Shown one piece after another: positions 1 through 64,000 of a DNA stretch of 64,000 nt. This stretch comes from Eledone cirrhosa. Its lineage: Eukaryota. The notes under the pieces are model-generated. The model ran no database searches. It was not told the origin of the DNA and worked only from the letters and a program-made list of their open reading frames with translations. The stretch is taken from contig OZ024760.1 of NCBI GenBank assembly GCA_964016885.1, forward strand, positions 21,452,001-21,516,000. The letters are read 5' to 3'. The position numbers were made by a program, and so were the translations under genes. Each line of letters starts with the position of its first letter. The stretch's first letter is position 1.

Positions 1-1370
1 GCTATCTATCTGTCTGTTTGTCTATCTAACTATCTGAGCTATCTATCTGTCTGTTTGTCTATCTAACTATCTGAGCTATCTATCTGTCTGTTTGTCTATC
101 TAACTATCTGAGCTATCTATCTGTCTGTTTGTCTATCTAACTATCTGAGCTATCTATCTGTCTGTTTGTCTATCTAACTATCTATCTGTCTGTTTGTCTA
201 TCTAACTATCTATCTGTCTGTTTGTCTATCTAACTATCTGAGCTATCTATCTGTCTGTTTGTCTATCTAACTATCTGAGCTATCTATCTGTCTGTTTATC
301 TATCTAACTATCTGAGCTATCTATCTGTCTGTTTGTCTATCTAACTATCTGAGCTATCTATCTGTCTGTTTATCTATCTAACTATCTGAGCTATCTATCT
401 GTCTGTTTATCTATCTGAGCTATCTATCTGTCTGTTTGTCTATCTAACTATCTGAGCTATCTATCTGTCTGTTTGTCTATCTAACTATCTGAGCTATCTA
501 TCTGTCTGTTTGTCTATCTAACTATCTGAGCTATCTATCTGTCTGTTTATCTATCTAACTATCTGAGCTATCTATCTGTCTGTTTATCTATCTAACTATC
601 TATCTGTCTGTTTGTCTATCTAACTATCTGAGCTATCTATCTGTCTGTTTGTCTATCTAACTATCTGAGCTATCTATCTGTCTGTTTGTCTATCTAACTA
701 TCTGAGCTATCTATCTGTCTGTTTATAAGGGAGCACCCCTTCTCTGTGCTCCCGAGGAAAAGGGTTGCACACTTTTTTTCGGGGGTGTGTGCGACCTCCC
801 AAGGCGCCTCCTCTCTATTGAGGACTTTATTATAAATTTTATTTTTTGTTATATTTTATTTTATTTTTATATATTGTTAATTGCCTCCTCCTTATTGAGG
901 ACGCCTTGTTTTGTAAACTCCCCCCATTGTACTTGTCCCACTTTTGATGCCCTGGTGGCAAATAAAAGAAACATATCTATCTAACTATCTGAGCTATCTA
1001 TCTGTCTGTTTATTTATCTAACTATCTGAGCTATCTATCTGTCTGTTTGTCTATCTAACTATCTATCTGTCTGTTTGTCTATCTAACTATCTGAGCTATC
1101 TATCTGTCTGTTTATTTATCTAACTATCTGAGCTATCTATCTGTCTGTTTGTCTATCTAACTATCTATCTGTCTGTTTATCTATTTAACTATCTAACTAT
1201 CTATCTGTCTGTTTATCTATCTAACTATCTGACCTATCTATCTGTCTGTTTATCTACCTAACTATCTGAGCTATCTATCTTTCGATTTATTTGTCTATCT
1301 AACTATCTGAGCTATCTATCTGTCTGTTTGTCTATCTAACTATCTGAGCTATTTATCTATTTATCTGAGT
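1..1370. repeat. 37-bp minisatellite (gagctatctatctgtctgtttgtctatctaactatct), interrupted at about 727-973
   Basis: Direct tandem repeats read from the sequence. Confidence 0.9.
727..973 (+). mobile_element. Probable 3' UTR remnant of a non-LTR element (L1/Tx1-like) inserted in the minisatellite
   Basis: Unique 250-bp insert with GC hairpins, a T-rich stretch and terminal AATAAAAGAAA; family assignment is inference. Confidence 0.4.
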
Positions 1371-1435
1371 TAGCTGTCTGTCTGCCTGCCTGAAAAAGGT
1401 CAAATTCCTTTAACTGTTTCTTTGCTGTTTGACAG

Positions 1436-1752
1436 TCCGCCGTGGTGATGTCCTGTCAGCCTGGAGCGGGATCCGTCCTCTTGTCAGAGACCCAAACAAA
1501 TCTGATACACAATCACTGGCTCGGAATCACATCATTGAAGTGTCGGATGATAACCTGATCACAATTGCTGGAGGAAAGTGGACAACATACCGACATATGG
1601 CTGAAGAGACCATTGATAAAGCAATTGCAGTATGTTGCCTGGAACCCGCTGTTCCAACATGTCAGACAAAAGGTCTGTTATTGGATGGAGCTCATGGATG
1701 GTCCCCAACACTGTTTATACGACTGGTGCAGGACTTTGGCTTAGACAATGAA
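1436..1752 (+). CDS. GPD2: GPD2 internal exon (mitochondrial FAD-dependent glycerol-3-phosphate dehydrogenase, C-terminal domain)
   Basis: VRRGDVLSAWSGIRPLVRDP...LARNH...LITIAGGKWTTYRHMAEETID is the diagnostic GlpD/GPD2 segment. AG acceptor at 1434-1435, GTAAG donor at 1753. Confidence 0.95.
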
Positions 1753-1810
1753 GTAAGGCTTGGTTTTGTTGTTGTTGTTGACAAATCTGTTTATATATAT
1801 ATATATATAT

Positions 1811-2182
1811 GGAGGCACATGGCTTAGTGGTTAGAGCATTGGCCTTGCAATCGAAAAGTTGTGAGTTCAATTCTCAGACCGGGTGATGTGTTGTTTCCTT
1901 GAGCAAGACACTTTATTTCACATTGCTCCAGTTTACTCAGCTGTAGAAATGAGATGATAGGGACTGGGGTCCCTATCGTTCCACTGCAAAGTGGTCGTGG
2001 AGGTGCCACGGCAAAAAAGCACCCAGCCCACACTGCAAAGTGGTCGTGGAGATGCCACAGCAAAAAAAAAGCACCCAGCACTCACTGTAAATGAGGTTGG
2101 TGTTAGGAAGGGCATCCGGATGTAGAAATCAAGCCTAAATCAGTTCCCGTCCCACCCTTGCAAGCAGGGAAAAAGCGGACGA
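1811..2182 (+). mobile_element. tRNA-derived SINE, family A
   Basis: A box TGGCTTAGTGG, B box GTTCAATTC, ccttgagcaagacact core, RTE-like tail cccttgcaagcaggg...gcggacg. Confidence 0.85.
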
Positions 2183-2780
2183 GTATATGTGTATATATGA
2201 GCTCTGTATATGTACGTGTGCGTGAGTTTATGCATATGTGTTTGTATATGTATGAATGGCACGCTTTTTTGCCTACGCACGTGTATGTACGTATTTAGTT
2301 GTGTGTATGTGTATATATGTGTATCTATGTATATATATATATTATAGATGTACTGGCTTAAATCTTAACTATTATTACTTACTTTTCGATTTTAATAACC
2401 AATAACAACAAATTTATTGACATTATTCTTAAACTCCAGTGCTGAGAATCATTCTATTTCCTGAATAGAATATTAATCTAATGACTCCATTTATACCATA
2501 AACGTGGTTTTGGTTTTTTTGTCTTTGCGTGAAATTGTTCTCATAGCTCCACATAGCGACGTATTATCTTTGCTTTTTTTTCCGTTCATTGCCAGGGAAT
2601 GTCTTCACGAAACAAAGTATCGTCTTCCTGTTTTCCTTCAGTTGCAATGTTTTTCGAAATATTTACTTCTGTGTTCACAGATTGATTTTTTTTTAGTTTC
2701 AGAAGATCCCGTTAAGGGTGAAAGCAGCAATTCTTTGCTTAAACTTTAATGTTATTTTAATAAATATATATATATATATA

Positions 2781-2830
<50 letters not shown>

Positions 2831-2957
2831 AAGTTTTATTTAAATTGTTGGGTTACAACGAGTAAATATTTATAACTGATATAAAAGCACTCAACAAGTA
2901 TTTGGAGTATATTTACGATATTAAATAAATGGAAACTATATTTATAAAACCATATTT

Positions 2958-3021
2958 ATTTCATTATATATATTTCAGGGATATCATATTAAAAATATGG
3001 TATGCCTTCTTCAGACAAAAT
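2958..3021 (-). ncRNA. Type I hammerhead ribozyme motif (PLE-type)
   Basis: On -: ATTTTGT-CTGAAGA-AGGCATACCATATT...AATATGATATCCCT-GAAA-TATAT-ATA-ATGAAAT; stems I and II pair. Confidence 0.7.
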
Positions 3022-3258
3022 ACAATATAAACAGTCTTATAAATAGATAGATTTGACATACCTTAAACTTCCATTTAAAAAGTTGATTTGGTAGTGAAAA
3101 ATGTTAGGGACAGTTATAAAAAGAAAGAAAAAAAGCGAAGAAAAAGAAGAAATGCATGCAACTAAATAGAGAGAGATAGATATAGAGAGATAGATAGAGA
3201 GAAGAAATTCATGTAAAGAAACAGAGAGAGATAAATAGAGAGAGAAAAAACACAGAGG

Positions 3259-3314
<56 letters not shown>

Positions 3315-3609
3315 ATAGAGAGAGATAGATATAGATAGAGATAGAGAGAAAGAAAATAGGTAGTTGGGCACCAGTTGAATGACGTATCAATGATATATTT
3401 ATTTATTTATTTATTTACTTAGTTCTAGTATTAAGGTAGAGAGAGATATATGTGGTTAGGAGAGAAAACAGCCGTTACATAGAGAGAAAAGAAAAATATC
3501 CAGACATAAACGAGGCAGATTTAAAACATTATGTTTCATCAATGTAAAAATATCAATTCGTATGAATTAGGTATTATAATGTAAATATCAGTATTCATGA
3601 ATGAGACAC

Positions 3610-3840
3610 GTGTCTCATATGAATATTGATTGGTCTATTTTAGACCCATCAAAAGAATATATTAAAGACACAAGAAGGTGTACCTTGTGCGTAACAGAAA
3701 AATATAGAATTCTACAGAATCTGAAATCTCTCAACACCTGTCTTAACTCTAATTCTGAGATATTTAAAATTTGCCCACATATAAGAACTCACCTCCTTTC
3801 TCGGTATCAAAACACCATTTTGGACACTTACCCACCTTGA
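3610..3840 (+). mobile_element. Penelope-like element fragment, C-terminal part of GIY-YIG endonuclease (Naiad-like)
   Basis: IDWSIL...RRCTLCVTEK...LNSNSEIFKICPH resembles the WxIL/CxLCxxEK/LNxxxE-CxH tail of PLE endonucleases. Confidence 0.65.
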
Positions 3841-3918
3841 ACACTCTCTCCTTTTCACACATTCAACACTTATCATATATTACACCTTAAATACTATGGA
3901 CCTTTTTCACACATTCAA

Positions 3919-4400
3919 CACTGCAAAGTGGTCGTGGAGGTGCCACAGCAAAAAAGCACCCAGCCCTCACTGTAAAGTGGTCGTGGAGGTGCCACGGCAA
4001 AAAAGCACCCAGCACTCACTGTAAAGTGGTCATGGGGGGGTAGCACGGGAAACAAGCATCCAGCCCACATGTAAAGTGGTCGTGGAGGTGCCACGGCAAA
4101 AAAGCACCCAGCACTCACTGTAAAGTGGTCATGGGGGGGGGGGGGGGGTAGCACGGCAAACAAGCATCCAGCCCACATGTAAAGTGGTCGTGGAGGTGCC
4201 ACAGCAAAAAAGCACCCAGCCCACACTGTAAAATGGACGTGTAGGCGCCACGGAAAAAAAAAGCACCCAGCACTCACTGTAAATGAGGTTGGTGTTAGGA
4301 AGGGCATCCAGCTGCAGAAATCAAGCCAGAATCAGTTCCCGTCCCACCCTTGCAAGCAGGGAAAAAGCGGACGTAAAATGAAATGATGATGATGATGATG
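3919..4400 (+). mobile_element. 5'-truncated SINE family A with internally amplified ~50-bp unit
   Basis: Repeated gtaaagtggtcgtggaggtgccac...aaaaagcacccagc units followed by the family tail and (GAT)n. Confidence 0.8.
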
Positions 4401-4906
4401 AATGAATGGCCCTGGAACTAATAGAAAAAGGAGTCAAAATATAGTGAAGTGTCCAGGTCAAAGGTCAGGTTACAAGAGGATGAGAAAGAAGCATGATGGG
4501 AAGGCTGTAGTATGAGGAGTTAGGACAGTAGTGAAAGACACAAAAAGGAAGAAGATATCAAAATAGTGAAAGGAAAAATGTGATGGTGGAGATGGAGCAG
4601 GGAGTGTTTCTATTTTTATTTATTTTTTTTTAGTTTTAAGATCATTAAAGGATAGTTGGATAACATCCTTGAGCTCTGCTGGTCTCACTTGGGTACCCCC
4701 TGCCAGATCAATTGGAGACTGTTGCTTCTGACAGGAAGGAATGATTAAGGAGTCAAGCCCCCCACCCCCCACCCCCACCCTCACGGGAATAAGTGGGTGA
4801 AGGAGGAGGAGGAGGAGATAAAGAAGAAAAAAATCTTTATCATTGTTTTCTCTTTATTTTCAATTATTTCTGTCTCTTTCTTTCTTTCTTCCTCTTTGTC
4901 TTGTAG

Positions 4907-5038
4907 GTTGCACAACACCTGGCAGGTACATATGGAGACAGGGCTATTAAAGTGGCTAAAATGGCTGGGATGACCGGTAAAAGGTGGCCCATTGTTGGCC
5001 GACGTCTACATGAAGAATATCCTTATATCGAAGCCGAG
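4907..5038 (+). CDS. GPD2: GPD2 exon
   Basis: Polypyrimidine tract + TAG acceptor; encodes VAQHLAGTYGDRAIKVAKMAGMTGKRWPIVGRRLHEEYPYIEAE; GTAAT donor; phase 0/0. Confidence 0.95.
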
Positions 5039-6108
5039 GTAATTCATCATCATCATCATCATTTAACATCCCATTTGCACATTTGCATGGGTTAGACGGG
5101 TTGTCACATTATTAGTCAAGTGAAGACAGGTCCAGAGACAAGGTTTTACTCATACAGATCAGTATTTTGGCTTCATTTCTACGGCTGGATGCCCTTCCTA
5201 ACACCAACCATGTTTACAGTGTGGACTTGGTAATTGGTTTTTAAATTGGTTTCACTCATTAGACTGAGGTCATGCTGGGGCACCACCACCTTGAGGTATT
5301 AATTTTTTTTAATTGGTTTCACATTAAATTGTAGTCATGCTGGAGAACCACCTTGAAAATGTAATTAATTATTTTAATTGGTTTCACTCATTAAATGGCA
5401 GTCATGCTAGGACACCATGAAAGGATTTTTGTTGATCATATCAACCACCCAGTACATTTATTTTTTCAAGTCTAATCATTTTATCAATCACTTTTTGTCA
5501 AACTGCTAAGTTATGGGATATTGTTAGCTGCCGAGACACTGCATCCTTTAAGACACTCATGCTTCCCGAAATACGCCAAAACTACACCTGATGTACCCCT
5601 TCCATACACATGCACACATGTGTGTATCATGACTCGTGCACTGTTCATCTTTCTGATGTTTGTGCATTGCCCTATGTACTGTACATGCACTTTTTTGATG
5701 AGTTGTGGTGCACCTGGGCACTGTACACAATATTTCATTATTGTTATTGTTATTATATCATGACTCATACACTGTTCATTTTCCTGACACTTTATTATTC
5801 TATGTACTATACATGCACCTTTGATGAGTTGTAGTGCACCTGAGCACTGTACACAATAATTTCATTATTATTATTATTATTATTATAAATAGTAAACATA
5901 CACATAGACCTGTGAAGATTGCAAAGAAATGAAGTTTGCATGCTTTGATGGATGTGTATTACAGGAGAGGAGATTGGGCACCTGACCTAGCATTGTTCAC
6001 AACAGGATAACTCGTCTAACCCATGCCAGCGTGTAAAAATGGATGTTAAACGGTTATGATGATGACAATGATGATAGACATGTCATCATCATCATTATTG
6101 TTTTAACG

Positions 6109-6293
6109 GCGGTGAATTGGCAGTATCGGTAGAGGGTTGGATGCCATCCTTTCTAGCATAGAGTTACGTCCCTTTACATTCTGAGTTCAAATCCCGCCGA
6201 GGTTAACTTTGCCTTTCATCCTTACGGGGTCGATAAAATAAAGTACCAGTAATGTACTGGGTAATTGCTGGCCTTGTGCCTAAAGTAGAAACA
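6109..6293 (+). mobile_element. tRNA-derived SINE, family B, with 15-bp TSD
   Basis: B box GTTCAAATC, gcctttcatccttacggggtcgataaaat core; TSD attattgttttaacg at 6094-6108 and 6294-6308. Confidence 0.85.
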
Positions 6294-6838
6294 ATTATTG
6301 TTTTAACGTCTGCTTTCCATGCTAGCAAGGGTTAGGAGGTGTCTATTAGAGATGAAGTCAGTACGGGGCATACAAGACACATCACCACATAGCAACGCAT
6401 CCCTCCATCTCACTTAACTTTTGAAAATTAATCAAATGTGAACGCGGTAAATTTATTAATAAACCTTCACATTTAAACCAGCTGTATCCAGCCAGGATTC
6501 TCTCCCCTCTTCCTGTTCAAACTGAGATAGAGTAAAAGGTCTGCTGCATCATTAACCATAACATGGACTGCTTGCTTCGCTCTGGCTGCTGGGTTCCCCA
6601 AATCCTTGTATTTATAATAATGCTATAGCTAGAAGGATGTGTATATGGCATTGATTTATGATCAGCCATCTGTGTTTCCCCTGTCTACAAGTTGGGGTCA
6701 CAGGTCTATCTATCTATCTATCTATCTATCTCTCTCTCTATATATAGATAGTTTATATATACAATTATATATTTCTCTCCCCTCCTCTTTCTCTTTCTCC
6801 AATACCTGACTAAACCTGTTGTCTCTCTCTTTCTGTAG

Positions 6839-6997
6839 GTGCGCTACGCTGTCCGAGAATATGCTACATCAGCTGTTGATATCCTTGCTCGTCGTACCCG
6901 TTTGTCGTTCTGCAATGCCTTAGCTGCAGAAGAAGCTTTACCGAAAGTTGTTAATATTATGGCAGAAGAACTGGGATGGAATGAACAACAAAAAATT
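6839..6997 (+). CDS. GPD2: GPD2 exon
   Basis: Encodes VRYAVREYATSAVDILARRTRLSFCNALAAEEALPKVVNIMAEELGWNEQQKI; AG/GT boundaries, in frame with neighbours. Confidence 0.95.
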
Positions 6998-7007
6998 GTA
7001 AATCTGT

Positions 7008-8170
7008 AGAATATCTACTCCCCATATTTCTAGGGTCCAGAATATCTACACCCTCTATTTCTAGGATCTAGAATATCTAGGGAATATCTAAGGTCTGTAG
7101 AATATCTAGGGTATATAGAATATTTAGGGTATATATAGAATATCTAGGCTCTGTAGAATATGTCGGGTCTATACAATATCTAGGGGATATATAGAATATC
7201 TAGGGGATATATAGAACATCTATGGGATATATAGAATATCTAGGGTATATATAGAATATCTATGGGATATATAGAATATCTGGTATATATAGAATATCTA
7301 TGGTATATATAGAATATCTATGGTATATATAGAATATCTATGGTATATATAGAATATCTATGGGATATATAGAATATCTAGGGTATATATAGAATATCTA
7401 TGGGATATATAGAATATCTGGTATATATAGAATATCTATGGTATATATAGAATATCTATGGTATATATAGAATATCTATGGTATATATACAATATCTATG
7501 GTATATATAGAATATCTATGGGATATATAGAATATCTATGGGATATATAGAACATCTATGGGATATATAGAATATCTATGGTATATATAGAATATCTATG
7601 GTATATATAGAATATCTATGGTATATATAGAATATCTATGGTATATATAGAATATCTATGGGATACAGAGAATATCTATGGGATACAGAGAATATCTATG
7701 GTATATATAGAATATCTATGGGATATATAGAATATCTATGATATATATATAGAATATCTATGATATATATAGAATATCTATGGGATATATACAATATCTA
7801 TGGGATATATACAATATCTATGGGATATATACAATATCTATGGGATATATACAATATCTATGGGATATATACAATATCTATAGTATATATAGAATTTCTA
7901 TGGTATATATAGAATATTTATGGGATATATACAATATCTATGGTATATATAGAATATCTATGGGATATATAGAGTATCTGGTATATATAGAATATCTATG
8001 GTATATATAGAATATCTATGGTATATATACAATATCTATGGTATATATACAATATCTATGGTATATATACAATATCTATGGGATATATAGAATATCTATG
8101 GTATATATACAATATCTATGGTATATATACAATATCTATGGGATATATAGAATATCTATGGTATATATAG
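7008..8170. repeat. 20-bp minisatellite (tagaatatctatggtatata)
   Basis: Direct tandem repeat. Confidence 0.9.
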
Positions 8171-8477
8171 TTATATATATATATATAAAAAGTTTGCGCC
8201 CAAAGGGGGCGCTGGCTGAAAAAAGATTGGAAAACCCTGGTCTAGAGTATCTAGGCCCTATAGAATATGTGCTATCCATATTTCTTGCTTCTATGATCTT
8301 TAATTTTTACTTAAATCCATTTAAACCCTTTTGATACCAGACCTGCTGGAACTGCCACTGTTTCTGTGATACAAAGCCATTGATTTTAATGGATTTATAT
8401 TTATTTGAAACCCTCCTGTCATAATTTTATGCAAGAACCTTTATGTTCTAAATGCCAAACATTTAATTATGGCAACA

Positions 8478-9005
8478 ATTTACGGAGTGTATGGGGTGAT
8501 TTTTATTGTAACACTAACACTACCTCTTTACAGAGTGTATTGAGTGTATTTTATTGTGGCACCAGCACTACCACTTTACAGAATGTACTGGGTGTATTTC
8601 TTTGTGGCACCAGCACTACCTCTTTACAAAATGTACTGGGTGTATTTTCTTGTGGCACCATCACCACCACTTTACAGGCTTACTGGGTGTATTTTTTATT
8701 GTGGCTTCAACACTACCACTGTACAGTCCATTCTGTAAAGTGCTAGTGCTGGTGCCATGATAAAATGCACCCAGTCCACCCTTAAAGTGGTAGTACTGAT
8801 GTCGTGATAAAATATACCCCATCTACTCTGAAAAGTGTTTGTACTGGTGCCATGATAAAAGACAGCCAGTCCACTCTGTAAAGTATCAGTACTGGTGCCA
8901 TAATAAAATACACCCAGTACACTCTGTAATGTGGTAGTGCTGGTATCATGATAAAATACACCCTGTACATTCTGTAAAGTAGTAGTGCTGGTGTTATGTT
9001 AAAAT
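8478..9005. repeat. Head-to-head arrays of a ~50-bp SINE-related unit (fold-back)
   Basis: gggtgtatttt..gtggcaccagcactaccactttacag units up to about 8730, then the reverse complement ctgtaaagtg..gtgctggtgcca..aaaatacaccc to about 9005. Confidence 0.75.
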
Positions 9006-9079
9006 AACAAACTGTTTTGTTTGTTTGTTTTTAAATTTAATTTAATAAATCTGTTTTATTTTGATGAATATTTTTCCAG

Positions 9080-9265
9080 TGTCAAATTAAACATTGTAAA
9101 CGGTTCCTTCGTCGAGAAATGGGTCTGGATCTTAAGGTAGCCTCTGCAAATGTACCCATTAATTTCACAAAGGATGAAATAAATGAGTATATTGCTAAAT
9201 TCCAATCACTAGACACTGACAACAAAGGATTTATTACAGTCAATGACCTCAGGAAGAATTTCAAG
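9080..9265 (+). CDS. GPD2: GPD2 exon containing first EF-hand
   Basis: CQIKHCKRFLRREMGLDLK...KFQSLDTDNKGFITVNDLRKNFK; tttttccag acceptor, gtaaat donor. Confidence 0.92.
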
Positions 9266-9345
9266 GTAAATCCATTAGATTTTTTTCTCCCATTTTGAAC
9301 ACCTAGGATTTAGATTAATCTAGAAAATAATCTCGAACTTTCTCA

Positions 9346-9840
9346 TTATTAAGCTAGTGTTTGGAACATAACTTAACAAAAGTTCTTATATGAAATTAGG
9401 ATGGAAGGTTTTTAGATAATATTCACACTTTAATTTTTATATTACTTCTTGTTATTAAGCTGGTGTTTGGAACATAACTTAACAAAAGTTCTTATATGAA
9501 ATTAGGATGGAAGGTTTTTAGATAATATTCACACTTTAATTTTTATATTACTTCTCGTTATTAAGCTGGTGTTTGGAACATAACTTAACAAAAGTTCTTA
9601 TATGAAATTAGGATGGAAGGTTTTTAGATAATATTCACACTTTAATTTTTATATTACTTCTTGTTATTAAGCTGGTGTTTGGAACATAACTTAACAAAAG
9701 TTTTTATATGAAATTAGGATGGAAGGTTTTTAGATAATATTCACACTTTAATTTTTATATTACTTCTCGTTATTAAGCTGATGTTTGGAACATAATTTAA
9801 CAAAAGTTCTTACATAAAATTAGGTTGGAAGGTTTTTGCT
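9346..9840. repeat. 106-bp tandem repeat, about 4.6 copies
   Basis: Unit restarts at 9346, 9452, 9558, 9664, 9770. Confidence 0.9.
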
Positions 9841-10080
9841 CTTTTATTGCCACACTTTCTAATGAAAGACACTGTCTATTATTTTCTCACATTTTGAAAA
9901 TAATCAAGAATTTGGAGTGATTTAGTTATATAGCTAGCTTAAACAGATGTTTGGAATATAACTTAACAAAGGTTCTTACATAAAATTATGATGGAAGATT
10001 TTTAGATAAATATAAACATTAAAAAAAATTCTGTATCATAGAACAAGGCACACTTTAAGGTAGTTTGGTATCAATGGGTT

Positions 10081-10853
10081 AACCATATCAATGTCATTGG
10101 TTCCAGAAGGGACTGTGAAGTCTCTGATTCCAATCCCTTCCTTCAGACCAAACATATCAATGTCATTGGTCTCAGAAGGGGCCCTGGCTCCAGTCCCTTC
10201 CTTCAGACCAAACATATCAATGTCATTGGTCTCAGAAGGGGCCCTGGCTCCAGTCCCTTCCTTCAGACCAAACATATCAATGTCATTGGTCTCAGAAGGG
10301 ACCCTGGCTCCAGTCCCTTCCTTCAGACCAAACATATCAATGTCATTGGTCTCAGTAGGGGCCCTGGCTCCAGTCCCTTCCTTCAGACCAAACATATCAA
10401 TGTCATTGGTCTCAGAAGGGACCCTAGCTCCAGTCCCTTCCTTCAGACCAAACATATCAATGTCATTGGTCTCAGAAGGGATCCTGGCTCCAGTCCCTTC
10501 CTTCAGACCAAACATATCAATGTCATTGGTCTCAGAAGGGACCCTGGCTCCAGTCCCTTTCTTCAGACCAAACATATCAATGTCATTGGTCTCAGAAGGG
10601 ACCCTGGCTCCAGTCCCTTCCTTCAGACCAAACATATCAATGTCATTGGTCTCAGAAGGGGCCCTGGCTCCAGTCCCTTCCTTCAGACCAAACATATCAA
10701 TGTCATTGGTCTCAGAAGGGACCCTGGCTCCAGTCCCTTCCTTCAGACCAAACGTATCAATGTCATTGGTCTCAGAAGGGACCCTGGCTCCAGTCCCTTC
10801 CTTCAGACCAAACATATCAATGTCATTGGTCTCAGAAGGGAACCTGGCTCCAA
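10081..10853. repeat. 60-bp tandem repeat, about 13 copies
   Basis: Near-identical 60-nt lines (cttcagaccaaacatatcaatgtcattggtctcagaaggg...). Confidence 0.95.
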
Positions 10854-11103
10854 GTGACAGAAAATTAATATGTTTATTTAAGCGATCGCCACCGGAAGTG
10901 TTGACATTTGAAAATTTTAAAGATGTGAATCTTTAAATAAATAATAAAATATATTTAATGAACAGCCACGAAATTTACTAGATAAATTATGTAATATTCA
11001 TTCATTATTTATTCAAAGTAATCCAACTTATTTTACTAATGGGATAAAAAAATTATAAACCGTACGCAGTCCCGCGCTTCTTACTTTATTATAGTTTAGA
11101 TTG

Positions 11104-11816
11104 TAATTAATCTAGATCTTAAACGAAGTAGTACAGATATAATTTGTTATATTAATATATATTTTAATTAATCTAGATCTTAAACGAAGAAACACAGGTA
11201 TAATTTGTTATATTAATATATATTTTAATTAATCTAGATCTTAAACGAAGTAGTACAGATATAATTTGTTATATTAATATATATTTTAATTAATCTAGAT
11301 CTTAAACGAAGAAACACAGGTATAATTTGTTATATTAATATATATTTTAATTAATCTAGATCTTAAACGAAGTAGTACAGATATAATTTGTTATATTAAT
11401 ATATATTTTAATTAATCTAGATCTTAAACGAAGTAGTACAGATATAATTTGTTATATTAATATATATTTTAATTAATCTAGATCTTAAACGAAGTAGTAC
11501 AGATATAATTTGTTATATTAATATATATTTTAATTAATCTAGATCTTAAACGAAGAAACACAGGTATAATTTGTTATATTAATATATATTTTAATTAATA
11601 TAGATCTTAAACGAAGTAGTACAGATATAATTTGTTATATTAATATATATTTTAATTAATCTGGATCTTAAACGAAGTAGTACAGATATAATTTGTTTTA
11701 TTAATATATATTTTAATTAATCTAGATCTTAAACGAAGTAGTACAGATATAATTTGTTTTATTAATATATATTTTAATTAATATAGATCTTAAACGAAGA
11801 AACACAGGTATAATTT
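11104..11816. repeat. 61-bp AT-rich tandem repeat with two sub-variants
   Basis: taattaatctagatcttaaacgaag(tagtacagat|aaacacaggt)... with period 61. Confidence 0.9.
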
Positions 11817-12043
11817 ACTATATCATATTTTAACCAAACTGTGGTCATGGGTTTCTCTAGGATTCTGTTTTTGTTTGTTTCACACACACACACTCTCTCT
11901 CTCTCACACAATACACACAGACACACACACACTCTCTCTCTCTCTAACACACATATGTTCACCCTCTAACATACGGTACACACACACTCTCTAACACACA
12001 GTATACACACTCTCTCTCTCTCTCTAACACATGGTACACACTC

Positions 12044-12081
<38 letters not shown>

Positions 12082-12169
12082 ACACACGGTACACTCTCTC
12101 TCTCTCTCTCTCTCTCACACACATACATTCTTCCTCTCAATAAAATGTTTTTCAAAAACAGGTGTTATC

Positions 12170-12480
12170 ATTACTGTTGCTAACGACAACCGCATTACTA
12201 CTGTTGCTAACAACCACACCGCTATTGTTGCTAATGGCAACCCACCACTATTGTTGCTAACGACAACCACGTCACTATTGTTGCTAGCGACAACCACGTC
12301 ACCACTGTTGCTAGCGGCGACCACGTCACGACCGTTGCTAGCGGCGACCACGTCACGACCGTTGCTAGCGGCGACCACGTCTCTACCGTTGCTAACGACA
12401 ACCACTTCACTCGTGTTGCTAATGACTACCTCAATATGGTCGCTAAAGGCAACCACCTGTAGCTAATGGCAACCATATCA
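12170..12480. repeat. Degenerate 27-bp tandem repeat
   Basis: ctgttgctaRcgRcRaccacgtcacNa units. Confidence 0.75.
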
Positions 12481-12744
12481 TTACCATAGGGAGGGTGTGG
12501 AAGTCATGGTAAATCACAGTCTTTATCAGGCAAATGTTTTATAGCCACATGTCCTTCCTGACAACAATACTATAGGTCTCCTCTTATGTCACTCAGGGAT
12601 ACAATGTATCTATTCTAAACCACATACACACACAGTATATACTGTACCAATCAGAATGTGAGAATGAACCATTGTATATGCATGTCTCTTCTATGACCTG
12701 GTTGGCTAAAAATATAACGATGTGAACAGATTAACTACTGTAAC

Positions 12745-13084
12745 ATCATCATCATTTCATCTTGCGTCCACTTTTCCCTGCTTGCAAGGGTGGGACGGGA
12801 ATTGATGCTGGCTTGATTTCTACAGCTGGATGCCCTTCCTAACACCAACCTCATTTACAGTGAGTGCTGGGTGCTTTTTTGCCGTGGCACCTCCACGACC
12901 ACTTTGCAGTGGAATGATATGGACCCCAGACCCTATCATCTCATTTCTACAGCTGAGTAAACTGGAGCAATGTGAAATAAAGTGTCTTGCTCAAGGAAAC
13001 AACACATCACCCGGTCTGAGAATTGAACTCACAACCCACAACCTTTCGATTGCAAGGCCAATGCTCTAACCACTAAGCCATGTG

Positions 13085-13088
<4 letters not shown>
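12745..13088 (-). mobile_element. SINE family A, full length
   Basis: Reverse complement of the 1811 and 13860 copies, including head and (GAT)n tail. Confidence 0.85.
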
Positions 13089-13177
<89 letters not shown>

Positions 13178-13859
13178 GATGTTATAAAAAGGGTTTTATT
13201 TACAGTATTAACAATTGTTTCATTGATTAAGTTGTCTAAAAATTGCTAATCGCTTGAAGTTGTGTCACTCAATTTTAAATACAATGCATGTTTAACCAAA
13301 TCATCAGAAAACCCTTTTTGTACTGTTGACCATGTTATTCTTCACTCTTTCACTATTATTACTCCAAGATTAACTTGCATAGGAATTCCTGAGAACTCAA
13401 AAACTCGCCACCTACGTAAACCCCTTGTTGAGTCAAACAACGCCGTACGCTAAAACTATCCACAATACGGAGTACTCACAACCTCTAACTGGATTACCTA
13501 ACTGGAAGGGCATCCAGCTGTAGAAATCAAGCCAGAATCAGTTCCCGTCCCACCCTAGCAAGCAGGGAAAAGCGGACGTAAAAGGATGATGATGATGATA
13601 TTTAATTTAGAAATGGGTTCTACAAGAAAGCTTTGATGATTTTCTTTGAATGAAACAGTTCTAGTCCTGTAGAAGCCATTTCTATATTAAATATTTATAC
13701 TCTGCTTTGTATTGAGTACCTTACTTAGTGTGGTTAACCCCGACTGAACCCCTCACACACACACACACATAAAGCGGACGTAAAAGGATGATGATGATGA
13801 TATATATATATATATATATTTTAAAGAATTTTAAAATTACTAATTATGTAACCATACAT

Positions 13860-14210
13860 GGAGGCACATGGCTTAGTGGTTAGAGCATTGGCCTTGCAAT
13901 CGAAAGGTTGTGAGTTCAATTCTCAGACCGGGTGATGTGTTGTTTCCTTGAGCAAGACACTTTATTTCACATTGCTCCAGTTTACTCAGCTGTAGAAATG
14001 AGATAATAGGGACTGGGGTCCCTATCATTCCACTGCAAAGTGGTCGTGGAGGTGCCACGGCAAAAAAGCACCCAGCACTCACTGTAAATGAGGTTGGTGT
14101 TAGGAAGGGCATCCAGCTGTAGAAATCAAGCCAGAATCAGTTCCCGTCCCAACCTTGCAAGCAGGGAAAAGTGGACGTAAAATGAAATGATGATGATGAT
14201 GATGATGATG
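13860..14210 (+). mobile_element. SINE family A, full length
   Basis: A/B boxes, core and (GAT)n tail. Confidence 0.88.
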
Positions 14211-14307
14211 ACAACCTCTGGACGAAGTTCTAGCGGCTGAAACATGTTGGTTTAAAAACATAATGGTTCTTCATTGCTTTTTATAGACATTATATATATA
14301 TATATAA

Positions 14308-14493
14308 GGCGGTGGATTGGCAGTATCGGTAGAGGGTCGGACGCTATGCTTTGACGTATAGAGTTACGGCCCTTTCCATTCTGAGTTCAAATTCCGCCGA
14401 GGTTAACTTTGCCTTTCATCCTTACGGGGTCGATAAAATAAAGTACCAGTAATACACTGGTTAATTACTGGCCTTGTGCCAAATGTAGAAACA
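14308..14493 (+). mobile_element. SINE family B
   Basis: Near identical to 6109-6293. Confidence 0.85.
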
Positions 14494-14681
14494 ATTATAT
14501 ATATAATATATATATATATATATCTATATCCAAAATTAAGATAATCAAAATTATGGGTGTCATGCCAGAAAGACATGCGCCATATCACTCGCAAAATAAG
14601 CTCTAAGATTCTAACGAATAGGTCCGAGCATTTTATAATGATTATTCATGTTTATTTATATGTTAATCAATTTCTAGTTAT

Positions 14682-14722
<41 letters not shown>

Positions 14723-14801
14723 AAAATATATATTTGAGTAAGTTCAACCAATAACAAGTGTAACATATATTTATATCAAAATCTTTGTTGGTTTCCTCCA
14801 G

Positions 14802-14900
14802 AAAAACAGCCAGATTGTCAGTGAAGACCATCTCCATCAAATCCTACAAGAAGTTGATCTGAATAAAAATGCACAAGTTGACTTGGGAGAGTTTCTACAG
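14802..14900 (+). CDS. GPD2: GPD2 exon containing second EF-hand
   Basis: KNSQIVSEDHLHQILQEVDLNKNAQVDLGEFLQ; cctccag acceptor, gttagt donor. Confidence 0.93.
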
Positions 14901-16244
14901 GTTAGTTTTGACATTTTCTTACAATTCTGATATCTCCATATTCCACTATTCCTATATTCTTAAGTTAAAGTCTGTTCTACGCCAAAGGCTCATTAGGCCG
15001 GTACTTATCCTCAGTTTCCTTGGCGTTAAGTTACTGAGAGTACAAGACTCTCCCTAGATAGGATGCCAGTCTATCACAGGATTAACTCTCCAGCTACAGC
15101 TGGTATTCAATCTCAGCTGAGTGTACTAGAGCAACATGAAATAAAGTGTTTTGCTCAAGAACACCGCTCAGCACCCAGTCCAGGAATCGAACCAATGATA
15201 TTATGATTGTATGTCAAGCATCCTAATCATTAGACCTTCACATTCCACCATTCTACTCTTATTATATTCTACTATTGGTCTGTTTCTGGGTCTCCCATGG
15301 GTTGGCTTTGTCCATAAAATCTGTCCAGCTGTTCTCTCCTGCGCATGACTGTAGTACTGGAACTGTGATCTGTTGATTCAGAGAAGTAGCAGCTCTACCT
15401 GGAGTGACTCCATGATCTTTGAGCTAAGCACTCTATTGAGTAACATTACCCCAAAGACCCTTTTATACATGCTATTGAGTAACATTACCCCAGGCCCTTT
15501 TAAGTACCCTATTGTGTAATGTTACCCCAAAGACCCATCAGAGGAAACCTTTAGTTTGACCCAAGTTCTGTAAATGCAGTATGGTCAATTAGTAAAAAAG
15601 TTCACTTTGCAACCATTAGGCCCACTACTTGGCATCTTGGGTAAGTGTAACCTTGGATTGATCCAGTGTAGGATTGATCCATGCCTTGTGAATGGAAATT
15701 TGGTTGACAGAAACTATTCAGAAGCCCATCAGATCAGATGGACTGTGAAGCTCTTTTCAAAATTGTGTCTTTTTATGTGAATGCAGCCTGACTGAATGAG
15801 GGCAAAGTTCATATCACGATCTTTAGGTCCCAGGTTCAATCTCAGTCTGGCATCTTGGGCATTTGTCATTTAGCATAGCCTTGGGTTGTGAAATTTGGTA
15901 GATGGAAATTGTGTGGAAGCCTGTCGGATGGACTGTACCTGTAAATCAAAGGCCTCATCACACATTGCATCATGCTGGATCTCCCTAAGAATTATGCTAA
16001 GCATACACAAGTCTGTAGAATGCTCAGCCACTTGTATGTTTATTTCATAGCTGTTCTATTGATGTAACAATGTACATATATATATGTATATATATATATG
16101 TATATGTTCGTGGATATGTATGTAGTTATATATATATACAATTGTATGTATATGTGAATGTATATATATATGTCCATGTATATATGTATGTATGCATATG
16201 TGTGCGTATGTTTTTATATATGTCCTCGTACGTATATATATACA

Positions 16245-16480
16245 TAAATAATGAAGCTAAAGCTTTAACTAGTACATTAAAAGTTGATAACCGAACTGAA
16301 AGCCTAGCCAAACGTAAAGCATATATTACACTTAAAGACCATAAATCAGACTTTATTAATCGACCTAGTTGTAGACTAATTAACCCTGCTCTGAAATCGG
16401 TCTTGCTAGTAAAAAAATCCTAAGAAATATAATATTTTAAATAAGAACTAAGACTGAATTATTCCAATGGTTAAATACTA
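16245..16480 (+). mobile_element. Penelope-like element RT N-terminal fragment (Naiad-like)
   Basis: AYITLKDHKSDFINRPSCRLINPA is typical of the PLE RT N-terminal region; frameshifted afterwards. Confidence 0.7.
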
Positions 16481-16483
16481 GAG

Positions 16484-16970
16484 GTGTTTATCAAGGGATG
16501 GAGCCTGGCTGTTGGGTCACCACCAAGCAAAAAGATTGCGGAGACTTTGAAGAGCAATGGCTTTCTGAGGACTTTGGCGCAGATAGAGAGGAAAAGAAGA
16601 GAGGGCCTATGACCTCATAGCGCCACACATGGCCATGCTAAGCCGTGTCCTCAAGGAAGAGAAAGACAGAGCGAAAGAAAAAGAAAAGGGAGAAAGCACA
16701 AACACTGACACCAAAGGGTCTACGGTGACCCAGAAAACAAATGAGATACCTGCCGCCACAGTCAAAGAAGGCAGGCTGGGCAAACAACAGGCAAGCGGTA
16801 AAGGGGAGAAGCGAAATCACCATCTGAAAGAAAAGAACCAAGCAGAAAGGGACCAGTGGACAACTGTCCAAAGGAAGAACAGAAGGCACCGAGACACTGG
16901 GAGCAAGAAAACCCAGGTAACATGCAAGTTCTTCAGGAACGGGACCTGCTGGCATGGAGTTCGGATCAGC
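16484..16970 (+). mobile_element. Probable LINE ORF1 5' fragment ending in a truncated CCCH-type zinc finger
   Basis: Basic/charged ORF 16629-16976 with WTTVQRK and CKFFRNGTCWHG; family assignment is inference. Confidence 0.4.
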
Positions 16971-17465
16971 TGTTGAAACGGCTGGAGCTCAGTCGTCGGG
17001 GTCCTGACTCTTTTCCTATTGAGTACTCTAGTGCGTTATGGTCCGTCTGGTATCTTACCACAACCTCTTTGTTATATATATATTACCGCGAACTCGCTGC
17101 CTAACTATGGAAGCATCTTGTTGAGTCAAACAAAGCCGTACGTTAAAACTATTCACGACACAGAGTACTCACAACCTCTAACTGGATTACCTATAACGAT
17201 AACTTGTTATCCCACATATATAAAGGTAGAACACTGGAGGGTAATATCCGTATGGTGAACTAACTGTTGTGTTACTATATTGTGTTACTATATTGTGTTA
17301 CTATATTGTGTTACTTATATATATATATATATATAGTGTAGGAGGTGAGTTTTATTGTAGTACAATAAAGCAATGCAGATATCGGATAAGAAGCACTCTA
17401 CAGTTTGTGGGACTGGAGTATACATAATATATAAGAACAAAAGATGGTTAAAGGAGTTCCATGTA

Positions 17466-17532
17466 TTTTATTATGCGCATTTCAAAAACAAATATCATCA
17501 TGCAATAATATTTGTGTTTTCATCAGATAAAA
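17466..17532 (-). ncRNA. Type I hammerhead ribozyme motif
   Basis: On -: TTTTAT-CTGATGA-AAACACAAATAT...ATATTTGTTTTT-GAAA-TGCGC-ATA-ATAAAA; palindromic stem III ATGCGCAT. Confidence 0.75.
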
Positions 17533-17887
17533 CAGGAGGACATGATATGAAGGCTAAAAAACACTTGTGGATAGTTCAGTTTTAAATCAACATATATTTG
17601 TTTTTGAAATGCGCATAATAAAATACATGGAACTCCTTTAACCATCTTTTGTTCTTATATATTATATATATATATAGATAGATGTGTGTGTATATGAGTT
17701 TATATATGTACTTGATGGTGTATTAGTTTATATCTATGGATGTACGTATAGATGCGTGCACATGATTCTATGTGTGTGTGTGCATGAATGTATATTTATA
17801 TGTGTATATATATACATTTTTTTTCCATTATAAGATATTATTTTAACTCAGCCTCACTTTCATTTTGAATAGATATTAATTTCAAAA

Positions 17888-18638
17888 CTGTCTGGCGGGT
17901 TTTTTACGGCTGGATGCCCTTCCTAACACCAACCACGTTTACAGTGTGGAACTGGGAGGTTTTTACCGTGTTGCCTACACGGCCACATTACAGCGTGGAC
18001 TGTCTGGCGGGTTTTCTACAGCTGGATGCCCTTCCTAACACCAACCACATTTATAGTGTGGGGCTGGGAGGTTTTTACCGTGTTACCTACACGGCCACAT
18101 TACAGCGTGGACTGTCTGGCGGGTTTTCTACAGCTGGATGCCCTTCCTAACACCAACCACATTTACAGTGTGGAACTGGGAGGTTTTTATCGTGTTACCC
18201 ACACGGCCACATTACAGCGTGGACTGTCTGGCGGGTTTTCTACAGCTGGATGCCCTTCCTAACACCAACCACATTTACAGTGTGGAACTGGGAGGTTTTT
18301 ACCGGGTTACCTACACGGCCACATTACAGCGTGGACTGTCTGGCGGGTTTTCTACAGCTGGATGCCCTTCCTAACACCAACCACATTTACAGTGTGGAAC
18401 TGGGAGGTTTTTACCGTGTTACCTACACGGCCACATTACAGCGTGGACTGTCTGGCGGGTTTTCTACGGCTGGATGCCCTTCCTAACACCAACCACGTTT
18501 ACAGTGTGGAACTGGGAGGTTTTTACCGTGTTACCTACACGGCCACATTACAGCGTGGACTGTGTGTTTTTTTGTCGTGACACCGACACGACCTCATTTG
18601 TTTCGGCCTGGATGTTGTGGTACCAACATAACTTTACA
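17888..18638 (-). repeat. 112-bp tandem array (about 6 copies) derived from an RTE 3' UTR
   Basis: Period of 112 seen in ORF starts 17914/18026/18138/...; matches the RTE 3' UTR at 58735-59065 in reverse. Confidence 0.85.
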
Positions 18639-18721
18639 TTATATATATATATATTTATACATGCATTGAACCCAATCCTCCGTCTTATCTCTCCATCCTC
18701 ACCTTATCTTTCTCTTTGCAG

Positions 18722-18832
18722 ATGATGAGTGCACTCAAGACTGGTGCTATTGCCAACAGCCGATTTGCCTATGCAGTGCGGGATAAGGAGAGTCCTGTCA
18801 TACCTGTGGAACGCAGTGGTGGTGGTGTCTAA
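18722..18832 (+). CDS. GPD2: GPD2 terminal coding exon
   Basis: MMSALKTGAIANSRF...IPVERSGGGV* matches the conserved GPD2 C-terminus (PVxRSxGG); TAA at 18830-18832. Confidence 0.93.
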   Translation: MMSALKTGAIANSRFAYAVRDKESPVIPVERSGGGV

Positions 18833-18902
18833 TCTGTCAGTATCTCACCTGTCAGTCATTCTGTTATGTATTACTACTTCACCTTCTAATTCCCCCTCAC
18901 TA

Positions 18903-18908
18903 AATAAA
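18903..18908 (+). promoter_or_regulatory. Candidate GPD2 polyadenylation signal AATAAA
   Basis: First AATAAA 70 nt after the stop, followed by T-rich sequence. Confidence 0.4.
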
Positions 18909-18926
18909 TGTTTTAATTTCTTCTGA

Positions 18927-18997
<71 letters not shown>

Positions 18998-19666
18998 GAA
19001 CAAGTAGGACCCCGACGGCAGAGCCCAAGCCGTTTCTGAGTCCAGAAATAGCCGTCGAAACGGCTTGAGTTCTGCCGTTGGGGTCATACTTGTTCCTATT
19101 ACCCACTCTACTACCCTAAGTATTGAGTACTTTGGTGCGTTATGGTCCATCTGGTTCCTTACCACAATTCCTTTGTTATATATATATATATATATATATA
19201 TATACCCTCTTTCTATCACTATATATATATATATATATATATACCCTCTTTCTATCACTATATATATATATACCCTCTTTCTATCACTATATATATATAT
19301 ATATACCCTCTTTCTATCACTATATATATATATATATATATACCCTCTTTCTATCACTATATATATATATATATATATATACCCTCTTTCTATAACTATA
19401 TATATATATGTACTTATATATATTTATACATATGCATTAGCATATATATATCTATATACATATATATATGTACACAAGCTTATAGTTATTACTATTATTG
19501 ATATCTGTGTGTGTGTATATATGTATATATATATATGTATATATCTGTGCATGTATATATATATATATCTGTGTATGTATATATATATATATATATTATA
19601 TATATCTGTGTATGTATGTATATATATATATATCTGTGTGTATATATATATGTGTATATATAAATA

Positions 19667-19698
<32 letters not shown>

Positions 19699-19731
19699 GT
19701 TAAAAGAATAGAGGTGTAACACACAAGTTAT

Positions 19732-20131
19732 TATATATTGGTAAACGGAATAGAAAATGCTGACAAATTGTTCACAGTTGAAAAATGGTTTAATTAGGAA
19801 TAAAAGAGTATTAGTGATTGTATGGGTTAGTATTCAGTTGTGGTTTTAAGTTTTTAAGTTTTTACCGGTTGCGCATTTCTAAATGCTTTTCAAAAATAAT
19901 TTTGAGATAGAGTGTCCGTGTTGTTTGCTCTGATCAGAGCAAACAACACGGACACTCTATCTCAAAATTATTTTTGAAAAGCATTTAGAAATGCGCAACC
20001 GGTAAAAACTTAAAAACTTAAAACCACAACTGAATACTAACCCATACAATCACTAATACTCTTTTATTCCTAATTAAACCATTTTTCAACTGTGAACAAT
20101 TTGTCAGCATTTTCTATTCCGTTTACCAATA

Positions 20132-20135
<4 letters not shown>
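19732..20135. repeat. Spacer-less palindrome with 202-bp arms
   Basis: Centre tga|tca at 19933/19934; arms are exact reverse complements by inspection. Confidence 0.9.
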
Positions 20136-20162
<27 letters not shown>

Positions 20163-20393
20163 TTTTTGGTTGTTTACCGACACCTCAGTATGCAGATTGG
20201 AGCACTCGACGAAGTACGCAGGTTGGTTTGTTTACTCCGAAGTAATGTAAAATAAAATAAGTAAGTCAAATATGTAAAATTTGATTCCAGTTCCTCAGAG
20301 GACTAACAACACCCAGGAGCTGGACATATCGATGTATTGGCAGTGAAACACACTTCAACAACATGTGTACCTGTCTTTTCCACACCAATTCGG

Positions 20394-20448
20394 ACTACCT
20401 GAAGAGGTCACAGCCAATAATAGCTGTCACCGAAATATAAATAGCAGT
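20394..20448 (+). ncRNA. Type I hammerhead ribozyme motif
   Basis: ACTAC-CTGAAGA-GGTCACAGC-CAATAATA-GCTGTCACC-GAAA-TATAA-ATA-GCAGT. Confidence 0.7.
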
Positions 20449-20504
20449 AAATTTATAATTTATAATAAACGAAGCCAAATTTTACATATTTGACTTACTT
20501 ATTT

Positions 20505-20544
<40 letters not shown>

Positions 20545-20574
20545 GTGGTAACACAACAGTTACTTCACCATACT

Positions 20575-20611
20575 GAGAACAATTGTTTCACCTTATGCAG
20601 ATCTTCAGCTC
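20575..20611 (-). ncRNA. Minimal type I hammerhead motif in a PLE terminal repeat
   Basis: On -: GAG-CTGAAGA-TCTGCATAAGGT-GAAAC-AATT-GTT-CTC; palindromic AACAATTGTT. Confidence 0.65.
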
Positions 20612-20989
20612 GTACTGGTCATGGTTATACGGAACAGGAAGAACAACCGTATGAATGCGCATGCTCAAAAACGGTCGCTTCACTCAAGCGATACAAAGCC
20701 ATGGGCAAAAGGTGTAAGGGAGATAACTGCGAAAGTCCGGAAAAGGTGTTTGAGTTGATTAGAAAATTAGAATGTTGTTGTTATTCAATCCGGAGCTTTG
20801 TAGTTATGCAAGAGGTGTTTCCAGACATGTGGACAATGTGAGCAGATTTCATTTCTTGAATTTAAGCAATCGCTATTGTGTAATCTCGTTAGAATATTTA
20901 TTCTTTCTTCAATACACAGTCCACAAGACGGATTGTCCCTTGCGTATGGCTTGGACTTAGTGATGACTTTCCATTGAATGGAGTATTCT

Positions 20990-22245
20990 ATACCTGAGTC
21001 CTTGAGGGACTATACGTCCTTGAGGGACTATACGCGAATTTTGTGGATGATTGTTTGTCTGGGTACCTAAAGGTCGACTGATGGTTCAGGAAGCGTTCCT
21101 TAAATTGGCCCTCTGCAATACCCACATAGGATTTGACCTCCTGTGGTTGATTTGGTCGGTTGGAAGTGACCACAGCTTCATAAACTACAGCAGCAAGAGC
21201 ATCCTGGTGGGGTGCCGCTCTTAGGACTGTTGTTGATGTGGGCCTTCATATTCTTAGCGCAAGAGTACCCTAGTTTTACTCTGTGTCTGTTAAAGATGGA
21301 TCGGTATTTATGACCTATGGGAAAGTGTCTCTCTAAGAGGGCTAAAACATTTTTTTCCTACATTGGTTTTAACGTTGAATGAGAAGGTAGGAGAGAACCA
21401 GATAGTTTGTCTATTGTTGCGATTTCTTTTCTTGTTGTTGTTAATGGGGGAGTAAGTAATTGGTTGCAAGAAGCCACTGTTAGCTAACACCGTGTTGTAG
21501 TAGGGTGCCGCTCGGTCAAAGATTGCCTTATTAGAGGAGAGGTTAGAGATTCTAGTAGTGATATTATTTACGAAGTTATTAAAAACAGTAGGAGGGTGGC
21601 ATGAGTCCTTGTGTATGTAATTAAGTTTTTCGTTTAGTTTATGGAAAGGACTGTAGGTGTGTGTGCGAAGGTCTAAATTAATGTCTAAGAAATCTACGCT
21701 ATAGAGGTTGGTAGCTACTGTTATCCTAAGTCTTAACTCATTAAAGGTAGAAGTTATGTCTTTTTTAAACTGGTCCAGGTTATGACCACTTATATGGCTC
21801 GATAAGGTCAGGCCATCGTCACGGTATATTCCCGTGTGGAAGTCCAGGAATCTAATATGTAATATGTCTAAAATAACCAACTCCCATACGTCAGCACTGT
21901 CAATGGATCCCATGGAGACGTCAAATAGTTCTGAAGTGGTTGACTTCTTTGCCCAGGCTACTTCGTTGTTGAAGAGTGCGATGATCTCCCTGTTTAAGAG
22001 ATCGACGGGTAAAAATCTACAATGTCGAATTACGTGCACTTCGCTTTTTTGGAGTTGAGGAAGTCGCTGTTCTCCCACTGGGACAGGTTGGACTTGGTCC
22101 TAATGGTTTTAACTATGTTTCTAAGTATGGCCTTACTGACTAGTCCCATTTCTGTGCGTGCGTGCCGGGTTTAGTAGTCTAGACGCGGGATTAAAAACAA
22201 AATCTTTCTTGTGATCCTTCAGGGTGAGAAACGCCTCACGCTTAG
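20990..22245 (-). mobile_element. Decayed Penelope-like element (RT plus start of GIY-YIG)
   Basis: FDVSMGS, GIYRDDGL, VDFLDINL, YIHKDSCHPP, then VYEAVV...YVGIAEGQFKERFLNH; frameshifted. Confidence 0.85.
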
Positions 22246-22343
22246 CTAAGGTGAGCCGTTGTATCGCTTGGGTGAAGTGACCGTTTCTGCACATCCACAT
22301 TCATACGTCTGTTCTTCCTGTTCCATATAACCATGACCAGTAA

Positions 22344-22379
22344 GAGCTGAAGATCCGCTAAGGTGAAACCATTGTTCTC
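22344..22379 (+). ncRNA. Minimal type I hammerhead motif
   Basis: GAG-CTGAAGA-TCCGCTAAGGT-GAAAC-CATT-GTT-CTC with distal stem I ccat/atgg; inverted homolog of 20575-20611. Confidence 0.65.
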
Positions 22380-22451
22380 GGTATGGTGAACTAACTGTTG
22401 TGTTACTACTTCTACCTAACTTGTCACAGATATTACCTTCCAGTGTTCTAC

Positions 22452-22487
<36 letters not shown>

Positions 22488-22504
22488 GTATATATATGTG
22501 TGTG

Positions 22505-22535
<31 letters not shown>

Positions 22536-22720
22536 ATGTATATGTGTGTGTGTGTGTGTGTGTATATATACACGTGTGTGTGTATATACGTATATATATG
22601 CATATATATGTATATATATGTGCATGTGTGTGTATATATATATATATGTATATATATATATGTGCGTGTGTGTATATATATGTATATATATATATGTGCG
22701 TGTATATATATATATATATA

Positions 22721-24120
22721 GCGCAACTAATTAGAGAAAGGGTCAAACTAGATGAGATGCAGTCTGGTTTTGGGCCTGGGAAAAGTACAACGGATGCCCT
22801 CTTAGTGAGACAATTACAAGAGAGGTTCTTAGAGAAGAATAAGCCACTATACTTAGCTTTTGTTGATCTAGAGAAGGCCTTTGATAGGGTACCCCGATCT
22901 GTCATCTGGTGGTCCCTAAGGAAGCTGGGTGTTGAGGAATGGCTTGTGAGGACAGTGCAAGCTTTTACAGAGGTGCTGTCAGTAAAGTGAGGGTAGGAAT
23001 GGAGTTTAGTGAGGAATTCCAGATACAAGTAGGAGTACATCAGGGTTCGGTCCTCAGCCCGCTCTTGTTCATTATAGTCCCCCAAGCCATAACAGAGGAG
23101 TTTATGACTGGCTGTCCATGGGAATTTCTCTATGCTGACGATCTGGCTCTTATGGCAGAATCAGTGGAGGACCTAGAGAAGAAATTCTGGCTATGGAAAC
23201 AGCAGTTGGAAGCAAGAGGACTGAGAGTAAACATAGCTAAGGCAAAAGTGTTGAGGAGTAGAAAAGAGGACAAACCTCTGATTCCGTCAGGGAAATAGCC
23301 ATGTTCGATATGTAGGAAAGGAACTGGCATAAATTCCATAAAATGTACACAATGCAGATCTTGGGTACAAAAGAGATGTAGTGGGATAGCGGGCAAACTA
23401 ACAGGTAGGGAAAACTATGTATGCAGTAGATGTACAGGGAAAGCTGGCAGTAGTAATCGCAGTGAGAGACATTTTTCCAATGCAGGAGGGTTCTATAGAA
23501 GTGGTTGATAGCTTCCGGTACCTAGGTGATCAGATTAGCATGGGAGGGGGATGTTCCAAGGCCATAGTATCTAGAATAAGAACGAGTTGGAAGAAGTTTA
23601 GGGAGCTGCTTCCTCTGTTGACAAAGAAGGGTTTCTCCCTGCATATGAAAGGACGGTTATATGATGCCTGTGTGAGATGCGCGATGCTGCATGGTAGTGA
23701 GACATTGGCAGCAACTGCAGAAGATATGCAACGGCTGGAGAGAAATGAAGCAAGTATGCTTCGTTGGATATGTAATGTCAATGTACGTGAACGACCAAGC
23801 ATAGATGAGTTGAGATAGAGACTGTGTATAAGAGGGGTAAGTTGTGGTGTGCAGGAGATAAGGCTAAGATGGTATGGATATGTGATGCACATGGAGAATG
23901 ACCGCTGGGTAAAGAAGTGCCAAGAAATCCCAGTAGAAGGAAGATGCAGTAGAGGAAGACTACGAAAAACATGGGCGGAGGTGGTGAGAGCAGACCTCAG
24001 ATCACTGAAACTCACCAAGGAGATGACGAAGGACCGTGACAAGTGGAGAGATGCTGTGCTGAATAGGACCCATCCAACCCTTGCAAGCAAGGAAAAGCAG
24101 ACGTAAATTGATGATGATGA
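22721..24120 (+). mobile_element. 5'-truncated RTE-clade LINE (RT, frameshifted)
   Basis: [42 protein letters not shown]; short 3' UTR and (GAT)n tail. Confidence 0.92.
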
Positions 24121-24142
24121 TATATGTATATATATATATATA

Positions 24143-24622
24143 AAACCTGGGACGACTTGATAAATTCCGACCTCACACACTTACACCTCTCCAAGACACT
24201 ACACCGAGATCTTTGGCGCTACACAGTAATACAGAAGACCCGCTTTGCCTAAGTACAAAGCGAAACCTAGTCAGTAGGCACTTCTAACAAAAATACGCCC
24301 CGTCCCAACACCCCCACCCCATCCACGCCACCTCTTTCGATGTAAATTTATATTGGTACCACAACATCCAGTCCGAAATTTATGAGGTCGTGTAGGTGTC
24401 ACGACAAAAAAAAAACACAGTCCACACTGTAATGTGGCTGTGTAGGTAACACAGTAAAAACCTCCGAGTCCACACTGTAAACGTGGTTGGTGTTAGGAAG
24501 GGCATCCAGCCGTAGAAAACCCGCCTGACAGTCCTATACGAGCAAGACAACCAATCTTGCCTCAAGTGGGAAAATTCTCGTCCAAACCCATGCTAGCGTG
24601 GAAGATGGACGTTAAACGATGA
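24143..24622 (+). mobile_element. 3' end of a second RTE family
   Basis: Matches 58528-59065; ends ggacgttaaacgatgat. Confidence 0.8.
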
Positions 24623-24747
24623 TATATATATATGTGTGTGTATATATATATACATTATATATATGCATATATATATATATATATATGTGTATATATATAC
24701 ATATATGTGTATATATATACATATATGTATATATATATACATATATG

Positions 24748-24779
<32 letters not shown>

Positions 24780-25589
24780 GACATATATGTATATATACAT
24801 ATACATATATGTATATATATATATATACATATATGTATATATACATATATGTATATATACATATATGTATATATACATATATATGTACATATATGTGTAT
24901 ATATATGTACATATATGTACATATATGTATATATACATATACGTATATATACATATACATATATGTATATATATATATACATATATGTGTGTATATATAC
25001 ATATATGTGTGTATATATACATATATGTGTGTATATATATATATATATGTGTGTATATATACATATATGTGTGTATATATGTATGTATATATATATATAT
25101 ATGTATGTGTATATATATATATATGTATGTGTATATATATATGTATGTGTATATATATATGTATGTGTATATATATATGTATGTGTATATATATATATGT
25201 ATGTGTATATATATATATATATGTGTGTATATATATATATGTGTATATATATATATGTGTGTATATATATATATATGTGTGTATATATATATGTGTGTGT
25301 GTGTGTATATATATGTGTATATATATATATGTGTGTATATATATATGTGTGTGTATATATATATATGTGTGTATATATATATATGTGTGTATATATATAT
25401 ATGTGTGTGTATATATATATATGTGTGTGTATATATATATATATGTGTGTGTATATATATAAATATATATATAATGTATATATATGTATATATAATGTAT
25501 ATATATATATGTGTATATATGTGTGTATATATATATGTGTGTATATATGTATATACATTTTTTTTTCTGCCAGAGATTACGCCAATGCA

Positions 25590-25678
<89 letters not shown>

Positions 25679-25703
25679 CATATATATATACATATATATA
25701 TAC

Positions 25704-25738
<35 letters not shown>

Positions 25739-25868
25739 CATATATATATACATATATATATACATATATATATACATATATATATACATACATATATATA
25801 CATATATATATACATATATATACATATATATATACATACATATATATATATGTATATATACATATATA

Positions 25869-25902
<34 letters not shown>

Positions 25903-25903
25903 C

Positions 25904-25952
<49 letters not shown>

Positions 25953-25962
25953 TATATATGTA

Positions 25963-26010
<48 letters not shown>

Positions 26011-26012
26011 TA

Positions 26013-26060
<48 letters not shown>

Positions 26061-26106
26061 TATATATGTATATATACATATATATATATGTATATATACA
26101 TATATA

Positions 26107-26154
<48 letters not shown>

Positions 26155-26156
26155 TA

Positions 26157-26204
<48 letters not shown>

Positions 26205-26214
26205 TACATATATA

Positions 26215-26263
<49 letters not shown>

Positions 26264-26350
26264 GTATATATACATATATATATATGTATATATATACATA
26301 TATATATATATGTATACATATATATATATATATATAGACATATATATATA
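24623..26350. repeat. (TA/TG/CA)n microsatellite array; similar arrays at about 19.4-19.7, 29.5-29.8, 34.2-34.7, 36.2-36.7, 37.8-40.2, 41.0-41.2, 51.9-53.0, 53.6-54.2 and 55.2-55.9 kb
   Basis: Direct reading; source of the YIYI-type ORFs. Confidence 0.95.
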
Positions 26351-26538
26351 TATAGAGAGAGAGAGAGAAAGACATTTATACATATATTTATATATATAGA
26401 CACTCATACATATATATATATATATATTTATATATAGAATATAAATGTAAAAGATACCGCTGACAATTAGTCTTTTACCTTAATTTATTTATATATCCTG
26501 ATATTTCGAGATAGTATCTCTTCATCTGAGGATAAATG

Positions 26539-26596
<58 letters not shown>

Positions 26597-26722
26597 AATA
26601 GGAACCAGTAAGACCCCGACAGCTGAGCTCAAGCCGTTTCGACGGCTAATTCTGGATTTTAGTCCAGAATTAGCCGTCGAAACGGCTTGAGCTCAGCTGT
26701 CGGGGTCTTACTGGTTCCTATT
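26597..26722. repeat. Perfect 60-bp-arm hairpin heading a dispersed repeat (other copies 18998-19180, 28959-29185, partial 16971-17080)
   Basis: Arms 26597-26656 and 26663-26722 with 6-nt spacer; shared downstream tattacccactctactacc...ggttccttaccac. Confidence 0.85.
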
Positions 26723-26999
26723 ACCCACTCTACTACCTCAAGTATTGAGTACTTTGGTGCGTTATGGTCCACCTGGTTCCTTACCACATTTCCTTCGTTA
26801 TATATATAAATATATATATATATATAAATATATATATTTATATATATATATATATATTTATATATTTATATATATATATTTATATATATTTATATATATA
26901 TTTATTTATATATATATATATATTTATATATATTTATATATATATTTATATATATATATATATATATTTATATGGGCATTACAACTCATTACAACTATT

Positions 27000-27032
<33 letters not shown>

Positions 27033-28705
27033 TATATATATTTATATGTGCATTACAACTCAGCCCTCCCCAACAACGCTAAGAGAGGCTACGTCCTAAA
27101 TGAACTGACACGGATCACTAACAGATGCAGCGACCCGATGGGTGGTCTCACCCATACCACGCAATTCCGTAATCTACTCAGATCTAATGGTTATCCCAAG
27201 CGACTGATTAACGGAATTAGAGACCCCAGACCCAATAGACAGACACCCACTAGAAACTTAAATAAAAGCAGGTGCTTCTTTAAAATCCCCCACCTGAGTG
27301 AATATACCACGAACGCCATCCGCAGGGCCATACGGACGGAGGGACTTGACATACATTTGGCCCACACAGGACCTTCGCTGCGAAGATGCCTCTCCAACAA
27401 ACCCGACGAGTCAGATGGGACGTGTTCCCTCAGCAACTGCCCGATACGGGGGGCAGATTGCCTACGCACCTATGTCGTATATAAGATTCAATGCGATAAA
27501 TGTAACAAGTTTTACATAGGTAGCACCATCCAACCCCTACATGTTCGTATCAAGGAACATATTAACACCAACGCATCTTCCTTCCGTAAACACATCCTTA
27601 AATGCGGAAACCCACAGGGTAGACCCTTGGTCACAGTCCTAGCGACTGAACGCAGCATCAGATCCTTAAGGATAAAGGAAGCACTTGTTATTAAGAACCT
27701 CAGACCCCCACTTAACCACCGGGCTGAGAGAAATGAGCTGACATGGCTAACTTAACCATAGTGACCATTCACAGCCCTTACGGCCTGCTATTTTCACACA
27801 CACGCATGTATATGCATACCCATACGCATACACACACACATCTATATTTATACACGCACACATGTTTTTACAACCTACCACCTTTCACACCCTTTGATTT
27901 CCAGCTTCTACAGCCCACTATCTTTCACACACACACGCACTCACACATATACACACACATGTATACCCATACGCTTACACACACACATCAATATTTATAC
28001 ACGCACACGTTTTTACAACCTACCACCTTTCACACCCTTTGATTTCCAGCTTCTACAGCCCACTATCTTTCACACACACACGCACTCACACATATACACA
28101 CACATGTATACCCATATGCTTACACACACACATCTATATTTATACACGCACACATGTTTTACAACCTACCACCTTTCACACCCTTTGATTTCCAGCTTCT
28201 ACAGCCCACTATCTTTCACACACACACGCACTCACACATATACACACTTACACATATACACACACAGTTACACACACATATATATTTACACACACATATT
28301 TTACGGCTTTCACACGCTAGCGCACCCTCTTGATTTAACCCATTTGGTCAGTAGCTTTTGCCACAGCCTATCACGCGCACGCGCATTCTTTCCCTCGTTT
28401 AAATTTTAAATAATTTTCTCCCCATAACGGCATTCCTGTCTTAACGACATCACAACTTTCTCCGCTTAGCCTGTTCCCCCCCTTTTGGAACTTTCCCCCG
28501 TTGATGGGCGTGAGCCCGAAATATTGGGATTAAATCTCCATTACGGTAACCCTTCTACCTTTGTTTTGTTTTCATCTTTGTCTCTCTCAATTTTCACTTT
28601 CTCCTGTTTCTCCTATCTATCATTCACTTCCTACCTCGAGATTTCCCTCTGCATTGTTGTGGCTTTCTAAACTACGCATTTTATATATTTATATATATAT
28701 ATATT

Positions 28706-28736
<31 letters not shown>

Positions 28737-28753
28737 ATATATGTATATACATT

Positions 28754-28794
28754 TATCCTCAGATGAAGAGATACTATCTCGAAATATCAGGTTA
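28754..28794 (+). ncRNA. Minimal hammerhead motif with variant core CAGATGA (inverted copy at 26494-26534)
   Basis: CCT-CAGATGA-A-GAGATA-C-TATCTC-GAAA-T-ATC-AGG. Confidence 0.65.
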
Positions 28795-29179
28795 TATAAA
28801 TAAATTAAGGTAAAAGACTAATTGTCAGCGGTATCTTTTACATTTATATTCTATATATATACCAGCATTGTTCTGGTCCTTTAACTTCTAATGTCTATAC
28901 CTCACTACACAATGCTTCAAGTAAACTACCAATTCCTTATATATATATATATATATATATAGGAACGCGTAGGACCCCGACGGCTGAGCTCAAGCCGTTT
29001 CGACGGCTAATTCTGGACTTTTTTATTTATTTATTTTTTTTAGTCCTGAATTAGCCGTCGAAATGGCTTGAGCTCAGCCATCGGGGTCCTACTCATTCCT
29101 ATTACCCACTCTACTACCCTAATTATTGATTACTTTGGTGCGTTATGGTCCACCTGGTTCCTTACCACATTTCCTTCGT

Positions 29180-29210
<31 letters not shown>

Positions 29211-29265
29211 TGATTTAAAACTTCGCTATTCACAAGTGTGTTTTAACCTTCATATCATGTCTTCC

Positions 29266-29336
29266 TATTTTATCTGACAAAAACGCAAATGTTATTGCAT
29301 GATAATATTTGTTTTTGAAATGTGCATAATAAAATA
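29266..29336 (+). pseudogene. Decayed hammerhead (core CTGACAA), same family as 17466-17532
   Basis: Stems retained; G8 of the core is mutated. Confidence 0.6.
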
Positions 29337-29366
29337 CATGGAACTCTTTTAACCATCTTTTGATCT

Positions 29367-29397
<31 letters not shown>

Positions 29398-29503
29398 CAG
29401 ATAAATCCCCCAATTAATGGTTGGGTCTAAGCCATATGAAGAACTTAATCTAATCCGTATGTAGATGTCGTGAAGCAATTTCATTGTTTTCACTATTTGT
29501 ATT

Positions 29504-29543
<40 letters not shown>

Positions 29544-29567
29544 CATACATATATATATATATGAATT

Positions 29568-29634
<67 letters not shown>

Positions 29635-29797
29635 TTATATACATACATATATATATATATATTTATATACATACATATATATATATATATTTATATACAT
29701 ATATATATATTTATATATACATACATATATATATATATTTATATATATACATATATATATATTATATACATACATATATATATATATATTTATATAC

Positions 29798-29833
<36 letters not shown>

Positions 29834-30171
29834 ATATGTAGATAAATCTACCAAGAGTTTACGGTAGTGTCCAATCCGTATGAAGAACTCAATGTAATCC
29901 GGATATCATGGAAAGAAGAGATGCAATGAAAAATCACTTTCGGTGAAAGATAAACGGAAAACAGAGTCAAGATAAAATATTAAAAAATAATGAATAAAAC
30001 AATGAAACAGTTCCTTATATTAAACAAAAAAAGTTCATTATCTAACGATCGTTTCTAGGATATATATGTGTTAGAATTGGCATGTATATTTAACAGATCT
30101 ATGTACAAAATTATACAAAATTATACAAACTATCAAAATTAAATATACATACCAACACATATATATGCCGT

Positions 30172-30321
30172 CATTATTTCTGAAGACGGCATATATATGT
30201 GTTGGTATGTATATATAATTTTGATAGTTTGTATAATTTTGTATAATTTTGTACATAGATCTGTTGAATATGCATGCCAATTCTAACACATATATCTCCT
30301 AGAAACGATCGTTAGATAATG
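30172..30321 (+). ncRNA. Type I hammerhead with greatly extended stem II
   Basis: CATTATTT-CTGAAGA-[~115 nt closed by atatatgtgttgg/ctaacacatatat]-GAAAC-GATC-GTT-AGATAATG. Confidence 0.65.
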
Positions 30322-30527
30322 AACTTTTTTTGTTTAATATAAGGAACTGTTTCATTGTTTTATTCATTATTTTTTTAATATTTTATATATATATTTATAT
30401 ATACATACATATATATATATTTATACATATATATATATATAAATATTTATATATTTATACATACATATATACATACTTATATATATATACATACATATAT
30501 ATAATATATATGCATACATACATACAA

Positions 30528-30575
<48 letters not shown>

Positions 30576-30864
30576 GTAATATATTGGTGTCTAATGTTGA
30601 GTTACTTATGGTGTATGTGCGTATATATATTTATATGTGGGTATATATATATATATATATATATAACACATACAGAGTTCAATCTCAACTCCACACCAAC
30701 TGTTGAATCTCAGCTCAAATATATTGTTGAGAATTTAATTTATTTAATCTGGTAAATATCAGAATATTTTGAACCCTTGAGTGAGCCTAGTGGGTCCCTT
30801 CTCTGTCCCACCCCTCTTCCTCCTACACGCCAATACATGACCTATTATCCTCTCTTCTGCAATG

Positions 30865-31058
30865 TTTCTAATGAAAGACTGCCTATGTCATTAACCTTTA
30901 ATTACCACATTTCTAATGAAAGGCACTGTCTATGTCATTAACCCTTTCATTACCATATTTCTAATGAAAGGCACTGTCTATGTCATTAACCCTTTCATTA
31001 CCATATTTCTAATGAAAGGCACTGTCTATGTCATTAACCCTTTCATTACCATACTTCT
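30865..31058. repeat. 48-bp tandem repeat, about 4 copies
   Basis: ttctaatgaaaggcactgtctatgtcattaaccctttcattaccatat units. Confidence 0.85.
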
Positions 31059-33989
31059 AGACATTTATATTTTCCTATCCCGATAAATGGACAGTGGTAT
31101 ATTTACTTAAGGATTCATTTGTTAGTACTGTGAAGGCGCGTGGCTGATTGGTTAGAGAACTGGATTCGCAATCGTGAGGTTGTCAGTTCGATTCCTGGAC
31201 CGGGTGATGCATTATATCCTTGAGCAAGACACTCTATTTCACGTTGCTCCTTCTACCTGGAGTTGCGGTTGATAGATATTATTAGCAATTGGAAAGACCA
31301 ATGGAAACATTGTTTCTTCGGTCAGATTTGACAAAAGTCGATCAAATCCTTGTTAGTACCAGTGAAGACAGTAGCTCACTGATGAGGACATATACAACAG
31401 AAACATGATTGCAGTTGTGTTTTGGAATTGCTGATATAACTGATAACATTAATCATTGTCATATATATTCTTCTTGTTGTATACACACTTGTAGTTAGCG
31501 TTTTTGTTTTTAAATCTTCCATGTTTTTGATATGTTAACACTAACTTAATTTTGTCTTTTCATGCAGATGGCAGCTGTGTATTCAATTCCTAAAAATTAC
31601 TATTTTCTTATGATAAAAAATGTATGTCTTCTTGCCTAGATGATTCATTCATCATTCACTACATCTGTCGAGGGTGTTTTACTGGTGAATTCAGAATAAG
31701 ACTGAAACATGCTAGATATTAGTCATGGATTAATGACTTATTTTTATTTTTAATCTCACATATTTAATCCCAGTTATCTCTTTAATACTTTGATAGAATC
31801 AGCAATGGAAAGATCATGGAAAACATTTTTCTTGGTCTGATTTGGTAAGTTCCACCTGACTCAGTAAGAGAATGAGGTCTGGGATCTTGTCGATTGATTT
31901 GATCGATGATTAAATATTTTAAAACTAACTTAGCTAAACTAACACAAAAATCAGCATCTTGACAAGTTGTCAGTTCAAACCCTGATGAAGGAAGTCCACT
32001 GTGTCCTTAAGAAAGACACTTCATTCTATATTGAACTGTGCTCAAATAATGCATTATGAGGGTGTTAATGTGTGGCTCTTACAATTGTAAAGTTGTGTGT
32101 TCAATTCCTGGAACTACCCTGGGGTCAGTAAAACTACCCAGAGAATCAGTTAAACTTTAGGGCCAGAACTTGACATTTTTATAAAATAAACCCAACACCT
32201 AAAATATGTCAATACAGTACAATTTATTTCTACAAGTTTCATGTTTATTTTATATTTTGTTTACTTATTAATATTTTTACTTGTGAGGGTCAATGGTTTT
32301 ATGAGGTGGTCAATGATGTACAATGTTTGGGGATTCCATCTCTAGACACAAGAAAGCCTAACTTCCTTTTAACAAATACTACAAAGGAATTCAATATAAA
32401 CAAAATTTTAAATCAACAAAGAAAAGAAGTGAGTCCAATAGGCTGATAGTCAATGTCTTATAATTAATTTTCAAAATATTAAAAACAATTTGTAGAAATT
32501 TTGTAAAATAATTAACTCTTTCATTAATAAAGTTTTACATAAAATTAAAGTGATTGATATTGACTCTCAGGTATCAATATGACTACTAACCAAGGAGTTT
32601 AAATCAAATTTTGGGTTGAAATCTGACAATTATATGAAAAGAAAAATATAAGAATAATATTTAAAATCATAATTCAGTGACATACAAATTTCTGATTTTG
32701 TACATGACTGGGAGGGAGTTGATGGTGGGGGAAGGAGTGCAGGGATTTCATAAAGAAGGGTCAAGTATTAAATGAAGAGGCTAGTGGTTTAAAATGTTTT
32801 TGAGATCTCGACTTAAATTTATCTAAAAATCTCCCATAAGTACTTTTATGTTCTAAATGTCGACTTAATATTGATAGTGTTAGTTATACTGTAAAATATA
32901 TAAAAAATTACTGCAATATGATAACAAAAGGGTTAAACCATTATTTGAAATATTACCAATCTATGCTGTAAGGAGTGATGGTAGATAAGGTTAAAATACA
33001 AGGGTCAGCAGATTAAGATACTCTCGTGGCATGAACAAAGAAACAATGCAGTTATTCACAGCTCAAACATCAATCCTTCATAGTCAGCCTATGAACTTTT
33101 CAGCCCACTCTTGCATTTACAATTTCATATTAACATCTAAATTCCTAATTAATGCCAATTAAAGATGTGTTTCATTTGACTTCACCCTTTGAAGTCGCCA
33201 TATTTAATTTAAAAAAAAAAATAGTGTTTGTTTCATTTATCATTTCGTGTTAAGTAAAAAAAAGTGTATCTTTACCTGAATAATAAAGCTTAGTTATGAA
33301 ACTGGTTGACTTACATTTATTTTTTAAATTTATTGTATTTCCTGGCATTAAAAACATTCCATATATGTGACTCTACTATCCCGGCGTTGCTCGGTATTCT
33401 AAATATAAATTGGCATGTTTATTCATCCTTTCTGAAACAGTACGGAATACCTCGACCTGTAGATGGTGTTTACATTTTGTGCTAATAAACAAAATGTGTC
33501 TTAGATTACCAGGGGTTTAACTTAATTGGGTGCTTGAGAGTAAAATGTTTAACACACGAAAGCCAAGACGATAGGGTTAAGTAAAAAGGCATTCGACAAA
33601 TCTTTTTCAGTCAAGAAAATTTGTGAAACACAAGTAATGCATATGCAAAATAAAAAAAAATCGGTTGGGTACTTCTCAATGCAACCAAAATGCTTCAAAA
33701 ATCGGTTTTTCACCTAATGCGGTCCATGGGCCAAAAAATGAAAAAAGTCTTTTTTGCTCAAAACACTTTAAACGACATAATGCACATTTTGAAAAGATCG
33801 CCTGGATTATTGTTCCATTATGCCTCAAAAAAGCCTAAAATATGCAGTTTATCACCTAATGCGGTCCCTAGGGCATGGAAAATTTCAAATCTGTTTTGCT
33901 CAAAACAGTCACACGACCATAAGTATTAAATGGGTGTATATATAATGTATATAATAATAAATATATATATATATTAATAAATATATATA

Positions 33990-34173
33990 ATTGTTTCTAC
34001 TTTAGGCACAAGGCCAGCAATTACCCAGTGCATTACTGGTACTTTATTTTATCGACCCCGTGAGGATGAAAGGCAAAGTCAACCTCGGCGGGATTTGAAC
34101 TCAGATCATAAAGGGACGTAACTATGCTGGAAAGCATGGCGTCCGACCCTCTACCGATACTGCCAATTCACCG
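33990..34173 (-). mobile_element. SINE family B
   Basis: Reverse complement of the 6109 copy. Confidence 0.85.
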
Positions 34174-34321
34174 TATATAATTCGGGCTGATTGTTTACAT
34201 TATAATAAATGTTCAGTAAACCCATACGTACATATATATGTGCGCATGTATGTATGTATATACATACTACTGTATGTCTGTACACTTATATGTATGTAGG
34301 TATACATATATAGATATAATA

Positions 34322-34357
<36 letters not shown>

Positions 34358-34383
34358 GTATATATATATATGTATATATATAC

Positions 34384-34476
<93 letters not shown>

Positions 34477-34496
34477 TATACATATATATACATATG

Positions 34497-34551
<55 letters not shown>

Positions 34552-34572
34552 CTATACATATATATACATATG

Positions 34573-34656
<84 letters not shown>

Positions 34657-34700
34657 CATATATATACATATGTATGTATATATATATATATATATATATA

Positions 34701-36165
34701 TAACTTTGAATAACTTTGAAATGTTTTGGCCAGTATTGGCCCAGGCCATGTCTAACTTAATAGCACCACCTGGCGAAGTCTTTCAATTCAGGATTTGGGC
34801 ACCATGGCCCATTCGAGAAGAGAATTACTGTTTGCGGAGACATATCCGGGTGTGGGTGGTTTGTCCGGGATTACTTGGAGGAATTTGTCCAAAGACTTCT
34901 TGAATTTTGTGTGGTCAGTTTCTGTTTTGACGTGTCCTGGTGTGATGTTGAAGAGAGCAGGGCCGATTGAGGTGAAATAATTGTGCCGTATTGTTGTTAT
35001 GAGTTGCGATTTAGATTTTTGAATGGGACGGATAGCACGGGGCCCAAGCCTTGGGTGTATCTTGAAGGCGATGCCAACATCATTTGGGCAGTGATGATGG
35101 AACATTTTCCACATCATGCAGATAATATAACGCTCACGGCGACGTTGGAGTGAGTAAAGTTTCAGGTTTTCCAATCGACCCCAGTAGTCAAGGTCTGACA
35201 TGCCATCTATCTTTTTCGTGATTGCCCTTTGAGGAGCTTCAAGTTTCATGATACTTTGTTTCGTGTGGGGAGACCACAGCGGACAACAGTATTCGAGGTG
35301 TGGTCGGGCGAAAGTAGAGAAGAGAAGGATAATGGTGCGGGAATCTCTCGACTGGAAGGTTCTGAGGATCCAGGAACACATTCTGCGGGCCATGTCAACT
35401 TTGCTGCTTATATGCGTGGTCCAGCTTATGTTGCTGTCCACGGTTACTCCCAAGTCTCTGATGTTGTTAGATGCCACGAGAGTTTCCCCGGAGGGAAGGG
35501 AGTACGGGAGTTTCAGAGCATCCTCTTTTCCAAAGTGGATCAGTTCGAATTTGTCTTCGTTCAGTAACATGTTGTTCTTTTCTGCCCATTGGGTAACAGC
35601 CAGTAGGTCTGACTGAAGGCTTATCCGGTCATCCACGCCATTGATGACCTTTTGGAGCTTGGAATCATCAGCGAAAATTTTAATGTTGCTGTGTTTGATG
35701 ATGTCAGTGATGTCATTAATATAGATGATGAAGAGAAGTGGGCCCAACACAGTGCCTTGTGGGACTCCACTACTGACTTTGGCTGGGCTTGATTTGACTC
35801 CCTCAACTACAACATGTTGGGTTCTGTTTGACAGGAAGCTCTTGATCCACTGCAGCAGCTTTCCAGTGACACCAATATTGGACAGCTTTCTCAGTAGAAT
35901 GTTATGATCAACCCTGTCAAAGGCCTTGCTGAAATCAAGGTAGATAACATCAGTGTTGGAACCCTCTCCCAAGGCTCTCAAAATGTCATCAAAGTGATGC
36001 AGTAGTTGCGTCAGGCAATCCCTTCCATTACGGAATCCATGCTGGTTGGAGTTCAGCATATTGTTACTCTCAAGGAAGTGGGTCATTCGCGATCTCACCA
36101 CTCGCTCAAATACCTTAATGATATGAGAGGTGAGTGAGATTGGACGGTAATTCACGGCAAGGGAT
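34701..36165 (-). mobile_element. 5'-truncated CR1-group LINE with uninterrupted RT ORF (34788-36155)
   Basis: [51 protein letters not shown]; 3' tandem tail (ttcaaagtta)2. Confidence 0.9.
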
Positions 36166-36217
36166 TACATATATATATATATATATACATATATATACAT
36201 ATGTATGTATATATATG

Positions 36218-36292
<75 letters not shown>

Positions 36293-36299
36293 GTATATG

Positions 36300-36383
<84 letters not shown>

Positions 36384-36391
36384 CACATATA

Positions 36392-36483
<92 letters not shown>

Positions 36484-36491
36484 CACATATA

Positions 36492-36615
<124 letters not shown>

Positions 36616-36756
36616 TACATATATATATATATATATGTATATGTATATGTATATATATATATAATGAAAAATTGAACAGGGACAGAACAGAGAGGCAGTA
36701 CGATAAATGTTTATTAAATTCACGCTCAGGAGAGTGGGGGGTAGGTGGAGGACGAG

Positions 36757-36790
36757 GACGACGTTTCGGGCATAAGCCCTTCTTCAGGTG
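36757..36790 (-). ncRNA. Minimal hammerhead core at the end of an AC-rich PLE-like 3' region (about 36660-37780, -)
   Basis: On -: CTGAAGA-A-GGGC-TTAT-GCCC-GAAAC-GTC; stem I is weak. Confidence 0.55.
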
Positions 36791-37779
36791 AGAGTTCAAA
36801 AGGTGTGTAGGGGAGTGGTGGAGAGACATATAGCGAAAGGAAACGGTGCGAATGAAAAATTAACAAATAAAGACAAAAATATAATAAATAATAAATAAAA
36901 ATAAAGCATGATCAAAATACAAGGAATGAGAACATTTAAAAATAAAGGCATGATCAAAATAAACTGAAATTAAAAGGGGGGTAAAAAGGTGGTGGAAGGG
37001 TGTGGGGTGAGTAGAGGTGGTGGCGGGTGGAGTGGGGAGAGGGAGACGGGGTGTCCGAGCGGGGAGGGCTGAAGGTGGTGTGTGTGGTTAGGTGTGCGTG
37101 TGTGTGTATGTGAAAGTGAGGGTTGGAGGAAGAACGGGGCTGCATGTTCAGGAAGGTGTGTGTGGGGGGTGTTTTTGTGTGTCGGAGGGTCTGTGCGTGT
37201 GTGGATAGGGGGGTGGGGGGAGAGGAATCAGGGGGCTGAGGGTGTAAATATGTGGTGGGAAGCACGTGTGTGTGGTTTAAGCGTGTTGTGAGTGTGGGTG
37301 GCGTGTGGATAAAAAAAATTGTTTTGGGATGTGTGTGTGGGTGAGTTATATAGGTGATGGTGTAAGAGGGTGGTAAGTTACACGGATGTATGGAGATTTT
37401 GGTTGGAAGTCAAAACGCGTGTGGGTAATCCAAGAAGCGGTGGTCGGAAGAGGAGAGATGTGGGGTGCGCGCGCAACAGGAAGTGGTCAGCAGTGGAAGT
37501 GCCGTGGTCAGTTGGTGCTGAGACAGTGGTCAGAAGGGCATAGCAGCAGTCAGCGGAATGGTAGGGAGGCGAGGATGGGTAGGTGTGAGAGTTGGAGCGA
37601 GGAGGGTGTGTGTGTGTGTGTATATTAGTGGGATGAGTGAGTGTGGAGCGGGGAGAGAAGGGGGTGTGGTGTACTGGTGTGTGTGTAGTTTGGTGAGGAG
37701 GTGTTAGTAGACGGTAGGTGGGGAGGGGTGGAATGCAGGTGTGAGTGGGGGTAGAGTTGGTGGTGTACAAGGGTGTGTG

Positions 37780-37811
<32 letters not shown>

Positions 37812-37828
37812 GTATATGTATATATATG

Positions 37829-37867
<39 letters not shown>

Positions 37868-37880
37868 GTATATATATATG

Positions 37881-37913
<33 letters not shown>

Positions 37914-38086
37914 GTATATGTATATATATATGTATATATATATATGTATATATATGTATATGTATATATATATGTATATGTATATATATATATATGTATA
38001 TATATATGTATATATATATATGTATATATATATGTATATATATATATGTATATATATATATATGTATATATATGTATATATATATG

Positions 38087-38117
<31 letters not shown>

Positions 38118-38132
38118 GTATATATATATATG

Positions 38133-38179
<47 letters not shown>

Positions 38180-38302
38180 GTATATATATATGTGTATGTA
38201 TATATATGTGTATATGTATATATGTATGTATGTATATGTATATATGTATATATATATGTATATATATATGTATATATATATATGTATATATATATGTATA
38301 TA

Positions 38303-38341
<39 letters not shown>

Positions 38342-38390
38342 GTATATATATATATGTATATATATATATGTATATATATATATATGTATG

Positions 38391-38439
<49 letters not shown>

Positions 38440-38582
38440 GTATATATATATATATGTATATATATATATGTATATATATATATGTGTATATATATATATA
38501 TGTATATATATATATGTATATATATATATGTATATATATATATGTATATATATATATATGTATATGTATATATATATATATG

Positions 38583-38631
<49 letters not shown>

Positions 38632-38634
38632 GTG

Positions 38635-38665
<31 letters not shown>

Positions 38666-38668
38666 GTG

Positions 38669-38708
<40 letters not shown>

Positions 38709-38902
38709 TGTGTATGTATATATATATATACATATATATATGTGTATATGTATATATATATGTATATATATATATATATATTATTTTTCCTAAATCTTTT
38801 GTTAACTACTTTGCCCATCTTGACGTTATAGTCGCATATATGTTATAGAATGCTGTTAGCTTCTTGCTAAAGCAATCTCTATACCTCTCATTTATATATA
38901 TG

Positions 38903-38955
<53 letters not shown>

Positions 38956-38973
38956 GTATATATCTATATGTAT

Positions 38974-39005
<32 letters not shown>

Positions 39006-39108
39006 GTATATATCTATATGTATATATATATATGTATATATGTATATATATATATATGTATATGTATATATATGTATATATCTATATGTATATATATATA
39101 TGTATATG

Positions 39109-39141
<33 letters not shown>

Positions 39142-39170
39142 GTATATATATATACATGTATATATATATG

Positions 39171-39217
<47 letters not shown>

Positions 39218-39380
39218 GTATATATATATATATGTATATATATGTATATATATATATGTATATATATGTATATATATATATATATGTGTATATATATATA
39301 TATGTATATATGTATATATGTATATGTATATATATATATATGTATATATGTATATATATGTATATATATATATGTATATA

Positions 39381-39413
<33 letters not shown>

Positions 39414-39442
39414 ATGTATATATGTATATATGTATATATGTA

Positions 39443-39491
<49 letters not shown>

Positions 39492-39662
39492 GTATATATG
39501 TATATATATATATATATGTATATATGTATATATATATATATGTATATATGTATATATATATATATGTATATATGTATATATATATATATGTATATATGTA
39601 TATATATATATATGTATATATATATATGTATATGTATATATATATATGTATATATGTATATA

Positions 39663-39723
<61 letters not shown>

Positions 39724-39876
39724 GTATATATGTATATATATATATATATGTATATATATATAGTATACTAGGGAGAGGATCAGGGGTGTATAACACTCCA
39801 CTTATCCAGCAGGCAGTATAAGGTTAGCTCGATGTCTGAGGACAGAGCCGTGATATAATAAAAGATTATTATATTG

Positions 39877-39907
<31 letters not shown>

Positions 39908-39916
39908 GTATATATG

Positions 39917-40005
<89 letters not shown>

Positions 40006-40210
40006 GTATATATGTATATATGTATGTATGTATATATGTATGTATATATATATATGTATATATATATATGTATATGCATATATATATATATGTATATATA
40101 TATATGTATATATATATATATGTGTATGTATATATATATATATGTATATGTATATATATATATATGTATATATGTATATGTATATATATATATGTATATA
40201 TATATGTATA

Positions 40211-40925
40211 TCATCATCATCATCAGGTTTAGCGTCCGTGTTCCACGCTTGCATGAGTTTGGACGGGGCTTTTCCCACTTGAGGCAAGAGTGGTTGTCTT
40301 GCTCGCATAGGACTGTCTGGCGGGTTTTCTACAGTTGGATGCCCTTCCTAACACCAACCACATTTACAGTGTGGGGCTGGGAGGTTTTTACCGTGTTGCC
40401 TACACGGCCACATTACAGCGTGGACTGTCTGGCGGGTTTTCTACAGCTGGATGCCCTTCCTAACACCAACCACATTTACAGTGTGGGGCCGGGAGGTTTT
40501 TACCGTGTTGCCTACACGGCCACATTACAGTGTGGACTGTCTGGCGGATTTTCTACAGCTGGATGCCCTTCCTAACACCAACCACATTTACAGTGTGGGG
40601 CTGGGAGGTTTTTACCGTGTTGCCTACACGGCCACATTTACAGCGTGGACTGTGTGTTTTTTTTGTCGTGACACCTACACGATCTCATTTGTTTCGGCCT
40701 GGATGTTGTGGGACCAACATAACTTTACATAGAGGGGGCGGTGTGGAGGTGGTGGGACGGGGGTGTGTTTTGATAGAGAATCCTACTGACTGTAGTAGGT
40801 TTTTACTTTGTATTTAGGTAAGGCGGGTCTTCTCTATTACTGAGTACCGCCAAAGGTCTCGGTCCAGTGACATTGTCTTTGAGAGGTGTAAGCGTGTGAG
40901 GTCGGAATTTATCAGCTCGTCCCAT
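40211..40925 (-). mobile_element. 3' end of the second RTE family with about 3 copies of the 112-bp unit
   Basis: Reverse complement of 58528-59065 plus tail. Confidence 0.85.
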
Positions 40926-41356
40926 GTTTATCTGTGTCTGCCTACTCTGTGGCTACCGTCTATCTTTATTGCCGTATATATATACGTATATATATATATG
41001 TATATATATATATGTATATATATATATGTATATATATATATATGTATATATATATATGTATATATATATATATGTATATATATATGTATATATATATATG
41101 TATATATATATATATGTATATATATATATGTATATATATATATATGTATATATATATATGTATATATATATATGTATATATATATATATGTATATATATA
41201 TATGTATATATATATATATACATATACACTCTAGCATTTACTATCATTTACTATTATATTTTCACAGTAAACACTTTGTGTTACAGCTCACACCTATGCA
41301 GGTTTAGCTGGCCTCCTCCAAGGTATATCTAGTTAGAGGTGTCTTGGGTGATTTAA

Positions 41357-41523
41357 TGATAGGGACCCCAGTCCTATCATCTCATTTCTACAGCTGAGTA
41401 AACTGGAGCAACGGGAAATAAAGTGTCTTGCTCAAGGACACAACACATCACCTGGTCCAAGAATTGAACTCACAACCTTTCGATTGCAAGCCCAATGCTC
41501 TAACCACTAAGCCATGCGACTTC
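41357..41523 (-). mobile_element. SINE family A, 5' half
   Basis: Matches the family head and core. Confidence 0.75.
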
Positions 41524-42204
41524 ACCTCACATAATGTCAATTCTGTGAGATTTTGCTATTATTTATTTTGAGGACAATACCTTAACATCAGTATGAGCGG
41601 CTGGTTATAGCCAGTTTCAACAGAAAAAGGTGAGAGAATTCTGGCCAGTTTAAATACTAAAGGGTTAATGAAGGAATTTACTAAAATTATTAATTATTTC
41701 ATTACTAAGATAGTAAATTAACCCCTTCATGACTGCATTATTAACATCCTTACGGGGGTCGATAAAATAAATTACCAGTAATGCACTGGTGGTAATTGCT
41801 GGCCTTGTACCAAAAGTAGAAACAATTATTATATATGTACTATTAAGAGTTAATAATAAACAAAATAGAGGACAAAAACACTATTTTAAAATTTTATTTT
41901 GAAGGGGAAATAACCCATAAAAAGGGATTTGAACCAATTATCTTTCTTTGTTAATCATTATGCCAATTGCTGGAACAGTCGGCCAGCTGCTTTACCTGAC
42001 AGCCGACAACTATCCAACCAGTACTACCATTCAACAGACTAGCCAGTGCATAAATCGTTCATTTCTGCAGCTATTACATGATATAGTCTACTGAAAGAAA
42101 GAAACCTGTAATTCGAATATACTACGATATGGTCTTTATATATATATATATATATGTGTAAAAGGTAAACAGAGATAACAACACAATTGGTACAGTATAC
42201 GGAA

Positions 42205-42440
42205 GGGCATGGATGAGTTAAGAGAGAAACTGTGATAAGAGGGATAAGTTGTAATGTGTGGGGGAGAAGACTAAGATGGTATGGACATGTGATGCGCATG
42301 GAGGATGACTGCTGGGTAAAGAAGTGCCAAGAAAGCCCATTAGAAGAAAGACCACGAAAAACATGGGCGGAAGTGGTGAGAGCTGATCTCAGATCGCTGA
42401 AGCTCACGGAGGAGGGAAAAGCGGACGTAAAATGATGATC
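42205..42440 (+). mobile_element. RTE 3' fragment with internal deletion
   Basis: RLRWYGHVMRMEDD...RPRKTWAEVVRADL; family tail. Confidence 0.8.
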
Positions 42441-42830
42441 TTTTTTCTGCTATAAATTATTTATGGCCAGTTTAATGGTCACTCCCACGCCTCTAGCCCC
42501 CATATATACACTCACGTTTATGTATCAATCAGTACCCCCAGAATGTTGGCTCCATGGAACTCCCTGCTCATGTCTTTCTCCCTCAAAAGCACACTATCAT
42601 TTCCAGAAACAGATCTGTCCGTAACATATATATATTACCATCTTAAAATAAATATTAATTGTTCTGTACAAAATACTAGTGGTTTTTAAATAAATTTATT
42701 TATAGAAACGAAATGAGAATGAGTTTACACGCCTCAAAATATATTCCGTGTGTTATTTCTTTCCATATATATTTTTTTAAATAAATAAAATGTTACCTAT
42801 AAGTATGACTTTTATTTACTAAGTAACATT

Positions 42831-42950
42831 GTCCCTTCGCGTGGCGATACGCGTAGCGGTTCGGACTTTATCGCCTACTTATGTATGGCGTGACCATTCC
42901 ATGCGTCTGAAGATCGAATCACTGCGGTGGCAGGCTGAGTAATGCTTTTT
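42831..42950 (+). ncRNA. Candidate Pol III small RNA gene 1 (unidentified)
   Basis: GC-rich island; upstream TACCTATAAGTATG (42794-42807); hairpin GGCGATA/TATCGCC; B-box match GATCGAATC (42912-42920); T5 end; paralogous to 44205-44362. Confidence 0.45.
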
Positions 42951-44204
42951 GCTCTAAATTTGATTAGAGTTACTTCCTCTTTATGGAACTCTTCCCATTT
43001 TGGATACTGTTTTCATTGCTGTACACTAGCACCATCTCTCTATACGCACTTTATGTCAATAACACTCACATTTTGGATATTGTGTTCATGTGTATTTTCT
43101 TTACTGTGGCTTTCTGGCACATCTTCACCCACTTTAAAACTAAAAAAACGACTAGACATACAAATAGTGTTCCAAACATCGGAAGAACGCGAATAAAAAA
43201 CGTTAAAAATTTGGATTTTACTAATTTTATGGAGGTAAAGTAAAGCTTTATTTTATGTTGATCACTTTTATTAAAACAATTTCTGTTTATTTCTCTCCAT
43301 AATGTCAGAAATAATTATTTAAACGTTAGTTTTGTTTAGCTTCTGTCACACCTCTACATTCTAATCTAATACAACACACCTCTCACACAGTCTTAGTTTC
43401 TTTTTTTCAGAAACTTCATTTACAGTTCCCCCTTTAGTGATTTACATCTACATTCTTAGTTTCTTTAATGTTACATTCCTTGGTGTAGGAAAAGGTTTTC
43501 TTGTTTCCTCTATTTAAATGTATATATAATAAAATACAAAATAGTTTTGTTTAGCTTCTGTCACACCTTACATTCAAATGTAATACAACACACCTCCCCC
43601 ACAAATAGTTTATTCTTTAGATTAGTAAATAATATATCCTCGTATTTTATAATCAGAGGTAAACTGTTGATCGGTGTTAACTAGATATCGCTTTTACTTT
43701 TAACCTACAAAACATAGAACATTCTTAGTTTGGGGTCTCTTGCCCAGCGATTCATTGGAGAAAAAAATATAAACGAGGTAATTCGTTCTGAATAGAGATT
43801 TTCATAAGGAAATTGTATATGTCTATATGTGTCTTCCTAATAAATGTAGCGGTCTTGGTGTCAGTACGGAGGTAAGTAATCTTTAATTTTAATTATTCAT
43901 TGGAGAAAAAAATATAAACGAAATGAATGGAGGTAATTCGTTCTGAATAGAGATTTTCATAAGGAAATTGTTAGTGCGCTGGACGATGTTTTTATTTAAT
44001 GAATATAATTTCATAATTTATAGAGAAAAAAAGGTTCAGAGGTCGAATCCCTCATCGTCACAATACCACCAATGCGCTAATAATTTTCTTGTAAAAAATC
44101 TCTACTCAGAACCCCAAATTACCTCCCTTCGTTTCGTTTATATTTTTTTTAAACAAAAATTGTGAAAAGTACCCATAAGTATGTGTTTGGAACTCAGTAG
44201 AATT

Positions 44205-44362
44205 GCGGCCTTCGAGGTGGCGCGCGAGCTGCGTCTCGTATCGCCAGTCCCAGTGACTGACGTTCGTTTCGTAGTGGCGTGCGACTGCTAAAAGGGCCTG
44301 GGACTGTCTGGGCCGGTACTTAGATTACTGGCCCGTCCCAGACCACCTCGGAGAATCTTTTT
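44205..44362 (+). ncRNA. Candidate Pol III small RNA gene 2 (unidentified)
   Basis: Upstream TACCCATAAGTATG (44170-44183); 11-bp terminal stem CTTCGAGGTGG/CCACCTCGGAG; internal stems CAGTCCCAG/CTGGGACTG and GGGCCGGTA/TACTGGCCC; T5 end. Confidence 0.5.
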
Positions 44363-44499
44363 GCTAAAAAAAACGTGAATTATCTCCCCTTGGATTTTAC
44401 CTCCCTTGATTTTAAGAATTCATTTTGATTTTTCGAATTGATTTAGATTTCTCGACTTTTCTGTATATATATAAATTTCGAAATTTGCACATTCAATAA

Positions 44500-46400
44500 T
44501 ACACATTTCATATAGAATTTTTTTTCGACTTTTTAAAAACACGCATTTCATATGGAATTTTTTTTGATACTTTCAAAAACACTCGTTTCATATAGAATTT
44601 TTTTCGACTCTTCAAAAACACGTTCCATATAGAAATTTTTTTGACACTTTCAAAAACACTCGTTTCATATAGAATTTATTTTCGACTTTTCAAAAACACG
44701 CATTTCATATGGATTTTTTTTTGACACTTTCAAAAACACTCGTTTCATATGGAATTTTTTTTCGACTTTTCAAAAACACCCATTTCATATAGAATTTTTT
44801 TTTGACTTTTCAAAAACACTTGTTTCATATAGAATTTATTTTCGACTTTTCAAAAACACCCATTTCATATATAATTTTTTTTTGACACTTTCAAAAACAC
44901 TCGTTTCATATAGAATTTTTTTTCGACTTTTCAAAGACACCCATTTCATATAGAATTTTTTTTCGACTTTTCAAAAACACTTGTTTCATATAGAATTTAT
45001 TTTCGACTTTTCAAAAACACCCATTTCATATAGAATTTTTTTTCGACTTTTCAAAAACACTTGTTTCATATAGAATTTTTTTTCGACTTTTCAAAAACAC
45101 TCATTTCATATAGAATTTTTTTTGACACTTTCAAAAACACACATTTCATATAGAATTTTTTTTCGACTTTTCAAAAACACACATTTCATATAGAATTTTT
45201 TTTGACACTTTCAAAAACACTCGTTTCATATAGAATTTTTTTTCGACTTTTCAAAAACACTCATTTCATATAGAATTTATTTTCGACTTTTCAAAAACAC
45301 ACATTTCATATAGAATTTTTTTTCGACTTTTCAAAAACACTCGTTTCATATAGAATTTTTTTTCGACTTTTCAAAAACACTTGTTTCATATAGAATTTTT
45401 TTTCGACTTTTCAAAAACACTCATTTCATATAGAATTTTTTTTGACACTTTCAAAAACACACATTTCATATAGAATTTTTTTTCGACTTTTCAAAAACAC
45501 TCGTTTCATATAGAATTTTTTTTCGACTTTTCAAAAACACCCATTTCATATAGAATTTTTTTTCGACTTTTCAAAAACACTCATTTCATATAGAATTTTT
45601 TTTCGACTTTTCAAAAACACTCATTTCATATAGAATTTTTTTTGACACTTTCAAAAACACACATTTCATATAGAATTTTTTTTCGACTTTTCAAAAACAC
45701 CCATTTCATATAGAATTTTTTTTGACACTTTCAAAAACACTCATTTCATATAGAATTTTTTTTGACACTTTCAAAAACACACATTTCATATAGAATTTTT
45801 TTTCGACTTTTCAAAAACACCCATTTCATATAGAATTTTTTTTCGACTTTTCAAAAACACTCATTTCATATAGAATTTTTTTTGACACTTTCAAAAACAC
45901 TCATTTCATATAGAATTTTTTTTGACACTTTCAAAAACACACATTTCATATAGAATTTTTTTTCGACTTTTCAAAAACACACATTTCATATAGAATTTTT
46001 TTTCGACTTTTCAAAAACACACATTTCATATAGAATTTTTTTTGACACTTTCAAAAACACACATTTCATATAGAATTTTTTTTTCGACTTTTCAAAAACA
46101 CACATTTCATATGGAATTTTTTTTGACACTTTCAAAAACACTCGTTTCATATAGAATTTTTTTTCGACTTTTCAAAAACACTCATTTCATATAGAATTTT
46201 TTTTGACACTTTCAAAAACACACATTTCATATAGAATTTTTTTTCGACTTTTCAAAAACACACATTTCATATAGAATTTTTTTTGACACTTTCAAAAACA
46301 CTCATTTCATATAGATTTTTTTTTTCGACTTTTCAAAAACACACATTTCATATAGAATTTTTTTTGACACTTTCAAAGACACTCATTTCATATAGAATTT
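44500..46400. repeat. 40-bp satellite array, about 47 copies, two sub-variants
   Basis: tttcatatagaattttttt(tcgacttt|tgacactt)tcaaaaacacNca. Confidence 0.95.
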
Positions 46401-47131
46401 TTTTCCTAGACACTTCATTTACATTCTTTTTAGACACTTCATTTAGAATCTTAGTTTCTTTTTTTAGACACTTCATTTAGTTTCTTTTTTTTAGACACTT
46501 CATTTAGATTCTTAGTTTCTTTTTTTAGACACTTCATCTACATTCTTAGTTTCATTTTCATATTCAAGGGAAACAACTCATGTTTTTAAAGAGTTACCTA
46601 CCTTGAATTTAAAAAAAAAAAAATTGAAGGGAGACAACTCATGTTTTTAAAGAGTTAACTCCCTTGAATAAAAAAAAAAAAACTCTCCCCTTTGTTGATA
46701 GAGTTACGTTCATTTAATAAAAAAAAACATGACTTATTGTCTTTGAAAGAGTTAATTCCTGTACTAAAATATATTCCGAAGGAGGTTTTAGACAGTCGGT
46801 ATTTCTTTCGAAGACAAGAGACGTTTATATGTCTCGACGCTGATTTCTTTCTTCAAAATATTAACACAACTAGTATATAATATGTAAAGATTTCTTTATT
46901 AACAGAAACTTTGTTTATGAGGCTAAAAGCCAATCTTTTTTTGTCAAATAAACTGTAAATAATATGTAAAAAATTTTTTATTAACAAAAACTTTATTCAT
47001 ACAATTCGTAAATAATATGTAAACATATTTTTATTAACAGACACTCCATCACTGTTCAGGAAACTTGAACTTGTAAATACTTTCACAATCAAAACCTTCT
47101 TTCAGTGGTTGCAGCAAACAACACAGCATAT

Positions 47132-50100
47132 GGCCGAGAAGGCTGGACATCTGTAAGAAAAATGAAATAAGAAAAACTATGAAAGTCATTTATGTACATT
47201 GTCAATAAAAAAATTAAACTTTCTAAAATTCTTCCAGCTTTGTCTTTTACTATAATATATATAAATACACATATGGATATATATGTATATATACTTAGAA
47301 CTTTATAAAATTCTTTCACGTATATAGTGATATTCCATTATATATGTACATATACAATAATACATGTATATATACAGAAAGAAGAAAACCTGTTACTACG
47401 TTGAGTTTGTCAAATATTTTTTTATTAAAGCTACTTATAGGTAATAGGGATGTGGTCCGGGAGCCACCAATACTTTGGCAGGTTGCCACAACATACACAG
47501 ATGAAGGGCCTACCCCCACGATGATTGTCAAGCTGGGAAGGGAAGCCTGGTGACCAGCACCTTAAGTCCACGACAGTGAGGCTCACAGATAAGGGAAAGC
47601 CAGGTGTGGAGTTGAGAGGACGAGTGAAAACATGCCAGTGTTTATAAAGAAACTAAGAATGGAAATGTAAATGAAGTGTTTTAAAACGTAATGTAAGTGA
47701 GGTGTCTAAAAAGAAACCAAGAATTTATATGAAGTGTCCAAAAACATCTATCTAAGGGCCTACCCTGGCGATGATTGTCAAGCTCGCCGATCGAGCTGGG
47801 AAGGGACATTCTTAGTTTCTCTCTTAAGAAACTTCATCTACATTCTTAATTTCTCTCTTAAGAATGTAGATGAAGTTTCTCAAAAAAAGAAACTAAGAAT
47901 GTAAATAGAGGAAACCTTTTCCTACATCAAGAAAGAAACTGAGAATGTAAATGACCCCCCCCCCCCCCAATCTTTATCAAAGTGTCGAAATACAATCTAT
48001 ATGGAATATACGGTCTTTGAAAAATCTTGTTCTATGTTACGTTGGTTAAAAGCAATATCTAATTAACACTGATTACAAAATACGAGGATATATTATTTAC
48101 CAACTTACATAATCTAAAGAATACGCTATTTGTGGGGGAGGTGTGTTGTATTAGATTAGAATGTAAGGTGTGACAGAAGCTAAACAAAACTATTTTGTCT
48201 TTTATTATATATACATTTAACTAGAGGAAACAAGAAAACCTTTTCCTACATCAAGGAAGGTAACACTAAAGAAACTAAGAATGTAGATGAAGTTTCTGAA
48301 TAAAGAAACTAAGAGGTGTGTTGTACTAGATTAGAATGTAAGGTGTGACGGAAGCTTAACAAAACTAATGTTTAAACAGAAAATGTCTAAATAAAACTGA
48401 TCAACATAAAATAAAGTTTTACTTTACCTCCGTAAAATTAGTAAAATCCAAGTTTTTAACGTTTTTTATTCACGTTGGAAAACATGAAGTTCTTCAGGCG
48501 ACCATTTAATTTATTTTACTAAAGCACGCATGCGCCGAAAGAAATTGGACATCAATGCGCATGCGCAAAGTATTGATGTAAAGTTGTCGCTCTTTACAAT
48601 CGTGAGTTCGATTCTCACACCGGGCTTTGCGTTGTGTTCTTGAGCAAGACACTTTATTTCACGTTGGAGAAGATCACTGTCGTGGAGCTACAACAACGAA
48701 AGATTTCTCTCTACCTACAAGAGGACAGGTGAGAAAGAAATAGAGAAGATAATAAAAATGTAGCTGTATATAGAGGTTTCTTATACTTATAGCTAAAATT
48801 TTATTTATTAAAAAAAAATATATATATAGAAACGGAACGAAAGCAAGATAATACGCCTCAAAATATATTCCGTGTGTTACCTCACTCTCATTCCGTTTCT
48901 ATATATAAATTAATTTAGAAACTACTAGTATTTAGTACATATATGCCGAACAATTAATATGTTAAGTAAATATACAGGTTTCTGTAAATAAAAATTGTTG
49001 TTTATCACCGGGTTTCCTTGTTAAATGTCTCTCCCTCGATAGGATACCGGTCTATCGCAGGATTAACTACTGAGTGTACTGGAGCAACACGAAATAAAGT
49101 ATTTTCTTTTAAAAGAACATTTGAGTGTGTTGGCTGTTAACTACACAGGAAGAAGTATACAGCAGATTTCTTCCAGAGAAAGCTTTTCACAAAGTCTCCT
49201 ATTCCATTATCTGGAGCAAATGTGACAGACGAGGTTTTATTGACTGTAGGAGATCCTATGAGAAGTTTACATGTGTAAGCTCCTTATTTCGCCATCTGAC
49301 CTGGTTTTAGCTAACTAACGTTTATCATGGTTTAGATATAATATATGTAAATGATTTTATGGATACAATTTGAGTGGCCTAATCTTGTAGTGAACCGAGG
49401 CAGTTTCTTTTGCAAATTTAAAGAAGGCCGAGAAGGCTGGACATCTGTAAGAAAAACTATGAAAGTCATTTATGTATATTGTCAATAAAAAAAATTAAAC
49501 TTTCTAAAATTCTTCCAGCTTTGTCTTTTACTATAATATATATAAATACACATATGGATATATATGTATATATACTTAGAACCTTATAAAATTCTTTCAC
49601 GTATATAGTGAAATTCCATTATATATGTACATATACAATAATTGTTTCTACTTTTGGCACAAGGCCATCAATTACCCAGTACATTACTGGTACTTTATTT
49701 TATCGACCCCGTAAGGATGAAAGGCAAAGTTAACCTCGGCGGGATTTGAACTCAGACTGTAAAGGGAGGACGTAACTATGCTGGAAAGCATGGCGTCCGA
49801 CTCTCTACCGATACTGCCAATCCACACCCGTTGTACATATACAATAATACAGAAAGAAGAAAACCTGTTACTACGTTGAGTTTGTCAAATATTTTTTATT
49901 AAAGCTACTTATAGGTAATAGGGATGTGGTCCGGGAGCCACCAATACTTTGGCAGGTTTCCACAACATACACAGATGAAGGGCCTACCCCCGCGATGATT
50001 GTCAAGCTGGGAAGGGAAGCCTGGTGACCAGCACCTTAAGTCCACGACAGTGAGGCTCACAGATAAGGGAAAGCCAGATGTGGAGTTGAGAGGACGAGTG

Positions 50101-51198
50101 AAAACATGCCAGTGTTTATAAAGAAACTAAGAATGGAAATGAAGTGTTTTAAAACGTAATGTAAGTGAGGTGTCTAAAAAGAAACCAAGAACGTATATGA
50201 AGTGTCCAAAAACATCTATCTAAGGGCCTACCCTCGCGATGATTGTCAAGCTCGCCGATCGAGCTGGGAAGGGACATTCTTAGTTTCTCTCTTAAGAAAC
50301 TTCATCTACATTCTTAATTTCTCTCTTAAGAATGTAGATGAAGTTTCTCAAAAAAAGAAACTAAGAATGTAAATAGAGGAAACCTTTTCATACATCAAGA
50401 AAGAAACTGAGAATGTAAATGACCCCCCCCCCCCCCAAATCTTTATCAAAGTGTCGAAATACAATCTATATGGAATATACGGTCTTTGAAAAATCTTGTT
50501 CTATGTTACGTTTGTTAAAAGCAATATCTAATTAACACTGATTACAAAATACGAGGATATATTATTTACCAACTTACATAATCTAAAGAATACACTATTT
50601 GTGGGGGAGGTGTGTTGTATTAGATTAGAATGTAAGGTGTCACAGAAGCTAAACAAAACTATTTTGTCTTTTATTATATATACATTTAACTAGAGGAAAC
50701 AAGAAAACCTTTTCCTACATCAAGGAAGGTAACACTAAAGAAACTAAGAATGTAGATGAAGTTTCTGAATAAAGAAACTAAGAGGTGTGTTGTACTAGAT
50801 TAGAATGTAAGGTGTGACGGAAGCTTAACAAAACTAATGTTTAAACAGAAAATGTCTAAATAAAACTGATCAACATAAAATAAAGTTTTACTTTACCTCC
50901 GTAAAATTAGTAAAATCCAAGTTTTTAACGTTTTTTATTCACGTTGAAAAACATGAAGTTCTTCAGGCGACCATTTAATTTATTTTACTAAAACACGCAT
51001 GCGCCAAAATAAATTGGACATCAATGCGCATGCGCAAAGTATTTATGTAAAGTTGTCGCTCTTTACAATCGTGAGTTCGATTCTCACACCGGGCTTTGCG
51101 TTGTGTTCTTGAGCAAGACACTTTATTTCACGTTGGAGAAGATCACTGTCGTGGAGCTACAACGAAAGATTTCTCTCTACCTACAAGAGGATAGGTGA
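47132..51198. repeat. Recent direct duplication of about 1.6 kb (47132-48732 and 49426-51198)
   Basis: Near-identical collinear sequence; the second copy carries an extra SINE. Confidence 0.9.
49643..49831 (-). mobile_element. SINE family B with 17-bp TSD
   Basis: TSD tgtacatatacaataat at 49626-49642 and 49832-49848; empty site in the paralogous copy at about 47345. Confidence 0.9.
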
Positions 51199-51761
51199 CA
51201 TTCTTAGTTTCTCTCTTAAGAAACTTCATCTACATTCTTAATTTCTCTCTTAAGAATGTAGATGAAGTTTCTCAAAAAAAGAAACTAAGAATGTAAATAG
51301 AGGAAACCTTTTCCTACATCAAGAAAGAAACTGAGAATGTAAATATATATTTAAATATATATTTAAATATATATTTAAACTCTTAATAAGGTTTAATTTG
51401 TGCTGTTGAAGATGGATATGTGTATTGATGTATGTGTATGTGTGCGTACGTGTGCGTACATATATACATATGTATATCGTACCTTTTAATTTTTATTGTA
51501 ATTTTAATATTGTTACAAGTATATTATATTATATTATATAGTATTATATATAATTACCGCTCTATATAACCACCTTTGTTTAGCTCTAGGCTTTTTTTGC
51601 TTTGGACTATATTTGTAATATGGTGCTAAATGTTATACACCTCCTTAGTGATTTTTATTATATATTTTTACCCATAATCTTGCAATACTTTAGTGTATGT
51701 ACACTCCATATTCTTCGGAGTTTTCGGCTTGTATTGGCCGATAATACTTCTTGTTGTTTTA

Positions 51762-51806
51762 ATTGCCCTGATGAGTCCTTAATAGGACGAAACATTGTTG
51801 GCTAAT
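51762..51806 (+). ncRNA. Canonical minimal type I hammerhead ribozyme
   Basis: GCC-CTGATGA-GTCCT-TAAT-AGGAC-GAAAC-ATT-GTT-GGC; full core and all three stems. Confidence 0.82.
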
Positions 51807-51847
51807 AAAGACTTTTGATGTATTGAAGGCTTCTTTGTTTTACTTTC

Positions 51848-51941
<94 letters not shown>

Positions 51942-51996
51942 CATATATATATATACATATATATATATATACATATATATATATACATATATATAC

Positions 51997-52041
<45 letters not shown>

Positions 52042-52065
52042 CATATATATATGTATATATATATG

Positions 52066-52114
<49 letters not shown>

Positions 52115-52332
52115 GTATATATATATATATATGTAAATATATATATGAATATACATGTATACTCCAGTCCTACAAACTGTAGAGTGCTTCTTATCCGATA
52201 TCTGCATTGCTTTATTGTACTACAATAAAACTCACCTCCTACACTATATGAATATATATATGTATATATATATAAATATATATATGTATATATATATATG
52301 AATATATATATATATATATGTATATATATATG

Positions 52333-52367
<35 letters not shown>

Positions 52368-52476
52368 GTATATATATATATGTATATATGTATATGTATA
52401 TATATATGTATATATATATATGTATATATGTATATGTATATATATATGTATATATATATATGTATATATATATATG

Positions 52477-52559
<83 letters not shown>

Positions 52560-52572
52560 GTATATATATATG

Positions 52573-52603
<31 letters not shown>

Positions 52604-52616
52604 GTATATATATATG

Positions 52617-52665
<49 letters not shown>

Positions 52666-52754
52666 GTATATATATATATATGTATGTATATATATATATA
52701 TGTATATATATATATGTATATGTATGTATATATATATATATATATATGTATATG

Positions 52755-52893
<139 letters not shown>

Positions 52894-52906
52894 GTATATA
52901 TATATG

Positions 52907-52937
<31 letters not shown>

Positions 52938-53181
52938 GTATATATATATATATGTATATACAATTAAGTTAAAAATGTACATCCACATATGTATACTGAA
53001 ATATTAGTATGCATATGAATACACACACGTGTACATATGTAAATGTACCGAGTTTTTCACTGGACACTTTACTGTGAGTGTTCAGCTATTCTGTATGTAA
53101 ACACACAGACAAACCGGTTTTTAGAGTCATACTGGTTTTCGAGGAAACACCTTTCCTCTATTCTCCAGAAAGCCAGACAGG

Positions 53182-53226
53182 AATATTGGACTAGTTTCGA
53201 TGTTGTTACATCTCATCACCAATATT
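53182..53226 (-). ncRNA. Hammerhead motif with C3G core change, inside an inverted repeat (about 52958-53087 / 53369-53495)
   Basis: On -: AATATTG-GTGATGA-GATGT-AACA-ACATC-GAAAC-TA-GTC-CAATATT. Confidence 0.65.
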
Positions 53227-53576
53227 TACCTATTCCGGCCTTTCTAGAGAATCGTAAAAGCACATATCGTTATATGCTTTTTCTATGAAAATTAGTAGTG
53301 GGCAGACTAATTTGCATAGAGCGTGAGTACGTACCGGTTCAGCGGAGACGATAAAAACAAATAACGAAAGCTGAACACTCACAGTAAAGTGTCCAGTGAA
53401 AAACTCGGTACATCTACATATGTACACGTGTGTGTATTCATATGCATACTAATATTTCAGTATACATATGTGGATGTACATTTTTAACTTAATTGTTTAA
53501 GCGTCAGTCATACAAAAGTGAGTTACAAACGAAGCGAAATTTAATTTCGTTTCGTTATTTGTTTTTATATGTATAT

Positions 53577-53608
<32 letters not shown>

Positions 53609-53651
53609 GTATATGTATATATATATATATGTGTATATATATATATATGTG

Positions 53652-53684
<33 letters not shown>

Positions 53685-53755
53685 GTATATATATATATGT
53701 ATATATATATATGTATATATATATGTATATATATATATGTATATATATATATATG

Positions 53756-53787
<32 letters not shown>

Positions 53788-53869
53788 TATATGTATATGT
53801 ATATATATATGTATATATATATGTATATATATATATATGTATATATATATATGTTTATATATATGTATG

Positions 53870-53920
<51 letters not shown>

Positions 53921-53961
53921 GTATATGTATATATATATATGTATATATATATATGTATATG

Positions 53962-53992
<31 letters not shown>

Positions 53993-54051
53993 GTATATAT
54001 ATATATGTATATATATATGTATATATATATGTATGTATATTTATATATATG

Positions 54052-54113
<62 letters not shown>

Positions 54114-54200
54114 AATATATATATATGTATATGTATATATATATGTATATGTATATATATATATGTATATATATGTATATATACATATATATATATATAC

Positions 54201-54239
<39 letters not shown>

Positions 54240-54240
<1 letters not shown>

Positions 54241-54510
54241 CATCATCATCATCATCATCACCGTTTTACGTCCGTTCTTCCACGCTAGCATGGGTTAGAC
54301 GGGTTGTCCTGTTGTGGGCAGTGTCTGGTCGGCTGACCATGCCTTGCTCATACAGGAACTGATCTGGCTTGATTTCTACAGCTGGATGCCCTTCCTAACA
54401 CCAACCTCATTTACAGTGAGTGCTGGGTGCTTTTTCGTGGCGCCTACACGTCCACTTTACAGTGTGGGCTGGGTGCTTTTTTGCCGTGGCACCTCCACGA
54501 CCACCTTGCG
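54240..54510 (-). mobile_element. SINE family A-related 3' fragment
   Basis: ggatgcccttcctaacacc core and (CAT)n tail. Confidence 0.75.
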
Positions 54511-54651
54511 GTGGGGGGGGGGGCATATTGTTTATATGCTTCAGCATATATATATATAATATATATATATATATATAATATATATATATGTATATATATA
54601 TATGTATATATATATATGTATATATATGTATATATACATATATATATATAC

Positions 54652-54732
<81 letters not shown>

Positions 54733-55247
54733 CAGTATTTTCCGTTGTGTTGTAATATAAATATTACAGATAGCAGCTGTTTTAGGTTATGTAACTGTTA
54801 TAGAAACACGTGTCAATAAATTCCTTTCAACTAAACTGTATCCATTCAAATCTTTCTATATATATATTAGAAAGTGAGGTTTTTTTTACAAAATGAAAAA
54901 TAACCGAGGTGTCCTACATGAGTGAAAGTATAAAGAAAAAGAGATGAAATTGAAAATGCAACTGAAATTTAAAAAAAAAAAAAATTTTTTTTTAAAAATG
55001 CATATATTTATTTGGTTCCTTTACCGGTTTCGCAGTTCTTTAAACCACAGACCCTCCATCTCAACTCACCTTTTGAAAAGCAGAAGAACTGCGAAACCGG
55101 TAAAGGAACCAAATAAATATATCTAAAAAAAAAAAAAAAAAAAAAATAAGACTCCAGTTGCATTTTCGATTTCATCTCTTTTTCTTTATATATATATATA
55201 CATATACATATATATATATATACATATATATATACATATATATATAC

Positions 55248-55280
<33 letters not shown>

Positions 55281-55472
55281 CATATTTATATATATATATA
55301 TATATATATACATATATATATGTATATATATATGTATATATATATGTATATATATATATGTATATATATGTATATATATATATGTATATATATATATGTA
55401 TATATATATATGTATATATATATATGTATATATGTATATATGTATATATATATATGTATATATGTATATATG

Positions 55473-55505
<33 letters not shown>

Positions 55506-55528
55506 GTATATATATATGTATATATATG

Positions 55529-55591
<63 letters not shown>

Positions 55592-55634
55592 GTATATATA
55601 TATGTATATATATATATGAATATATATATATATG

Positions 55635-55665
<31 letters not shown>

Positions 55666-55859
55666 GTATATATATGTATATATATATATATATGTATATA
55701 TATGTATATATATATATGTATATATATATATATGTATATATATGTATATATATATATGTATATATATATATGTATATATATATATGTATATATATATATG
55801 TATATATATGTATATATATATATATATGTATATATGTATATATATATGTATATATATAT

Positions 55860-58800
55860 ACGACAGAATAATTAAAATAAGACTTGTTCTAAATAGAACT
55901 ACTGTGACGATAATATCTGCGTACGCGCCCCAATCCGGACTGCCTGGCGCTATAAAAGACACTTTCTATGAGACACTGATGCTCACTACCTCCCAAATAA
56001 CCGACAGTGACTATATAATTATTGCTGGCGACCTAAATGGTCACGTTGGACAACATTGTGACGACTATGATGAAATCCATGGGGGCTATGGGTTTGGTAC
56101 TAGAAATGAGGAAGGCTCCAGAATCCTGGAATTCTGTGATGCAAATAACCTAACTATCTGTAACACTATCTTCAAAAAACGAGACAATCACTTGATCACC
56201 TACAGATCAGGGGAACATACCAGCCAGGTAGATTATATCCTTACCAGAAGACGTGACAGAGTGACTGTTGTAAACACTAAATTCCTCCCCCATGAAGAAT
56301 GCACCTCCCAACATAGACTGATAATTAGCGACCTCATAGTCAGGACGAGACGTACTTGACAGCAGAAGAGGACTATCCTCAAGAGAAAAATATGGAAGCT
56401 AAAGGACCCCACAGCCAGAAATAAATTTCAAAGCATATTACTTGATGCTTTCGACAGTAAGGAAGAGCATTTAGAGTCGGACAATATAGAGGGACAGTGG
56501 GAATTCCTGAAAGCAAACCTGCTGATGGCGGCAGACGAAGTCTGTGGCCGGAGCAGGCCTATAGGCAGGAGGAGAGTAACATGGTGGTGGAACAGTAAGG
56601 TGGAGGAGTCGATTAAGGCCAAAAAGCAGGCTTGGAAAATATGGCGGGATGGGGGAAGTAGAGAAGACTATCAAGTGGCCAGGAGGGAAGCTAGGAGACA
56701 AGTGTACTTCGCAAGAAGGGAAGCAGAGGAAAGAAAGTTCAAGCATGTTCTACAACGCGAGGACCAAAAACGTGAGGTGTTCAGGATTGCTAGGCAATGT
56801 GTCAAGGAAAACTGTGATATTGTTGGGGAGAAGTGTGTACTAAGTGATGATGGCGTACTTGCCATCACTGACGCTGATAAGAAGGTAGCTTGGAAGTGTC
56901 ACTACGAGAGGCTACTAAATGAGGAGAATAAATGGGAGAAGGATAGTCTCCCCCAGATTGATCCAATAGAGGGACCAGCAGTGTTAGTTGAAGGTAGTAT
57001 AATAAGTAAGGCAATCAAAGATATGAAGACGGGTAAGGCGGCTGGGCCTTCGGAAATAGCTGCTGAGATGCTGAAGGCCTCTGGAACGGTGGGACACACC
57101 ATGGTCACCCGGATAGTAAACCAAGTCATACAGAATGGGGTTGTTCCGAAGGACTGGCGTAGCAGCATCATCATTAACTGTTACAAGGGTAAAGGAGACG
57201 CCCTAGATAGGAGTGACTATAGAGGGATTAAATTAATCGACCAGGTCATGAAGGTCACGGAAAAAGTAATAGTGCAACTAATCAGAGAGAGAATCGATCT
57301 AGATGAAATGCAGTTCGGGTTTGTGTCAGGCAAAAGTACCACAGATGCTCTTTTCGTTGAACGACAACTACAGGAGAAGTACCTAGCTAAAAGTAAACCC
57401 CTATACTTAGCCTTTGTCAACTTGGAGAAAGTCTTCGACAGAGTCCCCCGTTCCATTATCTGGTGGGCTCTTAGAAAACTAGGTGTTGACGAATGGCTTG
57501 TGAGAGCTATACAAGCCATGTATAAAGAAACAGTGAGCAAGGTTAGAATTAACAACGAATATAGTGAAGAGTTTAGCGTAAAAGTTGGTGTCCATCAGGG
57601 CTCTGTTCTTAGCCCCCTACTATTCATTATTGCTCTTCAGGCTATAACAGAGGAGTTCAAGACCGGCTGCCCATGGGAACTCCTATACGCAGATGACCTA
57701 ACACTCATAGCTGAATCAATGGCCGAGCTAGAGAAGAAATTCCAAACATGGAAGCACGGCCTAGAATCAAAAGGCCTTAAAATTAACCTGGCTAAGACTA
57801 AAGTTCTAGTTTGTAGGAAAGAAAATAAGGCGCCGGTCCCTTCCGGGAAATGGCCATGCTCAGTGTGTAGGAAAGGCGTAGGTAGAAACTCCATTTTATG
57901 TCCCAAATGCAAAGTATGGGTGCATAAAAGATGTAGTGGGATCACAGGTAAGCTAACTAAGAACACAGATTTTACATGTGGCCGGTGCTCTGGTGCAATA
58001 AGTAGCAGCAAGTGCCCACAAAATACTAGCTCTTTCAACTGCGCAGAGGGTTCTATAGAAATAGTGGACAGCTTCCGTTACCTGAGTGACAAAATCAGCA
58101 GTGGGGGAGGGTGCTCCGAAAGTACAGTAGCTAGAGTCAGAACTGGATGGAAAAAGTTCAGAGAGCTTATACCACTATTAGCCGCTAAAGGGTTCTCCCT
58201 AAAAATGAAAGGCAGGTTGTATGATGCCTGCATACGAACAGCAATGTTGCATGGCAGTGAGACCTGGGCATTGTGTGCAGAGGATATACGCAGACTAGAG
58301 AGGAACGAAGCTTGCATGCTCCGCTGGATGTGTAATAGTAATATACGCGAACGGCAAAGCATAAACGAACTAAGGAAAAAATTAGAAATAAGAGGGATCA
58401 GATGTTGTTTACTTGAGAGAAAGCTATGTTGGTATGGTCACGTGATGCGCATGAAAGACGACAGCTGTATAGCAAAGTGCAGGGCAATAAAGATAGACGG
58501 TAGCCACGGAGTAGGCAGACCCAGAAAAACATGGGACGAGCTGATAAATTCCGACCTCACACACTTACACCTCTCCAAGACAATGTCACTGGACTGAGAG
58601 CTTTGGCGGTACTCAGTAATAGAGAAGACCCGCCTTACCTAAATACAAAGTAAAACCTACTACAGTCAGTAGGCATCTCTAACAAAATACACCCCCGTCT
58701 TACCACCCCCACCCCATCCACACCGCCCCTTTCAATGTAAAGTTATGTTGGTGCCACAAAATCCAGGCCGAAACAAATGAGATCGTGTAGGTGTCACGAC

Positions 58801-59064
58801 AAAAAAAACACACAGTCCACGCTGTAATGTGACCGTGTAGGCAACACGGTAAAAACCTCCCACTCCCACACTGTAAATGTGGTTGGTGTTAGGAAGGGCA
58901 TCCAGCTGTAGAAAACCCACCAGATAGTCCACGCTGTAATGTGGCCTTGTAGGCAACACGGTAAAAACCTCCCAGCCCCACACAGTAAATGTGGTTGGTG
59001 TTAGGAAGGGCATCCAACTGTAGAAAACCCGCCAGACAGTCCTATGCGAGCAAGACAACCACTC

Positions 59065-59065
<1 letters not shown>
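55860..59065 (+). mobile_element. Near full-length RTE LINE (APE endonuclease + RT), 5'-truncated, one in-frame stop
   Basis: [24 protein letters not shown]; TGA at 56357-56359 then the same frame stays open to 58597; YRGIKL, QGSVLSP, YADD. Confidence 0.93.
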
Positions 59066-59101
<36 letters not shown>

Positions 59102-59462
59102 ATATATATATTTATATAAATATATATATATGACAAAAGATTGCTTTTGACAACAGCTGGTGATATGCTTGTAAGTAAATATTCTCTTTATCTGATATTT
59201 TGTAACTAACTTTACATAGATCGATATCGAAGTATAGTTACGATGTATTATCATCACCTAGAAACAATCGTAAAGCAGTGAAGTATATTTTTAATGACTT
59301 GATTTTTTATTTCATTGTTTTAACTTATATCATGACTCCGTTTTCCTTTTAATGTTTTATTGTTTTCCAGGATTTATTTTAACATACAACATTTTCAACA
59401 TACATATATATTTATTATTTATATATACATAGTTATATCTAAGTATGTATACAGACGTACAT

Positions 59463-59800
59463 GGAGGCACATGGCTTAGTGGTTCGAGCATTGGCCTTAC
59501 AATCGAAAGGTTGTGAGTTCAATTCTCAGACCGGGTGATGTGTTGTTCCCTTGAGCAAGACATCTTATTTCACATTGCTCCAGTTTACTCAGCTGTAGAA
59601 ATGAGATGATAGGGACTGGGGTCCCTATCATTCAACTGCAAAGTGGTCGTGGAGGTGCCATGGCAAAAAAGCACCCAACACACTGTAAATCAGATTGGTG
59701 TTAGGAAGGGCATCCACGTGTAGAAATCAAGCCAGAATCAGTTCCTGTCCCACCCTTGCAAGCAGGGAAAAGTGGACGTAAAATGAAATGATGATGATGA
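59463..59800 (+). mobile_element. SINE family A, full length
   Basis: Head, core and (GAT)n tail. Confidence 0.88.
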
Positions 59801-60005
59801 AATGATACATACATGCACGCATATATATATATGAACGTATGGATTTACCGAACATTTATTATAATGCTCGGTTTGTTTGTAAACAAACATCCCGAATTAA
59901 GCCGTACGGTGTTTAGCAACCATCGTTGCCCTTTTGTTCAACAGTGACAAAGGAACGATGTACTAGTTTCAAGCTTATTAGCTATTATAACTATATATAG
60001 TTATT

Positions 60006-60054
<49 letters not shown>

Positions 60055-60182
60055 AATATTATATATATATACAAGGGCGGTGCCCCAGCATGGCCTCAGC
60101 CGGATGGCTGAAACAGGTAAAAGAATATATATATTATATTAATTCAAAAGATTAACAAAATAGATGTTCTTGTGATCAATTA

Positions 60183-60249
60183 TATTTTATTATACATATT
60201 TCAGAGGTACTGAATTAAGTTCAACAGTACGTCTTCGTCAGATAAAATA
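60183..60249 (-). ncRNA. Type I hammerhead ribozyme motif
   Basis: On -: TATTTTAT-CTGACGA-AGACGTACTG...CAGTACCTCT-GAAA-TATGT-ATA-ATAAAATA; 8-bp stem I. Confidence 0.78.
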
Positions 60250-61184
60250 GGATGATGCATGACATACCCTGACATAGTAAATGGTTAAGATTCAGTCATG
60301 GTAGTGATTAACTTATGACAAAACTCAATATTTATACCCTAATATTGAGAACATGAGATAACATAATACAAACAATAGAGAGGGTGCGTTTAATACAGCT
60401 TAAAAAATACATGACATCAATATAACAGTTATAAACATTTTTTAAAACTACTGGAGAAAGAGGAGGGAAAGGAAAGCATAGAGGAAGAAACAGCTGATGT
60501 GATAATATATTTAGTAGGTGGCTTGAAATAACAGGTGAAAGATGATTAAAGAGAGAAAGGGAGAGACAAAGGGGAGTAATTTATGTTCAAGTTTATAAAG
60601 ATTTCCATATATGCAACACATATCCAAATTAATATAGTATAGTTGGCTGTTAATTTTCAAAATATTTAATTTAAGTTTAAATTTAGAAAACACACATTAG
60701 ACAACCATGCAGAACAACTCTATTGCAGCTCTGTTGTTCGGCTGGCATCGTCTACGCGTGTGTTGCACAAGTACTGTGAAACAATAAATTTCAACACTTC
60801 TTTGCACAGAGACAATATCCATAGGCGAAACTGCAATTGTCACTGCTGGCGCAGCTCCTGCTTTGGCAGTCCAGGTCTGCAATTCATTCACCCAGTGCCT
60901 GGCAGACAAAAAAGTGCTGTCATAAAATAAGTGGTACAACCTAACTTTGGTAACTTACTGACCCCGAGTAAACAACATCTGATCCCTCTTATTCCTAATT
61001 TCTCCCTTAGTTCATTTATGCTTTGCCGTTCACGTATATTACTATTACACATCCAACGGAGCATGCAAGCTTCGTTCCTCTCCAGTCTGCGTATATATTA
61101 ATAAATATATATATATATAATAAATATATATATATATAATAAATAAATATATATATATATATAAAATAAAAATATATATATAAA

Positions 61185-61224
<40 letters not shown>

Positions 61225-61569
61225 AATATGTAAAACATCTGACGTATTTACATTGAGCTATTTTTCTTCCTGGTAATAAGGTAGTAATGAATTACTGACC
61301 TTTCCTGTTTATTTATTACATATATAAATATATAATATATATACATAATATATATAAAATATATATATACAATTCGGAAGGATTCCCGCTAAATTTATAT
61401 TTATATATATATATATACACATATATATGTTCGAAACATATTTCATGTATGTATGTGTATGTATATATATATATGTATGTATGTAAAAGGTAACCAGAAA
61501 TAACAACACAATCGGTACAGTATATGGAAGGGATATATTAGGTTAACGCTTGATATAGAAGGAAGAGGG

Positions 61570-61605
61570 TCTTAACGTTTCGGACGCTAGTCCTTCATCA
61601 GAAGA
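61570..61605 (-). ncRNA. Minimal type I hammerhead motif
   Basis: On -: TCTT-CTGATGA-A-GGAC-TAGC-GTCC-GAAAC-GTT-AAGA; palindromic AACGTT permits the dimeric fold. Confidence 0.75.
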
Positions 61606-61699
61606 AAGAAACACACATGAAATATGTTTAGAACATAGCATGAAAAGTTTTAGAATTGAAATAGAAATAGAAGCAACACTGTAATATTTCCTAAATAAT

Positions 61700-61887
61700 T
61701 GTTTCTACTTTAGGCACAAGGCCAGCAATTACCCAGTGTCTTACTGGTACTTTATTTTATCGACCCCGTAAGGATGAAAGGCAAAGTCAACCTCGGCGGG
61801 ATTTGAACTCAGATCGTAAAGGGACGTAACTATGCTGGAAAGCATGGCGTCCGACCCTCTACCGATACTACCAATCCACCGCCCTCC
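61700..61887 (-). mobile_element. SINE family B with 18-bp TSD
   Basis: TSD taatatttcctaaataat at 61682-61699 and 61888-61905. Confidence 0.9.
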
Positions 61888-62212
61888 TAATATTTCCTAA
61901 ATAATGCAGCCTAATAATGAGGCATATACATCCACTGAATGGAAAAGATGGGTATCAGGGCACCATGTTTTTCTGTTCAGTCGGTTTATATGCCACCATT
62001 ATTAAACTATATTATTTAGGCAATGTTACAGTGATATTTCTATTTCAATATACACATATACATATTAAAGAATATATCTATAATAAAATAGTGCCTTATA
62101 AAATGGAAGCTTGATGTGTATATGATGTTTGGTAAACCCTACAAGGCTAACTCCAGCTTTAAATGTTTGTTGTTGTTGTTGCAAGATGTAATTAGTTTTG
62201 ACATTGAAACAG

Positions 62213-63493
62213 TTACATTGCTGTGTGGGTAGCTACATGTTTAGTTAAGTTACTTATTTTAGAGAATGATTTGCCACAGATATCACAGTGATATGGCTTC
62301 TCTCCTGTATGAAAACATTTGTGTTTAGTGAGATAATTACTTCCAGAAAATGATTTATTACAGATATCACAGTGATATGGTTTTTCTCCTGTATGAATAC
62401 GTTTGTGTCTAGATAAGTCACTGCTTCCAGGGAATGATTTATTACAGATATCACAGTGGTATGGCTTCTCTCCTGTATGAATACGTCTATGGGTAGTTAC
62501 ATGATCTTTTTTAGAGAATGATTTATCACAGATGTCACAGTGATATGGCTTCTCCCCTGTGTGAACTCGTATGTGCCTAGTTAAGGTACCACATCCAGAA
62601 AATGATTTACCGCAGATATCACAGTGATATGGCTTTTCTCCTGTATGAATGTATTTGTGTTTACTCAAGTCACTACTTCCAGAGAATGATTTACCACAGA
62701 TATCACAGAGATATCGTTTTTCTCCTGTATGAATACGTTTGTGTTTACTTAAGTCACTACTTCCGGAGAATGATTTATCACAGATATCACAATGATATGG
62801 TTTCTCTCCTGTATGAATACGTCTGTGAGTAGTTGCATGATCTTTTTTAGAGAAGGATTTACCACAGATATCACAGGGATATGGCTTCTCTCCTGTATGA
62901 ATACGTGTGTGTGTAGTTACATGATCTTTTTTAGAAAATGATTTACCACAGATATCACAGTGATATAGGTTATCTCTTGTATGAATGCGTTTGTGAGTAG
63001 TTAAGTGACCAGTATGAGAGAATATTTTACCACAAATATCACAGGGATAAGATTTCTTTTGTGTATGAGTACGTTTGTGAGTAGTTAAGTGGCCAGACTG
63101 AGAGAATGATTTACCACAGACATGACAGTGATATGGCTTCTCTCCTGTATGAATACGTTTGTGACTGGTTAAGTTAACTTTCTGAGAGAATGATTTACCA
63201 CAGATGTCACATTGATGAGGTTTCTTTCCTGTATGAGAACATTTGTGAGACGTTAAGGAACCAATCTGAGAGAATGATTTACTACAGATATTACAGTGGT
63301 ATTCCTTTGCATCTGTATGTGTACATTTATGTTTAGTTAAGCTACTACTATGAGAAAATAATTTACCACAGATATCACAGTGATGTGGTTTCTCTCCTGT
63401 ATAAATACATTTGTGAGTAGTTAAGTCACCTTTCCGAGAGAGTGATCTACCACAGATATCACACTGATATGATTTTTTCACAACTTTAAGCAT
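62213..63493 (-). CDS. C2H2 zinc-finger array protein, 15 tandem fingers, no recognisable effector domain
   Basis: 426 aa of [10 protein letters not shown]-x6[10 protein letters not shown] repeats; finger 1 ends HKCIY (degenerate). Possible 5' UTR splice acceptor (ttatttcag on -) just upstream at about 63528. Confidence 0.93.
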
Positions 63494-64000
63494 TTTTTTC
63501 AGTATAAAATATCTATCTATTAAATTTCTGAAATAATTCTTTTATCCATTATTTTTTCTTCTCTCTCTCTCTTCAATATATGGATATTTTCTGTCTTGAT
63601 TTCAAATCCCACCGAGGTCAACTTTGCCTTTCATCCTTCCAGAGGTCGATAAAATAAAGTACCAGTCAAGTACTAGGGGTTGATTTTCCACCTCTTTCTC
63701 TCTCTCTCTCTCCAATATATCTTATATTTTTCTTGGCTCTGTTTCTAAGTTAAATTCCTTCAGCTGTGATCTTTGTTGATGTCTGAAGATGTTTCAAACT
63801 GTTTTGTAAATGTATCCAACTTTAATTTAAATACAAAAATCTCCAGTGAAGAAGGAAAATGTTGCCCATTAATTACAGTTCAGAAGAAATACTTCACAGT
63901 AATTCATCCAGAGATTTATAGAAACAGTATCATATGAGTTCTATATAACATTTTCCTTTAGTCTTTAAATGGTGTCAATGTGAAAAAAAATAATTTTATG

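What the first reader, a model, noticed from the sequence alone, without database searches (positions are those of the whole stretch)
42794..44365. Two paralogous structured GC-rich units that look like an unrecognised Pol III small-RNA gene family
Seen: in otherwise very AT-rich DNA, two GC islands 1.4 kb apart share the same layout. Both have an upstream motif TACC(T/C)ATAAGTATG placed 40 and 39 nt before a shared start CCTTCG..GTGGCG. Both have an ACT(A/C)AGTA..ATTG spacer, a 5' hairpin closed by GGCG...TATCGCC, pairing between 5' and 3' ends (11 bp in unit 2), and a shared end GAG(T)AAT(G)CTTTTTGCT. Their middles are unalignable yet still fold. Unit 1 has an exact B-box match (GATCGAATC). 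Unit 2 has two GTCCCAG segments competing for one CTGGGAC, so alternative folds are possible. Established: upstream TATA/PSE-like element, terminal stem and oligo-T are hallmarks of Pol III RNAs such as vault, Y, 7SK and viral VA/EBER. Inference: these are small ncRNA genes that I cannot match from memory to U6, U6atac, 7SL, 7SK, Y, vault or tRNA.
Basis: partly seen in the sequence, partly recalled or inferred. Interest (0 to 1): 0.78.

Follow-up and report, generated by a model that had tools for sequence, protein, structure and literature searches.

The report
New multicopy Pol III RNA family
The two units belong to an undescribed family of at least 185 small genes found almost only on this animal's small chromosomes; one relative left an RNA-derived copy elsewhere in the genome, and the genes are likely read by RNA polymerase III into folded RNAs that would bind double-stranded-RNA-binding proteins.

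Summary
The two units are members of a family with at least 185 places in the genome, 171 of them on the small chromosomes C12-C27. No Rfam family matches. Unit 2 (type B, 158 nt) folds into a four-way junction kept by compensatory changes. Unit 1 (type A) is homologous but has lost its 3' arm, and type A shows no covariation. The upstream motif is not this genome's U6/U2 PSE. It is a TATA-like box at -31/-24, followed by an A-box-like motif, a B box and a T5 run: the hybrid Pol III layout of 4.5SH, EBER and 7SL. A motif at about -86 also lies upstream of U6 and U2 genes here. A promoterless copy on C7 is identical to a type-A RNA body from +8 to its T-run, is fused to a SINE and is flanked by a 10-bp target duplication. 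This points to a discrete germline transcript of at least one member. Copies spread as DNA inside 5-50 kb stations about 1.6 Mb apart. No RNA data were available. The function is inferred: a snaR/VA-like protein decoy, with a chromatin-landmark role as the main rival.

The parts
42794..42807 (+). Unit 1 upstream motif; holds the TATA-like box (42798-42805, at -33 here because of a 2-nt insertion)
   Evidence: spacing compared with U6 and 7SK TATA boxes
42831..42950 (+). Unit 1: predicted 120-nt type-A RNA, 3' arm deleted; A-box-like 42842-42852, B box 42912-42920, T5 42946-42950
   Evidence: start inferred from spacing and from retrocopy ends
42701..42770 (+). Short imperfect inverted repeat before unit 1; its loop is inverted relative to most type-A copies and it is weak in this copy
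43850..43871 (+). 22-nt exon-like piece with a consensus donor (GT at 43872), conserved before many type-B units; predicted non-coding Pol II exon
43910..44145 (+). Long imperfect hairpin just before the unit 2 promoter, more stable on the + strand
   Evidence: (z -12.3, 0 of 200 shuffles)
44119..44129 (+). TTAYYTCCCTT element at -86, also found upstream of U6 and U2 genes; a second copy at 44397-44407
44170..44183 (+). Unit 2 upstream motif; TATA-like box 44174-44181 at -31/-24
44205..44362 (+). Unit 2: predicted 158-nt type-B RNA, four-way junction; terminal stem 44210-44220/44343-44353, A-box-like 44218-44228, imperfect B box 44262-44270, T5 44358-44362
44492..46404 (.). 40-bp satellite (47.8 copies) that follows many units of the family
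47030..47150 (-). Conserved acceptor plus short exon ending in AATAAA, convergent with the units; reading frames broken among copies; predicted last exon of a non-coding Pol II transcript
48520..48795 (-). Right arm of the station: type-A upstream motif without an RNA body (48782-48795), followed by GCGCATGCGC-type sites (NRF1-like, label recalled)

Best explanation
The two units are members of a family of at least 185 small genes that are likely transcribed by RNA polymerase III from a hybrid promoter into 120-195-nt RNAs, of which type B is predicted to fold into a four-way junction and would act as an abundant decoy or scaffold for double-stranded-RNA-binding proteins, as snaR and VA RNAs do. 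Shown: copy number and distribution, the fixed promoter layout (element at -86, TATA-like box at -31/-24, A-box-like motif at +12/+14, B box at +58 or about +84, T run), covariation in type B, and a retrocopy of a type-A RNA that ends at the T-run. Inferred: TFIIIC binds the boxes, TFIIIB is placed on the TATA-like box, Pol III starts at the G of GCGGC and stops in the T-run; copies multiply as DNA, by segmental duplication and conversion of larger stations. Least supported: the protein partner; a plausible role is to temper editing or dicing of the long hairpins and convergent transcripts that the same stations are predicted to make. My odds: Pol III gene family about 0.85; RNA structure of type B under selection about 0.7; decoy mechanism about 0.35.
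For: Counts: 66 type-B and 101 type-A core matches, 0 in the reversed-pattern controls. Promoter: 129 of 140 distinct hits keep the upstream motif; TATA at -30/-31 in U6 and 7SK of this genome; a -31/-24 box with A box at +12 to +22 and B box is the described layout (PMC7279448, passages); TTAYYTCCC lies at -262 to -288 of 3 of 3 U6 loci and 1 of 2 U2 loci, background 0.052 per kb, and a looser form lies before 68 of 88 units. Fold: 98.1% of 679 cells pair in 17 type-B copies, 5 of 40 pairs change on both sides, 0 of 500 shuffles; the + strand has the lower z in 20 of 20 full-length type-B copies; a single-copy type C folds the same way with other letters and scores 64.6 bits on the type-B model. 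Between subfamilies identity peaks on the RNA (0.80) and promoter (0.70-0.78) and falls to 0.51-0.63 in the flanks. Transcript: G000:C7:20128222-20128364 is 143 of 143 nt identical to the body of the unit at C15:1.742 Mb, from +8 to the third T, fused to a full SINE and flanked by a 10-bp duplication; a second piece (+5 to about +74) is fused to a LINE-type tail on C3. This is the structure of U6/L1 and U6/SINE template-switch chimeras (PMC4476161, passages).
Against: No RNA was observed; the retrocopies come from other type-A members, not from units 1 or 2. Type A shows no covariation (181 of 500 shuffles reach its pairing) and often lacks the 3' arm (present in 0.40-0.72 of 57 copies), so much of the family may be decaying or selected only for its promoter. 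The type-B structure was derived from the alignment on which it was tested, and its five double changes are about five events in related copies. Unit 2's B box and both A boxes are imperfect. Nothing here names a binding protein; the decoy step rests on analogy alone. Sequence peaks could reflect gene conversion rather than selection.
Confidence: 0.5

Rival explanations
1. The units work in cis: Pol III/TFIIIC occupancy marks stations along the small chromosomes (insulation, opening of the adjacent Pol II promoter, or clustering of stations), and the RNA is a by-product or a local scaffold.
For: In type A the B-box window is the best kept (present 0.99, majority letter 0.93) while the 3' arm decays. 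One type-B subgroup is followed by 6-11 tandem B-box-containing repeats, and B-box motifs are 5.7 per 10 kb in stations against 0.2 in controls. Type-A units sit just before an ETS-like site and a splice donor. Stations lie a median 1.6 Mb apart.
Against: Type B keeps its helices by double changes and type C keeps the fold, which a DNA-only role does not need. The B-box peak is partly built in: the copies were collected with unit 1, which lacks the 3' arm, and with patterns that include the B box.
Confidence: 0.25
2. The units are passengers of a selfish duplicon or non-autonomous DNA element and have no function for the host.
For: Copies carry shared flanks, satellites and long palindromes; two C25 stations share collinear flanks over tens of kb; many copies are deleted.
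Against: No terminal repeats with target duplications at the 7 paired stations examined; no transposase-like open frame among the frames printed for 50 loci (read by eye); the RNA and promoter are better kept than the flanks.
Confidence: 0.12
3. The units are a SINE, or SINE master genes, that spread by retroposition.
For: Internal A/B boxes; type A aligns collinearly with the host's abundant SINE, 5 of 9 copies at p below 0.035 with box-preserving shuffles; retrocopies exist.
Against: 129 of 140 hits keep upstream promoter sequence, which retroposition does not copy; no LINE-type tail; a SINE profile scores 0 of 77 units; type B shows no SINE likeness (0 of 8). An old SINE ancestry remains open (about 0.45).
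Confidence: 0.05
4. The RNA is cut out of a Pol II host transcript (intron-derived, snoRNA- or pri-miRNA-like), or is a diverged member of a known family such as vault or Y RNA.
For: Type-B units lie behind a conserved splice donor and the stations carry short non-coding exons; the motif contains GTATG, which could be read as a donor.
Against: Fixed spacing of the motif to the start even where it is a poor donor (C25 subgroup); B box and T-run; the retrocopy ends at the T-run; no Rfam match for types A, B or C even at loose E-values.
Confidence: 0.08

Closest known systems
Rodent 4.5SH and 4.5SI RNA genes
   Same: A and B boxes with a TATA-like box at -31/-24; lineage-restricted; 4.5SH has hundreds of copies, each inside a 4-5-kb repeat (PMC7279448 and PMC10137851, passages).
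   Different: 4.5SH genes are tandem and clearly B1/7SL-derived, and act against exonization of antisense B1 (as cited in PMC10137851). This family is dispersed over many small chromosomes, longer, has no significant likeness to 7SL and is too far from the host SINE for long pairing.
snaR family of great apes
   Same: Structured Pol III RNAs, multicopy, spread by segmental duplication of a core with its flanks (PMC3045588, abstract and section 19).
   Different: snaR is Alu-derived, about 117 nt, clustered mainly on one chromosome, and shown to bind NF90; here the origin is unresolved and no partner is known.
Adenovirus VA RNA and EBV EBER
   Same: Type 2 Pol III promoters, with upstream elements in EBER (PMC7279448, passages); about 160-170 nt with a terminal stem and a B box inside an arm (recalled).
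   Different: Viral genes. No match in viral contigs (0 and 0), no Rfam match, no viral protein frames noticed near the units.
U6/L1 and WEIRD/SINE template-switch chimeras
   Same: RNA copy at the 5' side, retroelement at the 3' side, one target duplication around both (PMC4476161, passages; PMC2104539, abstract).
   Different: Applies only to the retrocopies on C7 and C3, not to the genes.

Membership tests
Type 2 Pol III gene with TATA-like box | TATA-like box at -31/-24 | tested here: met
   Unit 2 at 44174-44181; fixed spacing across copies; unit 1 at -33
Type 2 Pol III gene with TATA-like box | A box near +12 to +22 | tested here: inconclusive
   TGGCG at +12 (type A, as in this genome's 7SL) or +14 (type B), but the rest departs from consensus
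Type 2 Pol III gene with TATA-like box | B box GWTCRANNC downstream | tested here: met
   Exact in unit 1, most type A, type C and part of type B; one mismatch in unit 2
Type 2 Pol III gene with TATA-like box | Ends in a run of four or more T | tested here: met
   T5 in both units; retrocopy stops in the run
Type 2 Pol III gene with TATA-like box | Transcription depends on Pol III | not testable with these tools
   No RNA or ChIP data
   Motif absent upstream of U6, U2, 7SL and 7SK; another element and the TATA position are shared
U6, 7SK, 7SL, vault, Y, tRNA, VA, EBER (Rfam) | Match to the family's covariance model | tested here: not met
   0 at gathering; none on the units up to E 10; 0 for types A, B, C up to E 0.05; ARAGORN 0; separate U6, 7SL, 7SK genes exist
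Vault RNA / Y RNA | Binding to vault particles or Ro60 | not testable with these tools
   Needs pull-down
SINE | Unrelated flanks and target duplications at each copy | tested here: not met
   129 of 140 hits keep the upstream motif; flanks align
SINE | Descent from the host's tRNA-type SINE | tested here: inconclusive
   5 of 9 type-A and 0 of 8 type-B copies at p below 0.035 (post hoc); profile 0 of 77
4.5SH / snaR | Derived from 7SL/Alu/B1 | tested here: not met
   No significant alignment to this genome's 7SL
4.5SH / snaR | Amplified as DNA with flanks | tested here: met
4.5SH / snaR | Bound by NF90, or pairs with antisense SINE exons | not testable with these tools
   Needs RNP work
Cut-and-paste or Helitron-type DNA element | Defined ends with target duplication; an autonomous partner | tested here: inconclusive
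   None seen at 7 paired stations, two of which ran past the DNA fetched; no partner frame in 50 loci; no genome-wide search

The most novel reading that the evidence does not exclude
The stations are a chromosome-class marking system: every 1-2 Mb along the small chromosomes, a Pol III gene for a four-way-junction RNA, B-box and octamer arrays, long hairpins and convergent non-coding transcripts together set chromatin state or homolog pairing, with chromosome-typical sequence variants acting as addresses. This would be a roX/Xist-like or pairing-centre-like device for autosomes, run partly by Pol III.
Probability: 0.12. Interest if true: 0.9.

Novelty: new variant of a known kind. Interest (0 to 1): 0.64.

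Why it matters
Lineage-restricted, multicopy Pol III RNAs with their own upstream promoter are known to me mainly from mammals and their viruses (4.5SH, BC1, snaR, VA, EBER). This would be such a family in an octopus-like invertebrate (taxon read from recalled features, not tested), with a fold outside Rfam, genomic evidence of germline transcription, and an unexplained restriction to the small chromosomes at roughly regular spacing. It gives direct targets for testing how these chromosomes are organised and, if the taxon is right, how an animal known for heavy RNA editing (recalled) handles double-stranded RNA. The shared upstream element is also a candidate distal element of snRNA promoters in this lineage.

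Tried and rejected
Sequencing runs: no RNA holder listed; the three listed runs (one sample, one study, kind not on record) gave contigs covering the whole stretch, which cannot show expression and may be the window's own sample. Viral contigs: 0 and 0 matches. Metagenome contigs: 3 matches, none followed by family sequence. Other animal genomes could not be searched, so the family's range is unknown. One search used a wrong gap and is void. The motif alone is a poor marker: 121 matches against 27 in the control, and 27 of the first 30 loci were not family members. HDV-like, hammerhead or other ribozyme: no Rfam match. 7SL ancestry or antisense pairing with 7SL, U6, U2 or 7SK: best p 0.017 among the 70 tests against these RNAs. 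A peptide in the conserved last exon: frames broken by stops and indels across the 42 acceptors listed. Link to zinc-finger clusters: no C2H2 array of three or more fingers in two 110-kb regions on C25 or in 130 loci (the script was not checked on a positive control), although the window has one 18 kb away. Transposon ends: none. Unweighted RNAalifold on type A failed because of gaps, so its structure was set by hand. Literature: six searches for a description of this family or motif listed nothing relevant; the library lacks most subscription journals, and no supplement was read. Earlier findings: none for this genome or sequence; two look-alike ideas from other genomes were not used.

Full report
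Observation. The motif occurs exactly twice in the window, once before each unit. Unit 2 folds far better than its shuffles (z -3.98); unit 1 does not (z -0.20). Rfam gives nothing at gathering score over the window, nothing on the units up to E 10, and nothing for five loci holding types A, B and C up to E 0.05. ARAGORN finds no tRNA. The window is G000:C21:21452001-21516000 in a 3.0-Gb animal genome. I call it octopus-like from recalled features (zinc-finger arrays, the SINE, the LINEs); no call tested the taxon.

The family. Each unit gave the maximum of 40 scored matches, from 80 and 230 candidates. Core patterns gave 66 type-B and 101 type-A matches with 0 in the reversed controls; a third pattern gave 26, of which 19 were new. 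Pooling the 66, the 100 listed and the 19 gives 185 places, 171 of them on C12-C27, which make up about a fifth of the genome. They fall into 139 stations when places within 50 kb are merged, with a median gap of 1.6 Mb (quartiles 0.7 and 2.7, 111 gaps). These are lower bounds. C1-C6 hold four places: two at one station on C6, and two promoterless pieces on C2 and C3. Copies on one chromosome are often near-identical. Types A and B align from end to end, and unit 1 is a type-A copy that lost about 70 nt of the 3' arm. A third type, C, matches only itself in the genome.

Fold. From the 34 rows labelled B I aligned 17, leaving out 4 near-duplicates, 3 truncated copies and 10 that were type A. 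The consensus is an 11-bp terminal stem and a junction with a long arm that carries the B box, a small hairpin, and a bulged arm. 98.1% of 679 cells pair and 5 of 40 pairs change on both sides; 0 of 500 shuffles reach either value. The structure came from this alignment and the copies are related, so this counts as about five events, not as a probability. The + strand has the lower z in 20 of 20 full-length type-B copies (40 shuffles each). Type C folds the same way with different letters and scores 64.6 bits on the type-B model. Against: 20 type-A copies, chosen as the more complete ones, show no covariation on a hand-set structure (181 of 500), and the 3' arm is often deleted.

Promoter. Its (C/T)ATAAGTA lies at -31/-24 from the G of GCGGC; the U6 and 7SK TATA boxes start at -30 and -31. 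A TATA-like box at -31/-24, an A box at +12 to +22 and a B box is the layout described for 4.5SH, 4.5SI, 7SL and EBER (PMC7279448, passages). The units have TGGCG at +12 or +14, a B box at +58 (type B) or about +84 (type A), and a T-run. A second element, TTAYYTCCC, lies 262-288 nt upstream of 3 of 3 U6 loci and 1 of 2 U2 loci against a background of 0.052 per kb. A looser form (one mismatch allowed) lies at -69 to -95 in 68 of 88 units, and unit 2 has it exactly at -86. 129 of 140 distinct profile hits keep the upstream motif. Between the two main type-B subgroups (24 pairs), identity is 0.80 on the RNA, 0.70-0.78 over the 100 nt before it and 0.51-0.63 further out.

Evidence of a transcript. 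At G000:C7:20128222-20128364 a 143-nt piece is identical to the body of the type-A unit at C15:1.742 Mb, from +8 to the third T of the T-run. It has neither promoter nor flank, joins directly to the 5' end of a full SINE, and a 10-bp duplication, found only twice in that 8 kb, surrounds both parts. Ordinary copies of this SINE carry their duplication right at the SINE's own ends. This is the structure of template-switch chimeras known for U6 with L1 and with SINEs (PMC4476161, passages), and for an unknown abundant fungal RNA (PMC2104539, abstract). A second piece, +5 to about +74, is fused to an abundant LINE-type tail on C3; no duplication was seen there. Both start within 7 nt of the predicted +1 and hold no upstream sequence. 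I infer that at least some type-A members are made as discrete RNAs in the germline and end at the T-run. This does not show that units 1 and 2 are transcribed. No RNA run was listed.

Surroundings. Units sit in stations with satellites, long hairpins, convergent pairs and palindromes. A 22-nt exon-like piece with a consensus donor and then a long hairpin (z -12.3) precede many type-B units. An ETS-like site and a donor follow type-A units. A conserved acceptor opens a short exon with a poly(A) signal and broken frames. I read these as non-coding Pol II transcripts. One subgroup is followed by octamer motifs and tandem B boxes. Two C25 stations share collinear flanks from about -40 kb to +8 kb. 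No element ends, target duplications or transposase frames were seen. Spread by segmental duplication and conversion, as for snaR (PMC3045588, abstract and section 19), fits best.

Origin. There is no significant likeness to 7SL, U6, U2 or 7SK. Type A aligns start to start with the host's SINE, B boxes in register; 5 of 9 type-A and 0 of 8 type-B copies beat box-preserving shuffles at p below 0.035, but a SINE profile scores 0 of 77 units. The test was post hoc and the copies are related, so SINE ancestry, as for 4.5SI (PMC10137851, passages), stays open.

Mechanism. Shown: copy number, distribution, promoter layout, covariation in type B, the chimeric retrocopy. Inferred: Pol III transcription (about 0.85) and selection on the type-B fold (about 0.7). 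For function I commit to a trans-acting decoy or scaffold for double-stranded-RNA-binding proteins (about 0.35), by analogy with snaR, which binds NF90 (PMC2094060, search listing), and VA RNA (recalled). The long imperfect helices, the closed ends and the high gene dosage fit this; no partner was tested. The main rival is a cis role as a Pol III/TFIIIC landmark (0.25), favoured by the B-box arrays, the spacing, and the retention of the B box in decaying type-A copies, a retention that is partly an effect of how I collected them.

Novelty and verdict. It is not a member of any Rfam family and not a SINE by its mode of spread. It works like the mammalian 4.5SH/snaR kind of gene, with another fold, host and genomic arrangement: a new variant of a known kind. 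Six literature searches listed no description; the library is incomplete and no supplements were read. Interest 0.64. The boldest reading not excluded, a marking system for the small chromosomes, has a probability of about 0.12 and would deserve 0.9.

Noticed in passing
L031, L032, L033 (U6) and L173 (U2), about 262-288 nt upstream of the gene: The same element TTAYYTCCCTT lies in the same orientation upstream of 3 of 3 U6 loci and 1 of 2 U2 loci, not of 7SL (0 of 2) or 7SK (0 of 1); candidate distal snRNA promoter element of this lineage.
   Followed up: partly
L083:4948-5449 and L084:4391-6653 (G000:C20, 35.22-35.24 Mb); L089: Palindromes of several kb at 97-100% arm identity; on C20 the centre is a GC-rich branched hairpin that recalls hairpin-end junctions.
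   Followed up: partly
L076:5370-6110, also L078, L157, L159, L160, L163, L165: Tandem repeats carrying 6-11 perfect B boxes, next to octamer motifs, downstream of one type-B subgroup.
   Followed up: partly
window 43910-44145: A 236-nt hairpin behind a splice donor, conserved before type-B units; candidate substrate for editing or dicing.
   Followed up: partly
L170:5215-5377 (G000:C18:36570169-36570419): Type C: the only match to itself in the genome, perfect B box, same fold; possibly an old founder-like copy.
   Followed up: partly
L151:3410-3495 (G000:C2): Promoterless partial type-B copy ending at a TA repeat; possible retrocopy, no target duplication seen.
   Followed up: partly
window 1414-1827 (+): Exon of a glycerol-3-phosphate dehydrogenase-like gene (DAO_C, E 1e-4, below the curated cut-off).
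   Followed up: no
window 62213-63541 (-): Open C2H2 zinc-finger array of 442 aa.
   Followed up: no
window 56360-58597 (+): Open 745-aa LINE frame with reverse transcriptase and PHD-like finger; such elements could supply the activity that made the chimeras.
   Followed up: no
G000:C19:31.78-31.84 Mb; C12:42.10-42.13 Mb; C3:307.35-307.45 Mb: Tandem arrays of U6, 7SL and U2 genes; in some U6 repeats a SINE has landed in the TATA box.
   Followed up: no
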